A stretch of DNA of 64,000 nucleotides from NCBI GenBank assembly GCA_000182565.2, contig KQ257450.1; one strand, given 5' to 3'. A model generated the notes under the pieces. It saw only the letters and a list, made by a program, of their open reading frames with translations. It ran no database searches and had not been told where the DNA came from. This document shows, piece by piece, positions 1 to 64,000 of the stretch. Position numbers and translations under genes: made by a program. Every line of letters starts with the position of its first letter. The stretch's first letter is position 1. Source of the stretch: Spizellomyces punctatus DAOM BR117. Its lineage: Eukaryota.

Positions 1-3000
1 CTCAAAACGCCATCAGAGACTGTGCAAGTCGCGGTGTCGGAATGTTTACCTGCTCTCGTCAAAGTCAACAAGCAGGGCGCCCAAAAGCTGGTCGAGCAGT
101 TATTACATCAACTATATACGTCGCAAAAGTACGGTGAACGACGAGGTGCAGCTTATGGTCTGGCGGGAGTTGTCAAAGGATGTGGAATATCATCTTTGAA
201 AGATTACCAAATAATGTCAAGCTTGAAGGAGGCTGTGGAAGACAAGAAACGGGTCGAGAAGAGAGAGGGGGCACTTTTCGCCTTTGAGACGCTTTCGCAA
301 ACCCTCGGGCGATTGTTCGAGCCGTACGTCATTCAGATCTTGCCGTTGTTGCTTGTTTGTTTCGGTGATAATAGCCGCGAGGTTCGGGAAGCGACTGAGG
401 ACGCATGTCGTGTCATCATGTCAAAACTCTCAGCACATTGTGTCAAACTGGTTTTGCCCAGTCTTTTGAATGGACTGGAGGATAAGAATTGGCGGACAAA
501 GACTGGAAGTATTGATGTGCTTGCCAGCATGGCCTTCTTGGCACCGAAGCAGCTCAGCGTAAGTCTGCCAACTGTGGTCCCCAGGCTTTGCGATGTCCTG
601 GCGGATTCACATGCCAAGGTTCAAGAATCTGCAAAACAAGCTTTGAACCAATTCGGAAATGTGATCAAAAATCCTGAGATTCAAGCCCTCGTCCCTGTGC
701 TGCTGGCGGCTCTTGTTGATCCAAACGGCAAGACCAGCGCAGCCTTATCAGCACTGCTAGATACGGCGTTTGTGCACTATATTGATGCACCTTCTCTAGC
801 GCTGTTGGTGCCTATTTTGCATCGTGGTCTGAAAGAACGCGGCACCGATATCAAGAAGAAGGCGGCGCAGATCATGGGTAACATGGCGAGTTTGACTGAT
901 CCCAAAGATCTGGTTCCCTATTTGCCGACACTGATGCCAGGATTGAAGGAGGTATTGGTCGATCCTGTGCCAGAGGCGCGCGCAACGGCGGCAAAGGCAT
1001 TCGGAAACATGGTCGCAAAGCTCGGGGAGGACAATTTCCCTGGGTTGGTGGGCGAACTTCTTGACACCTTGAAGAGCGATACTAGTGGGGTAGACCGTAG
1101 CGGTGCTGCACAAGGGCTTAGTGAAGTCATTTCTGGGCTTGGTCTGGAGAGGCTGGAAGGTCTTCTACCAGAGGTTGTTGCCAATGCGGACAGTCCAAAG
1201 GCGTACGTTAGGGAAGGATTCATGACACTGCTAGTCTACTTACCTGCCACACATGGCGAAAAGTTCCAGCCATATCTGGGTACTATTATTCCATCGGTGT
1301 TGCGGGGGTTGGCTGATGAAAGCGAACCTGTGCGAGATGCCTCTATGAAAACCGGTCAGATGATTGTTCGGAACTATGCTACAAGGGCCGTGGATCTTCT
1401 TCTTCCTGAGCTTGAGCGAGGCTTGTTTGACGAAAATTGGCGCATAAGGCAAAGTTCCGTTCAGCTTATGGGTGACCTCTTGTACCGTATTGCGGGTGTA
1501 TCTGGCAAGGTTGAGCTGGAGACGCCAGAAGATGAAGGTCTTGGTACGGAACATGGACGACAAGCTCTTGTCCACGCTTTGGGCAAGGAACGATTCGACA
1601 AGGTCCTTGCCAGTTTGTATGTTGCACGTGCGGATGCAAGTGCCATCGTCCGACAAGCATCTTTGCACGTCTGGAAGAGCATCGTGTCTAACACGCCCCG
1701 TACGCTCAAGGAGATCCTACCAATCATGATGGACATTCTTGTAGCGAGTCTCGCGAGTGAGAATGTAGACAAACGTGGATCTGCTGCACGGTGCCTGGGA
1801 GACCTTGTTCGCAAGTTGGGTGAGAGCATTCTGAGCGAGTTGCTCCCGATTTTGGAGAAAGGTTTGGATTCAGACCGTGAAGAAATTCGGCAAGGTGTCT
1901 GTGTTGCTATGACGGAGATCATGGCGTCTGCTGGAAAGACCCAGGTCGTGGAATTCGTTGGCGATTGTGTGGGACTGGTCAGGAAGGCGTTGGTGGACGA
2001 AGAGCCGGAGGTTCGGGAAGCTGCAGCCCAGGTAAGCACTGTCGCTTTTGGTATGTATCGCAAGCTTACTGACCTTCCATTTTGTAGGCGTTTGACATGC
2101 TCCACCAGCACATGGGCAAACAAGCCATTGATGAGGTTCTCCCGAGTCTTCTCAACATGCTCAAAGCCGGCCCAGAAACTGATCGCTCCAGCACTTATGC
2201 TTTGGAAGCCCTTAAGGAAATCATGGCTGTGCGAAGTAATGTTGTGTTCCCCGTTTTGATCCCTACTTTGATTGCTCGACCTATCAGTAGCTTCAATGCG
2301 CATGCGCTGGCAAGTCTGATCACTGTTGCGGGACCGGCATTAAACAAGCGACTGGGTACCATTCTTCCTGCTTTGATGGATGCCGTCGAAGGAAGCGAGG
2401 ATGCTGTCGAGGATGTTAGGGAAACAATGAATGTGCTATTAGTAAACGTAGATGAAGAGGGCGTCCATCAGCTGATGATGCTGCTCACGAATGCTATCAA
2501 CGAGGGCAGCCCCGAGAGAAAGCGAGTTGGCTGTGAATGTCTGAAACTCTTCTGCGACGGAAATCGTGAGGTTCTGGATGCCGAGTACATTGGTGATTGG
2601 ATTGAGCTTTTGGTTGCCATGTTGAGAGGTGGAAAGAAGGGCGAAGAGGATCTTGTAAAGAGTGCTTGGGCGGCGTTGGACTCCATTATCAAGAGACTCA
2701 AAAAGGAGGAAATGGACAGATTTGTGCAGGTTGTTAGAAGGGCAGTGAGGGATGCGGAGGATGGGCTGGATGAAGGAGAGGTTTTGGAAGGCTTCTCATT
2801 GCCCAAGGTAATCTATTTGTTGTCTTCAAGCATCTTTAATTTCCCATTCATAATATTTCTATTCTGCAGGGAATATCACCTGTACTGCCCATCTTTTTGC
2901 AAGGACTCATGTATGGAAGTCCCGACAATCGCGAGCAATCGGCACTTGGATTGGGTGACCTTGTCCGGCGCACTTCTGCCGATGCGCTGAAGCCCTTCGT

Positions 3001-4444
3001 GACTCAGATAACCGGACCCCTCATTCGTGTTATTGGAGATCGGTTCCCTCCTGGCGTGAAATCTGCAATTTTGATGACATTAGGGTAAGTCGGAAAATAT
3101 TAGTAAGGACAATACATGGAATCTGTGCTCATTGCATTTCTTCTTAGGCAACTGCTTGACAAAGTTTCCGCAATGCTCAAACCCTTCCTACCGCAGCTTC
3201 AAAGAACCTTTGTCAAATGTCTATCTGAACCGAGTAGCGGCATGGTTCGGGACCGCGCGGCTCGATGCCTAACATCATTGATCGCGCTTCAGACCAGATT
3301 GGACCCACTGGTAGCAGAGCTTGCGCAAGGTGTCCGCGGTGCCGAGGACCGTGGTGTCCGAGAAGCCATGTGGGAGGCGTTGTACGGCGTTGTCAAAGGG
3401 GTTGGAGGGCCTGGACGGGACCTGAATGCCGCTAGCAACAAAACGATTGAAGGACTTATTACCGAGGGGATAAGTATGAGCGGGGAGCATGACGGTAAGA
3501 ATTTCGTGCTTTTTTGGATGATATTGGCCTTGAAAGATCACCCGTTGCTGACATTTTCATTAGATGGAATCCGTGAGGGTGCTGCTAAGGTCTTTGGTGC
3601 CTACTGTAGATATGTTCCAAAGGAAGAGTCGAGAGCACTCGTAACGTAAGGATACAGTCCACATCTGCCATCGTCTTAGTGCATAAGATTTACCAACGTT
3701 TCGAATTTTCAGCTCTCAAATATTAGGAACTGGATCGGATGCGCCATGGTACCGGTTGGCAGGAGCATTACAATCGTTGTCGTGGGTGATGACAGATGCT
3801 CCGGAACTGATACACCAGCTCGAACTAACGGACGAAGTTGTCCAGCTTGTTCTAATCGGGCTTGCGAATGACAAGGTGAGGTTTGAGATATGCTAATGGG
3901 TGGTGATCACGAGTTTTAAAGTAGTTACGATTTTTGATAAAGCCACAAGTGATGGAGGAGGCAGTCAAAGCAGCCGGAAGAATGCTCTCAATTCAGGAAT
4001 ATGTGGCGGAAGGTAGTGCAGACAAGTTGCTTCCAGCGTTGGTAGGCGTTCTCCCAGCCGGGCAGGCATCAAATGATGCACGACGCGAAGTGGAGGTCGT
4101 GATCAAGAATGTCGCGAAACAATCACATCAGGTTTGTCAGCGTGCAATTTAAAGAAAGGTTTGCCGGCCCGTTTCGCTTACACATTTCGCAGGTTGTTGC
4201 CCCTTACTTGTCAACAATTGTACCGGCTCTAATGCTGTGTGTTCGTGACCGGAATATACCCGTCAAGCTTGCAGCCGAGCGGGCACTGCTGCACGTATTC
4301 GAAATTGGGAAGGGAACGGATGTACTGCAGCGATATCTTGGTACACTGGATGCCCCAAGCGCTAGAAATATTGGGGACTATGCTAGACGGGTTCTGAGTA
4401 AATTGGTGGAAAAGGATAGCGATGACGAAGGGGATGTGTATTAG
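1..4444 (+). CDS. GCN1: eIF2-alpha kinase activator GCN1 (HEAT repeats), 5'-truncated by the window edge; about 7 introns visible
   Basis: GCN1 motifs ([68 protein letters not shown]) spread over ORFs 22-2259, 2097-2990, 2897-3088, 3116-3649, 3934-4152 and 4109-4444, joined by GT-AG introns; stop TAG at 4442-4444. Confidence 0.96.
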
Positions 4445-4662
4445 TGTTGTCATGCATTGTAACTATGTAGATTCTGGTTTCATTTATCATTTATGTAGCA
4501 ATACAGTTGCGTAGGGTATGGCCGCTCGCTCTGCTCTATCTTGCGCATGAAGCTGTGCAAAGTATTGATCGTTGTAATTAAGCGTCCCTGCGCCACAATA
4601 GAATGAACTTGAGTTCGACGCGATGTGCTTTCCTTCCATCTTGACATTAGCAAAGCTGCAGC

Positions 4663-6062
4663 ATGACTGAACAGGTTGCAGAGGTCAGCTCACAGCAAGG
4701 GGCGGGTGAGCAGCGACCCAGCAAGCGGATGAGAACGCAGCCAAAGGAAAACGTCTCAGGGGCATCAGCCGAACCGGACGAAGAGATCGCGACGGAAACA
4801 CGCCGAGGCTGTGAAATACAGGTGGAGAAGGTCGAAGGGAGTTTGGACTCTGGTAGTAAATCAACGCTTACGTTCATCATGCGGCATGTCCAGAGCTGAA
4901 TTATCTCGTCCTTGTCTGGCCTGAAGAGGGGCGACCTCACGGAATATGCAGCGTTGCGTACGCGTCTGGAACAACATACAAAGGCGAATTCAGCAATGGA
5001 ACACGAAATGGACATGGCACGTTTACGTACGAAGATGGTTCCACCCTCTCTGGACCATACGTGAATGACAAACTTCACGGCTTGGCAACCTATACATATC
5101 CTGATGGAACACGGGTTGTTGGAGAGTACGTTGACGGAGTTTCGAATGGGAAGTACTTTGAGTACGATGATCAGAATCGTATCACGTTTCGAGGCACATG
5201 GAATGAAGGAGTTCGTTGTGGAAAGGGAATTGAATTTTTTGATGATGGTGGTCGCTTAGAGGGGACCTTGGATTTGTTCGGTCGCATGAATGGGGATTCC
5301 GTCAGGTATTTTTATCCCGACGGAAGCGGATTAGTGGGGATATGGAAAGAAGGGAGAATGGACAAGTCGTGGTATTTCAAAGACGAAGATGATGCTACTT
5401 GCGTGGAGGCAATGACTGATGAGGAACGAGTCAGCCAAGGCGTATCAGGGCCGTACCGCTATGATCCACCTACTCATGATTGCATTTCCTCCGATCCACT
5501 GCTACCGGATCCTTACGAATCTCGAGCCGTGGCTGTGAGACCGTCACACATAGTAGATGCTGGAGAAGGATTATTTGCAAAGCGTGACCTGATGTATGGG
5601 GAGGTTGCAGCATTTTACAGCGGATTGCGACTGACCCTTGCGGAAGTGGAGGCCAGGGGTTGGGATCATAATGCCAATGCCATCTCAATGGGTCCTGATA
5701 ATGAATCTGATAATGAGCAGGACGAAATGGGTTTCGAACCGGGAGAAGATCTTGAACCTGATCAGTCTTGGGGTGGAGTCATCGATGTACCTTACCGATA
5801 TTCACAAACATCGCAGTATGCTGCAACATTAGGGCATAAAGCCAACCACTCATTTACACAACCCAACTGTAAATACGAGTGGTATATTCATCCACGGTTT
5901 GGAAACATACGGTGTATTCAAACAATTACATACGTGCGGGCAGGCGAGGAAATACTAGTAAACTATGATTATAATGAGATATTGGAAAATGGGGAATTGC
6001 AAGCACCAGAGTGGTATAAGGACGGATTAAAAGCGTTGAAGAAAGAGGAAACTTCAATATAA
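4663..6062 (+). CDS. SETD7: SET7/9-type lysine methyltransferase (MORN repeats + SET domain), one intron 4853-4926
   Basis: Splicing gives VEGSLDS-EGRPHGICSVAYASG followed by MORN repeats. The SET domain has DPYES, AGEGLF, LGHKANHSF, HPRFG, NYDY and APEWY, collinear with human SETD7 as remembered. Confidence 0.93.
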
Positions 6063-6230
6063 ATGCTCTTGTTTCTAAACAACGACATTCCGCTGGCCGT
6101 CAGACAGCAGTACAGGAGAAAGGTCGGGGGACTCTGCCTGTGTGCTTACTCATCTGGTACAAGCCACAGACACAGCCATCCATGACATAAACCCGCGATC
6201 GAAGGTGAACTCCATCCCTCCTCCTCTACG

Positions 6231-7054
6231 ATGGCAAGCATTCTGCGCTGGTATCATGCTACGCTTACGCGGCGGCCGATTGCGACGCAGGCAGTTACGG
6301 CAGGTATGCGTTCGTTTCGTCGCATTTCCGTCATCCCGCTTTGGACCAAATGTCGTTCTGTCTTCGCGAAGGATGTCTCTTTACTGCAGGGGACTTTATA
6401 GCGCAACACGGTGTCGAAGGAAAGTCACTGGCCAATCATGATTGGAAGCGTACGGGGCGGCTGGCGACTTACGGAACTTTGGCTCTGGTGGGTGGAAAGC
6501 AACAGGCTACGTTACCAAGTTGGGCAACGCAGAAGTTCAGAAGTCTCGTCTGAAACCCACGCATAGGGCCCTGCGATAGCGGTCTGGTACCGCTATCTGA
6601 GTACTGCAGTCACAATCAAGAATCCACTTGCAGGTGAGAAGGATTTCTGCGCGCTTCAACCGTCATCCCTCATATATCCAACACTTTCGGTGCAATGATC
6701 AAAAACAGCGACCGTCGCCCGCATGTCCATTGACCAATGTGTTTTTGCACCTACCAATCTATTCTGCTTTTTCACAGCCATTGGATTCATGGAAGGCAGA
6801 TCATGGAAGCAGATCAAAGATAAACTTCGACAGGTGCGCTCGCTCATACGTTCCTATTAAAGCAGCGTATCTTTGACCCAAACCAATAGACATACATGCC
6901 AACTCTGAAAGCAAATTTCACTGTCTGGCCACCTGTTCAGCTAGTGAACTTTTATTTTACACCAGTTAACTACCAATCTCTCGTTGTAAATACTGTTGCC
7001 TTGGGATGGAACTCGTATTTGAGTTGGACCAATGCAAAGCAAAAGTCTACTTAA
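6231..7054 (+). CDS. SYM1: Mpv17/PMP22 family membrane protein, multi-exon
   Basis: Spliced peptide [66 protein letters not shown]; stop TAA at 7052-7054; AATAAA at 7121. Confidence 0.88.
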
Positions 7055-7195
7055 AAGAGTATTGTCTTCTGGCAAGGGCGACATACGATAATAGAAACAT
7101 CCCGTTTATGCCGATATCTCAATAAATGAACACCGCAAGTGTATTTTAAATGTCATCATGCAAACGTTTACGCTCAGTTCTATATTCTATCCACA

Positions 7196-10100
7196 TTACA
7201 AAAGGTCTTTTATGTACACAGGTTTCCGGACGGCGTTAGAAAACCCTTCGTTGTAAGAGAACCGGACTTTTGCCTTCATTTGCGCCTCTTTGGATGCTGG
7301 ATTTTAAGAGATATAAGCAGATTGATTTATATACATTTAATACTATCACCATAGATGGTACCTGATCCAACATTCCCTTTTTGCCCTTGGATGGTGTTCT
7401 CACCGTCATTCGTGGCCTCGTCGATGATAATCAATCGACCGAAAAAGTCTCGAGCCGGCTTTCAGAACGACGTTGGTGTTACGAATCAGAATCATTCACT
7501 GCTGTTGACAATTGTTAAAAGGATATGCTCACCTTTCGATCTTCGAGTGGCTGTATTGCATATTCTTGGAAAGTCTTTGGTTTCGGCGGTTTACTAAATA
7601 AATCAAAGTACATACAATGTCGTTCGTTTTCATAAGCGCGGAACTCCCGAAAGGAAAATGAACACAATATCCTACCTCTTTGGTGGTTTTTCCTTTGTGG
7701 CTCCTTCAGTGTCGCCTTGCGCACCGCGCTTGGCCGTGACCCGCTCCAAAGCAGCAGCTTCCGCACGTCGCAATATTTCACGATCGACCTTATCGAGAGA
7801 GGAAGTCAACATACGCAATTACCATCTCCTTCGGCGACAGGTGAGACACACCTCCAGTGCAACCATCTGCTTGACAGCATACGGAGCCCCTAGAACCCGC
7901 TTAGCGGAGAGCACAGCCGCCAAGACCGAGCGTCCTAATCCAGCTGTCAGTGATTTGAGGAGGACATCAATGGGACTTTGCACATCAAATGAATCGCCGT
8001 CGCTTTAGTTAGCTATCAAAAACATAATCGGCGTGCATGCGTGAAACTTACGGATCCAGAAGAAATCCATAATACCCATCCTCGCCCTTCTGCTGTCGAA
8101 ATCTGATTCCCAAACCGACCATCACATCAACAAGTCTGATAAGGTCTTGCCGTTCGGAAGGTTTTAAGAGTTGAATATTCACCTGCAAGTGTTGCAAGCC
8201 CATATCAGTTGAGATTCAACATCTATGCGTCATACGACCATGAATTGCACAAAAACGCACAGGCCTCATTTCTGGTGATAATATTCTCAGCAGGTACGAA
8301 ACAAGTTCTACCATGATCACTGCAACACGGTTCCATGTTCTTCGGGCAATGGGCGGCATGCCAGTCTGAAGGTTGATCAATATGTTCTGGTTGGACTGTT
8401 TCGCTAGCGCTGTCTAGGTATGCAAATCAACCCATCAGCGAGACGTACCACGCAAATTGAAGAAACAACCTGGACGCACCGCAACCTCTGCCCGAGGGTA
8501 TTCTAGTCTCAATCTCTTGGCACTTGCAAAGAATCGATGGAAATTGATAATGGCGTATGGTAGGTAACCACCCACTTCCATGATATGTTTGGCGTGCGCG
8601 GTATACTGTATTCGGTCGTAAAATGCTAGCCAATCGAGAGCTTGTTCGATTTTGGTCTGGGGTAAACCTCCGGTAACGGTTACTGTGCTGGAGACAGTAT
8701 CGAAGATCTTTGTGCGGAGGTAGTTTTCAAAACAACCTTTGAAAAGAAATCTAAAGTCTTGCTCCAAAGGTGTCAGGCAGTTGTTACGAAACATACCTTG
8801 CATGATCTTTTCGTACTCTCCATTGGAGGTGATGATGGAGTGGAGCCGAGGAATGTACCGGCCCGTCTCTTCAGCAGCTTCGACCATGCACACAAAGTCA
8901 ATACTAAGGCTAAACCGTCCAGCAAAGCCAAACTTTTACCGCGAATGGCGGTCTTACCTCCTTTCATATTCCCCCTCACACTGCCACCTTTCTTTATTCC
9001 AACCCGAAACATCTCCTCCCACACAACCCACAACCCTTTCCCCATGTCCTTATTCCCAATATCCAACTTTGCCAAAGCGTCCACCGTTAAAATCTTACAT
9101 CGTCTTTTCAGAAACTGTAGCGTATGAAGACAGGATCGAATGTCCCCGTCAGTTAGTTCGCACAGAGCGGTTAGCGTGCGCAGATCCGTTTGAAGATTTT
9201 CCCATCGGCAAATTTCATGGAGCCGTTTGGCGAGGGTTTTGACTGGTGGTGTGCGAAAGTTGACGATATGAGCAAGATGACGGAGGGGTCGTAGGACAGG
9301 AGCATAGCTGCAGAATAGACAAGTCATTATTTGGGGACGAGGTAATTGTTTTAAAGCACAGAAATCTTACGGATCGTTGCAAATGCAGATAATAGGGCGA
9401 ATTAAAGCGCGGCGTTTGGTTGGTTTTTTGGAATTCGTACCCGAAGCCGCTAAAGCAAAGTAGTTCATCAGAAACGTTTCACTGAAAATAAACATAATGT
9501 CTCTACCTTGCGTAGCGTCATCCTTTTTAGTACTTGGAGTCTCCCCAAGGATAAACTCTGTCAATAGCTTGATGAAATTCTATACATGGCGCTCATCAGC
9601 TTTGCAAAATTCCTTAGACTCGAATGCGAAGACCTTACTTGGTCACCCTGCCCTGAAGCACTCGCACCATCAATCTCATCAATCAGCACTAGACAGGGCT
9701 TACGGGATCCTAGTACAGACTGGGTCTCTAGGGCGCCGACCAGACGCTGTTTGATGGAATCACCGGTGCGGTCATCACTAGCAGAGGAGATTCGAGCTCA
9801 GCCCTTGTTTCTGGTAAAACGGGCATCATCACCTACCTAGCATTGATCTCTACAACTCTGTAACCTGCATGCCGTGCGATTACGTGCGCTAGCGTGGTTT
9901 TGCCAAGTCCAGGCGGACCAGTCAACAAAAGAACCTGGTCAAGAGGGTCAGATGAGCGTTTCCAGAGCTTGGGACGGCTGGATTTGCCATTACCTTCTTA
10001 TCTGGTCGGTGGAAATGATCCTTGCTGTGGATTTGCTCCACTTTCTCCGTACCTTTGGCACTGGCGCGTTTACTATGCTTCTTGAATACACAATAGTCCC

Positions 10101-12122
10101 ATTCTTTCACCCAAGTGAGAACCTCTCGGTTGATCCTCTACAACCAAAAGGAATCGATAAGACACTGAGTTCGACGTCGAGAGTGTCTCAGCATACCTCA
10201 TCCCCAACAAGATCGACATACATCCTCGGTGCATACTTGTCCACCCATAACTTGGCCTTCCCTTTCTTCCCCTCCCCCGTTACCGTAATGCCTGCCTTAT
10301 CTCCTTCAACCTCTTCAACTTCATGATCAAAATCTGGGGGTGATTCTCCCATTTTCATATATTCTTCCCTCAAATACGCCTTTGCGGACTCCTCTTGTGC
10401 GGCTCTTGTCCGCTGGGCGTCGAGCTCTTCCATCATTTTGTAAATGGAGGATTCCAGTAATTGCGGTTTGTTGCCACGGGTATCGATAGCGGCGGTGGTT
10501 AAGGGTTGCTTTCGTTTGAGAGGAAAATAGAGACGTTTGCCGGTAGATGTCGTGGCGACACGGAAGCGGTTAGTATCGGCAGGGAGGACGGCGTAGTTTC
10601 GAGGGATGAGAGTGAGTGATGAACGAGTGGACTTTTTGGATGCATTTGGGCGCTGGTGTTCGATGTTGGGTAATGTGCTTCCTTCCGGTCTTTCAACAAT
10701 TGGTGGCAAGGCTTTACTCTGGTTGTTTGGTTGCAGATGACTCCGCGAAGGAGGATTGGAAGATAGTTCCGTATCTGAATCCGAATCAGGGTACTGGAGC
10801 GGTCCATCACCATCATCATTCTCCGCAAACATGGGTCGCCGGTGGGTGCAAGTATCCCCGACACGATTTGATTCATCATTCCGGTCTTCCCGCAGCCTCG
10901 ACCAGAACGCATCAGAGGAATCGTTCTCCCTAGCTTCTAGCGGACGCTTGCCCGCCCGCTTTTCTTCCAAGGCGCTTCGCGCCTTATCCCTATCACCGGG
11001 AACATCTCCACCGAATGCACGGTCTATCACAGAACGTTTGCTGGGTAGCTGTTCATCCTGCCCTTCCAGCGGCCTCTTTCTGCTTTCCAAACTCTGCCCA
11101 AGCATGGAGCGTTTTCCAAATATATCACCGATCAATGCTCGGCGCACATTTTCTTCATGTGCGGATATAGAGTTTGTGGTTTGCAGCGCATCGGAATCAT
11201 TTCCTAGCTGGTTATTGCCAAAGGTTGAGGTCAAGGTAGGACTCTTGCTCGCAGCCAGGCCATCAATCTCCCCATCTGATGAGTCCTCGTCTCCCCATCC
11301 AAATCCCAAATCTCCAGATGTATTTCGCTCTCTCGGCATAAGCTTCTTTTGTCCGCCCGTCAATGCATCTTCACGCATTACGATCCCATTTTCATCATCA
11401 TCGCCAAAACCCAAATCCATCATTCCACTTTCGACGACTGTAGATCTCTTTGCCGGTGAAGATTCTGGCATCCCCACCATGCCACCAAAGCTCGATTCAT
11501 CCAAGCTTTCGCCAAAACTGAATCCTGTTACTTGTGTATCGGTCGCGTAAAGGGCAGGACCGGGTCGGAGAGATTGCAAAGGAGATGATGCGTTTTTTAG
11601 CTTTCGCTGTAGAGTGTGGTAGTTGCTGGATGTGGGTAGGGGTCGACCGACGCTAGGGGATGAAAACGGGGGCGGAGAGGACGAAAATGGATTTGGACGA
11701 CTGGAATCGGCTGCCGATACGAGATTTAGACAATAGAAATCCATCGAAAAGTTCAGCCCAGTAGCAGGAAGCGTGCTCTACCTTGTTGGTCTTGTATTCG
11801 GTTTCTAGCGTCAGCGTTAAACATACTGTGCTGGCGGTTTGTGGGTCGGTGTGGTCGGCTTTGAAAAATGTCTGCAAGAAAAGGAGCGTTCATGAGCTCC
11901 AAATGAAGCAGGAAAAACATCTGACAATGCATCACATAACACCATGTCATGTTCTTGGCTAGCATGTAACCAAAACATGTACATAAGTTACAGGCAAACC
12001 CTATCTGCCATACCTTGAGCATCCTGCAAACCCGCCGTCGCGGACTCCATTTCCGCGAATGCCTGCAATTCATCACCATGCTCCGCTTCCCAAAGGTCAA
12101 TATCATCCACATCTAGGTCCAT
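7196..12122 (-). CDS. CTF18: Chromosome transmission fidelity protein 18 (alternative RFC clamp-loader large subunit, AAA+), many introns
   Basis: [14 protein letters not shown], Walker [30 protein letters not shown] and the C-terminal signature [16 protein letters not shown] at 12122, TAA at 7196-7198. Confidence 0.93.
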
Positions 12123-12294
12123 GGTGGATACGTGCTGACCGCAGAATACTAGTATAGGAAGTAATAGCAAGACGACGACGTCGACCAGCGGGGATCTGGG
12201 AGTGGAGGTCGATGAGTCATACAACATGTCCGAGTCAAGCGGACTACTACTTTAATTTTGTACATGTAATTTGGTGGTTTGAAGTTGTACATGA

Positions 12295-12366
12295 AGCACC
12301 ATAGCGCAGAGGAAGCGCGCAGGGCTCATAACCCTGAGGCCCCTGGATCGAAACCAGGTGGTGCTA
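12295..12366 (+). tRNA. Initiator tRNA-Met (CAT), intronless
   Basis: Cloverleaf with AGCACCA/TGGTGCT acceptor stem (A1:U72), GCGC D-stem, CAGGG-CTCATAA-CCCTG anticodon arm with three consecutive G:C pairs, and T-loop ATCGAAA (A54/A60). These are eukaryotic initiator hallmarks. A T-run terminator follows near 12388. Confidence 0.97.
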
Positions 12367-12638
12367 TTATTAATTCGACATTGCTTGTTTTTTGTCAAGT
12401 GTCATGGCATAATTTTTGCGTAAATGTAAGAAACCCCGCGCAGGACAAGCACGAATGGTAGCTGCCCATCCTCGACAAACTAATGACTTACTACAAGGCA
12501 ATAAATCTCTCATAATATATTTTAATAAAAGAATGAATTATCCAAATCATCATATCAAAGATTATGCAACACCATACATACATTTGAATGCTATGCAAAC
12601 AACGAATATCCTCAAAAAAGAAAAAAAGACAGAGTATA

Positions 12639-13921
12639 CTAATGCAAACACTTTTCACTCTCACCCAACAACCACAACCCATAATTTCTAAAATCCGAAA
12701 ACTTGTCGGTCCACCACCAATTTCCATGTATTGCCCCTCTTCGTCCGCCATCCATTTGAACACGGCGTTCATACTCTGTTTCGCGGTGTGGCACGTAGAG
12801 GGCGCCGTTGATGTAAGTTGTTTGGGAAAGGAGCTGGACGGAGAGGGAGGGGAGGGAAGGATCGTGATTGGGATCTGGAGGTAGGCCGAGACCGGCGGGG
12901 ATGGGTGGGACGAGGACAGAGTTGAAGGAGTAGTTGAGGATCCAGTCGAGGGCATACTATGGATAAGAGTGAGAAAAGAGTGCATACAGATTATGTGTAA
13001 AGAAGAATGTATTTACCTGGTCATTACTTGCGCCAGCCTTCATTTGTTCAGCCATAATTTCATATATGCGAACGGTTTGTTGATTGGCTCTAACGCCAAA
13101 CAGTCCAGCGCAAATCCTCGGTACGCGCGGCTGCCCCTCGTAAGGATCTTCCAAGAGATCATAGAAATCTCTCGCATCCGTTGTGATAACAACGTCCGCT
13201 CCCCGGGATTTCCGCACAATATCCCAAGGATCAGAATAAAACACAATATCCGCATCCACAAATAGTACACCCAGCTTTGTATCCCGCAGCATGGTCAGGA
13301 AAAAGTTGGGACGTTGCGACATCATACGCCAGTAATTGTCTGATCCGCCGGCTTCAAAGCTGCTGACGCTAAATAAGTTGGGATCATGGTATATTCCAAA
13401 CCGAAGTGAATGACGTTGACGGTAGGATGCAAGATCTCTAACCGCTTCCATGTCCAACGCCCAAATGACGGGAACAGCGTCACTCCCGACACGCCGCAGA
13501 GAGCACAGAAGATTATATGCCATGCTCAACATGCCCTTGTTAGCGGGAATGATCATGACAAACTCTTCCAGCGTTCCATTTCCAGCATCATTTGTCCATA
13601 TGTACGGCTGCAGCTGCTGTCGTAATGTCGTAATGTACCCATGTTCTGCCGCCATCCGTATGTCTATCGTTCCTTGAACGCGAATGTCCGGACGCAAGCA
13701 ATATGTCAACAGAGAAGTACTGACAAGGAGAACGGCGACGATAACGAGTCGGAGGTAACGGGGCAGCCAGCGCAGTCGGGACTGCTCATGTTTTGTATAG
13801 GCTGCTTCCACCGACGGCCGACGGTTCGCAAGCGGACGGTAGGTTGCCTGTCAAGATAATGGGCAAAGAAGACATGAACAAACAGAGGAAACCACTACGT
13901 TTGCTAGATTCTGCTTACCAT
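12639..13921 (-). CDS. Nucleotide-diphospho-sugar transferase (GT77/PF03407-like) type II membrane glycosyltransferase
   Basis: N-terminal TM helix, NLLCSLRR, DxD motif FVDADI, CAGLF, NDQ..L and C-terminal HGNW..K. The first coding exon appears to be the ATG alone (13919-13921), followed by intron 13848-13918; a second intron lies near 12957-13016. Confidence 0.8.
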
Positions 13922-14446
13922 GCCTGATTACGGCAGGCTCTTCTCGTTAGGAACCGTCAATTGTGTTGCTCTTGCTTTCTGCAGACCCGCCTACTCACAC
14001 TTGCTCCTACGACCACAGCTGTGGGCCGTGTGCTTGTCTAACAAGGTTTGCTTTAAGACCCAAAAACAAAGCGACAACACGAAGGGTCTTTTACGCAACC
14101 ACCCTGCGTTCACGTGGACATGCATTGACGCCGCCACCAACAAGTGTGGCACTTATTTTAGAATGGAATCATTGACTTCCATCCCGATCAGGAGTCATTT
14201 ACCATATTTTGGGTAATATAAATGCATTAATTGCAAAACGCCAAACAAATACGGCAAACTTTCTTGCTTTAACCTTCTTATTATATATACACAAACAAAT
14301 AACATGCAATACCACAAAATGTTGCAGGAATCAAAGTAAGTTACGACACTTGACGAGAGCTCTAATCAATATCACTCTCTATGGCCGTCTAGCTATATAT
14401 CAACAGATTACATAACGCCTTGCCAGCATAATTAGACCAGTTTCTT

Positions 14447-14915
14447 CTACATCAAGAGGGCAAAAGCAGCGCCGAGGGCAGCGAGACCAACAGAGGCCAT
14501 GCCGGCAGCGGAAACTTTGACGGCACCGCTTTGGTTACCAGCCTGGGGTTTGGCGGTGCTAGATGGGGTGGACGACGAAGTCCTGGCGGCCGAGGTGGTG
14601 GAAGGTCTGGCAACCGCTAGATACACCACCAAAGTCAATTTCAAACGCGTCCATGACACACGCGCCAAAATGCATTGTTTACTTACTGCCAGAGGGCAAT
14701 GGGATGGGCGTAACGCTACCGCTGGGAATAGGCAAGGCCGTGAGGGTTCCGGGAATAGAAGCGGTGGCCGTGCCAGTGGCAACGGGAAGAGCGGGAAGAG
14801 TGCCAGTGGCAAGCTCAGTGGTAGCAGCAGGACCGTCCTCAGTGGTTTCTTGAGCCATGACGGCAGGGGCCGCAAGGGCAAGGACAGCAAGGACGAGACT
14901 CTTGTTAAAGTGCAT
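14447..14915 (-). CDS. Small Thr/Pro/Ser-rich secreted, probably GPI-anchored cell-surface protein (one intron)
   Basis: Signal peptide MHFNKSLVLAVLALAAPAVMA, T/P-rich body, omega-like NQSGA and hydrophobic tail VGLAALGAAFALLM; TATAAAA-like box on the minus strand near 14981-14987. Confidence 0.85.
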
Positions 14916-15446
14916 AATGAATGTGTGTTTATTGAAAGTGCAAGTAGGATGAAGGGGGGAATTCCAACAGCCGATCCCCTTTTTATATCCGTTCTAAAAC
15001 CGCCATCGGCTGCCCTGCGCCGCTCCGCCCCCTTTTGCTCCTTCCCGCCCTTGTTAAACCCGACAAGCAACAGCAACAACAAAAAGTCTTGGCCACTTTT
15101 CCCAACACAGCGCTCGATGACGAGAACCGCGCCCATCTTCCAATCTCACCTAATATGACTCATTATGAACTAAGCCCCCGTCCCGCAAAAATAAGCGCGC
15201 AAAATCGCTGCAAATTTTTCGCTGTTCCCCTCAGCCGCGAACCCATCCCTTGCCGCTTTACATCCGCGACCACGGACTCCTCTCCCAAAGTGGGCAATGA
15301 TTATCAACGTCACAGCCACATGGAAGCTTATGCGCCCACGTCCCATCCACGTGCACCGCGCTCAATGAAACGGAATTGGATCCAAAAGTGGCAATTCACA
15401 TTCCATTCCTGGATTATTTTGGCGACTGAACACGGACCAGTGACGT

Positions 15447-17948
15447 TTAGTTCCAGATCACTCCCGTCAGTGCTCGGCGATAGCTCGTCAATAAGTGATC
15501 GTCAATCATGCGTGCGTTCATGGTAATCTCTGAAAAATAGTTTGGCATGGATCGGAGCAACACATGGCGTTGTTGTTCTTGCGGAGCACTGTGGCCATCG
15601 TCGCCTTGCCCCTCGCTTTCCAAGCCATCTGCCACAGCCGTTTGAGCGCTTGGAACCACGTCGTCTTGTGGGGACCCATCTTTCCATTCTCGCAAGTAGT
15701 AGAGCATGGCAGGTGTCAGTAGCACCTTCATCTCGCCTTCATCACATGGCGCACTGCCATCGCCGGGGCTGCCCGTGCTCCGTGATGCCGTCGCTTCAAC
15801 CGATTCGGACACTGGCGCCTGCTCTACATTCGTCGCTTGGTTGCCTAAATCAATCTCCAGCTTGCGTGCTGTGTGCCGCTTCCAGCGCATGTAGCCAACT
15901 TGGCTAAAAGCTGCTATTGCGGCTGAAACGAGCGTGAATCGGAATGTGTACCGACGGAGAGCGATCCGAGAGGCATACGTCAATGTAACTGTCAGAAGCG
16001 TGGATGTTTGCCCAATGTCCTACTCAGACAGTCAGTGGAACATGTCTTCTGAAAGCCTGTATGAGCAAAACATACCTTTTTCAAATCTGTCATCCACTGC
16101 ATCAACCGGCGTCTGCATCGCTGCAGCACCGTAGGTTCGGGCGGAATGAGTCCTGCTTCCTGCAGTGACACCACAGTTTCGCCCGCAACTTCAGCGACTT
16201 GGACGACGGTTCCATGTGCAGTGGTTGCCACTGTTGCAATAGTCTCTTTGGCCGCGCTTCTGCAACAACAACAAATGCTTCAATGTTCAACTCGCCTCCT
16301 AGTACCCCGCACAAGTGCACTTACGCAACGCTCCCGACGGATCTGCGTACTGTACTGACTACCTCGCTCTCCCAAGCGCGGATCACAAAACTTGTTCTCG
16401 GATTCGCCTCCAAAGCACCGTAGACGCTTTCCATCTGCTTATGCCATGCCTCGCTCAACAGTTTTCTATGCTGATTTTCCTTGCTAAACTTTTGCAACTC
16501 TCGCAACAGCCAAATGAGATTTTTCTCGCTCAGGGCAGGTACAACATCGTAACCAAGTACAAGAGAATCGACGACTTGTTCCGCGCGGTAGGTTAGGTCT
16601 TCTGTGCATATCGCGGGAGTAGCAAAACATACACCGCGTACAGATGGGAAATGTTCTTTGTAAGGCGGGGAGGTAAGAAGTAAGGTGAGAAGGGAGGCAA
16701 TGCCAGCTCCCAGGCTGTGTCCAGTCACAATAATGTCAAAATTGGGATGAATGTGACGGAGATGAACCAGTTGCGGAAAGACGCGTTCGAGGAGCTTATG
16801 TGCAAGGTGTGACATGCCTTGATGAGCATATCCGCCAAGGAAAGGCTCACAGTCCATTTTGAGGTCAATGACTGCATCGTGTAAGCTGGCTGTCCCGCGT
16901 ATCGCAATAATGATCTATGCAATATTCGGTACATAAATATTCAATCCCTGACAGCACTCGAGAAGCCACACCCACCTTCCAGTTATTCACATCAACCGCC
17001 AAAAAGAATGCAGGACAGTCTGCACTGGATTCGTGCACAACATCAATAATCGCGTCTGAGGACCGAAGATTTGGACAGCGTTCCAATATGGTTTTCACGT
17101 CTGGATCATACGCTGCATGTGCAAAATCGATACAGTACATGAACCTGTTTTGAAGGATTAACAGCCTTGTCCAACTGACAAAATGATCGCTTGCTTTCCT
17201 CGCACCTGACTTTACCTCTCGTACGGTTCCCGCTCAGTGACACGCGGCATTTGTTTAAAGATATCCTCAGAGTCTAACGACACCTCGTCGTCAAGGCGTT
17301 TCTGGATTTGATAGTGGCAATACATTCCAATGCACAGCAGGAGCTCGCCGATATCTAATGGCGGTACCTGTACAAACGCGTGAGCAAAGTATTGGTACTT
17401 TCTTGACCCAGAAATCCATAGCTAACCTCATGTGCATTCCTAGACAATACAGTCATCAGCAACCCAGCAACATCTCGAAACATCTCCACATCAAATGGCA
17501 ACGCATTCTTGACCGCCTCTGCAACATTCTGCACTCCCGTTGTTACTGTTTCACCCACAGTCTGAACGCCCGTGACGACTGCTTGAGACGCCACGACAAC
17601 TGGTTGGGAATTGACTATTGTCTCTGCTGCGACGGACACGGTTTGCGGGACCGTTGACATTGAGACTGTGATCTGTTCCGTTAGAGATTGGGGGCGGGCC
17701 AGTGGAGGTGTTGGTAAAGAGTCGATGTAGGTTGGAAGGCGTGTGAGGTGAGAGGGTAGAAAAGCTGGTAGTGACGTGGGTCTTGGTGGAATGCTTGTGG
17801 ATGGATCGGTGTTCAATGCTGGTTGCGGTAGTGAGGAACTCTTTTGTGGCGATGGTTCGTCCGCTTCATCGAGTTGTTGAGTATCCAAAGATCCCACTAA
17901 TGGAGATCCACCAGTCCTCTTTGAGGATATCATACTGTTTGCACGCAT
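15447..17948 (-). CDS. Lipase class 3 (diacylglycerol-lipase-like), multi-exon
   Basis: AHQGM, TGHSLGAGIA nucleophile elbow, FATPA, DVVP, and C-terminal MIDDHLLTSY (catalytic His). Confidence 0.85.
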
Positions 17949-18495
17949 TACAAGTAGGTTTGTTTAAACAAAATTGGGAGAGCTGGGGCGGAAGACACGA
18001 CAGTCAGTTTATCTAAACGCTTTAGCATGATGTCATCCCTCCTGGCACGTGATCATATTGCCTGAAGATCCTTTCTCGTCTTCAAACGATGTTTAACCTT
18101 CGAGTGAAGAACAAAGGATTTTTGGAGGAAAGGTTTGAGCATTCGCAGCAAGTTTTCTGCCCACTAAAAGAATCAAAGATGGAAAGGATTGCATCCTAGG
18201 CCTAGTAATGTAGCGCTCGAGCTTATGTCCTGCCTTACATATTGTGCATAGTGCAGATGAGATCTTTGAATAATGAAGATGTGATAAAGATGCTTGGCAG
18301 ATGATACCCAAAAAACCTTTCTTAAACCTCCCATTGAAATGCTTTCAATAAAGTACGCAAATGAACAAGTCCATCGTTCGCCATAACGCGCGGCAAATAA
18401 ATTTGGGTTAGCATTTCCCCACACAAGGTTTTGACGCAAGCTTCGCAACACCTTTCCACCAACAAACGCTTTAAAGGAACGCATCTTTTATCACA

Positions 18496-19223
18496 ATGTA
18501 CGATGCAATCTTGTCTGCCCTTGGCGACGACGAAGGTATCCCCGTTGAACCCCGAACAGACTGTCCTCACGTCAAAGACGCGGTGACACCTCTCCCATCC
18601 AAACCACATATCTCAAGTACGTAAAAAGACGATTGTAACAAGACCTTACTTGTTGATTCTTTTTAACAAACTGAACCAACATTTAGTTAAAACACCCTGC
18701 ACATCCTGCCAAGATACCTCTGAAAATTGGGTATGCGTAACTTGTCACGACACGTTTTGTTCGAGGTATGTCAACCTTTTCTCGTTTATGATGATCAAAA
18801 GCAGTCAGTACCTCACAAACCATCAAAAGATTTGTACAAGGACATATGCAGGTGCATTTTGATCAAGGTGATCAGAGTTTGCGTATGCTCATTTTCGATT
18901 TGTGTAAGCTGACTGGTTTTTTTTTTTTGCAAGTCCGTCACCACATTGCGGTTAGTTACAGCGATTTATCAACCTGGTGCTACACATGCAACGACTACAT
19001 TGACGACCCGGTAATTGAAAGTTTTCTTTTTTTATTGCTGTACCATCATTCTCAAATGCGAGCATAGGCCGTCGATCCAATTCGGTCCCTTCTCCACAAG
19101 GAGAAATTTGGGGAGCCTCTTCCAGAACGAAAGCGAAACGATCAGGCTGGGTCTAGTACTCTTTTGGTCACGATGCAGGAAGCTGGAGATGCCAAAGGAA
19201 AAGGAAAAGGACGGGCAGTGTGA
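18496..19223 (+). CDS. Stand-alone ZnF-UBP (BUZ) ubiquitin-binding protein resembling the HDAC6 C-terminal finger; 4 introns
   Basis: Spliced peptide DCPHVK..PCTSCQDTSENWVCVTCHDTFCSRFVQGHMQVH..HHIAVSYSDLSTWCYTCNDYI..HKEKFGE; stop TGA at 19221-19223. Confidence 0.85.
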
Positions 19224-19434
19224 ATAGTTGGATATATATTTTTTTTTTTTGAAGAGTGGTTGCATCATGCTGACCTGTTGAGGCCTCTTGACCATTCCTG
19301 TGATGTCAACCTAATCTACCGTTGCCCGGCGCATAAGAGAAGGCATCTAACCAACCAAGAAACCGACATCACATTCATGATTCATGTATTACAGTTTGAC
19401 CAAGAATATCGGCGGCGGTATGATAAACACTATT

Positions 19435-20909
19435 CTACGCCTTTTTGGCCAAATACTCTTTCCACCACTGCTCAAATGGTACGCACGAAACATTGATTCC
19501 GATTTGCTCCAGCCGTGTAGTCGCAAGATGTGCATCGTGTGGGCGTGATGCTGCTAACAATAATGAGAAAAAGTAAGAGTATATGGGAACAATGGATACA
19601 GACCAACAGGTTCCTTTGGAGCGTCCCGCAGTGGTGTCAAATGCGAATAAGGAAGATTTGAAAGTTTTGCTATCGTTTCTGTATGAGCGTCATCAGAGTT
19701 TGAGACATTGATGCATTATCGCTAGCAAAAACTTATGATCCCAAGGAAGGCATACCGCATATACTGTATTTACTCATCTTTTCCTTGGAGCTGAAATGGT
19801 AGATTCCAGACAGCTGCTGCTTGTTCAATGCGACCTTGTCTAAATTGCGTACATGATGGAATTTAACATTTGGTGACTAAATGATCAAAGAAGCATTGAT
19901 ATGATGAATCTAACCTGCCATTTGTTTGAGGATTTTGGCCACATCAGCGACATTTGTTGGATACCGGACTTGATAGTCATCCATCGAAACTGGCGCATCC
20001 GACTTCTGTAATAAAGTAAAAGTTGTAAAAGGTCCTACATTCAAGACTGCTATTCTGGCCACACATTCCATCAATGTACCTTAATCACATCGAGGAGAAC
20101 GTTCACCGCCGATTCGCCATTATATTCCACTTCTCCGTATAGAATCGGTACGCGTAGAATCGCTGCACTTGGATTCACTCTTTGCACAGCTTCTTCTCCG
20201 GCGTACTTAGTTTGTCCTAGACAAGAGGTCTCAATCGCACGAATGGACAATACATGAATAACCCAGAAATCGGCTTCTTACCATAAAAGTTCAAGGGGTT
20301 CACCTGATCTTGAGGTTCGTAAGGAGGGTTTGTCCCGTCAAACACGTAATCGGTAGATATGTAGACTAGCCATGCGTTATTGTCCTTTGCAGCTTGGGCA
20401 AGATTCTCTGTTGCAGCAACATTGAGCTAGTTTAAAGCAAAAGGATGAGTATCTTATTATCAATGCTCTTGTGCCCTGTTCATGAACCCACCTGTTGAAC
20501 TCCCTCACGATTATTTTGTGCTACATCTGGTCGACGCTCTGCCGCGCAATGAATGATAATTTGGGGCTTTTGCTCTGCTACGAACGCCTTCACCGCTGCA
20601 AAGTCGGTAAGGTCCAACTACAAATGACGGACCATACAACATATAAGAATGCAGAGGGCTAAAAGAAACCATTAAAGAGACCCGAGAGAGCAGATCTCAC
20701 CTTTCTCAAGTCTTCTGTCGCCCTTGAATAGGCCGTTCCAACGACTGTATTATGAATGAAGAGTTACATTCCCTATGAAACCTCAACAAGGCCCATATAC
20801 ACGTACCATCATATCCTCCTTCCTTGAACGCTTTTACGACGGCGCGACCCAGTAGTCCCGAAGCGCCAGTGACGACCACACGAGGAGGGTTCGATACGAT
20901 GAGCGGCAT
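19435..20909 (-). CDS. RmlD-like NAD(P)-binding SDR (methionine adenosyltransferase II beta / dTDP-4-dehydrorhamnose reductase family), multi-exon
   Basis: VVTGASGLLG Rossmann motif, HCAAERRPD, YISTDYVFDG, YGQTK, LRVPILYG, RYPT and RPHDAHL; stop at 19435-19437. Confidence 0.88.
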
Positions 20910-22132
20910 AGTGTTGTTTGCAATTCGGCAAGAGCCAGTAAGCTCGAACATTGGGACTTTGCCGTGAGATGAGTCACGTCGGTTGCGTAATCGATCGCCA
21001 GCCTCACGCTGGCGTCTTGCATGCGGGCGCTGACAGAGAGCGTAGGTGAAATTCCAACTTCTGAAGCTTGTAACAGCAATATATCGTAACATATTCAGCC
21101 ATTACGAGATGCTGTTGAGTGCTTTCTTTGTGTATACTAAAAATCCAGGTTTAGCATCTTGATAGATGGACATACAAGTTGTCGTGCATAACATGACCTT
21201 CTCTCATAGATGGACATACCGCTCTATTTGTGGATGGGGTAGAAACTGTTTTGAGTAAGATCATCTACTAGTAGGTCGACCATCTTGCAGTCTTCCAGAA
21301 CAGCTACCAGCGATTGCATCCACCATCGACTTTCCAGAACTGCCCTACTATGGAAAATATACCGGGAATTGTTGCTCACAAATGCGGAATATTCGACACT
21401 ACCTACAGATTGCACCATGTGGATATGTGAAATTGGAATACCGTAGATCCGTTTGTGGCCAACGACAAGCCAATAGTCGCTCTACACTCTCTCAGCCGTG
21501 AAATTTCCTACCAGCAATCTAAACATAACGTACGCCGGTCAAACACAGACTCTCGCTTGCAATCTCATCTCTACAATGTATCAAATGAAATGGTGCACGT
21601 ACACACTCTTTGATCCCGCTGTCGATATTGAAGATCTACACAAACCCAAATCTCCCCAGTCCGAGCTGAAATAAGCGTAATGCAAAAACTGGAACCAGCA
21701 TGGCGTGAGATGGCGAGGTGCCAAGCAGCCAACGTCACTGACAGAACTTTGGATGGGGTCGATATTGCCTTTCCTTTGGAGACCGCGTGTTCATGATGCA
21801 TTCGACAGACTCGCATCGTGGACAGGGACATTGTGGTGTGCCAGATCCACTGTAAACTCTCTTGGTAAAGAGCACTCCGTTCTAGTTTCCATTTATGATG
21901 CATACGACGTACATGCCTACGACGACAGCTATCTCATCACATTTGTTCGATGCTACCTGCATTTTGGATAGATGCTGGCCTTGCCTAGAAAGTTAAAGTA
22001 AGAGCGGAGTACGCGTTGCTAAGCCACTAAGTAAAGGCCGTTTTTTGACAGCTGCAGTCTTGGATGGAAAAAAGTACCTTATCTTTTTGGAACTTTTTCA
22101 GACAGGTTTTCAAAATAAGTGAAAAGAAAATT

Positions 22133-23558
22133 ATGGATGTAAATAAGGAAGCAGTTGAATTGATGTCCCCGCAAGTGTCCGAGCGCTCTTGCGAACATCC
22201 CGTACTGATCCTTACGACCTCATTCATCGGCAACATACGGCTTTTCATCTCGCCTACAGGGTGAGCACTCTGCCAGTAACATCATGAGCAATTCGAAAAA
22301 GAGTATGATCAAAGCATTCAAGAAAGCGATTTCGAACAGTTTTTCACGAAAGCGCCGACATCAGAGTCTAGTACGCAGGTGGTGGAACGTATCAGAGGAA
22401 AGCGAAGTCTCGGCCTCTCCCAGCTTGGCCCTGGATCCATCAAGGCCTGTCCTTTCCACGTCAGGTCACTCCCACACCGGCAGCAACATAGAGGTCAATC
22501 TAGATGAGCCGACCACTTTGCAAAAGCGTCGCATGGCAGAACGAATGCTCTGCTTCCAGGATCCCATCACAGGAATTTGGGGCCGGGTGCCATCGGGGTC
22601 GAGCCACAGTAAAGCGTCGACCAAGAATAAACAACACCGTGCTACTCTGCTTGATGTGAAGATACCTACTCCCTCTTTATCCATACCATCTGAGCATGTA
22701 CTTTCCACAACAGTAGACCGGAGCAAACGTAGTGTCGACATCCCTCCAAGACAATTATCATCCACCGTATCTGTTCGTCGAAAATCGTCTCTCTTTTTGT
22801 CACGATCGACATCCCAGCGCACATTTCTCACGACCCGATCCCGATCCCGTTTGTCAAGATCTGTATCCCAAGCCTCCACCGGCACCAAGAAAAGTGCCTG
22901 CTCTCAAAACCGTCGGCGAAATGCGGCCATGAAGGCGCTGACGTCCATTACGGTGCTGGTACAAGAAATGCTTGACAAGCAGATGGTGATATCCGACGAT
23001 GATCTAGAGGTTGTCACCGAGCATGTTGCCATGCTGCAAAAAGTTGTGACGGAATTAGAGACATCAATAGCCAGGGATAGTATCGCGCGACGGTCCACCT
23101 TTGGTAAAAACGCTGGGGGGAGGCCCCTGCGGTTTGCCAGTATCAATACCAAAGGCGACGGTGTAGAGACGTCACCTCATCCAGAGACGATGGACAATAG
23201 AGAATGGGAAGACATTCATGAATCCGAACCTGTAATACATACTGGACGCTCCGAGGACCAACCTTCATCAGCGACCGCCTTGTACCCTCACCCATTACGA
23301 TTATCCACACATGCCTCATCTTGCGCAGAGATTGACTCATCAGCCCAAGGTTCCACCCATGAGTCAGATGCCGACCAACGTCGGCAAATTCCGATGGCTG
23401 TACGGCCATCACAGCCATCCTCGTCCGCATCCATTAAAGCCTACCGAAAAGTCATTCTCCGCAGCAACATCATCATCACTAATGACACCAAGATAGAATA
23501 TCCTGGCCAGAATATTTCAATTTACAAAGAATCACCTACTTGTAGAAATGGGGAGTAA
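22133..23558 (+). CDS. Hypothetical Ser/Arg-rich protein with a short coiled coil
   Basis: 424-codon ORF 22284-23558, with a possible upstream exon from ATG 22133 via a GT..CCTACAG intron; no recognisable domain. Confidence 0.55.
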
Positions 23559-24473
23559 AATTTAGGGACGTTGGTATACAATAATGGTCATTGTAATTTT
23601 AATGCCATACTTGGCCTGTTGTGGTCTTTCAACATGCATGACAACAACCCAATTAGGCATCGTATTTAAGCTTTTACGAGTGTCCCTCGTAGGGAGACAA
23701 GTGAATGCTTTCAATAACACATATGAGGAATAACGTTAGTGCGCGGCAAGCTGGAATGTCCGTCCGTGCATTAAGCGTTATCAACATGATAAACATTGTT
23801 GACAACTTTCGACACACATGGTGCAACCGAGGGTGCAACCAAGGTGGGAAAGGACAAACCGCCGTCCGCCCCCTTCCACCCAAAAAGCTGCCCCCACCAT
23901 CAAGAAAAAAAAAACAAAAGTCGGGGGGAATGTGCGCTGATCGACGGCCTCGTGAAAAGGAGAGGCCATAACATGACTGTGCAAAGTGGGTTGCCAAGCA
24001 ACGGGAAGTGTTCCAGTGTTCAAATTGTCCCCTCGCCAAGTGTTCGTTGATGCAACACACACACACAAGAAACAAAGTGTGTGGAAAATGGGAGGAATTG
24101 CGCAGAAGTTTAATCCCGCAACCCACGGACGCTTTTTGAAACCTTTTTTTTTTTTTTACTTGGCCCCGTTTGAAGGAAACCCAAAAAGACCAAAACCGCT
24201 TGCAAAAAGCGACTGCAAAATTACTATTTTGACAAATAACCAAAAGTGGGGAATGAAGTGCGCGGTGTTTCTTTCAAGTAGTTCATGTGGGACGCACAGA
24301 AGGATGGAAAGTGCAGAAGGGTGGGGATTGAGGTTTGCAGCAAGAAGATAAGCACTCTTCCCATTTACAAACGACAAGGACGACGGTTGACAACTACAAG
24401 TCTTCTTGTTCAAGCAATGTGCTTTTAGTTGCAGTGGATTCTGGTCAATGTCCGATATTTGAACCCATTTTCT

Positions 24474-26531
24474 ATGACAATTGTGGCTCCAGTAAAAACA
24501 ACTACAACCACGACAGCCGCGGCGGTAGAACATTCCGCCTCACCGGTCCGTTCTTTGACCGACACGGAGGACACTTCAAGACTCGTGCGGGCCACGCAGT
24601 CTCGTAAGGCAACCTCTGTACCTCCAAAGCCGGTAGTCCCAAGTCTCATCGCACCAGGGAATTCCTGGCATACCGCTGCAAGTTCTGCTTTGTTTCCTAC
24701 AAAAAATCTAAACGAACCCTACGATGGGAGTCTGTCGACCTGGCCTATGCCTTCACCCACTCTTGCATCAACAGCTTTTGTGATCGAAGACCTGGGACGA
24801 GGTCAGGAAACGTCCACCACATCAAATACGGTTGAGTCAGCTCTTGCGACAGAAGGACCTACCAGGTCCTCGTTTCAGAAGAAGCTTGGAAAGGATGTGA
24901 ACGGGAGATTGGCATCTCCTGTAACGGTGACAAAGAGTTGGGAATGGTCTGGACTGCAAGAGACAACACCATCTCCAGAGGATCTGCAATCTACAAAAAA
25001 AGCGCTACCGACACCCACCGACCTGTCGCGGCCCCGCCTCTTAGAGTCCCTTTCGAATTCCCCCTTGATTGATTTTCCCAATAATTCCGAGAGTCTACCT
25101 ATTGGCAATTTACTACCTTCACAGCTGCCAGAACCGGTAAACGGAATCATTCCATCAATACCCCCGCTCGTCCCGAGTCCGTCTAGCGATCCTGTGACGC
25201 CGCCCACTGATGTACCAAAGATACCCTCACCGGCGGCGAACCCACCGAGTGTTCCCAATGGCCCGACTACATCAATCACCTCTGGCCCCACTCTTCCTAT
25301 TCCTTCGCTGCAGCCTGACTTGCCTCCACTGGAGAATAAGCCAGGAGTTCTTCAGCCACCTCGTTCCGGTCTTGTTAGTGCACCGAGGCCAGCCGCCGCA
25401 GACTCAGGTAACGGTGGAGACTTGTTGGGTGGGCCACCGCTATTACCACCCACGGCAGGTTCCCCATCCCTCGGGGCTGTTCCTGACAACGCTGGCGTTG
25501 TCAATGGAAATGACGGCAAGGGGAAGGACGGAAGCGGCATTAAAGGGGGGGACAGACCTGGAACGACGGACACCACTCGTAAACTGGACGCGGAACGAAC
25601 AGGCACCTGGCACCCGTCGGTCGGCGTCATCTTTGGCGTGGCACTGGTCTTCTTTATAGGGCTTGCGGCGGCTGTAAAGTATCGAAAACGGCGCAGACCT
25701 CAACGACTGACTGATCGCGAGTCTTCTGTTAGTGGTAACGGGACAAGGAAGGAAGATGTGACGATAATTAGGCCAAAACCGCCCCCCTTGGAGCCCGTAC
25801 ACGCCATGATCGCGGTTCCAGCGCCGCCACCAACCCTACCGCTGCAATTGGATGCCTTTGCTCCTGCACTTGCGCCTATTGCATCTGTTGAACAACCAAA
25901 ATACCTGAGTGAACGTGGCGATACCGCACCAGAATTTTCGACATTGGCTTCAGATGAGAATCACGTTCTCTGCAAACCTGCACCCGTCGTTGATGTTTCA
26001 AACATCAAGCCGGCCCCTTTGCCCTCGTATCCCACCTCAATACTATCTGAATCGACTGGAAGGGATGCGGATTCCATTCAGGATTCTTTGTCACTCCGAC
26101 CAGATGCTTACCTTGTACTGTCACCGTCTGGAGCAGTCTATGAGACGGATGAGGGCACATTAGAGACTGGACAGAACGCTTCTAGAGCATCCGTGCAACG
26201 ATCCTCTGCTTCTTCCTCAGATTACTCCAACCTTTCAATCGCTCTACATGCGATGCAACAGCCAACAAACCAATCATACCCATCCAGATCACTTGAACGT
26301 GGACGGCCAAGAGGCTTGTCGACATCGACTTTTGCTACATCTGTTACGTCGGTATGGGAAACCGATACAGAGTACAGTCTAGACTATGAATCTATTGGGG
26401 ATGGGCGGTCGGATCGGAGAACGTCGGATGTTGAAATGTGCGAGTATCAAGAGATTGATAGTGAAACGGAGAGTATCGCATCGGGAAGTGTGGTACAGGT
26501 TGTGGTAGAAGCAAGGCGTTGTAGCTCGTAA
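24474..26531 (+). CDS. Pro/Ser/Thr-rich single-pass membrane protein (mucin/sensor-like)
   Basis: About 690-codon ORF with TM segment GVIFGVALVFFIGLAAAV, then basic stop-transfer KYRKRRR and a Ser-rich cytosolic tail; true start uncertain. Confidence 0.7.
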   Translation: MTIVAPVKTTTTTTAAAVEHSASPVRSLTDTEDTSRLVRATQSRKATSVPPKPVVPSLIAPGNSWHTAASSALFPTKNLNEPYDGSLSTWPMPSPTLASTAFVIEDLGRGQETSTTSNTVESALATEGPTRSSFQKKLGKDVNGRLASPVTVTKSWEWSGLQETTPSPEDLQSTKKALPTPTDLSRPRLLESLSNSPLIDFPNNSESLPIGNLLPSQLPEPVNGIIPSIPPLVPSPSSDPVTPPTDVPKIPSPAANPPSVPNGPTTSITSGPTLPIPSLQPDLPPLENKPGVLQPPRSGLVSAPRPAAADSGNGGDLLGGPPLLPPTAGSPSLGAVPDNAGVVNGNDGKGKDGSGIKGGDRPGTTDTTRKLDAERTGTWHPSVGVIFGVALVFFIGLAAAVKYRKRRRPQRLTDRESSVSGNGTRKEDVTIIRPKPPPLEPVHAMIAVPAPPPTLPLQLDAFAPALAPIASVEQPKYLSERGDTAPEFSTLASDENHVLCKPAPVVDVSNIKPAPLPSYPTSILSESTGRDADSIQDSLSLRPDAYLVLSPSGAVYETDEGTLETGQNASRASVQRSSASSSDYSNLSIALHAMQQPTNQSYPSRSLERGRPRGLSTSTFATSVTSVWETDTEYSLDYESIGDGRSDRRTSDVEMCEYQEIDSETESIASGSVVQVVVEARRCSS

Positions 26532-26778
26532 AGACGAGATATTTGTAAATATGACCTTCTTTTGGAGCACTTTCACCTCGCTGTCGCTATCAAAGCATTT
26601 GCTTCTTGCTCTGGTTACATAAGCTTGTACCACGTGATTGCTCCAAGAGGTGTGGAGGTCGACGGCCTTCTTGGCTTGCCATCATAAGACAGGATCTGGG
26701 TCATTCGCTTTTTCATAGCCTCATATTGTTCAGTACAGCAACCGTAGCTGCGACACAGATTGAAAGTAGACCATAGGG

Positions 26779-28956
26779 ATGGCCGATGCGTTAGGAAATG
26801 GCGAAAAGGGACAATACCGTGCCATTGCCAGTTACGATCCCGTCTACACCGGTAGGGATACAGGCTCTCTGTAAACTTTTCTGATTACTGAGTAGCTGAC
26901 CTCGTTTTGTATACAGACGAAATTCAGCTGACAGTAGGCGACCGTGTGGCGGTGGTGCAGTCTTATGATGACGGTTAGGTGCTTGGGGCGAGAATGTTCC
27001 ATAATCGAGCGGAGCTTCATACTCACTCCGCTTTTTTGTATTTCAGGATGGATATTGGCGTACAATCAAACAACTAATGCCCGCGGTCTAGTACCCTTCA
27101 ATTTTCTCTCACCCGTTAAAGATACCCCTGCACCGCGAACGAAGCCCTCCATTGAAATACCGCCGCCGGTTCCAAGCAAAGATAGCCAAGAGGTGCCATC
27201 GCCTGCTACCTTGCAGAGGATATCGTCTTTGAGTCGAGAATCCAAAAAGGAGACCCCTATTCTTAGTGTTACTAATAGTGCATCGCCGCCGGACATTATC
27301 CTGGATACCGAGGCCACAGGCGGCAAGGTGCACGTGCCTCTGGATGAGCCGCGACCGTCTCAAGCCTCTCAGAAAACCTTGTACAATGGGCAAAATGGAG
27401 CACTACCAACTTCAGAGGCGGCCCCTATGGGATTGGTTGCATCTAATGTGTTCCCATCCCCAGTATCTTCCAAGCGAAGTGAAAAGGCAGTTTCCGAGGC
27501 GGATTCAGTAGCTGAGTCTGTCAAATCCGGAGTAGATACAAAGGAAGCGGACCTTGAAAGATCTTTGTCGGTCAATTCCATGGTGAATGCCGTAATGGCA
27601 GTTGCAGATCGCTCAGAAGGACAAGCTACACGACAGCAAATAGAGGATCAAGCAACACAGCCAAAACAAAAATTACAGCACCTGAATGCAAGCAAGAACG
27701 CGCGGGCGCGAAATCCGAGTGCTGTTGGGGTCTTGAAAATTGCGGTTGTAGGAGATTCCGGAATTGGAAAGGTATTTACACGTGCCGATGGAACTTTCTG
27801 AGTGTCACGCTAACAACCAGCACTTTTGATTTGCTCACAGACTTCCCTAATCCAAAATTTCCTGTCCGGACCTGAAGTAACTGCATCTCAACGAATTCCC
27901 ACTACCGAGGGAAGCCATACTGACATCATACTGGCTAGTACGTCTACACATCCCACCCGGACAGAGGGCAACTACAACTTGACGTTTGTCGACACGCCCG
28001 GTTTTGGAGCACAGATGGACGCAATGGCAACTATCAAACCAGTAGTAGAGTACCATTTGGAACAGTTTAAAGTGACGGATCAGATTTTTGTTCGTGACAT
28101 TGAAGAACTGAATCTCTATCGCTTCCTCATCGCTCCAACGGGAGCTCATACTCACGTGGATGTTGTGCTGTTTGGCATTTTACACCGTTTGAAACCCGTG
28201 GACATAGAATACATGAAGCGGCTGGTGCCGTATGTACCGATTGTTCCCGTTATTTTCAAATGCGACACGTTGACTTCAACGGAGCTCTATCGATTGAAGA
28301 TGCATATTCTCCAGGAAGTCAAACGTGCTGGGATTGATATATACGGATTCGGAATGAGTGTTGACGAGTTGATCAACCTTGCGCGAGCTGGGGTGGATGG
28401 AGCCGTGCCATTTGCCGTCAGTACTCCGATCACGGAACGAGTTGATGGATTCGGTGGGGATGCGCAACCAATAACAACCGGGGAGCGACTGAATGAGTTC
28501 AAGCTACTTAAATCCCGCATTTTAAGTACACATGTAGACGAGATCCGAACGTTGACAGCAAGAAAGTTTGTCAAATGGCGCGAGGGTGTCAATGCCTACG
28601 AACGACAACGGCAGCTGGAAGCGGAGCGCGAAGCAGAAGAACGGGCCCGAGCACGTGCTGCAACCGCACAAGCTCAAGCCCAAGCGCATTTCAATCAGCA
28701 GCAGTACTTGTACCAGCAAGCTGTTCCTGTCACTTCACATCACCACAAGCCCTCAACAGGTGGTAAAATTCTCAACAGCCTGTTTGGGCGAAAGTCATCA
28801 TCTGCGAGCACATTGTCCGTCTCCCCACCTGGATCGCTTTCCCGCATGCGTAGATCGAGTGAAGAGACCGCGACATCGGAAAGGAGTGGATTCTTTGATC
28901 GCGGGGGTGGAGGGACAAAACGCATGGGAGGGGCATTTACTGGCAAGAGGGAGTAA
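26779..28956 (+). CDS. SH3 domain-septin GTPase fusion protein (introns 26852-26916, 26974-27046, 27772-27840)
   Basis: SH3: YRAIASYDPVYTDEIQLTVGDRVAVVQSYDDGWILAYN..GLVPFNFL. Septin: G1 GDSGIGKT, G3 DTPGFG, D..M..L, VPVIFKCD (G4 variant), PFAV and a C-terminal coiled coil. Confidence 0.85.
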
Positions 28957-29420
28957 AGTGAGCTGCGATGCACCCTTGCAGTTGGGGCACCAGAAGTTGC
29001 AGATCTTTTGTTTTGGCGAACTACAAAGAGAATACCGCCAGTCTAAATTTGGGGGGTGAGCATGATTTTTTTTTACACAAAGACGTTTTTCATTTTCCAT
29101 AGAGGCATATAGATGGGCTTGCCGATTTTGGACACGTATAATCTGTTGCAATTCAATTGTCATACTTTTTTTTGTTCATCATAACTATTACAAGACCTGT
29201 ATTGTTATCCAGCCATCAGTGGGTTTTTAAACTGCTGTTGCCCACCTTTGGCTTACGCAGGATCGGAGAATGCATGACTGTGCCACCCGGCTGAAGGCAC
29301 AGGTTGCATGGAGGAACCAATGTTGGATGGTTTTAAAGACGAGGACGAGGACAGCATGAGGATGAGGATGAACAACCACCACGGCGGATAACAGCACCCA
29401 AGCGTCAACGTCTAGGAAAC

Positions 29421-30572
29421 ATGGACCATGAGCGACTTATACGGGACGGCGCCCTTGAAAGCCCTGTGGATCGGAGCTTGTGTTCACAGTCTGGTTTGCC
29501 CTCAGTTGACTCCCCTTCACAGGTGATATTTGACTCGAAGACCCTGCCCACAAGAATGCGTGCCGGCACATCACTGCCACTACCCCTTCATGTAGTCACC
29601 CCACTGGTTCCCTCTGTGACACTGGCCAAACAGCTCGGCGTCAAGGCGGTCTACTTTAAGCTAGATGCGCTTCAGCCAAGCGGGAGTTTCAAGATCCGAG
29701 GGATTGGCCAAACTATCGCCAAATACTACCAGGCGCACCCCAACCTCAAGATTATTGTGTCATCTTCTGGCGGTAACGCGGGAATGGCCGCCACGGTAGC
29801 GGGTGTGGCTTACAATTTACAAGTTCGTGTCTACGTTCCAAACAGCACCCCAGTCATGATGATCGAGCGACTACAGGCAGCTGGGGCCGATGTCATTGTG
29901 CATGGAAGTGTATGGGATGAGGCGCATGCAGAGGCGATGAGATTCGTGGCATGTCAAGAGGCAGGTAGTGCGTTGTTGGTGCATCCTTTTGAGGGAGACG
30001 ATCTAGTAGACGGACATTCGACCCTTGTGGCGGAGATTGCTGTGCAGTTACCGCCAGGCATTGTTCCCGATGTAGTGGTTTGTGCGGTAGGTGGGGGTGG
30101 TCTGTTAAGTGGGATTTTGAAGGGGCTGAAGAGCATATATCATGGGAAATGCAGGTTGCCAGTGGTGGTTGGAGCTGAAACTGAGGGCGCAAGGTCATTT
30201 GCGTTGGCGGTTGCGATGGGGTACCCACTTCGCCTCCCTGGTGGAATCACGTCCATTGCCAAATCCCTCGGTGCTCTTCAGGTTTCTGATCGTGTGATGG
30301 AATTGCGAGACACATATGGAGCACCAAGTGTCCGATCACTTGTGGTAACAGACGCACAGGCCGTATGTGGATTAGTGAATTTTGCAGATGAGTTTAGAAT
30401 TTTAGTAGAGCCCTCCTGCGGCGCCGGTTTGGCAGCCTGTTATTCGCCAGAAACATTGAAAAGCGTTGTACCAGAATTGAATTCTGAGAGTGTCGTGGTA
30501 GTTGTAGTGTGCGGGGGATCAATGGTGACAACAGCACTGATAGCAGAGTGGAGGGAGACTTTTGACGTGTGA
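29421..30572 (+). CDS. L-serine/L-threonine dehydratase (PLP fold type II), intronless
   Basis: KLDALQPSGSFKIRG (PLP lysine), SSGGNAG, HPFE, VGGGGLL, VEPSCG, VCGG. Confidence 0.92.
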   Translation: MDHERLIRDGALESPVDRSLCSQSGLPSVDSPSQVIFDSKTLPTRMRAGTSLPLPLHVVTPLVPSVTLAKQLGVKAVYFKLDALQPSGSFKIRGIGQTIAKYYQAHPNLKIIVSSSGGNAGMAATVAGVAYNLQVRVYVPNSTPVMMIERLQAAGADVIVHGSVWDEAHAEAMRFVACQEAGSALLVHPFEGDDLVDGHSTLVAEIAVQLPPGIVPDVVVCAVGGGGLLSGILKGLKSIYHGKCRLPVVVGAETEGARSFALAVAMGYPLRLPGGITSIAKSLGALQVSDRVMELRDTYGAPSVRSLVVTDAQAVCGLVNFADEFRILVEPSCGAGLAACYSPETLKSVVPELNSESVVVVVVCGGSMVTTALIAEWRETFDV

Positions 30573-30716
30573 CGACTCTGGGTTGGCTAACTTTGGTGAG
30601 TATATTGTAAACATAGAGAAAAAGCCCAGTACCGCTATGAACAGCATGACATAGCGTGAAAATTGTGAATAGTTAGAAAGAAAAATAATGTACATTCTAA
30701 ATGCAAAAATGGTATC

Positions 30717-33149
30717 TTATAGCCCACGTCTGGGTCGGGAAATGTCTTTGTCCAAGATGATCTGGCGGACGTGATCCCATTCCTCTTTTTTCAAGAGTTT
30801 ACGCTGAAGCTCGCTCACAGGTACACTCAAAATCCCTTCATGGTCGGGGCTCATCAGTGTTTTTAGGGTATCTTCATCCAAAATGCCAACAAGGTCCAAC
30901 CGAGGTATACACAAACAGTCGCATGGTTGCATTGCGATTGCAGAAAGATCCAGTCCTGCCGCAGCCGACCCCGCCTTGGAGATGACAGGCTGGTTCTGGT
31001 TTTGTAACGCTTCTACCACCGAAATCCTCCTCTCCGATGTGGAGACAAGGAGTTGTAGTTTGGCGGCGGAGATGTTATGCATGCGGTAGGTTACAGCTTC
31101 GGAGCGATCAAGATGGAGACGGGGAAAGTAATCACCAGGGTAAAAGTTGCCGATGGAAACAACTGCTGGACTTTGCATCGTGTGAACGCTTGGCGGGCCA
31201 GGTGTGTCATCTTCTTCTTGCGAAACTTGACGTGCAGCGGTTTCCGGATCTTTGGAAACGATGTTCCCGTCCATCATGTCAACGATTCGAACAGCTTTAC
31301 ATTGTCCTCTCATCAAGAAAACTATCAAATCTCTTTCGTAAGGCGCTACGACGGTAGTATCTACCTCGAATCGAACTGCCTTTGCAGCCTTGGCCAGTTG
31401 CACAATGACTTCCTTGCTGGTTCGCCGGAAGACAGGAAGTGATGATAAGAAGGATATTCTGTTGTGCAGCGCGCTTGGGTCCACATCCTGAGACGCGAGA
31501 TGGGCCAGATAGTCCTCCCTCTCTATTCGTATAAACTCACAAGGTGTCAAGGTGGTGACTGTTTCGCTCCGAAGGTCTGTGGACTGTGAGAGTGCATATT
31601 CGCCGAATGCAGCTCCGGGATTCAAATAACGTTGGATGTGTCCTCTAGGGCGGTCAGAAAGGAGGTTGTTTGCGATGGAGCTCCGCCTCTCAGGGACGCT
31701 CTCCCAATCAGAAATCTTGTTGCTTAAGCACGTCCCGCTCAATATGTAAAAGTAGTTCCAAGCATGATGCCCAGCTTTCACAACCACTCGGCCCTCGCCC
31801 ACTCTTTCGAATCTTGCGATGTGAGCCATTTCACGACGTACTCGTTTGCTATGTTTGGCAAATGTCATTGGAAGACAGCGGCAGAGCATTGTGTCAAGTC
31901 TACTTTCTTGCTTAGCGGTCCGTTCTGCGGCGGCTATTTGAATTAAACTGGCAATCTTTGAAGTTATGGCGGCTGTGTCTCGGAGATTTAGGGACGTCAG
32001 ATGGGAGTGGAGAGAGGGAAGAGCGGAATTTGCGTTGGCTGTCGCGGTTGTAAATTGGAATAGGGCCGCCATAGCCGACGTTGGTTCATTTTGGCTTTCA
32101 TCATTGTCTTGATCCTTTCCCCTATTTTTGGATGCCCGGAAAATAAGAGTCGCGCGAAGGATCTTGCGAACTGTGCCAATGGCGTAAGTCCAATTCTGCC
32201 TTGCACGCAGAGATTCGATTCGCCCACTCCGCGCTCGCGGAAGAGTTGTGGCACTGTTGTTGACGCTGATCGAGGGACTTGTAGCCAAAGATCCCGACAC
32301 ATCCGCTTCTCGCAATGTCACTGCGGAACTACTAGCCCAGTCGTCATCATGGGATGTCGATTCTTGTGTACTGCTTCCTTTCATTTTGTGCAAAATTCGT
32401 TCAAATTGCTTATCGTACTTTCCAGCTAGGATTCCATCTACGTCAAGGCGTGCGACATCCGCCCGGAGCTTTTTAACACTCAGCTCGGACGCAGCATCGA
32501 ATGCCGCATGCTTGGCTCCAATAAGGTGTTGCTGCAATGCCGCTCGTCTATCACCGCCATGGCCAATTGTTGCACGACGCTTAACTTTTGGCAGATGTCC
32601 TGTCAATGGAGGCTGTATATTCTTATCCGTCAGAGTGGGAGATGTCACGGATTCAACGCTCGTCACAGGCGGTGTGAAGTAATTTCGAGTCAAGCTTTCA
32701 TTGTCGTAAAACTGGCCTTCGCCTAATACATTTACTATATCTCCAAACATCCCAGCCTCCCTTGCGATCATGGCCTTTGTACTTGGTAAAGCAGAGGATG
32801 CGCGCCGTCTACGAAGGGATGCATCGAAAGGTGGGTCCACCTCTGCAGGTGAGGGACCCTGACTTTGGCAAAAGCCAGTGGTATCTAAGCTGCAAGTTAT
32901 GCTGCGACGATGAGCTTGACGCCGGGAGTCTGGTACTTGCAGGAGCGAAGAATTTGTATTGGACAGCTTTGGGGCATTTTTTGGCCTGTCAGATGCTGTC
33001 GCAGGAAGGAGCTGCTGCAAGCTTTTTGGTTTAATGGAAGAGGAACGTCGCCGCTCGGAGGCTACGTGATCAAAGTGGTCTGCCGGCGATGAGACGACGA
33101 TGGGTGGATGACGAGAAAATGCTTTCTGTGGAAGGACTGCAGGAAGCAT
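30717..33149 (-). CDS. Tandem cyclic-nucleotide-binding domain protein, intronless
   Basis: CNB-A: VVKAGH..YFYILSG..GAAFGEYAL..RSETV..C. CNB-B: FLSSLPVF..FLMRGQC..GDYF. Disordered N-terminus with several RRxS motifs. Confidence 0.8.
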   Translation of the reverse strand: MLPAVLPQKAFSRHPPIVVSSPADHFDHVASERRRSSSIKPKSLQQLLPATASDRPKNAPKLSNTNSSLLQVPDSRRQAHRRSITCSLDTTGFCQSQGPSPAEVDPPFDASLRRRRASSALPSTKAMIAREAGMFGDIVNVLGEGQFYDNESLTRNYFTPPVTSVESVTSPTLTDKNIQPPLTGHLPKVKRRATIGHGGDRRAALQQHLIGAKHAAFDAASELSVKKLRADVARLDVDGILAGKYDKQFERILHKMKGSSTQESTSHDDDWASSSAVTLREADVSGSLATSPSISVNNSATTLPRARSGRIESLRARQNWTYAIGTVRKILRATLIFRASKNRGKDQDNDESQNEPTSAMAALFQFTTATANANSALPSLHSHLTSLNLRDTAAITSKIASLIQIAAAERTAKQESRLDTMLCRCLPMTFAKHSKRVRREMAHIARFERVGEGRVVVKAGHHAWNYFYILSGTCLSNKISDWESVPERRSSIANNLLSDRPRGHIQRYLNPGAAFGEYALSQSTDLRSETVTTLTPCEFIRIEREDYLAHLASQDVDPSALHNRISFLSSLPVFRRTSKEVIVQLAKAAKAVRFEVDTTVVAPYERDLIVFLMRGQCKAVRIVDMMDGNIVSKDPETAARQVSQEEDDTPGPPSVHTMQSPAVVSIGNFYPGDYFPRLHLDRSEAVTYRMHNISAAKLQLLVSTSERRISVVEALQNQNQPVISKAGSAAAGLDLSAIAMQPCDCLCIPRLDLVGILDEDTLKTLMSPDHEGILSVPVSELQRKLLKKEEWDHVRQIILDKDISRPRRGL

Positions 33150-33706
33150 AACTCATATGCGAATGGAAAGTCAAATGGAAGGTCAGGAAATCGCCAAGAT
33201 CCACAGGCTTTGAATACCAAGGACCACTTGGAGGATCTTCGAACCCGAATGCATCTCCATGGGGCGGCCCTGACGTAGTCATCCCTGAGATTTTCCCGCG
33301 AACCTCGGGAGAAAAGCGCCTTTCATTTGCTATAAATTGTCCCCATCCATAACATATCCTCAGATCTCCGATGCTGAGTCAGCATACCCTTGGGGTATCC
33401 AAAAACAAAATGAACTAGACCCTGTTGCACGTCTCTGCATTGGACCCACGGCCAATGTGCAAATGCAAACAAACAAGCTCAAAAGGAAGCGTCACCGCAG
33501 GAGTCAAACACGGATAACTCTGAAAAAAGAGCGACGAGAGCAACGAAACCCAAAAGTCGCTGTCTGGTCAAGAGTGGCACAACGAGTATAGCCGAACGCG
33601 TTTTTGAATTTCAGACGGGCTTTGTCTTCCAGCGTTCGTCGTCCTCGCAAGTAGCAAAATAAACTGTGTCGAGTACCCAGGACGACATAACGCAAACATC
33701 CCGATC

Positions 33707-36209
33707 ATGCCCATGAAACATACTACAGAAGACCTGGCAGCCGCAAGGGCCACCAGCACATTTGATGTATCTAAAATGACGGACATCGTTCATGGACCCC
33801 GCAGAGCCAAAACGTTGCGCTTTCTAACAGACCTTGCCAAGAATGATCACATATTGCGCAAGGACGATCGGCCATATCTTGGTAGAACGGAGGTTAGGCT
33901 CTCTGGTGTGGCTAGTAATGCTGCCTATCATAGTCAATAATCTTTTGTTTTGGGACATTTTTCAGCGATTTTATCGATCTATGCAAATTCAGAAGCGATA
34001 CATTGAACTTCGCAATCAATATGGTATTATTCTCGCTTTCCTTTTTGACAGCTTAATCCCAAGGCCAACATGTTTCATTTAGGCTTTGATGTTGAGGAAC
34101 TCATGTATTTTCGGTGGATTTATGACGAATACGCCTTTACGGATCTCCACGAGCTCATGTTTCTTCCGACGCTGCGCGCCCAGGCATCCGCCGAGCAATT
34201 AGCAAAATGGATGCCGGAAGCCGAAAACTTCAAATGGATCGGGTGCTATGCCCAAACGGAATTGGGACATGGGAGCAATGTGAAAGAATTGGAAACTCGG
34301 GCCGTGCTAGATTTGCAGACTGATGAGTGGGTTTTGGACACGCCAACCATTACGGTATAGTACATGTAGTGGTTGAAGGGAAATGCAAAGCCCATCATTA
34401 CAGAATCTTGGGGTAACACATGCTCTTTCACAATGCAGTCTTCGAAATTCTGGATAGGGGCTTTAGGACGAATGGCTACGCATGCAATCCTCATGGCTCA
34501 ACTGGTCATCAAGGGACAATCGTTTGGTAGGTCGATGGTGGTGACTTCTCTTTGCAGGTATCACCCATTTTGACGCCTTGTTTTAACAACCAGGTATCCA
34601 CCCCTTTCTTCTCCCTCTTCGTTCTCTGAAGGATCATACAGTTCTCCCGGGAATTACCATTATGGATATTGGTCCAAAAATTGGTGCAAACTCACAGGAC
34701 AATGGTTTCATGCAACTTAAAGGCGTTCGCATTCCAAGAGAAAATATGCTTATGCGGTATTCGAGGGTCACTCGTGAGGGTGCCTACATCAAGCCGCCGC
34801 ATGATCGTCTCTCTTATGGCACTATGACCTACGTGCGTGTTACACTGGTAGATCAATCCTTCTTTTACCTGTCAAGGGCTGTGACGATCGCTACCCGGTA
34901 CACAGCCGTCCGTCGCCAGAACCGCGATCAGAGTATCAGTGGCATGGATGGAGGAGAGGTTACTGTCATGGATTATGGAATGGTCCAGGTACAAATGTGT
35001 TGCAGCCTGTCACAGTTATGCATGCTGTTTATTGATTGTCTTTACGACATCTTCTAGCATCGTCTCTTCCCTCTCATTGTTTTATCCTACGCTTTTGCAT
35101 TCACAAGAGACAGAATGACTGCCATGTACCATCAAATGATTAAGCAAATTAATGACGGAGACATGAGTATGCTTGCCCAAGTCCATGCAGAATCATCCGG
35201 ACTGAAAAGTTATTGCACACTTGTGGCTGCGGAAGGAATCGAAGAGGCCCGTCGAGTATGCGGAGGGCATGGGTATGCAAGTTTTTCATGTTGCCCGGAA
35301 AGCGGTGCTAAGAGTCAAGTGACCATAACTTGTATCATTAGGTACTCCCAGGCATCTGGAATTCCCGGCTTCTACGGCACTTTCCTTGCCAGCAACACTT
35401 ACGAGGGCGAGAACTACCTATTAACGCAGCAAACAACAAAATATCTTATCCGACAGCTTCGATCCTTCCAATCCAAAAAGACTGGTGATCTCTCCCCGGA
35501 TACTGCATACCTCCAGCGAGCCACTTCCGCCGACTTTGGAAGTGAGAAAATTCAGAGCACAAAGAAAGCAGACCTTGCATCTCGTTCCGTCCAAGCCCAC
35601 GCTCTCGAGCACCGCGCAGCACGTCTCGTCTTGGAGGTAGCCGACATGGATGCGGTATCTGGGCGACGATGGACCGATTTGAATGTGGCCATGGCCCGTG
35701 CCGCTAGGGCACACTCTCAACTGTTCGTGTGGCGAGCATTGGCTGAAAAGGTGGACAGTGTGAAAAGGAGCGGTCCGGAGGAACTCGTGAGCATTTTATC
35801 CGAAATGCGAGACATCTACTTTTTGTGGATTTTGACCGGAGCAGATGCTGGTGATTTCCTTGAGGACGGATATGCGCAAGGTGCTCAAGCGAGAGATCTC
35901 TTGGCGGAAAAATTGAAGAATATGCGCAAAAATGCGGTTGCTCTTGTCGACGCTTTCGACTGGGATGACTATGTGAGCGATTGGCAATTTCCTCAGATCT
36001 GGACCAAATGACCTTGCTGATAAATGTGTTCTTTTCAGGTACTCGACTCTGCATTGGGTAGGTATGACGGAAAAGTCTACGAGGCTCTCATTGAGTTCGC
36101 CAAGAAGGAGCCGCTCAATAAGCAGCCAGTGGTGTTTGGCTATCAGGAAATTGTACGACCGCTGCTTGATGGACAATGTGGAACATACAAACCAAAATCC
36201 CGACTGTAG
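33707..36209 (+). CDS. ACOX1: Peroxisomal acyl-CoA oxidase, multi-exon, PTS1 -SRL
   Basis: GCYAQTELGHGSNV, KFWIG, DIGPK..DNG, TIATRY..VRRQ, CGGHGYS, TYEGEN, LDSALGRYDGKVYE; C-terminal SRL. Confidence 0.94.
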
Positions 36210-36534
36210 ATAGAAGGTTAGATAGAACAGGGTAGCATATTATCGTAGCAAGTACCGTCTATTATCCGACATATTCAAGATCGCGGTTATTTTTTATCGT
36301 AACATGTTCATTCGCTGTGGCCCATCGAACTTGGTCAATCCTTGGCTCCTGGATCGTTATCTTCCATCGGGGAGGTCCCTGCACGAGAGAGTGTGGCGCA
36401 GATGCTGACTGATCGCTCCCCCCGCTTGCGGGAAGCTCATGCCCACGTACCTTTTCTCCCATACCCGGACAAGAGACTTTATTAAGCAGTTCACCTTGTG
36501 CAAATCCTACTTTCCAATATTCTTTGTCAACAAA

Positions 36535-37002
36535 ATGCCAAAAAGGAAACATGAAAACCCAGTCGTCAACTCAGAGTCAGATTCTCCGAGCACTTGGTCC
36601 TCTTTGGATGAAGTACTTGAAGAAAAGGCCAAAGCAGCATCTCCTTCTACTAAAAAGACCAAGCAAGCAAACTCCAGTGATAAGAGAACGGTGCGTTTTC
36701 TTTGTCTGTCGGATTGCTGTATTTTACTTACGTGCCATCATCAGTCGCGGTCTTTCAGCTTCGACGAAGACGAGTTCCTGTTGGATATCGTTCTAGATTT
36801 TCAGGAGAGAAATGGCATAGGCAGTAACGGTCTGTGGCCAGAAGTCAAAAGAAAGTACGACGCAAAGTTTGGTAAATCGTCGGAACAGCTTCGCTCGCGT
36901 TACCGAGTTCTGGCGAAACGTCCTCCCAAAGTAACGAATGGGGTTGAAAAGAACACAAAAGTTGAACATTTAAAGGAAGAAGCAGAAGAGGCGAATAACT
37001 GA
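36535..37002 (+). CDS. Small Myb/SANT-like DNA-binding protein (one intron near 36691-36744)
   Basis: FSFDEDEFLL..GLWPEV..KSSEQLRSRYRVL Myb-like helix-turn-helix pattern; N-terminal PKRK NLS-like motif. Confidence 0.6.
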   Translation: MPKRKHENPVVNSESDSPSTWSSLDEVLEEKAKAASPSTKKTKQANSSDKRTVRFLCLSDCCILLTCHHQSRSFSFDEDEFLLDIVLDFQERNGIGSNGLWPEVKRKYDAKFGKSSEQLRSRYRVLAKRPPKVTNGVEKNTKVEHLKEEAEEANN

Positions 37003-38367
37003 CGTGGACTAGGGTTATCGCCCTTTTGCGGGATGTTTTGAAAATTGTATGGATTGCTTGTAGCATCTATCGGTTTTGGTGTAGCTTTGTAGAAACGAGT
37101 GTGTCTTGCAGCTTATAGTTCGAAAGATGTAGCACTTTACTGCTGGAAATATACTGTATATCCTAGCTTTTTCATCTTTGAACTTGTCTGTAGTTGCCAA
37201 TTCCAAGCAGAGTGTAAAGTGCATGTTTTGTTTATACTCGTCCATCTTCCGTAATCTGTCCATATATGGTTATATGACCGTGTTCTAGAAGGCTGCGGCT
37301 GAGTTCGACGCTCACGGGAACAGAGGAGCAGGTCACCATCAAAAGTTGGTCCGCAGTCTGCTCTTCTTGCGGGAATTTTCTTGGCTCATTTACTTGACAT
37401 TTTCCACCGCCATTAGACGTTTGCGCTCTTCCGTTCCTTACCTCCCGTTCGCCGGTCGTCGTTCACATCCACCTGGGTGCCCGCCTCGCCTCTCACCACC
37501 ATCTACAACTATTGACAGGTTGTCGAACTATCAAAGTTGCCCAATTTAGTCCAGACCCTGGACCAACTTTAGGCTCTGTAAAGATTGTTTACGGTCCATC
37601 GTTTTAGTCACTCTCTTGACGAACGGCTATTCTCTTTCAACCTCAATTTGAAGACGGATCTGTTTCGTCATTTTTTGACATTTCCCTCTGCCAACCGACA
37701 CGAAACTGGCGAGCGTCAAAGAATTTTGGTTCGCAATTGTCTGGGAAAACAAACGTGAGTTATTGATTATTCTTGTGCGCAATGGTGAATTTCAGATGGC
37801 AGATGGTGTTCTGCACACATTATCTGGCATTGCATTTCTGTGGGACAACTCGGGCATGGTCAAGGCTGGGGTGTCCAGGCACAGGTCTCTGTGGTCCTAA
37901 AAGTACAATAGCCAGCAACCTGCTCATGTAAAGGCGTATTTTCTTTTCAATCCGAACTTTTTTGTGCTGAAGCATCGGCCCAACCCTAAAAGAGCCCTGG
38001 CGGGCTGTGTGGTTGACGATTACGGGATCCCCGCCTCCGAGCCACCTTCTTTTACGCGTTCCTTTTGTTTGTTGGGGGACTCGCTTCTACAAAAAGTCGT
38101 GTGGCCTGGCCCGCTTTATAAACGTCATCATTTCAATGGTTGGCTGTTGGCTGACAGTTATGTCTAACTCTCCTAGCAAATTCTCCGCCTTTCATCTCGA
38201 CTACGCGGTCCTAATCGAGAAAGCGCTTTCAAGTCCTCGCTCCGAGCAGTGCTGGCCAGGCTGACGAAGAGCTTGTATCACGCCGCTTAGCGAGTTCACC
38301 GAGGCGCGTATTCGCCGCTGGTTCCTCCTGTGCATATTCCAAACGCAACCCTCGTACCAGCGCCTCC

Positions 38368-40964
38368 ATGCCGATGCAAGTGTATGAAGAAAGTGTCTCG
38401 GCGTCGGATAGTCCGTCATGGGGAAGTGTGATAGCTCAAGGAGCTTTGCCCGACCAAGAATGCGGAGTGCCATATCAAAGGGTCATGGAATTTATCTCAA
38501 AAATCGGTCAAGTAGTACTGCGTGCCCGTGTAGCTGTTCGAGACGAAAGCAAAGTTAGTCTGCAGCAGCGACAACTCCAGGAGCAGCAACGCAGGATAGA
38601 TTTAAAGTTGGCTGCCACTGGCATGCATCGGCCACCGCCAGTACCTTCCGCTACTCGACCTCCAGGTCATCATTTCGATTCAGCCTCTGTTACGCACAAT
38701 GCCTTGTTGACTTTGCTGCGGCATACTGAATTTTGGCGAACCAGCATGCCGGTCAACGTAGACATTTACCTTGGAGAGAGTCGGATCTTGTTGGAGCGAT
38801 GGGTTATATCATACGAATCTAGGTTGGTGTCTCACACGGATGCCGTATGGCTGCCCTATTGTCCTTTGGCTAAGTTGTCCCCTTTCCACCATACAGTGAG
38901 CAGATAACCTCGACTGAGGACAGCTCGTCGTTCGTTGACAAACGACGGGAGGATTTGACGGACTTGATTCTTCTTGTCCAGTCGCTTTACTCGTACATTC
39001 GGCTGATGCCACTGCACGCAATTTTAACAGAGGGAAAGGTTGACAAACATGATCTCCGCTACTGCATTTCAACGGCGGATGGATATCCGCTGTCTCCTGT
39101 GTCAGATGATGAGGACGATACCGATGACCATCTTCGCGCGGAGTCACGTTCTACAGCTTCTGAGCGATTGGACTATTTTACACCTGCACGCAATAGTCAT
39201 GGATTGTCGCTTCCGATAGTAGCCTTTGATGCGGCTGCCAAATTGAAAGTCTATAAATTTCGGTCCGCTTCAACTGGGTCTCATGGAAAGTTGCATTTGT
39301 CGGCGGTTTATGATTCGAGTGTTGCGGGCATGATCGCAGTTGGTGGCAGGCGAGCAGCAAGTCCTGTGAAGTCACCAGTGAAGGCTGGGTCGCGCCCAGA
39401 AAGCGGTCATGCAATGAAGGTTAGTACTTGTCGGGATGAACGTCGTAACGCAGTGATCTTAAAGACTGAACGGTATTGTGGTTCAGAGTACGTCAGAGGG
39501 AGACTTAACGGCTGGGAAACCAAAGGATGACTATTCTGTTGGAAAACCCCCACGACCATCTTCGGAACCTCCTCGCGGTCGTCGTAGCTCATCATCACTT
39601 GGCAGTCCTTTTCCCAGCCCTACCATGCAGAGACGTGTTTTAGGGTTGGCCCAATGGAAACTGTCGAGTACTGAGCGCCCAAGACCTGTTTCCGGTTTGG
39701 GATTGTCAGATAGCGCGCGGCAGGTTACCGAAGGCGGTCTGTTGTTCTCAGGGACAAACTGGGCCGCTGGGACTCCTGGTGCAACGCCGGAGCTGCCAGT
39801 AGAACTCAGCACTCAAGGTCCTGAGAAGGCAGACCACTCCGATCGTTCAAGGCCAGTGGGAATACCTTTTGCGGAACCCATTCGGGATGGTCAAAGTCCA
39901 CCCAAGAATCGTAAACCAGATCTTCGCCTCCAAATCCCTACCATAACAACAACTGCACCCATCGACCATCTGGACGACAACAACATCTCACGCACTGCAA
40001 CTACAACAACCCTCCGTTCCATCAACATTCCTCTATCGTCGTCACGTCCGTCATATCCCCATCTCTTCGCGTCCCAATCTAGTAGCACAACTCCGTCGGA
40101 ACTTTGCGGCTCATTCGTCGGGTCATATGAAGAGTCAATCCTCTCTGGGAGAATGTCCACTCTACCCTCAAAACCGATTCGTTTCCAAGCTGAAATTGGT
40201 GTGGTTGGATTCGGAAAATGTGCATCCAGAAGCCTACGTTGTCCTCCGCATGTTAGTGTCGAGTTTGATGCGTTTTTCTACGAGGTTGGGGAGGATGAAG
40301 TGTTAACTCCGTATGTGGGATTTGTGGAAATCGGGGAAGCAAAACGTAAAAGGGAGAAGGCCGATGACGGTGGTGCGGGAGATGCGAATGGTCAAGATGA
40401 AGACAAGAAACGTGAATCAAAGACTAAAATCAGCGGCTATAGGATTCCACCCAAGGGTCAATTGCAAATCGTACGTATAGTAGTTGAAATCTCAATTAAG
40501 CATTGCTATCTGAGGGTTAATATTTATTACACGTATAGTTGATAAAGAACCCAGCACGAACAGCCATCAAACTCTTCCTCCTCCCCTACGACTTTCAGGA
40601 CATGCCTAACAATAGCAAGACTTTCCTCCGCCAAAAATCTTACACTGTCCCATCTGCCACTTCCGCTTCATCCAAGTCTCCCAATGTACAATCCGATCAT
40701 CATCCCCACCCTCATCTCCGCTACGCTATTCATGTACCCGTCTTCCGAACAGAGAAAGGTCGAGTGTATGTCGGACCGTCTTTGAGAGTGGTGTTCTCGC
40801 ATAGGGCGCTGGATGGGGATGAGAAAGTTTTGGTTGTCAGTGAGGATCTGGGTGTCGGCGATGGCAAGTATGTCAAGGAGGCTGCTGCGAGCAAGCTTGA
40901 TTCCTGCAGGGAGAAGCAGACTACCGAGGAGGGAGATAAAGTATGGCAAAGTGGCTTTCGATGA
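38368..40964 (+). CDS. Atos/FAM214-like protein (DUF4210 + C-terminal conserved domain) with an N-terminal Atg13-HORMA-like region, 3 introns
   Basis: FVGSYEESILSGRMS..F.AEIGVVG..CPPH, PYVG, GYRIPPKGQLQI.IKNP..TAIKLFL.PYD..DMP...KTFLRQK and LRYAIH are Atos/DUF4210 family motifs. Confidence 0.85.
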
Positions 40965-41278
40965 AAGGGTGTGAAGTGCTAGGTTGGTTGGATGGCTGAT
41001 ACACAGACCTGCGTCCTTGGTGGACGTAGTGCTTTACGAGGGATACCACTTTCTTCTCGCCCCCCTCCTTTCATCTTGTAGTATTCATGCAATACCCCCA
41101 GCTGATATTTTTTTGAGTATAATCTGTTTCGAAGTGCTGCAAAAGGGTTGTATATAAGATTTGCCTCAACAGAGTCCGATTGGAGCTTAATAGTGTTATC
41201 AACTAGAGGTTTATTTTATTATACAAGAAAAGAACAAGTGAACAGCAAAATCAAATCTCATCCATTGAGGCCTAGCTA

Positions 41279-44200
41279 TCATATTGCCCATGTCTCCCCA
41301 ACTGGTCTAAGAGTTCTCCATACTCTTTGTACCACTGAATAAACTCTCCGCCGCAGGTCTTCGGATCGGGATGATACCGTCTAAAGGGCCGAAGTCGAAT
41401 CAGTTTCGATTACGCACTCTGATCCGGTATTATCATACGATGTGGATTTGTTAATACTTACCACATGACTTCTTGGTTGATCTAATTTGTCCCCATACTT
41501 GATGTACTCCACTGTGGCAACAGCAGTTTCCCCATCCAATGTAATAGTCCATTTTGCAATAACATTTGGTGTGGATGTGACTACTGCATCTGACTTTGAC
41601 GTCCCATCTATTTCTTCTGTACCCAGAATGGGTGCAGTCTCTTTGGGTGACTTTTCGGGTTCTTCAGCGGGCTTTGCGGCATCTTCACCGTCATTCGCCA
41701 GCTGCACGGCGTCGTCGCCGAATTGTCGTGCGAGAAACATGGTTGCATACTCGACGGCACTGGTGAAATCGATTTTGCCTGGTCTGGCTTCAACGTCCGC
41801 TTCTGACTCAGACTCAGTTGATTCCGCATTGTCCTGTGGAACTTCCGGCTGCTCGGGGTTTGAGATTGCGATGTCAGCATCTTCAGCGTCGTCTTCAGTT
41901 TTGACCACTTTTTCTTCGGCCGCGCCGTCGTCAGCCGCTGTTTCAAGTTTTGCTACATTTTTAGTGTCATGTTCATTCTCGTCAATGTTTCCACCATCCA
42001 CCGCAGGCGCTGCTTTGCCTACATCGTCGGTAGCCTCTTCAATTGGCTCCAGTTCTGTGATTTTATCGCTCGTTTCATGATGGTGATGGTGCCCATGGGA
42101 TCCTTTTGTAGCTGTTTAATGGAAGGGACTGTATTAATACCAGACAACAAGGTTCAAACCCAATTACGCAACAAATTTATCCATACCTTTCACACTCGCA
42201 GGGCTACTTTCAGCTTGTGCAATGATTGCCACAATAGAATCAGCGATCATGTCATTCACAGCATTGCCCTCCCACTCCAACGTATATCTCCTTAAATCCG
42301 GCGACTGAGTGACCTTGACCGTATCAAACACTCTGAAGCTCCTTTTTCCCGTTTCCTCTATACTTCCATACATCATTTCCAGGTGCCATTTAACCAGACC
42401 TAGGGGAGCACGACAGGGTATTGTTTGGCGTTGCTCGAGTGTGGCGGGCACGAGATCAGTAAAAGAGGGTAGGTCAGACGGTGCGAGGAGATGGTATGTG
42501 AAGTCGCGACAGACAAGAATGCCGCTGAGCGGTGTGTTTGGGAGCGGGGTTTGGGACGCTAAAATACCAATTGTCTAGATATGATGGTCAGCTATGCATG
42601 CAGGGAAACAGAAAGAACAAGAACTGACCTTTGCCATTTTCTCTCCACGAAAATACAGCTCTACTGTTTCGCAGTTTTTTGGTGTATGGATGTGCAGTGG
42701 AACTTCTCGCTCTGCGTATCGGCTTTGTAACGCACTGCGCAAACGGCCCATCTCATTTGAGTCGCCATGTACGAGGATCTAAGGGTAGACACATAATAAT
42801 AGTGTCAAGATCCCAGGCGACACCGCTGCCTGAAACGATGACATGCTCTTAGATTGAAGGGAACGTACCAAATTGGGGGCTCCGACTTCCTCAATGAAAG
42901 CAGAGTTTTCCCTGTAATCCACATGTGCCGAAAACGAGATGTATTCTACCGACAAGCGGAGTGGGAGCTTTGCACCCGACATGGACACAATCTCGTCCGG
43001 TTGGGATAAGATTTGCTGAAAGGCACATGAGAACGCAAATGTACATAAGTATCTGTACAAAGGAAGTTTCTCTTCGCAGCAAAGATACTCCACTCTCTCA
43101 TCTCTTACCTTTCCTAATGTCCCTTCCACGACGTAACCTGGAATGATCACGCCGTTCCGTTTATCAACACACCACAGCTCTAAAAGCTCCCTGGAGAGAC
43201 CATTCTGCGATGCAAATCATGTAAGAGTTAATTCACTGCAGAAACTTGGAGGAGACGGCAGAACAGCAGCAAAGGGAGACGCCTCTTAGAGATCTCACCT
43301 GCAACATCCCTGGACTCGCCATCATGACGCATGGCCCCACGTCATCAAAATGTGACATACTCTTCAGATTGCTAATGTGTTTGAACTGAAATGGATTGCT
43401 AATCTTCACTTGCTGCCGAATCCGTGCATTCATCATGTTTGTATAGGTTTGATATACGGTCATGCACTTCTTGGCCAAGCTTGATGCATAGTAAATTGGA
43501 ACATTATGTAACTCGGGGTGAGCCTGCCAGTATTCGTCCAAAATGAGCAACAGCTCTTGGGCACGTCCGAGAGCAAACACTGGGAGAAGACATCGACCTC
43601 CTCGTTGGACGACATCGTGAACGAGTCGGGTGAACCGGGCTTCGCGCTCCACGCGAGGTTCGTGAGACTGGACTCCATAGGTCGACTCACAAATTAATAC
43701 TTCGGGAGTGACGTTTGGTGGCTTTTCCGCCGCCATCAAATGACGATCTTCTTCACGGGAGTAGTCGCCAGTATATAGGACACGTACGCCCGCAATTTCA
43801 ATTAGGAACATTGCGGCGCCGAGAACATGGCCTGCATTGTAGGGCGTGAATCGGATGCCTTCCACCTCGACTTCCTGGTGATAATCAACAACTTCAATTT
43901 TCTCGTAACTCCGTAACAGGTCTTGCTCATCGTAGAGTTGGTCTTCGGCAGAGAGATTGCTTTTTAATGAAAGCTACAAAGTCAGCTAACTTCCTTTCAG
44001 AGAATGGAATGGGTGAAGGCTCTCGCACCTGATTTTGACGTAGTCAGACAAGAGCCATTTGTAAATTGCCTTGGTAGGATGCGTCATGAAAACTCGGCCC
44101 TTGAAGGTTGTCTTCATAAATACAAAAGGAACAGCCCCATTAGAATCTTGCACAGCAAAAAAAAAGCACAAACAGAGTCCACACAGGGTTTAACAATATT

Positions 44201-44835
44201 TTATTAAAACTTCTTTTCACGGAGACAAAGTATAATAGGTACACATAAGGTTGCCGGCCAGGTAATAGGACACGTATATGCTCCCCATATTTAACCTGAC
44301 AAGGTAACTCTTTGCAAAGATCCACCCGCTCCCCTTCCCCTTTAAGGAGGACTGACTTGGCTATATAACGCGCAGTCCTCACCTTTTCCATAAAGTATGG
44401 TAACGCCGCTGCATGATCAACATGAAAGCTGCGCAACAAAACATTTAATCACTGTCCACTTTCACCTAAACATCTGTCTCCGACTGCAATATTAAGAACG
44501 CTTACTGGCTGATGAGCAAAACGTCGATTGTGGACGGATCAACTTCATCGAGGAAAGGAAGTGCTGCAAGGCCGTTGTATGCCGGATGGAGACCACAGTC
44601 GAGCTACAGGAGAGATTACCATCAATATGTCGCTGTCGCAGAGAGTCAAGAAAGGAAGTCAACCCAGAGCATCTCTGTGAAGACTGACCATAATTGTCTT
44701 TCCCTTATACTCCAACAACAAACAACTCCGTCCCACTTCCTGTCCCGCACCAAGAGGCGTAAGCCTCATAATGTCCCCTTCGTCGCCAACTGGGACTGGA
44801 GTCGGAGCATCCTTGCGCTTCGACGCAGAAGCCAT
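41279..44835 (-). CDS. YSH1: Pre-mRNA 3'-end processing endonuclease CPSF73/Ysh1 (metallo-beta-lactamase/beta-CASP), multi-exon
   Basis: [80 protein letters not shown]; last intron 41381-41461; stop TGA at 41279-41281. Confidence 0.96.
44156..44205 (-). promoter_or_regulatory. Candidate intronic polyadenylation signal in YSH1 intron 3 (44112-44382)
   Basis: Minus-strand AATAAA at 44200-44205 followed by TGTGTGGACTCTGTTTGTGCTTTTTTTTT (GU/U-rich), with a TGTA upstream. Confidence 0.55.
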
Positions 44836-44920
44836 GTTTTCGAGCACGGCTTGAGCTGGCCAGGGAATGTACAAACGGTGCAAATGAAGGTTGAGACGAG
44901 ATTACGTGGACCCGTGCAGC

Positions 44921-44955
44921 GTTGCCATGACCATAGTTGCCATGACCACAGTTGC
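44921..44955. repeat. 15-bp tandem repeat GTTGCCATGACCAYA (2.3 copies) upstream of YSH1
   Basis: Units at 44921-44935 and 44936-44950, partial unit at 44951-44955. Confidence 0.85.
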
Positions 44956-45211
44956 GTAAAGGCTGCTAGATCCGTCACCGTCATCATAGTGGTCGTGAAC
45001 GAATGACAAGTCAAGAAAACATTTGAATTCAGCCGGTGATATCCTGGTGTCATTGATATATGGTTGGCTTATCTCGGATACCGCCAAGATAGCAAGTTGA
45101 CAGACTAAGACAAAAGGAAGGAATCCCTAAAGAGAGAGCAGAATCAAAGCCTAGACAAAGATCGAAAGACGTAAACACCCTCAAGCAAGAGCTGAAGCGG
45201 AACCCACAGAT

Positions 45212-46820
45212 ATGACCAACATGAATCCAGAAAGCGAACCGTCGTCGTCAACAGCAAGAGACTCGACTGGAAACTCAGCTACCCTAACACTGAACATGTT
45301 CGCAGCCCTCGTGTTACAGATTGAACAGCTCCATTCTCGCATTAAACTACTAGAGTAGACAGTTTTATGTTCACCCCAATCACAAGAGGACGAAATACAC
45401 TCAGAACTTACGGAGCCCGGGTCCCAATCACAGTATCTACAGCACACCCCCTCGAGATGAACAAAACCTACAGAATCAGATAGAAAGGGCCGATGACATT
45501 GGCTTTGCCGTAGACCTGAGCCGGAGCATCCCGACTTTTGATGGAAAAGACGCATATAAGACTTTACTCACCTTCATCGCGAAAATTGGACTGTATCTTG
45601 GATACACAAAAACCATTCGCCGGAAGGGCAAGTGCTCATAGCAGCGTCAAAACTTGTTGGTACAGCACACCACAAGTGGCTAGTATATCAACACGACCAT
45701 CCGTACAACGTCGTCGATTGGGTAACCTTCAGAGATTGCTTTCTTAAGCCGAGCTTCATCAAGCCCAGTGAGAATGTGGTACTATGTACCAAGCAAAAGA
45801 ATATCAAAGAACCCAGCTTCCGCGATATTGCTACGTTTAAAGTCATGCTTGAAGAAACCAGAATAAGCATAACTGACCTTTCTGACTATGATGCGAGAGA
45901 GATCTACTTGGACGCGCTTACTCCAGAAACACAGGAAAGAGTAGTACTATCTCTTGGGATGACGCCCATACGCGAAATCCCTCTCGAACGCCTAGCTCAC
46001 GTTTTGCAGCTAATCGTAACCCTACAAGCACCACAGTGTCGTAACAAACTAAAAGGCATCAGACAAGAAGACTTCGGCGACTTTTGTATGTTTCATCGCA
46101 CGTTTGAAGAAACCAGATTGAGCCTAACTGGCATTTCGGACTATCATGCGAGAGAGATCTACCGGGATGCCCTTACCTTAGAAACATACATTCTTGCAAT
46201 ATTATCTCTTGAGAATGCGCACACGTATCAATTAGATCTCGAAACCCTACAATCCCTCGTTTTGGAGCTGGTCAGAGACCCACAAGAATTCGACGCCATG
46301 TCAAAACTAGCACGAGGACAATACGGTAAAGGCCGATCCTTCAAAGCCAAAAAGCACAAACAACTGCGTACAGAAGGAAGGAATATGAGCCTAGGGGGTC
46401 TAGTGCTAGAAGCAGGGCCACTGTAGGAGATCGCGTCCTGTCATACTTGCGAAAGAAAAAGTCATAGCAGAAGCTAATCAACGAGAATGCGAACACGATC
46501 GTTGCTTGGGCCACAAACAGTAACATTAACAATACCGCACTGCCTGCTTCAAACATATGGCTCGCCGCAGCTGCACACATCTCAGATCGATCAAAACCAC
46601 ATCGCTGTTAGACACCAGTACCATCGTGGCTCATTGACTTAAACAAAAGATTCTGTCAAACACATCGTCAGCTAAATTGATCGCGGATACCCTCACCACG
46701 CCCTTACCAAAGCCACGCTCGGACATCGTCTTGCCATGAATGTCGTTTCTGTCTTAGTTATAGACGCTAGAATAGTATGTAGAAAGGTTTTCGAGCGGTC
46801 TTAAGGGGTGTTGAGGCAAC
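45212..46820 (+). mobile_element. Decayed, internally deleted LTR retrotransposon: gag pseudogene + Ty1/copia-type RNase H tail + PPT and probable 3' LTR start
   Basis: Gag motifs IPTFDGK, VLIAASKLVGTAHHKW and a degenerate CX2CX4H knuckle at 46439-46465. Copia RNase H motifs RSK/HIAVRHQYHR (46588, +1 frameshift) and IADTLTTPLP (46680). PPT TTAAGGGG at 46801-46808, then TGTTGA. Several stops and frameshifts. Confidence 0.78.
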
Positions 46821-47128
46821 ATTACGTAGACCTTAGAGCAGCTGTCGCCCATAGTTGACCGTCTTTCTTGAGAACGCCCGAAATAGAATACATTATGGAA
46901 GTGCGTCATGTTCAAAGTTTCCCAAAGATTGGTTTTCAAGAACCGCAAATAGGGCCGCCTGCCAGAGTGCTCAGAGTTATGGTTTCCTGCAAGTGACTTT
47001 GTTAGATTTTGGTCAAATGATATTTCTATTAGACTCTTCAAGCATCCAGTGTAAATTTATTTAAGGACAACTACAGTGAATACTAGGCACAATTAATATA
47101 TTGATTAAAAGCAACAGCTACCCTCGCG

Positions 47129-49507
47129 CTACGGTCTTTCACCCACAAGCTTTTCCAAAACATCCAGCTTTACTATCGCATTATGCACTCTAAAATGCAA
47201 GGTATTCTCCAAACTAGGCCTTTTCATTCCTTCTCCCACTTCGTCCTCAGCAAATCCTCCATTCAAAGCTGCGCCAAATTCTCGTCTTGCTTTGCCATAC
47301 TCCCCAGACCGGGCATAAAGCTTACCAAGCTCCAGCCGCGCAAAAGGTAGAACCCAGTGATCCAATTTGATCTTATCAGCATGGTGCACTACGAATTCTA
47401 ATTGGCGGGAGGCATAATTGAGAGTTTGAATAGTTGATTGGGAGGGACGGGGTTGTTTTGCGAGTTCGGTGACGGGAAGGAGTGTTTCCGAGTTGGGGAT
47501 AGCCGTTTCCCGCGTGAGTACACCTTTCAGGAAACGTGCCAGGCATAGATCGTCGTAGAATGTGTCGTAGGGTAGGACTTCCTCCTCGTTGTTTGAGGAA
47601 CTGTTGCTTTTCTCCAATTGGGCTTCCAAGCCCTTTAGTGCAATGTCCAGTCGATCCAGAAACTTTGAAAGCATCTCTTGCGGGATAACATCGAAGCCAT
47701 TCCAGAGATACAGAATTTCAAAGTGAGGCAAAAGCAGCCGGTTGTTCTGCAGAGCAAACTTGCGGGACTTTCGCGACACGAATTTCTAAGGAATAGAAAA
47801 ATACTGCTCAGAATACGGCGGCCCTTCATTATATGATAGTCGCTGTTGACTGACCTCCATAGGGATAGACTTTCCAGCAATCTTTTGCGTTAGTTTTGGT
47901 ACTTCTTTCAGCATGGCTGCCACCGTGTCCCGATTCTTTTCTTCATCAATGGCATATAGATATACAGCTTGCATATATCGATAGATTGCCTTGGACCATC
48001 GACTCTCCTTGAACAGTACCTCGTAGCAGTTTGCTGCTTCGGTCCAGTCGCCCAATGCTCCATTACAGATACCTGAATCCCAGACACAGACATGCACCAA
48101 CTGTCTCCAGTCACTTTGAAGGTTCATGACACGCTTGTATTCGGCAATGGCGGCAGACGGCTTGCCTTCCGTTTGGAAAAGACGTCCGTGTAGAGCAAGG
48201 AAGATGAAGCTGTCTGGATATTTTTTGAGAGATACCGACAGAATTTCTTTTGCAAATGGAATATCGCAGTCGGGTAGTTGAACTGCGGACGACAGAATGA
48301 TGTGATAGCCTAGTAAGACGAGATCGCAGAGGAATTTCCGCAGGCCGCCCGTCTTTGAGTTGGTCTCGGGCATCGCAAACGGAACTCGGTTGATGTCACT
48401 TCCAGCAGGAAGACTATCCTCCCTGGAATGGAGCCCTTTCGCACCACTATTACCTTTACCAGGCTTGTGACTTTTGCCACGGGATATTATGGCCGTCCGA
48501 TCATTGACAGGCCATTTCCCTCCAATCTCCAATCTTGAAAGACCAAAGTCTCTATCCCCCGAGAATCCAATCAATTCAAACAGTCTTAAAACTTTGCCAG
48601 GCAGCATACTCAATGTAACATTGAAGCCTCCGACGCCCAGTAGCACGCCAGATACAAAGTGTTCATCGACTCCGTTTTTGACCAATCCTTGGGCTCCACC
48701 CTCCTCATCATAGACCCTTTGCAAGAATCTGTAGCAGCTCTTGTAAACGTTATATGCGGATCGTATATTGAGGCCCTCACGTACGAATGCCACCATGTTA
48801 GTATCAGTAACAAGTGACAACATTGACTTTAAGAGGTGAGCTTCGGCATAAACGAGCTCGGCATGGCGCTGAAGTGTGGTCATATTCTTTAGGTGGCTCC
48901 CTTCTTTTGCCCTCATAACCATACCGGTAAATGAGGCAACGAGCCCTTGTTCTTTTCGAAAGAGGGTGGCCATTTCGAGCGTATTTCGCAAGGCGTCTGT
49001 AGCGCCCTCGACATCGGCGGGATCAAAGGTCATGACTGATTTCAGCCATAGAATTACGGCATATCCAAGGGTATAGTACATGGACCGACAATACTTTTGC
49101 TTTAGATACCGCTCGGGCTCAACGAAGCGGGAATTGAGAAACATGTCGACAGCATATTCCACCTCGGCGATATCGACCAACACATTCTTCTCCGCGTCCG
49201 CTAATAAACTTTTGATCTCCTTTTTGTCCAGTTTAATCTTGGTCGCTCCATCCGTGGCTGAATCGGGTGCGGTATCATTCCCCGACTCAGCGGCTGCTTT
49301 AAGATCTTCTGATGCATCCTCAAACTCTGCTTCGTCGCTATCCGCCTCGTCCTCTTCATACATGCTCTGAGGATCATCGCCATCATCATCAAGTGGGGCA
49401 CTGGCAAGTTTTGATTTCTGTGCTGTGGGCGTTGCGAGTTCCATCTCCTTGGCTCGGGCACCAGCGTCAGATGTAGAGTCAATGGGACTTGGGCGTGCTA
49501 CAGACAT
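47129..49507 (-). CDS. IML2: IML2/TTC39 family TPR protein (one intron)
   Basis: FLNSRF..E, HAELVYAE, G..IR.AY, DEHFVSG..LG.G.F...LSMLP..LFELIGFSGDR..G, SRWSKAIY.Y, IAGKSIP.EKF..RK, DHW..P..RLELG, YSL-like SLENTLHFRVH. Confidence 0.9.
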
Positions 49508-50257
49508 TGAAAATAATAAAAAGGTAGTTGCGCGTGTGAGGCAACTCGTAGTGTCTCGCCGTGAAAGAAGCAAGAGCCTATAATCCTAGAATGTCACCCC
49601 AGTTATGGTGCTGTTTAACACGGTACCTGAGCGCTTGAACCTAGTGTGCTGTTTAGATAATCGATTAGCATCATGATTTGATGCTTGAACTCTGCCAAAG
49701 AACGAGCGCATGACTTTTGGTTAAAACAACAATAGTAAAAAAAACGTTCTAAATCCTCAAAAAGATCCTCGATGGCCAAGAGCGACGGTGACGCGACGAT
49801 TACCAAGCAACACTTTTGCATGCAAGTGTTCATTGGCATTGGCAAACAGCAGCTAGCAAAAGCACTCAAAAGGCAAAGCTTTACATCCAGCTATCCTACA
49901 TTTAACCAAACGATTTGACATGCTTACATGCAACGGAAAATAAGATATACGCAACGATACAAACAAATCGAGTCAAAAACGGATCAGAAATAACTCCGTC
50001 CCGGCTATGGCGCAGGCAGATTGCGTAATTAAAAGTCACGCGGAAACAACGCGATGAGTAATTGATCGCAAAGTGTTGCTTGTTGATTACTCGTCAACTG
50101 ATAAAGAACACTCCGTCATTTCCTTACCCCCGAGTTTGTGTTTTTTATTATCCGCAACCCAACTATAAAAAGGACCACCCGCAAAGGTGTCGGTCCTCTT
50201 GCCTTTAACGGCGAGTAGGTTGTAAACACCTAACCTGAAAAGGCCGCGTCAACTCTT

Positions 50258-52061
50258 ATGGTCATGTCGTCGTCACCCACCCAAGCGCAAAGCTCTAGTC
50301 AGCACGTCAACTCGGCCTCTGAAACAACACCTTTACTCAACAATGCACCTGACGCCAGCGATGGGTCGACGGGAGACATCCGTCCATGGTATCGCCGTCC
50401 TTCCCCCTTACATGTGGTCCTCCCGCTGGTCGGGACTGTGTTTTCGTATAGTGTCTCATTAGTCCCTATTCAGCAATTCATGTTGATGTATCTCTGTGGA
50501 AGATATCTGGCCGTAAAAGAAGGTCAAGCCGGAACCGCAGCACTTGGATCTATTTTATCAAGCGACAGCATCAACGACCTGCCGTCGTTTGCAAAGTGTA
50601 GAGAAATCCCTGATGTCCAAGCCTTGGCCGCAAAATGGCAAATGATTTTGACACTGTCAACCAGCGTACCCGCATTACTCGCTACGCCGCTGATCGGAGC
50701 GCTGTCCGATCGCGCAGGACGGAAACCAGTATTCTTTCTCCCAATACTCTCTGGACTCATTGGATCTTTGGCTATCCTTGCCGTTGCCCAATTTGATTTT
50801 GGACTTTGGATCCTCATTTTGGTGCACTTGTTGCAAGGATGTATGGGAGGCGATCTTGCCATTGTCATGATTACCTTTGCCTACATTGCAGACGTAACAA
50901 CTGCGGAGACAAGAAGCAAGGTCTTTGTAACAATTGAAGCGCTGACGTTCATATCCTTTACGATTGGGCCGTATTGTGGAGGTGTGCTCACTCGGGTAGG
51001 CATCCACGCGTGACTTTTGTCTTGTTGACCGAATGCCTTATTCAAACGGTTGGCTATACAGGTGCTTCCCTCAGGAGTGATCGGCGTTGTTTATGTCACT
51101 ATCATTGGGCAGCTTCTGACAGTGGTGTATGTCACCCTCTGCCTCCCCGAGTCATTGACACCTCCCAAGCGCTCTGTGACTGATCCCGGGCTGTCGACAC
51201 CAGCAGCCAAACCATCAGTACTGGCCACGCTCATCTCATTTGGTCCGGTTGTGCGTGTTGTTAGCAAACCTCCTCGGATATATCTTCTATCGCTGGTATT
51301 CATCACATCGACCTGCGTGGGCGGCATTGCACTCTTCTTTTACTATGCATCCTATCGGTTTGGCTGGGATGCTTACGACGAGGGAGTTTTCATGTTGTAT
51401 GCTTCTGGAACTCGGGTGTTTTGGATGATGGGTATAGCAACCATTCTTTACAAAGTGTTTGCCGGCGAACGACATGGAGAGTCTGAAACAGAAACCAGCC
51501 TGCGAAAGGTGCGACTGGATGTGCGTATCGTGAGAATTGGTATGCTTGTGCTGGCAGGCGGCTGGATTTTGTTAGGGCTTGCATCGGCCTCATGGATGGT
51601 GTATGCTGGTAGGTGTGACAGCGTCCGGACTTGTTGCTCAACGGTATATGATCACTTACACCACCAAAATAGTGACATTTTGGAATGGAATTGGCACACT
51701 TGCCAAGCCCACCATTCGATCCCTTCTATCACGCTCTGTCCCTCCTGCGCTACAAGGTCGGCTCTTCTCTACTATTCAGGTGACAGATCAGGTTGCCACT
51801 ATCTTCTCCAACTTGGTTTTCCCACCAATCTGGGCTGCCAGTGTCGGCGGTCCATACCCAGGGCTATTTCTGCAAATCATTGGTGGGCTGTTCTGTATCG
51901 CCGCATTTATCGCGTGTGCCTTTATCAAGGTTGGAGATATTGCAAATGGTTTTCATGGGAATATACCCGTTAGTGTAGATGCGGAGAAGGGTACCGAAGA
52001 AGTGGTACTGGATGCAGAAACAGATGGAGGAGAACGGGATGCAGAGAATGCTGCTGCTTAA
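50258..52061 (+). CDS. MFS transporter (SLC46-like), 2 introns, N-terminal acidic-dileucine motif ETTPLL
   Basis: GALSDRAGRKP motif A, AYIADVT...R, multiple TM helices, IRSLLS..VP...QGRLF; TATAAAA at 50164-50170. Confidence 0.88.
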
Positions 52062-52461
52062 CAACGCCGCTGGGCGTACGGAAAGTAACATGTATATAAG
52101 AGGTTTGCTTCCATTTTGCTGCTGGGTTTTGGAGTATTAGGGATAGGATTTGCAATTTGGGTTTCGGTTATCCACTATTCTTTGCTGGTGTTTTAATTCA
52201 TCCTATGTAGATATATTAGTAATGGGCTTATACATCGAAAAATGCGAAAGAGTTTCATCGTACAACGAGCTCCAATGTGTAATGCAAATATAAGCTTCTC
52301 CCTACTAGGTATTCCATTGTGCGGGAAAGACTATTCTCGCCAATGCGAGATTGAGACCAGAGTATGTATTGTCACGCCATCAATTCACTATTCCTCCATC
52401 AATGCCAAAACCTAGCTTTATCCGCTATTCGTTGAAGATCACATCACAAAGCAAGAGCACC

Positions 52462-53358
52462 TCATCCTCTTAGTGTATTGTCTATATAGCCCGCCGAAAA
52501 CAACAAATAGACAGTGAATCATTCTCACCTTCCACTTTCTTTGCAAATGCATCAGCCTTCTTCCAGGCCTGTCTCGCTTGCTCCGGATCGCCCTTTTGTT
52601 GAATCTTTGCAGCTTCTTTTCTCATATTCTCGGCGCGATCTTCCTCATTTAAGAGGTGGTCGCGGTCGCCCTAACGCTGTTGATGAGGCTATCGTCCATG
52701 CAGGTATTTTAGTGCTGATCTCTACCTTTCGGTCGCTTTTGGGTAACTGCCTCTCTCCAGGTTGCAAATCTCCTCTAAAAATCGATTTGAGATCAGGCTG
52801 CATATTCATTTCCGCCTTTGCCCATTTTTTTTGAATGTCTGGGCCACGGAGGAGATGTTCGTCAAGGTCCCGAACAGGAGGCTGGTGCTTGTTGGGACTA
52901 TCAGTGTAGTCTTGATCGTCTTGGTCAGCTTTTGCAACCTTAAAATGAAAATAAGTCATGTATATTGTGGACAGTTGGACGATCAGCAAAGGTGCATGCC
53001 TGATGGTAAACTTGACTCATGACGGGCAAACTTTGGACAGAATTGAGGTTGAACAAAAGTTTTATTAATGATATCTCAGTGTTGGGAGTGAGAGCTTGTG
53101 CTTGGGTGCTATTCCCTTTTATACATGTTCTATTTTCTTTACGTAGTCATTGCAGGTCCAGGTCCACAACAACCATGCAAGCCCATGCAGCAAGCCCTTG
53201 CAAGAACCTTCGTGTACCGCACCTTTTTTGGCTATACCCTCCATCTGCTTAATCTCATCTTTTGAACCTCTATCTCTTTGCACCAGTTCCCGAGGATATA
53301 TTTGGAAAACAGGATCTGGGTTACAAGCCTTGTCTCTGTAGTCGGAATATCTATCCAC
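52462..53358 (-). CDS. Hypothetical highly hydrophilic multi-exon protein (model uncertain, possibly decayed)
   Basis: Exon-like peptides MDRYSDYRDK.., VAKADQDDQD..RK and GDRDHLLNEEDRAENMRKEAAK.. bounded by GT-AG sites; the middle exon is not resolved. Confidence 0.35.
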
Positions 53359-53431
53359 TATCCATATTCGCTGTCTACCGAATGCCTACCAAACAGTGGA
53401 GCAAAAGTACTAGCATACATACGACACTCTT

Positions 53432-54051
53432 TCAAGGCCCCCTTGGGTCGGCAATTGCCGTAGCCGTAGGTGTTACCACTGTCAATGTGTCAGTTACCCA
53501 ATAGTCGACGCAAATCCCAGGAGCGTCCGGTAATAGATCATTGACCTCGCATCTCAAACCAGGCTCACAAACAGCTATCGGAGTGTTGGGACCGGGAAAC
53601 CCCAGACATGGCTTCCCTTTGCCCACCTTATTGTGAAGAAGCCTATTGCTCAGTTCTAAAAAGGATGAAGAAACACCATAACCGACCTACCACAACAGTA
53701 TTGTGCGTAGCAGTGGCTACTGCAGTAGTAACGTCCGGTGTTGCCTTTTTATTTTCCATCCTAGATTTGAGCTCTTGCATAACTACGCTAGGTCAAAAAA
53801 CCAGCATACCTGAACGCACACCCCCATTGCATCCGGGTACGTTTCTTGAATCCAGCAGCTGAGGTTTGATGGACACTTGAACCCGGCGAAACCTCCACAT
53901 GGGAGCTAAGCAAAGGCCTTTTACCCTTGTATGTTTGACTATGGTAACGAAAACGAGTAAGGCTACTCACGGCAGTCCTAGTTCCCACTATGGTCTGACT
54001 AAATACGGGACTGATGAGAAGAATTGCGATTAGTGGGTTTGGCATATGCAT
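53432..54051 (-). CDS. Small secreted cysteine-rich protein with two 4-Cys repeats, 3 introns
   Basis: Signal peptide MPNPLIAILLISPVFS. Repeat 1 PCGGFAGFKCPSNLSCWIQETYPDAMGVCV; repeat 2 PCLGFPGPNTPIAVCEPGLRCEVNDLLPDAPGICV; Thr-rich linkers. Confidence 0.7.
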
Positions 54052-54971
54052 GGTGCTTGTAAGCGTTTTGACGACAAAACAATGTCCTTGTAAAGCTTCA
54101 AGTGCATTCGTCCAGAACATACGCGGTACGTAAGCAACGCCAGTCATGTTTACCTCTAACTTTTGCCCATTAAGCGCCATTTTCCAATAGGCCCTGTCAA
54201 TAATCTGTTGCTGCTGCTTATTACCAATGTCAACGCTCATTTGGATCACATCAATGAAATCATCTATGGCAAAGATCATAAAGAACTAACTAAGACAAGG
54301 CATAAAGGAACCATATCATTCATCTCAATTGAGAAGCTGCTGGCTACGAAAGCTCTTTCGCGGATATCGACTTCATGTGAGCACGACTCTTGCGCGAAGA
54401 ATTTGACTCTGGATCGTTCATGAATTGATCTGAAATTGCCGAAACCCAGCAAGGCGACTGCCAAATGTCCAAAATATTACGGTAGTATTGACGGCGATGG
54501 CGATGGTATGGTTGCGACGTAGGCTCTACAAAGCCGTATCGTGCAGACATATGTGCTTACGATAATACACACTAAGCATTAAACCTGAAGTTAGTTGCTA
54601 TGCGCGCGATATGACCGATGTATTCGAGCTCAGTAACTCTAGCCTATAATATCCTGGTGAACATCACGGGTCAACTTTAAAAGCCAAAAAGTTTATTTTC
54701 CCTTTGCATGTGATTCGGTAAGGGTATTCATCGTCACCAGATCGTATATACAACTACTTACAATACCGTCCCCTCGCAAAAATCCAAAACCAACATAATA
54801 TAGATACAAGTGAACTGCGCCATTGGCGACTCTAATACACCAACATACCCTATAGATAACCTTTGCTCTCTCAAATTTTTCTCCCCTAGAGACCATTATT
54901 AACGATCGGAACCTTGTCAAGTTGTATGCCACGCTCTTGCGATACTACCTGACGTTGCTAGCTTAAAGCAT

Positions 54972-56687
54972 TTACGCGTAATTAGGACTCGAAAGCTGAC
55001 TTGTATGTTCCTCATCTGGCCCCCCACCGTGGCCCCCATTCGGGATGCTGTTGGACACGGTACTTTGAATCATTTGATGAAGTTGTGCGTCCCGCACAGA
55101 TTTTTCCAAGTGCAGCTTTCGCCGCGGATTCTTTCGTTTGTGTCTCTTTTTACAAGTAGGACTCTCGGAATCAATCAGATCCTGTCGGTCGTTGTCAGAA
55201 AAGGACATCCTTTTGTTCCCGACACTCGTAGAAGGGTCTTGTTCACTATCCTCGCCTGTTTGCGAGCCGCTCGCAGCAGAGTAGGAAGCTGTATCGCTAA
55301 CCTGTTCCACATTCATATGCCCATTCGTCTGACTCGACTCTGCGGGCAAAGTACAAGGGCTTTTGCATGCCCTATGCACATGTTCCACCTGACGTTCACT
55401 GAGGGCGGGTCTTGCTACGTTGCCCAAGCTTGTCTCTGAATTCTGTGTGTCATCTGGTGCCACATACTCTGCCATAGTATCATATACTTCCATCATCCAA
55501 GGACTCTTGGAAAAGCACACTAGTTCATGCACAAAATGTTCAGTGTGCGACGAGAGGTATTCTTCCAATGCACTCTTCGCCGCCTGAGACTCCAATCCTT
55601 CCCTGAAACCCACGGAACTGTGAATATTGGTCCCATGAGAGGGAACGAAGAAGAACGTACCTTTGTAATATCGCAATAATCACGTCGATTATCATTTCGA
55701 CATCGTCGATACGAAGCAGTACTTTCAAGTCACGTCGAATCCACGGCACCAATTTCTTTATAAGATCGGGATTGCGCTTGAACAGCTCTGGAGTAATTTC
55801 TTTGAACTTGGAATCTCTGGTAACCGGCATCGTTTTGGCTCGTAAACCATGGGCATAGATATGCCTGGGCGACGAATCAGTCAGCGGAAGGCGATCAGCA
55901 GTTACGATTCTCAAGCAAGCCAAGGAATACCTTCTAAATGCATCACCGGTAACCATACGAGGCTGTTCTAGCAGAAAATGTCTATGTGGCTCCCGATTTG
56001 CTGCCCGAGGTGTGCGTCTATACATGTTGCGATTGCGGGTCCGGTAGCGGACATCTGAACGGCTGAAAAACGGATTCGTGTAGTGATCAATGCGCAGATT
56101 CGTAAAAGAAAGGCGTTCTTTAGGAAGCATACCTAAAGTGCTGAGGCCAAGCTTCAGTTACATCCGCAAACTCATACTGCAAAGAGTGAAAAACAGGTCA
56201 GATAACTGGAGAGAGCTCTGGCAGGCGACCCAATAGGATACCTTCTCATATCCATCATTGCCTTTTGCGGGCACCACTCCAAATAGGATGGTCTGTCTGC
56301 ATTCGGGGCATGCACGTCCACACTGAGCCCACTGACAAATGCATTGAAAGCAGAACGAGTCTGCCGGTGGCATGTCCAAGAGCAGTCAGTAATGCCGTTC
56401 TTGACAGAAACTACTTTAGGCGAGCACTTACGGTAACACGGGTGGACAAACATTCTGGACAGCATGGGCTGTAAGCAGATGGAGCACGTCGGGCCTTCGT
56501 CGTCGCTGTACGTGTGCTCTTCCGCACCAGAAGAAATGTCTGGCTCTCCCATATCCGCCTCTTTGACGTCTGCAAGCTCATCAGCTGAGGATTTCACTAT
56601 ACAAGCCTCGGATTGTTTACAATGCACAAGGCATGACTGGTGTGGACTGTGAGGGCATCTTGGAACAACGCTGGTAGATCGAGCCAT
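54972..56687 (-). CDS. TOPORS: Topors-like C3HC4 RING E3 ubiquitin ligase, multi-exon
   Basis: RING CSICL..PCYHSFCFQCICQW....CPECR, plus the Topors-type block LVPWIRRDL..L..HTEHFVHELVCFSKSPW.M..YD. Confidence 0.78.
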
Positions 56688-56836
56688 GCCCGTCTCAAAG
56701 GCTGCAGCAGCAAGTCGGAGGGTCAATTCATGTGTAATCGATGTTGGTTGGAATGCATAATGACAAACGATGGGTCGAGCCACAACGTAATCAAGTCGGT
56801 AGTGCTTTATTGATCATTGCTACTGATATCCTACTG

Positions 56837-58095
56837 CTATTTCTGATTCAAATTGCCAATTTCCCATGCGGGCCAATCATGTTTCTTTTCTTTTTCAATA
56901 CTCTGCCCACCTTTGAGATATCTAATATTACTCTGCAAGCCCATCTTACCAGTCCGTCCCGTAGGAAATACGGGCACGGCTCTGATTTCAGGTAGAAGAC
57001 CGATTCCGATAGAGAGACGCACCATCTACGTCCACCCTTCGTCGCTGCTCTCGTAACTTGGCAGTTCATGATTTATCGTGTCTGTCGCCACTGGTGGGAC
57101 ATCTCGCAGCTCATCGGCCGAATCGTCGACGTCCATATCTTCCTGAGTTGCTTGATCCAAAATCACAAATGGGTCCTCTTTGATAGATCCTGAATTTCTA
57201 TGCGCGCTCGGCCGTGAGATATTATGCTGCATATCTATATCGGAACGACAGTTAGCGAGTGATTACAAGTCGAATCACAAATGCGAGTACCGTGTAGGGT
57301 GTCTTCTCGATCCAGATGTTCGCCGATCGATAAATGATACATCTTGCTCGTGTTGTCAGAGTTTGCTTGTGAGGTACTTGATATCATTGATTCCCCCCTT
57401 GATTCCCTGCGAGAGATGGACAATGGCGTCTCCACGTCGAACCCTAGATCCGGTAAGTCTTCCAAGTACTTGTGGTCCTCATCGCCAATTATCCAAGCTT
57501 CCTGCTCAGCTGCCCAGGTTGTCTCTACAACTATTGATGAATCTGACAGGTATCCGGAGGCAGGAGAACGGAGCGATGCATCCGTGCTGACCGTCACGGC
57601 ATTAGGAATGGAAAGGGGAGTGGGTAGCTGTCGCGGCGGGGAGCGTGGTCGGTTCCTAAATGGAAGTTGCATTTTGACGCTGTTGTGAAGACCAGTCCAT
57701 TCAAATTTCGTTTTGCCTCTATCCTGCACGGCTGGTGGTAATATTGGTACAAGCTCTGGTACGGAAACTTGTTGACCTGGTGACTGTCGCAATCTATTGA
57801 GCTCGGAACGTCGTTTGCGTGCTTTCCTCCCCAGTCTTGGGCTTGTATCGACATATACCTCTGATCGTGATGTTTCATTAAAGGAAGTATCTGACTCGGT
57901 GGTCGTTGAGCCAAGGTTGACCCCAGTCTGCTTTGCACTAGTAATCGTTACTGGAACCGTTATTCCATTGACAGACCGCCATAGCGGTATCGGCATATCT
58001 TCCTCAATCCGTGCTATTAAAACGGGATATGGCTGGTTGCGGGTGGGAAACGTGTAAAGCTTTCCTCGTGGGAGAGCTGCCTGTGGCATAACCAT
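56837..58095 (-). CDS. Hypothetical protein, multi-exon
   Basis: 295-codon ORF 57235-58122 plus a spliceable downstream ORF 57026-57232; no domain recognised; ends uncertain. Confidence 0.5.
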
Positions 58096-59213
58096 AGGGG
58101 GTTCAGCGGCGAATACAGACAAACAGACGCTTGGCTTTAATATCTCAACTTGAAGCTTGGAAAGTAATGTGCAGGTGCAAAGGTCAAAGTTGAAAGTTCA
58201 AAAAAAAAGGAAGGAACTGACAGGTCGGAAGCTTTTGGGAGACGTCAAATAATTAAGTGGCAGCTTGTCTGTGATCGTGCTGACATAATCACCATGATCG
58301 ACCATCTGCAGGTTGCGGGGTAACTTTGTACGGATGAGTAAGACTGCGAAAAGACCTAAGTGCATAGCATGGTATCTTTCACTATAGCATAGGAGTGGAG
58401 ATCCGATATTCATTAGGCACAGGCCTATCTATAGTATGGAGACTTACCAGGCAGCCCAATAGGTTCGGACGTTGGGTCCGCCAAAAGCGTTCCATGTGTA
58501 CCATCATCATCCTCTTCTTTTACAGTTGGATTTCTCCTAGTTATCCCTATCGAGTATCTGTAAAATTATGCTACGAAACACAGATTGCTCCTTCACACAC
58601 TGCAACTTCTTTGGATGCACGCTTGAAATGCTACAGTCTGTTATCTCTTATGGATTTGTCGAAAAAGAAGATGCACAAAGACGTTGCTTGGAGGTGACAA
58701 GAATGAACTGAATGTCACGGCCATCGTAACCGGGATGAATACGATACTGCCTATACTCTGGCTGGTGTCAAAATCCAGGACCCTCAGTCAATGACAGTAA
58801 GGAGGCCTTTTGTATGGGACCGATTCTGCACCGTTACGAGTGATCGTTTGTGGTCCCGTGGTCATTTGGCTTCTTTTTTAGGTGCCAATAGGCAGTACAG
58901 ACGAATGCAATGAAGATGTGTGCACTAAAATAGTTTGTCACAGCTAGATTTAGAAAACGAGTAGCCATTCAAGCCCGTTCAGAAATTCAAGTATAAACAC
59001 TTGCTACAGTGATATGTATATTTTCATAGTCAAAGTCACATCGTCGGCTACAACGAGGGTATTTCTATGATGAATATATTCTACTAAAGGTCTATGACAT
59101 TTGGGTATACACAACTCTATACAACTATGCTTTTTATACAGATTTCAAACACTTCATAGAAAGTCACTAAAGACAGTCACCACTCATCAGATATGAGGCA
59201 TTGACATCAGCAC

Positions 59214-60672
59214 TCAGCACCAGGGCCCAAACGAAATGTCAAAATAATGATTCAAATGGCTCAAGATCCCTAAAGGAGTGACAATAGCCAAGGCCACATT
59301 CTTGGCCAGATTTTCAGCGTTAATGCAGGAAGGAGACTCCAATTCGTTGGCTCCGCTGCATTGACGAATGTTTGACTTGCTGGGGATATAGTATTCCTCT
59401 TCGTGGTGCAGATAGCCCCAGTCGCGGAAAGGAATGGAAGTAACTTGCATTTTCCAATTAGTTGGAGTTCTACGTTAGGATAATTCTGCTGCTCCAGCTA
59501 CTCACCAACATCGCCCCATCCCGTTACACGATGGAAGCGAATGGGAAGAGAGTTGACCCAGCGGGCATAGGCCGCATTTCCAACGCTACAGGATATGCGT
59601 TGTCAAAAATTGTCCAACACTGGTAAGAATCCATAGACAGGAGAAACGTACCGAGGCTCGCCGTAGGTGTAGACAGTTATCCTTCCGGCCAAGCTATTTC
59701 CAAAGTGATCGAGCAAATCCACAGCGGAAAGCACGCTTATGGCTCCTCCAAGACTGTGTCCAGCGACATGAATTGCATAATTCTTACGTTGTGGGTCATT
59801 CAGAAGTTTTCCCACAGCAGCACGAACGTGATCGCGAGCAGCCAAGTAAGTGTTTTGGAAACCGTAGTGGATTTGCGCATCAGAAGGAGCCGTCAAGTGC
59901 TCGCCACCTAGGCAAAGTTCCGTCTTCCAAAGTAGCATATCGTTTGCAAAGTTTGAAGGAGTGAGACTGCCCCGAAATGCAACGATGATGGCTCTTTGTG
60001 CATCGTTGTAGGCCACCTGCATTAGATTGACGTTTGAATTAAGGAACAGTTCCATATAGTCATGAATGCTTACAACGTACATAGCCAACGGACTGGGATT
60101 TGGTAAAGTACTCTGTGATGACGGTACCAGAAGTAAGAGAGGTAGTACATCGCTCTCGGCAGTCCCAGTTCTTGTTAAGAAAGAACTTTAAACAATCTTT
60201 TAATATCCAATGATTGTCAATCTCATGTGTAAGAGGCTGTTTAAATCTCAATTAAAAACCTACATGCCGCGGCCGCATATGCCTGATGTCGTTTCAATTC
60301 CGTCAGCAAGGTAGGGCTTACTGCTCGAGCGACCAGATCCGAGGTTCGGGTCATCAAAGTGGATGGCAGAGAGGCAGATCCGGAGCCAGTTTGAGCTAGA
60401 TTCTCGGAGACCTGTTTGATTGCTGGCGTGCTGAGGTCTTTGATCATGTCGGGTGTTGCAGTGGCATTGTAAGACTGAGATGATGAGCATAGAACATGGA
60501 TGTGATTAAATGACCATATTTCTGAAAAAGCAGATATATATATACATACGGAAGACAGGAAATCAAGTCTGGCTTTTTGCATCTCTGCATCACTAATTGC
60601 ACTACTAGTAGGGGCGGCCCATGCATTGGGAAGCATGAGAGCAACAGTGGCAAGGCAAGTCAACAACCGCAT
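59214..60672 (-). CDS. Secreted fungal triacylglycerol lipase (class 3) with propeptide, multi-exon
   Basis: Signal MRLLTCLATVALMLPNAWA, IIVAFRGS, IHYGF, AGHSLGGA, YTYGEPRVG, GDV, WGYLHH.EEY, SHLNHYF. Confidence 0.92.
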
Positions 60673-61669
60673 CTTTGAATGGGGAGTCTGGTGAAATCGC
60701 CTTGCGAGTGAACTTGAAAAAGACCTGGACAAAAAGCAGATGGGTGATGGAAGATGCTTGTGCCTATTTAACTTTTGTGCACACCCCCTGGGAGCCGCTG
60801 TCCCCGACAAGGTAAACCACTGTCGCAGACAGTCCACTTTAAAAATCCCTTCATTCATAAGGCTGAAGAATAAGTTTCTGAAGAAGGTCAACTTTTTGTT
60901 GTACATGTTTTATAGAGCTTTTCTTGAATCTCCTTCATGGTTTTGACTAGCAAGTGTAACGCTTTGGGTATTTGGTTGTAAATCAGCAGCGCTTCAAGTC
61001 TTTCCACGTTGACTCAATTACACCAAGCCATAAGAACCTTTGCATCTCTCTCGCAAGTGCCAACACAAGGCCCTCGATGATGTTTCCCAACACCGTTGGA
61101 CTAGCCGCAAAACAAGCAAGATTATCACCTCCCCCACGCGACCAAACCCACGGTCAAAAAAAACAAAACTTGTTTATTACACCAGCAGGAAAATGCTGTT
61201 GTTTTCGTCAAAGGACAATCTCGTCATCTTTCCATTGCGCGGATCGAACGATCGACAAGCGTTGCAGTTGTGCCCTGCTGTTCACGCCGAGTGTTCAAGT
61301 GTTCCAGTGTTCTTTTTGCCTTGTACATCTTACCGTGCAAACTCTATGAAAACCTACAGACCATCAATCGAAAGTGAACTGCTTCGATGGGCAAATGTGC
61401 CAACTGCATATCGGTTATCGTTACATTCAGTCTTTACTTAATGTAATCCATCCGCTATGATGGCATATCCGTTGAGTTGACAAAACAAAACAAAAAAAAA
61501 CAAAAGCAAAAAGACGGATAGCCAGAATCGAACTGTGCTGACTGTGCCACCAGCAAGATGGCCTCGTGAACTGCTGCCTGCGTGTGTCGAGGTCGACATG
61601 ATCTTGTTCATTTGTCGTAGATCCCAATTCAACAATCAATTCCTGTCGTCCATTAGTAGAGTCAAACAA

Positions 61670-63091
61670 ATGTCAACGCACCAGGTAATGGATTATTCAG
61701 CATGGTCAAAGGAGGATCTCATAGGACGAGTTAAAGAATTGGAGACCATCGTGCAAACTGGGAAGCCCAGCCAAAAGGCAATAAATCAAGAGTGCAAGTG
61801 CACACCTCCTACGACGAAAGCAAAATTGCGAAAGAAAGCAGCACCCCGACCATTTGATTTTGAGGCTCACCCGCTCCGCCCAATTGCCCTCCGTCTTTCG
61901 TACCTAGGTTGGTCCTATCATGGCCTCGCCTCCCAAGAAACTGATACCGTCCCTACCGTCGAGTCTCACGTATTTAATGCCCTAATGACTGCTAAACTGA
62001 TACCCGATCGCAAAGCATGCCAGTTTTCAAGGTGTGGACGAACAGACAAGGGAGTGAGTGCTTTCGAGCAGGTCCTTGGATTGTGGATCAGGAGTTCATT
62101 GTGCGCTAGCACGGCCGGATTAGTGAAGGGGTGGGAAAACACGGAACCAGCAAAGAAGGGTGTGATGAAAGAGTTGGGTTACTGCGATGTGGTGGATGGG
62201 GAGATGGATTATGTGGGTATTTTGAACAGGATCTTACCGAAAGACATACGAGTCTTGGGGTGGAGTCCGGTCCCGCCAACCTTTGATGCCAGATTTGACT
62301 GCCAATATCGCCGATATAAATACTTCTTTCCTGCCGGAGCATTGGATATTCGCGAAATGAGGACGGCAGCATCACAGTACATTGGTGTACACGATTTCCG
62401 AAATTTTTGCAAAGTCGATCCAGCCAAGAACATTTCTTCCTACGAACGCCGAGTTCTGGATGCAGATATAAGACCATTGGGCCTAGAAGATGACCCCAAT
62501 TGGGCAGACGGTCCTAATGGAGATGGATTGGATGCGGAGACCGGACAGGCACCTGAAGCGGACAAATGTTATGTCTTTACCGTCACAGGCCACGCCTTTC
62601 TCTGGCATCAAGTGCGCTGCATGATGGGTATACTCTTTTTGGTCGGATTACGAAAGGAGCCCTCAAACCTCCCCACAACTCTAATGGATCTGTCAGCGCA
62701 TCCCCCAAACAGTGGTCGACCAGCTTACGACATGGCAAGCGAGATACCCCTTGTCCTTGTCGAGTGCGGTTACCCTACGGACATGTTACGATGGCACCAG
62801 GATGATGCTGAGAGCATCAAATTGGCCCATGGATTGCGAGAGTTGTGGAGAGATTATGCTGTGAAGAGTACACAGATTGGTCGGTTGATTCAAGGTGTCG
62901 TTGGCATGGACGAAAGACGATTGTCATGGGTATCTGGTAAAGAAAAGTACGTACCGGTGATGAAGCTGGGGAGATGCGATTCTGTTGAAGAAAGAATCAG
63001 AAAGAGCGATGACGCAAAGACGAGGAAAAGAGGAGCAGGAACTCCAGACAAGGTCAATGATGCTGGAAAGCGGCCCAAGATGGTCGAATGA
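61670..63091 (+). CDS. PUS3: tRNA pseudouridine(38/39) synthase (TruA family, Pus3/Deg1), intronless
   Basis: YLGWSYHG, CGRTDKGVSA (catalytic Asp), F.ARF.C..R.YKY, G.HDFRNFCK, AFLWHQVRCM, P.Y.MASE.PL.L. Confidence 0.95.
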   Translation: MSTHQVMDYSAWSKEDLIGRVKELETIVQTGKPSQKAINQECKCTPPTTKAKLRKKAAPRPFDFEAHPLRPIALRLSYLGWSYHGLASQETDTVPTVESHVFNALMTAKLIPDRKACQFSRCGRTDKGVSAFEQVLGLWIRSSLCASTAGLVKGWENTEPAKKGVMKELGYCDVVDGEMDYVGILNRILPKDIRVLGWSPVPPTFDARFDCQYRRYKYFFPAGALDIREMRTAASQYIGVHDFRNFCKVDPAKNISSYERRVLDADIRPLGLEDDPNWADGPNGDGLDAETGQAPEADKCYVFTVTGHAFLWHQVRCMMGILFLVGLRKEPSNLPTTLMDLSAHPPNSGRPAYDMASEIPLVLVECGYPTDMLRWHQDDAESIKLAHGLRELWRDYAVKSTQIGRLIQGVVGMDERRLSWVSGKEKYVPVMKLGRCDSVEERIRKSDDAKTRKRGAGTPDKVNDAGKRPKMVE

Positions 63092-63239
63092 GGGACTTTG
63101 CAATTTGTACATAGATGACGCAAGGCATGGAGCAATTGTAAATGACTGTAACAAGACGCTCAACTTTTATAGATGGCGTAGAATTTTCGAATATATTCAC
63201 AGTAAATATAATAACGATAAACTTGACCAAACTCTGCAA

Positions 63240-63800
63240 TCAAGATCTCCTCCGTCGTTTCTTGCTTCTTTTGTCCCTGTCATCCTCTGACTCTGACTCT
63301 GACTCTGAAGACGACGAATCGCTGTCGCTTGATGACGAATCCGAAGAATCCGACGAAGAATCTGAACTGGAGGAACTACTAGAGCTTGAGCTCGACTCCG
63401 AATCTGAATCACTGTCACTCCCACTCTCACTGCTATCTTCCCCCCTTTCCCTCCTCTTTTTTCGCAAGATTTCATCTGCAAGTCCCTTTTGTGATCGTCT
63501 GAGACCAGTTGGATCTTTTTTGACCATGGCACTTGGGAGGATGGGTTTGGAAAGCTGTTGCGTGCGAGTTGGACGAGATACATACGGACGGGTTGATTTG
63601 CATTCATATGTCCAGTGACCGTAACCTGTTGACAACAGAGGGTGAATAACGGTGAAAAGTTCCAGGCAGCCCCGTGTGCGTTCCTTACCTAGACATTTTT
63701 GGCACTGCCCTGGCTGCTGGCGACCACGCCTAAAGGTGGAGATTTGGGAAAGAGATTCAACCGGGGCTGTTGGAGCACCAAAGATGGGCGGTTGTGTCAT
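63240..63800 (-). CDS. ZCCHC10-like zinc-knuckle protein with Ser/Asp-rich tail (one intron inside the knuckle)
   Basis: QCQKCL|GYGHWTYECK..RPYVSRPTRTQQL, poly-SD tract and basic C-terminus. Confidence 0.88.
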   Translation of the reverse strand: MTQPPIFGAPTAPVESLSQISTFRRGRQQPGQCQKCLGKERTRGCLELFTVIHPLLSTGYGHWTYECKSTRPYVSRPTRTQQLSKPILPSAMVKKDPTGLRRSQKGLADEILRKKRRERGEDSSESGSDSDSDSESSSSSSSSSSSDSSSDSSDSSSSDSDSSSSESESESEDDRDKRSKKRRRRS

Positions 63801-64000
63801 TTCTGTCGATTGGAATTTTGATTTTTCAAGACGATTTGCTAGCTTCTCGTCCCTGCACTTCCCTTCGGACGAATCGCGACTGTGCCACTTGCAAGGCTTT
63901 GAAGATGCAAGTTGCAGCTGAACACTTTGGGCTGTTTTCTTCCTTTGATGTCGGGCGCCTGGGGCTTTCGATCTTTGAATAGCAGATATCTCAGCGTTGG

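What the first reader, a model, noticed from the sequence alone, without database searches (positions are those of the whole stretch)
18496..19223. HDAC6-type ZnF-UBP expressed as a stand-alone mini-protein
A five-exon gene of about 150 codons, not seen intact in the ORF track, encodes only a BUZ finger. It matches the HDAC6 C-terminus through the H..KFGE end motif and has no deacetylase or USP domain; the upstream neighbour is a divergent lipase gene. It could be a free-ubiquitin or aggresome adaptor acting in trans, relevant to how animal HDAC6 acquired this finger by fusion (inference).
Basis: partly seen in the sequence, partly recalled or inferred. Interest (0 to 1): 0.5.

Follow-up and report, generated by a model that had tools for sequence, protein, structure and literature searches.

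The report
Stand-alone HDAC6-type ubiquitin-binding zinc finger gene
This is a real, already annotated five-exon gene of a chytrid fungus that encodes only the ubiquitin-tail-binding zinc finger known from the end of animal HDAC6; such free-standing fingers are common in eukaryotes but unstudied.

Summary
Five GT..AG exons (18496-18616, 18687-18765, 18830-18867, 18934-19010, 19068-19223) give a 156-aa protein, letter for letter SPPG_00154 of Spizellomyces punctatus ('uncharacterized, UBP-type domain'). It is one zf-UBP finger (Pfam 5.7e-18). Its best solved relative is the HDAC6 finger (8e-26), with USP49 next at 1.8e-12. The AF2 model overlays HDAC6 fingers at about 1 A. All 12 zinc ligands are kept, and so are the ubiquitin Gly-Gly pocket residues R67, W94, Y96, Y101 and W55. 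No deacetylase, sirtuin or USP domain lies within about 9 kb. Small orthologues exist in three other Spizellomycetales genera and form a supported clade.

The broader reading is only partly supported. The tree backbone is unresolved. The chytrid clade lies outside the HDAC-linked/animal group. This finger type is a promiscuous module: of the 150 best library hits, 95 carry fingers only, 28 a sirtuin domain, 18 an HDAC domain, 4 ARH, 2 GGACT, 2 RING and 1 ZZ.

The most likely function is a small reader of free ubiquitin C-termini. This is a new member of a known kind, of modest interest.

The parts
18496..18616 (+). Exon 1 (ATG at 18496; codons 1-40 plus the first base of codon 41). Holds the short N-terminal tail and the first zinc ligands C23 and H25 ('CPH').
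   Evidence: donor GTACGT at 18617; the spliced product equals P0001. An in-frame stop lies 7 codons upstream of the ATG.
18687..18765 (+). Exon 2. Holds C45, C48, W55, C57, C60, C65 and the first two bases of the R67 codon.
   Evidence: Pfam zf-UBP positions 1-22 on this exon alone (E 0.0016). The acceptor is TTTAG and the donor GTATGT.
18830..18867 (+). Exon 3 (38 nt). Completes R67; holds F68, H72 and H76.
   Evidence: R67 is invariant in 147 of 147 finger rows.
18934..19010 (+). Exon 4. Holds H82, W94, C95, Y96, C98 and Y101.
   Evidence: Pfam zf-UBP positions 37-61 on the exon 3-4 frame (3.7e-07).
19068..19223 (+). Exon 5. Holds the last helix of the finger (to K118-F119-G120-E121), a 30-residue low-confidence tail ending in a 'KGKGKG' stretch, and the stop at 19221-19223.
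   Evidence: (helix 105-119; pLDDT about 55-58 beyond residue 130).
17964..18495 (.). Spacer of about 530 bp between the head of the minus-strand neighbour and the finger gene's ATG. Presumed shared divergent promoter and 5' UTR (inferred).
   Evidence: The minus-strand ORF 17358-17963 begins the neighbour; Lipase_3 lies at 16324-16914 on the minus strand. A few RNA reads lie on 18115-18396. No promoter test was run.

Best explanation
A genuine, independently transcribed small gene (SPPG_00154) encodes a three-zinc ZnF-UBP (BUZ/PAZ) finger of the HDAC6 type with short flexible tails. The fold forms a deep pocket lined by R67, W94, Y96, Y101 and W55. In HDAC6 this pocket clamps the free C-terminal Gly-Gly carboxylate of unanchored ubiquitin. 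The protein most likely acts as a small soluble reader, or buffer, of free ubiquitin C-termini such as unanchored chains. If it has partners, they would be reached through the tails: an N-terminal 'L..IL.A'-like helix and a C-terminal '..D[AS]KGKG' motif shared with orthologues.

Shown here: the gene model, the domain identity, the fold, retention of the ligands and pocket residues, the absence of a fused enzyme nearby, and conservation in Spizellomycetales.

Inferred: ubiquitin binding itself, any adaptor role, and any partner.
For: - Gene model: the spliced product is identical to P0001, with no indel at the exon joints against human HDAC6.
- Domain: Pfam zf-UBP 5.7e-18.
- Nearest solved relatives: HDAC6 fingers at 8e-26 to 2e-23, then USP49 at 1.8e-12. 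The profile of 70 small fingers gives the same ranking.
- Fold: AF2 mean pLDDT 86.4, with blocks 21-120 at 94-98. Foldseek's top 12 hits are all HDAC6 fingers, at TM (target) 0.90-0.96 and rmsd 1.0-1.8 A. They include 3PHD (with ubiquitin) and 3GV4 (with the RLRGG peptide).
- Zinc ligands: all 12 present, and kept in 137-147 of 147 aligned finger rows.
- Pocket residues: passages of PMC10424181 name G1154, R1155, W1182, Y1184 and Y1189, and describe R1155A/Y1184A as binding-deficient. These map to S66, R67, W94, Y96 and Y101.
- Orthologues of 135-212 aa exist in Powellomyces, Geranomyces and Fimicolochytrium. They form a clade at 99/96.
- No Hist_deacetyl, SIR2 or UCH match in 133 ORFs of 60 aa or more between 8.7 and 27.8 kb.
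Against: - No binding data exist.
- Y1156 of HDAC6 is F68 here and L1162 is Q74.
- Expression and splicing are not shown by reads. In the one RNA run laid (about 6 in 100 of it read), depth over the gene was 0-1.6 and no joint within the gene was listed.
- Some ZnF-UBP fingers, such as those of USP39/Sad1 and Ubp8, serve as protein-protein modules without binding ubiquitin tails (recalled knowledge, not tested here).
- Some of the 'finger-only' library proteins may be fragments of longer proteins. For example, the 90% cluster of the 763-aa P0051 also holds 158- and 223-aa members.
Confidence: 0.7

Rival explanations
1. The finger is a structural or protein-protein module that no longer reads ubiquitin C-termini. 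Under this reading it would be a scaffold subunit of some complex, as recalled for the USP39/Sad1 and Ubp8 fingers.
For: Two pocket-lining positions differ from human HDAC6 (Y1156 to F68, L1162 to Q74). Tail motifs conserved among orthologues hint at partners. No binding test was possible.
Against: The residues whose mutation abolishes binding in HDAC6 (R1155, Y1184) are kept as R67 and Y96, as are W94, Y101 and W55. R is found in 147 of 147 rows, W94 in 145 and Y101 in 144. F at position 68 is the second commonest state in the family (29 of 147).
Confidence: 0.17
2. The five exons are the 3' end of a larger gene, for example a deacetylase, sirtuin or USP whose upstream exons were missed.
For: A few + strand RNA reads lie upstream of the ATG at 18115-18396. 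RNA coverage is too thin to define the 5' end.
Against: - An in-frame stop lies 7 codons before the ATG.
- The next gene upstream is on the opposite strand.
- No catalytic domain was found on either strand between 8.7 and 27.8 kb.
- Orthologues in three other genera are also 135-212 aa and begin at a homologous N-terminal stretch.
Confidence: 0.03
3. It is a decaying remnant of an ancestral HDAC6 gene, with the catalytic part lost and the finger drifting.
For: The finger is of the HDAC6 type. Automatic pipelines even name the Geranomyces orthologue 'Histone deacetylase 6'.
Against: The frame is intact, the splice sites are canonical and all 12 ligands and the pocket are kept. The gene is conserved as a small gene in four Spizellomycetales genera, with 48-59% identity over the finger. 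An origin by loss of the catalytic part long ago is not excluded, but the gene is not decaying.
Confidence: 0.03
4. It is a USP- or BRAP-type finger mislabelled as HDAC6-type.
For: All of these belong to one Pfam family (PF02148).
Against: PDB bit scores are HDAC6 86-94 against USP49 50, USP20 33, USP33 32 and Ubp8 20. The profile search gives the same order. None of the 150 best library hits carries a UCH domain. No USP or BRAP sequences were available to put into the tree, so this rests on score ranking and not on a rooted phylogeny.
Confidence: 0.02

Closest known systems
ZnF-UBP (BUZ/PAZ) domain at the C-terminus of animal HDAC6 (human residues about 1109-1215; PDB 3C5K, 3GV4, 3PHD, 5B8D; zebrafish 5G0F)
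   Same: Same fold (TM 0.90-0.96, rmsd about 1 A) and the best sequence match (8e-26 over residues 19-125). Same 12 zinc ligands, same Gly-Gly pocket residues (R, W, Y, Y, W) and the same closing 'H..KFGE' helix.
   Different: It is not attached to any deacetylase domain and is a whole 156-aa protein with short tails of its own. F replaces Y1156 and Q replaces L1162. In the trees it lies outside the HDAC-linked/animal group.
Stand-alone HDAC6-type zf-UBP mini-proteins of other eukaryotes
   Same: Same architecture and finger type. Examples are Geranomyces variabilis 157 aa, Powellomyces hirtus 212 aa, Fimicolochytrium jonesii 135 aa, Hyaloraphidium 182 aa, Salpingoeca helianthica 171 aa, Ramazzottius 144 aa and Selaginella 134 aa. 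The first three are orthologues, forming a clade at 99/96.
   Different: The animal examples nest among HDAC6 fingers and may be duplicates or fragments of HDAC6. The Selaginella sequence falls in a separate clade (99/95). I found no described function for any of them in searches.
Sirtuin (SIR2)-ZnF-UBP fusion proteins of protists
   Same: They carry the same finger type, with E 1e-22 to 1e-54 to this protein, in one or two copies at the N- or C-terminus. Examples are Peranema and Pyxidicula. They make up 28 of the 150 best hits.
   Different: They carry a catalytic NAD-dependent deacylase domain, which this gene lacks.
USP-type ZnF-UBP fingers (USP49, USP20, USP33, USP16, USP5/IsoT, Ubp8, USP39)
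   Same: Same Pfam family and general fold. The USP5 and USP16 fingers also bind the free ubiquitin C-terminus (USP16 R84/Y117; USP5 recalled).
   Different: Similarity is much lower: 50 bits or less against 94, and TM (target) 0.46-0.73. These fingers are always part of a deubiquitinase or a pseudo-DUB.
Bacterial stand-alone ZnF-UBP protein RPA1320 (PDB 2IDA)
   Same: It is also a free-standing UBP-type finger.
   Different: The match is only marginal (E 0.21 in the profile search; Foldseek 1.1e-3, TM 0.62). It comes from organisms without ubiquitin.

Membership tests
Pfam zf-UBP (PF02148), ZnF-UBP/BUZ finger | Profile match above the curated cut-off (22.7 bits) | tested here: met
   65.4 bits, E 5.7e-18, residues 45-105, profile positions 1-61 of 63.
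Pfam zf-UBP (PF02148), ZnF-UBP/BUZ finger | Cys/His ligand set for three zinc ions (12 ligands, as in the HDAC6 finger) | tested here: met
   C23, H25, C45, C48, C57, C60, C65, H72, H76, H82, C95 and C98 are all present and aligned to Cys/His of HDAC6. The assignment of ligands to the three sites is recalled, not computed. Metal content is not testable here.
Pfam zf-UBP (PF02148), ZnF-UBP/BUZ finger | ZnF-UBP fold | tested here: met
   AF2 model with core pLDDT 94-98. Foldseek to 3C5K/3PHD gives TM (target) 0.91-0.96, rmsd 1.0-1.8 A.
HDAC6-type subgroup of ZnF-UBP that binds the ubiquitin C-terminus | Closer to HDAC6 fingers than to USP fingers | tested here: met
   HDAC6 86-94 bits against USP49 50.5, USP20 32.8 and USP33 31.9. 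The profile gives 144-163 against 86 or less. BRAP could not be compared because no BRAP chain was matched.
HDAC6-type subgroup of ZnF-UBP that binds the ubiquitin C-terminus | Gly-Gly pocket residues (HDAC6 R1155, W1182, Y1184, Y1189; backbone of G1154) | tested here: met
   R67, W94, Y96 and Y101 are kept, and S66 stands at the G1154 position (S in 99 and G in 45 of 147 rows).
HDAC6-type subgroup of ZnF-UBP that binds the ubiquitin C-terminus | Actual binding of free ubiquitin or the RLRGG-COOH peptide | not testable with these tools
   It needs ITC, FP or SPR.
HDAC6 (class IIb histone deacetylase), the name given automatically to orthologues | One or two Hist_deacetyl (PF00850) catalytic domains in the same protein | tested here: not met
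   There is no PF00850 match in P0001 at E up to 1, nor in 133 ORFs within 8.7-27.8 kb. The labels 'Histone deacetylase 6' on the 157-aa Geranomyces and 134-aa Selaginella proteins are misnomers by this criterion.
USP deubiquitinase | UCH catalytic domain | tested here: not met
   No UCH match in P0001, in the neighbourhood or in any of the 150 best relatives.

The most novel reading that the evidence does not exclude
The chytrid finger could be the free half of a 'split' ubiquitin-sensing deacylase. Across eukaryotes the same finger is fused again and again to enzymes that strip modifications from lysine or act on ubiquitin: HDAC, sirtuin, ADP-ribosylglycohydrolase, gamma-glutamyl(amine) cyclotransferase-like and RING domains. 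In Spizellomycetales it would dock non-covalently, through its conserved N-terminal helix and C-terminal 'D[AS]KGKG' tail, onto a separately encoded deacetylase or sirtuin. That enzyme would then become responsive to unanchored ubiquitin chains in trans. This would be a living stand-in for the pre-fusion state of HDAC6-like proteins.
Probability: 0.08. Interest if true: 0.6.

Novelty: new member of a known kind. Interest (0 to 1): 0.3.

Why it matters
The HDAC6 finger is the best studied reader of unanchored ubiquitin and a drug target, but it is always discussed as part of HDAC6. This gene, with its orthologues and look-alikes, shows that the same finger exists as a free mini-protein in chytrids and many other eukaryotes. 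The finger is also at least as often fused to sirtuins as to HDAC domains.

That has three consequences:
- It corrects automatic names: 'Histone deacetylase 6' is given to 130-160-aa proteins that have no deacetylase domain.
- It offers a minimal natural domain for binding studies.
- It suggests a recurrent functional link between sensing free ubiquitin C-termini and removing lysine modifications.

For S. punctatus itself the gene is ordinary and already annotated.

Tried and rejected
- Whole-genome search for other zf-UBP or HDAC genes: no genome is held. The question whether the genome's Hda1/HDAC6 lacks the finger stays open.
- Word-index search for longer (fused) relatives of P0001: 310 candidates, none at E 1e-5 or better. 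This is weak evidence only. The 'near' search found only the protein itself and one choanoflagellate relative.
- RNA evidence: no RNA holder was listed by the index. X1-X3 are low-depth contigs colinear with the genome, introns included, so they say nothing on splicing. In the RNA run X4 (about 6 in 100 read), depth over the gene was 0-1.6 and no joint was listed inside or into the gene. It therefore gives no verdict on expression, splicing or the 5' end.
- AU test of 'chytrid + HDAC-linked fingers as one clade against sirtuin-linked ones' on the 147-row set: not finished after 576 s and abandoned. A careful tree of 59 hand-picked rows replaced it; its bootstrap had not fully settled (correlation 0.899).
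- Complex prediction with ubiquitin: not run.
- Literature: searches found no paper on stand-alone eukaryotic ZnF-UBP proteins, on sirtuin-ZnF-UBP fusions or on HDAC6 in Spizellomyces.
- PMC10707265 (passages read) surveys HDAC catalytic domains in 26 chytrids. Its supplement could not be read, and that supplement may list the S. punctatus HDAC genes.
- Earlier notes of this scan: nothing on this genome's deacetylases or on this sequence.

Full report
**What is there.** The stretch 18496-19223 on the + strand has no long ORF. It does contain five short coding pieces bounded by canonical splice signals. A script joined 18496-18616, 18687-18765, 18830-18867, 18934-19010 and 19068-19223. The result is 471 nt, 156 codons plus a stop. 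Its translation equals, letter for letter, database protein P0001, which the sources call 'uncharacterized protein SPPG_00154 [Spizellomyces punctatus DAOM BR117]' and 'UBP-type domain-containing protein'. The introns are 70, 64, 66 and 57 nt, all GT..AG, with GC 0.34 against 0.49 in the exons. An in-frame stop lies seven codons upstream of the ATG.

**What the protein is.** Pfam gives a single zf-UBP domain (65.4 bits, 5.7e-18, residues 45-105) and nothing else above its cut-off. Among all solved structures the best matches are six HDAC6 finger sequences (E 8.4e-26 to 2e-23, covering residues 19-125). USP49 follows at 1.8e-12, then USP20 and USP33 at about 1e-6 and a Ubp8-type chain at 0.0055. 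The alignment to human HDAC6 has only two one-residue gaps, both inside exon 1, and none at an exon junction. The invariant arginine R67 is encoded across the exon 2/3 junction. Homology therefore independently validates the splice model.

**Fold.** An AlphaFold2 model built on an alignment of 70 small relatives has mean pLDDT 86.4. The 10-residue blocks covering residues 21-120 score 94-98, and the two tails (residues 1-10 and beyond about 130) score only 55-58. In Foldseek its twelve best matches are all HDAC6 fingers (TM by target 0.90-0.96, rmsd 1.0-1.8 A). They include the complexes with ubiquitin (3PHD) and with the RLRGG peptide (3GV4). USP49 is next.

**Functional residues.** Passages of PMC10424181 say the following about the HDAC6 pocket:
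- R1155 and W1182 sandwich the ligand.
- G1154, Y1184 and R1155 hydrogen-bond the carboxylate that mimics ubiquitin's C-terminus.
- Y1189 lines a side pocket.
- R1155A/Y1184A is binding-deficient.

Adding 1106 to the chain position reproduces these residue numbers in the aligned PDB chain. The equivalents here are S66, R67, W94, Y96 and Y101, with W55 opposite W1143.

I extracted 147 finger rows from the relatives. Among them R67 is R in 147 rows, W94 is W in 145, Y101 is Y in 144, Y96 is Y in 119 and W55 is W in 139. The twelve Cys/His positions are each kept in 137-147 rows, and all twelve are present here. Two pocket-lining positions differ from human HDAC6. F68 replaces Y1156 (F in 29 and Y in 96 of 147 rows). 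Q74 replaces L1162, which is a variable column. The sequence therefore has everything known to be needed to grip a free ubiquitin C-terminus. Binding itself remains inferred.

**Is it really stand-alone?** Five lines of evidence say yes:
- The upstream neighbour is on the opposite strand. Lipase_3 lies at 16324-16914 on the minus strand (2.1e-18), and further minus-strand ORFs run up to 17963.
- The downstream neighbour is also on the minus strand (RmlD_sub_bind at 20074-20426). RNA reads show its poly(A) end at 19369 and its last intron at 19551-19603 (29 reads).
- Of 133 ORFs of 60 aa or more on both strands between 8.7 and 27.8 kb, none matches Hist_deacetyl, SIR2 or UCH.
- The in-frame stop just before the ATG argues against a simple upstream extension.
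- The closest relatives are also small: Powellomyces hirtus 212 aa, Geranomyces variabilis 157 and 176 aa, Fimicolochytrium jonesii 135 aa, and more distantly Hyaloraphidium curvatum 182 aa.

Three of those genera share the N-terminal '..L..IL.A..' stretch, and three share a C-terminal '..D[AS]KGKG..' motif. RNA evidence could not add to this. In the one RNA run laid (about 6 in 100 of it read), depth over the gene was 0-1.6 and no joint was listed.

**The wider family.** A full HMMER scan of 1.84 billion representative proteins found 1447 hits at E 1e-3 or better, 726 at 1e-10 and 16 at 1e-30. I scanned all 150 listed hits against Pfam (58, 92) and transcribed the labels by hand for the tally:

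| Architecture | Hits (of 150) |
|---|---|
| zf-UBP only | 95 |
| SIR2 (sirtuin) domain | 28 |
| Hist_deacetyl domain(s) | 18 |
| ADP-ribosylglycohydrolase | 4 |
| GGACT/AIG2-like domain | 2 |
| RING finger | 2 |
| ZZ finger | 1 |
| UCH domain | 0 |

The 95 finger-only proteins split into 76 with one finger, 16 with two, 2 with three and 1 with four. The 76 single-finger proteins have a median length of 159 aa; 54 are 200 aa or shorter, and 71 start with M.

Source names were looked up for 30 of the 150. Free fingers occur in:
- a choanoflagellate (Salpingoeca helianthica);
- a tardigrade, a mealybug, a spittlebug, a nematode, a sea slug, a centipede and a bivalve;
- Selaginella;
- an amoebozoan (Clastostelium) and a heterolobosean.

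A three-finger protein occurs in Paratrimastix. Sirtuin fusions occur in Peranema and Pyxidicula, and an ARH fusion in Rhodelphis.

The ESM Atlas lists 17 clusters of finger-only proteins of about 150-170 aa among its 30 nearest. The three best have 66-115 members, mostly from streptophytes, and one is auto-named 'histone deacetylase 6 isoform X1'.

One caveat applies. Some finger-only entries are probably fragments. The 90% cluster of the 763-aa HDAC-finger protein P0051 also contains 158- and 223-aa members, and the cluster of the 175-aa P0024 contains a 374-aa member.

**Phylogeny.** The quick tree of 147 finger rows used 110 columns. It groups the six Spizellomycetales rows at SH-aLRT 93 and puts 16 of the 17 HDAC-linked rows in a 44-row group (92). 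The backbone is left open.

The careful tree used 59 rows chosen by hand, with 88 rows left out. I kept all rows with a known organism, 15 of the 17 HDAC-linked rows, 17 of the 30 sirtuin-linked rows and all ARH, GGACT, RING and ZZ rows. It shows the following:
- The five Spizellomycetales rows form a clade at 99/96.
- 14 of the 15 HDAC-linked rows, together with the six animal free fingers, form a 20-row group at 87/79.
- The chytrid clade lies outside that group.
- The split between the two halves of the tree has support of only 49/81.
- Hyaloraphidium did not join the Spizellomycetales clade.
- The bootstrap had not fully converged (correlation 0.899).

No USP or BRAP sequences were available as rows. 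'Not USP/BRAP type' therefore rests on score ranking and on the absence of UCH among the 150 best hits. An AU test on the large set did not finish.

**Reading.** The gene is a conserved, free-standing HDAC6-type ubiquitin-tail reader. It most likely binds unanchored ubiquitin C-termini, and the disordered tails may link it to partners (about 0.7). The main rival is a ubiquitin-independent scaffold role (about 0.17). Fusion to missed upstream exons, decay and a USP/BRAP affinity are each unlikely.

The finger is a mobile module that has been joined many times to enzymes acting on modified lysines or on ubiquitin, and the trees do not single out the chytrid gene as the HDAC6 finger's sister. The recurrent partners (HDAC, sirtuin, ARH, GGACT-like, RING) are a 'Rosetta stone' hint that sensing free ubiquitin ends is coupled to removal of lysine modifications. 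This is inference only.

**Comparison and novelty.** The closest known entity is the HDAC6 ZnF-UBP. By membership the protein is a zf-UBP finger of the HDAC6 type; profile, ligands, fold and pocket were all tested and met. It is not an HDAC6, because it has no deacetylase domain. The automatic 'Histone deacetylase 6' labels on its orthologues are therefore misnomers.

I found no paper on free eukaryotic fingers of this type or on sirtuin-finger fusions. That library lacks most subscription journals. The supplement of PMC10707265, which may list the chytrid HDAC genes, could not be read.

**Verdict.** This is a new, already annotated member of a known kind, of modest interest (0.3).

Noticed in passing
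P0004-P0145 (library proteins, not in the window): The HDAC6-type finger is fused to sirtuin (SIR2) domains in 28 of the 150 best hits, at the N- or C-terminus and often in tandem pairs. It is also fused to ADP-ribosylglycohydrolase (4), GGACT/AIG2-like (2), RING (2) and ZZ (1) domains. I found no paper on the sirtuin fusion in searches.
   Followed up: partly
P0012/P0153/P0154 (Geranomyces), P0060 (Selaginella), P0032 (Aphelenchus), P0158 (Planococcus): Finger-only proteins of 133-192 aa are named 'Histone deacetylase 6', 'histone deacetylase 6-like' or 'histone deacetylase hda2' by their sources, although they have no deacetylase domain.
   Followed up: yes
window 19128-19220 (C-terminal tail of the protein); P0011, P0012, P0020: A 'D[AS]KGKG' motif ends the proteins of Spizellomyces, Powellomyces and Geranomyces, and a 'DKGKGK' stretch begins the Hyaloraphidium protein. 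It lies in the low-confidence tail, and its role is unknown.
   Followed up: no
window 18868-18933: Intron 3 is 66 nt, in frame and free of stops. Its retention would insert 22 residues into the middle of the finger. This is why the ORF 18795-19067 reads through exons 3 and 4.
   Followed up: partly
window 19369-19665, minus strand: This is the 3' end of the convergent neighbour, an RmlD_sub_bind-type gene. Poly(A) addition at 19369 is shown by T-run loose ends. The last intron, 19551-19603, is supported by 29 reads. Depth reaches about 120, far above the finger gene. The two genes' 3' ends lie within about 150 bp of each other and may overlap.
   Followed up: partly
window 18906-18908 and 19229, minus-sense reads: Read ends pile up just beside the T-runs at 18915-18929 and 19241-19252. 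This looks like oligo-dT priming on A-runs of read-through antisense RNA from the downstream gene. That reading is inferred.
   Followed up: no
window 16141-17127 and 18115-18396, + sense reads: In run X4, first mates on the + strand cover the body of the minus-strand lipase gene (depth up to 7) and the spacer upstream of the finger gene (up to 3). These may be antisense or 5'-UTR transcripts, or the library's strand rule may differ from my reading.
   Followed up: no
window 17358-17963, minus strand: The presumed first exon of the lipase-class-3 neighbour is a Ser/Pro/Thr-rich low-complexity stretch of about 200 aa with no Pfam match.
   Followed up: no

What the first reader, a model, noticed from the sequence alone, without database searches (positions are those of the whole stretch)
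44112..44382. Candidate autoregulatory intronic polyadenylation / non-stop-decay switch in the CPSF73 (YSH1) gene
Seen in sequence: intron 3 (donor 44382, acceptor 44112) is 271 nt, while most introns in this window are about 50-90 nt. It contains AATAAA (minus strand, 44200-44205) with an upstream TGTA and a downstream GU-rich/poly-U tract. AATAAA also occurs in ordinary 3' UTRs here (7121; minus 41210-41220; minus 47056-47061). The exon-3 reading frame runs about 80 codons into the intron with no stop until 44140-44142, past the signal, so cleavage there would give a stop-less mRNA. Established knowledge: CstF-77/su(f) and PCF11 autoregulate through intronic poly(A) sites, and the CstF-77 short product lacks an in-frame stop. 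Inference: the cleavage endonuclease itself may be feedback-controlled in the same way, which I do not know to be described for CPSF73 in fungi.
Basis: partly seen in the sequence, partly recalled or inferred. Interest (0 to 1): 0.85.

Follow-up and report, generated by a model that had tools for sequence, protein, structure and literature searches.

The report
Used intronic poly(A) site in CPSF73
The gene for the enzyme that cuts messenger RNAs before their poly(A) tail is added is itself cut and tailed inside one of its own introns, giving a short message with no stop codon that may let the cell limit how much of the enzyme it makes.

Summary

**Sequence.** Intron 3 of a minus-strand CPSF73/YSH1-type gene runs from 44382 to 44112. 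It is 271 nt; the other eight introns are 54-94 nt. It holds AATAAA at 44205-44200, and the exon-3 frame stays open until TAA at 44142-44140.

**RNA evidence.** Reads of the same species label (X8) pile up on exons 1-3 and the first 199 nt of the intron. Depth reaches 50, then falls to 0.6 just past 44187. Four reads carry about 20 non-templated A after 44184, 16 nt past the hexamer. The genome there is GU/U-rich, so this is not internal priming. The site is therefore used, and the product is a truncated, stop-less mRNA.

**Not shown:**
- feedback by CPSF73 level;
- non-stop decay of the short RNA;

**Against an old, conserved switch.** Fourteen related loci have an intron at this exact position. 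All are 34-101 nt with no AATAAA or ATTAAA.

**Verdict.** This is most likely a lineage-specific attenuator of the su(f)/CstF-77 kind. Five literature searches found no such case described for CPSF73.

The parts
41381..44835 (-). Coding region of the CPSF73/YSH1-type endonuclease gene: 10 exons, 9 introns, 848 aa
   Evidence: The spliced model translates with no internal stop. Pfam Beta-Casp and Lactamase_B_6 match exon 5. PDB matches to YSH1 and CPSF73.
44383..44428 (-). Exon 3, 46 nt. It carries the HxHxDH metal-binding motif and ends in phase 0.
   Evidence: Depth is 8-19 in X8. Four loose-end reads at 44428 begin with the last 7 letters of exon 2, so exons 2 and 3 are spliced together in these molecules.
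44112..44382 (-). Intron 3, 271 nt, GTGAGG...TGAAG. It is about three times longer than any other intron of this gene.
   Evidence: An intron at this same phase-0 position occurs in 14 related loci, where it is 34-101 nt.
44184..44382 (-). The part of intron 3 kept in the short mRNA, which extends exon 3 into a composite terminal exon: 199 nt, 66 open codons plus 1 nt
   Evidence: X8 depth is 16-50 across this stretch and 0.2-0.6 just downstream. No stop in frame.
44347..44380 (-). Perfect 8-bp hairpin. Intron positions +3 to +10 (44380-44373) pair with +29 to +36 (44354-44347), so part of the 5' splice site is sequestered.
   Evidence: Predicted fold. A stem like this touching the splice site appears in 61 of 20000 shuffles, and none of the other 8 introns has one of 7 bp or more. 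I noticed it only after seeing the fold, so these odds are post hoc. Its function is inferred.
44240..44243 (-). UGUA, 35 nt upstream of the hexamer
   Evidence: Sequence. TGTA is common in the window (3.7 per kb per strand), so this adds little on its own.
44200..44205 (-). AAUAAA poly(A) signal hexamer
   Evidence: Sequence. It lies 16 nt upstream of the observed poly(A) addition site. Its context TAATAAAATA also occurs at the putative canonical signal at 41210-41220.
44184..44184 (-). Last templated base before the poly(A) tail, that is, the cleavage site
   Evidence: Loose end at 44184: four reads, median 20 letters, all T on the plus strand, agreement 1. The genome downstream has no A run.
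44157..44183 (-). Downstream element: a GU-rich stretch (44183-44167) followed by nine U (44165-44157)
   Evidence: Sequence. Its role is inferred from the known layout of poly(A) sites.
44139..44143 (-). CTAAT, a likely branch-point motif 28 nt before the acceptor. It contains the first in-frame stop, TAA 44142-44140.
   Evidence: Sequence. The branch-point reading rests on a recalled consensus and was not tested.
41210..41220 (-). Two overlapping AATAAA hexamers, 160-165 nt after the stop codon at 41381: the putative canonical poly(A) signal
   Evidence: Sequence only. No reads were laid on this stretch.

Best explanation
Intron 3 of the CPSF73/YSH1 gene contains a working poly(A) site that is used in vivo.

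**Shown.** Transcripts start at the gene's own 5' end and have introns 1 and 2 removed. They run through the exon-3 donor into the intron. They are cleaved after 44184, 16 nt past AAUAAA, and polyadenylated. The product holds exons 1-3 (97 codons) plus 66 intron codons and has no stop codon.

**Inferred.**
- The hexamer and its GU/U-rich downstream element are transcribed before the branch point and the acceptor. Cleavage therefore competes with splicing of this unusually long intron.
- An 8-bp hairpin over the 5' splice site may slow splicing further.
- Each cleavage event ends a transcript that would otherwise have made full-length mRNA.
- Ribosomes on the short RNA would run into the poly(A) tail. 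Both the RNA and the peptide should then be removed by non-stop decay and ribosome quality control.
- The gene product is the endonuclease that makes this cut. More cleavage activity should give more truncation and less enzyme, which is a negative feedback of the su(f)/CstF-77 kind.

**My odds.**
- Real, used intronic site giving a stop-less RNA: about 0.9.
- It lowers full-length output appreciably: about 0.6.
- It acts as a selected feedback device: about 0.4-0.5.
For: **RNA reads (run X8, same species label; 150 of 185 laid reads at least 99% alike).**
- Mean depth in 37-nt bins is 16, 34, 50, 47, 34 and 19 across 44187-44408.
- Exon 3 bin: 8. Intron 2: 0.8. Exon 2: 1.7-5.5. Intron 1: 0-0.24. 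Exon 1: 0.5-3.7.
- From 44186 down to 43965: 0.2-0.65. Over 43780-43964: 0.
- Nearly all reads lie on one strand.
- Four reads carry about 20 non-templated A after 44184, with agreement 1.
- Four loose ends at 44428 begin with the last 7 letters of exon 2.

**Sequence.**
- The genome past 44184 is GU/U-rich, which excludes internal oligo-dT priming.
- The short form has no stop codon.
- The frame is open for at least 66 codons in only 0.8% of 20000 shuffles.
- Intron 3 is 271 nt against 54-94 nt for the other eight.
- A hairpin at the 5' splice site appears in 61 of 20000 shuffles.

**Precedent, from passages read.**
- The su(f) short isoform lacks an in-frame stop, and CPSF-73 knockdown lowers use of the CstF-77 intronic site (PMC3708835).
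- Stop-less transcripts typically go to non-stop decay (PMC7471841).
Against: **No conservation.**
- Of 80 related loci, 16 have a gap at or near this point. I examined 15 of them.
- In 14 of those 15 the intron sits at exactly this position and is 34-101 nt. None of the 15 has AATAAA or ATTAAA.
- The closest locus, L001, has a 74-nt intron.
- These relatives are distant (62-85% identity by exon), so nothing is known for close kin.

**Limits of the evidence.**
- Only one RNA run of one condition was laid.
- The poly(A) tails rest on four reads.
- The library looks 3'-biased. I infer this from a mean record length of 39 letters, a longest record of 60, and exons 1-2 being about ten times lower than the intron part. 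Depth therefore says nothing about full-length mRNA.

**Weak or untested points.**
- The 5' splice-site hexamer GTGAGG is no weaker than those of the other introns.
- AATAAA alone is within chance (16% of shuffles).
- The hairpin and open-frame statistics are post hoc.
- Feedback and decay were not tested.
Confidence: 0.5

Rival explanations
1. A used but non-adaptive cryptic site. Intron 3 grew in this lineage and by chance acquired a good poly(A) signal. The short RNA is a by-product that quality control clears, with no regulatory role.
For: The long intron and the signal are absent from all 14 related loci that have an intron at this position. AATAAA appears in 16% of shuffles of the intron. 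The intron-encoded peptide has no homologs.
Against: The short RNA is abundant in its stretch: 185 reads, with depth up to 50. All the usual elements of a poly(A) site are present. The stop-less frame is unlikely by chance (0.8%), and so is the hairpin at the splice site (61 of 20000). Whatever its origin, any site that competes with splicing in this particular gene would respond to cleavage activity.
Confidence: 0.38
2. An independent short transcript that starts near exon 3 or intron 2, ends at 44184, and is unrelated to CPSF73 expression.
For: Depth over the intron part is about ten times that over exons 1-2.
Against: Exons 1 and 2 are covered while introns 1 and 2 are not. Four loose ends at 44428 match the end of exon 2. 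The decline in depth is smooth in spliced coordinates, as expected for a 3'-biased library. No RNA family matches the region.
Confidence: 0.04
3. The short isoform makes a functional truncated protein, for example a competitor like RBBP6 iso3.
For: The 80-codon open frame continues from exon 3. A truncated RBBP6 isoform made by intronic polyadenylation inhibits 3' processing (passage in PMC11331416).
Against: There is no stop codon before the tail. Only 97 residues of the metallo-beta-lactamase domain are present. The intron-encoded tail has no Pfam family, no PDB match beyond the exon-3 part, and no homolog of 56-179 residues.
Confidence: 0.04
4. An artefact: internal priming, DNA contamination, or reads from a paralogous copy.
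For: The library seems to be oligo-dT primed, which I infer. No whole genome is held in which to look for paralogs.
Against: The tails begin where the genome has no A run. Coverage is on one strand and is zero over 43780-43964 in the same lay. 150 of 185 reads are at least 99% alike to the window. The intron sequence is unique within the window.
Confidence: 0.03

Closest known systems
Drosophila su(f) (the CstF-77 homologue): autoregulatory intronic poly(A) site
   Same: The gene encodes a core 3'-processing factor. A poly(A) site in an early intron gives a truncated RNA with no in-frame stop, and the site is described as attenuating the gene by feedback (passage in PMC3708835).
   Different: The subunit differs: a scaffold protein there, the catalytic endonuclease here. 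There is no sequence or intron homology. Feedback was shown experimentally for su(f) and is not shown here. The su(f) site is reported conserved in D. virilis (title of the reference seen), whereas no conservation was found here.
Vertebrate CSTF3 (CstF-77) intron 3 poly(A) site
   Same: An unusually large early intron holds a poly(A) site of medium strength. Short isoforms have no apparent protein product. Usage responds to 3'-processing activity, including CPSF-73 knockdown (abstract and passages of PMC3708835).
   Different: The vertebrate short isoforms have a stop codon. That intron has a weak 5' splice site and is controlled by U1 snRNP. The site is conserved across vertebrates. Here the splice-site hexamer is ordinary, though a hairpin covers it.
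PCF11 premature polyadenylation, and RBBP6 iso3
   Same: These are 3'-processing factor genes that limit their own output through early poly(A) sites (passages in PMC7614891 and PMC7471841).
   Different: RBBP6 iso3 is a stable protein that competes with the full-length form. PCF11 acts mainly through transcription termination. Neither is stop-less as far as the passages I read say.
Plant CPSF30 and FIP1(V) intronic sites
   Same: Intronic poly(A) sites in genes for polyadenylation factors. The authors also suggest a role for non-stop mRNAs from sites within the coding sequence (passages in PMC6063945).
   Different: Those intronic sites give defined short proteins and are conserved across monocots and dicots.

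Membership tests
CPSF73/YSH1 endonuclease (host gene) | Metallo-beta-lactamase domain with the HxHxDH motif, followed by a beta-CASP domain | tested here: met
   Pfam Beta-Casp E 5e-18 and Lactamase_B_6 E 3e-12. Exons 3 and 4 align to YSH1 and CPSF73 residues 65-114. The motif is visible in the spliced translation.
Autoregulatory intronic poly(A) sites of 3'-processing factor genes (su(f)/CstF-77 type) | A poly(A) site inside an early intron that is used in vivo | tested here: met
   Four reads with non-templated poly(A) after 44184, and a 185-read pile-up that ends there.
Autoregulatory intronic poly(A) sites of 3'-processing factor genes (su(f)/CstF-77 type) | The short product cannot supply the factor's function | tested here: met
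   Only 97 of 848 residues are retained and there is no stop codon.
Autoregulatory intronic poly(A) sites of 3'-processing factor genes (su(f)/CstF-77 type) | Use of the site rises with the level or activity of the encoded factor | not testable with these tools
   This needs perturbation of CPSF73 and measurement of the isoform ratio.
Autoregulatory intronic poly(A) sites of 3'-processing factor genes (su(f)/CstF-77 type) | The site is conserved in related species | tested here: not met
   Fourteen of 14 related loci with an intron at this position have 34-101 nt and no AATAAA or ATTAAA. The relatives are distant, and close kin could not be fetched.
Autoregulatory intronic poly(A) sites of 3'-processing factor genes (su(f)/CstF-77 type) | Handicapped splicing of the host intron (large intron, weak 5' splice site) | tested here: inconclusive
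   The intron is three times longer than the others and an 8-bp hairpin covers the 5' splice site. The hexamer GTGAGG, however, resembles those of the other introns.
Non-stop decay substrates | Poly(A) is added upstream of any in-frame stop codon | tested here: met
   Cleavage is at 44184 and the first in-frame stop is at 44142-44140.
Non-stop decay substrates | The RNA is stabilised when Ski7, Dom34 or exosome function, or translation, is blocked | not testable with these tools
   No such data were available.

The most novel reading that the evidence does not exclude
The catalytic endonuclease of the cleavage and polyadenylation machinery sets its own level by cutting its own pre-mRNA at an intronic site. 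The cut is timed against splicing by a long intron and by a hairpin that masks the 5' splice site. The stop-less design ensures that both the truncated RNA and its peptide are destroyed. This would be a lineage-specific, convergent re-invention of the su(f) circuit, in the one subunit for which my searches found no such loop described.
Probability: 0.3. Interest if true: 0.75.

Novelty: new member of a known kind. Interest (0 to 1): 0.6.

Why it matters
Feedback through early poly(A) sites is known for scaffold and accessory factors such as CstF-77/su(f), PCF11 and RBBP6. If the endonuclease itself is wired the same way, the catalytic step is under homeostatic control too, and such circuits arise repeatedly and independently.

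The case is compact: a 271-nt intron with one hexamer, one hairpin and a defined cleavage site. It is therefore easy to test by mutation.

It also shows that a sequence-only prediction of an intronic poly(A) site can be checked directly against public 3'-biased RNA data.

Five literature searches and passages of two reviews (PMC11331416 and PMC12667328) turned up no description of such a loop for CPSF73/YSH1. Subscription journals and supplementary files were not searched.

Tried and rejected
- **Intron-hosted small RNA.** A permissive Rfam scan of 43900-44600 gave only chance-level matches (best E 0.69, far below gathering scores).
- **Global RNA structure.** The intron's fold energy equals that of shuffles (z -0.08).
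- **Duplicated exon 3 at the intron's 3' end.** In the PDB alignment of the exon-4 frame, the match ran 13 codons back into the intron and resembled the end of exon 3. I rejected this for two reasons. The 26-residue intron tail alone found nothing at E up to 10. A blastx of the intron against the gene's own protein gave no hit better than E 0.7.
- **Repeat or mobile element in the intron.** Nothing longer than 14 nt matches elsewhere in the window or in the 80 loci.
- **Conserved coding tail.** There is no homolog of the 102-residue exon-3-plus-intron frame among proteins of 56-179 residues. Longer and shorter proteins were not searched.
- **Runs X1 and X9** (RNA contigs): nothing was laid, which the tool says is no proof of absence. 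X2 gave one colinear 676-nt contig with the introns in place, consistent with genomic DNA.
- **Whole genome.** None is held for this window, so paralogs and a genome-wide intron survey were not possible.
- **Earlier findings of this scan.** Nothing by place, by sequence or by words.
Full report
**What is in the sequence**

The finding lies in a minus-strand gene. I modelled it fully as 10 exons covering 44835 to 41381. The spliced model translates to 848 residues with no internal stop.

The gene is a CPSF73/YSH1-type endonuclease:
- Exon 5 matches Pfam Beta-Casp (E 5e-18) and Lactamase_B_6 (E 3e-12).
- The exon-3 frame aligns to yeast YSH1 residues 65-84 and human CPSF73 residues 68-87.
- The exon-4 frame continues the match to human CPSF73 up to residue 114.
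- The protein is therefore contiguous only if the stretch 44382-44112 is spliced out.

That stretch is intron 3, 271 nt long. The other eight introns are 85, 77, 69, 94, 93, 90, 54 and 75 nt. On the minus strand the intron contains:
- AATAAA at 44205-44200;
- TGTA at 44243-44240;
- a GU-rich stretch at 44183-44167;
- nine U at 44165-44157.

Exon 3 ends in phase 0. Its frame stays open for 80 intron codons, up to TAA at 44142-44140.

**Is it more than chance?**

The hexamer alone is not. AATAAA occurs 32 times in the window, 0.25 per kb per strand, and 16% of 20000 dinucleotide-preserving shuffles of the intron contain it.

The open frame is unusual. It is open for at least 66 codons in 0.8% of shuffles and for at least 80 codons in 0.3%.

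**RNA evidence**

No genome is held for the window. A search of public runs did find an RNA run of the same species label kept as raw reads, X8. I laid X8 and three other runs on 43780-44879.

Of 26.4 million records read from X8, 185 were laid. Of these, 150 are at least 99% alike to the window, and almost all lie on one strand. Mean depth in 37-nt bins was as follows.

| Stretch | Feature | Depth |
|---|---|---|
| 43780-43964 | exon 5 | 0 |
| 43965-44186 | intron 4, exon 4, and the intron 3 part past the cleavage site | 0.2-0.65 |
| 44187-44408 | intron 3 part before the cleavage site, into exon 3 | 16, 34, 50, 47, 34, 19 |
| 44409-44445 | exon 3 | 8 |
| 44446-44482 | intron 2 | 0.8 |
| 44483-44593 | exon 2 | 1.7-5.5 |
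| 44631-44704 | intron 1 | 0-0.24 |
| 44705-44852 | exon 1 | 0.5-3.7 |

Two sets of loose ends are informative:
- At 44184, four reads that begin at two or more places continue with about 20 letters that are all T on the plus strand (agreement 1). On the minus-strand RNA that is a poly(A) tail.
- At 44428, the start of exon 3, four reads continue with letters whose first seven match the end of exon 2 and not intron 2.

The genome past 44184 is GU/U-rich with no A run. The tails are therefore non-templated and cannot come from internal priming.

The molecules thus start at the gene's own 5' end, have introns 1 and 2 removed, read through the exon-3 donor, and end with poly(A) after 44184.

**Limits of the RNA evidence**
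- The mean record length is 39 letters and the longest is 60. 181 of the 185 laid reads are first mates, and depth falls with distance from the poly(A) site. I infer a 3'-biased, oligo-dT-primed library.
- In such a library, zero depth over exons 4-5 says nothing about full-length mRNA.
- No joints were listed. The exon 2-3 junction rests on the short loose ends.
- Twelve further loose-end rows were not shown.
- Runs X1 and X9 laid nothing.

**Consequence for the product**

Exons 1-3 plus 44382-44184 make 490 nt of open frame with no stop. The first in-frame stop lies 42 nt beyond the cleavage site. The short RNA is therefore a non-stop mRNA that encodes 97 residues of the metallo-beta-lactamase domain, 66 intron-derived residues, and then lysines read from the tail.

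The intron-derived tail shows no sign of being a conserved protein:
- no Pfam family;
- no PDB match beyond the exon-3 part;
- no homolog among proteins of 56-179 residues.

**Other features of the intron**

The intron as a whole is not unusually structured (z -0.08). However, intron positions +3 to +10 pair perfectly with +29 to +36, which is window 44380-44373 with 44354-44347. A perfect 8-bp stem touching the 5' splice site occurs in 61 of 20000 shuffles, and none of the other eight introns has one of 7 bp or more. This could slow recognition of the donor site. That reading is an inference, and the statistic is post hoc.

The donor hexamer GTGAGG is not weaker than those of the other introns.

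The hexamer context TAATAAAATA recurs at the putative canonical signal at 41220-41210, which lies 160-165 nt after the stop codon.

**Relatives**

A scan of metagenome contigs with exon 5 kept 80 loci. I located the exon 3/4 junction in each.

| Outcome at the exon 3/4 junction | Loci (of 80) |
|---|---|
| One or both flanking exons not found | 9 |
| No gap (cDNA-like contigs or intron-less genes) | 55 |
| A gap at or near this point | 16 |

I examined 15 of the 16 gapped loci. L079 has the same coordinates as L078 and was left out.
- In 14 the intron is at exactly this phase-0 position and is 34-101 nt long.
- In one (L011) the intron is displaced by a few codons.
- None of the 15 has AATAAA or ATTAAA.

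The closest locus, L001, shares the positions of introns 1 and 3, both 74 nt, at 62%, 77% and 85% identity over three exons.

The intron position is therefore old, but the length, the signal and the long open frame are specific to this lineage as far as this sample shows. No close relative could be fetched.

**How it most likely works**

The hexamer and its downstream element emerge from the polymerase before the branch-point-like CTAAT (44143-44139) and the acceptor. The cleavage machinery therefore gets a head start over the spliceosome on this long intron. Cleavage ends the transcript; splicing rescues it.

The gene encodes the enzyme that makes the cut. Higher cleavage activity should therefore divert more transcripts into the dead-end form. 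Its stop-less design should send both the RNA and the peptide to non-stop decay and ribosome quality control.

What is shown:
- the site;
- its use in vivo;
- its link to exons 1-3;
- the absence of a stop codon.

What is inferred:
- the competition with splicing;
- the decay of the short RNA;
- the feedback.

**Comparison with what is known**
- The Drosophila su(f) intronic isoform has no in-frame stop, whereas the vertebrate CstF-77 short isoforms do. Knock-down of CPSF-73 lowers use of the CstF-77 intronic site (passages in PMC3708835).
- Stop-less prematurely polyadenylated RNAs typically go to non-stop decay (passage in PMC7471841).
- Plant CPSF30 and FIP1(V) have conserved intronic sites (PMC6063945).

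The present case works most like su(f).

Five searches combined CPSF73, CPSF3 or YSH1 with intronic polyadenylation, autoregulation, feedback or non-stop decay. They listed no paper describing such a loop for the endonuclease gene. A review of CPSF contains no word beginning "autoregulat". A review of alternative polyadenylation in fungi contains neither "intronic" nor "autoregulat". Subscription journals and supplementary files were not searched.

**Verdict**

The regulatory reading is plausible and fits a known kind of circuit, but it is untested, and the site is not conserved in the relatives available.

I file it as a new member of a known kind, with moderate to high interest. The decisive missing number is the ratio of intronic to canonical 3' ends.

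Noticed in passing
window 44112-44150 (minus strand): In the exon-4 frame, the last 13 codons of intron 3 resemble the end of exon 3 and the matching part of human CPSF73 in the alignment. This hinted at an old duplication of exon 3. The 26-residue tail alone finds nothing in the PDB, and blastx against the gene's own protein is at chance level.
   Followed up: yes
window 41210-41220 and 44197-44206 (minus strand): The intronic signal and the putative canonical signal of the same gene share the 10-mer TAATAAAATA. This may be chance in A/T-rich context, or a preferred signal form in this organism.
   Followed up: partly
window 45560-46426 (plus strand): A 288-residue open frame just upstream of the CPSF73 gene has two similar internal segments. 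It gives a weak match to Retrotrans_gag, below the curated cut-off (E 0.004, 17.8 bits against a cut-off of 24.1). It may be a remnant of a retrotransposon next to the promoter.
   Followed up: partly
window 42060-42111 (minus strand): The last exon of the gene starts with a run of histidines and is followed by a long acidic tail of about 240 residues with no Pfam match.
   Followed up: no
introns 2, 4 and 9 of the gene (44505-44429, 44028-43960, 42186-42112, minus strand): Each of these short introns holds the variant hexamer ATTAAA. Introns 2 and 4 show almost no read depth, so there is no sign that these hexamers are used.
   Followed up: partly
L010, around 1192-1219: This related locus lacks intron 3 altogether. 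It appears to have an intron at the position of intron 2, and a gap of only about 26 nt further on. It is probably a different lineage with very short introns.
   Followed up: no
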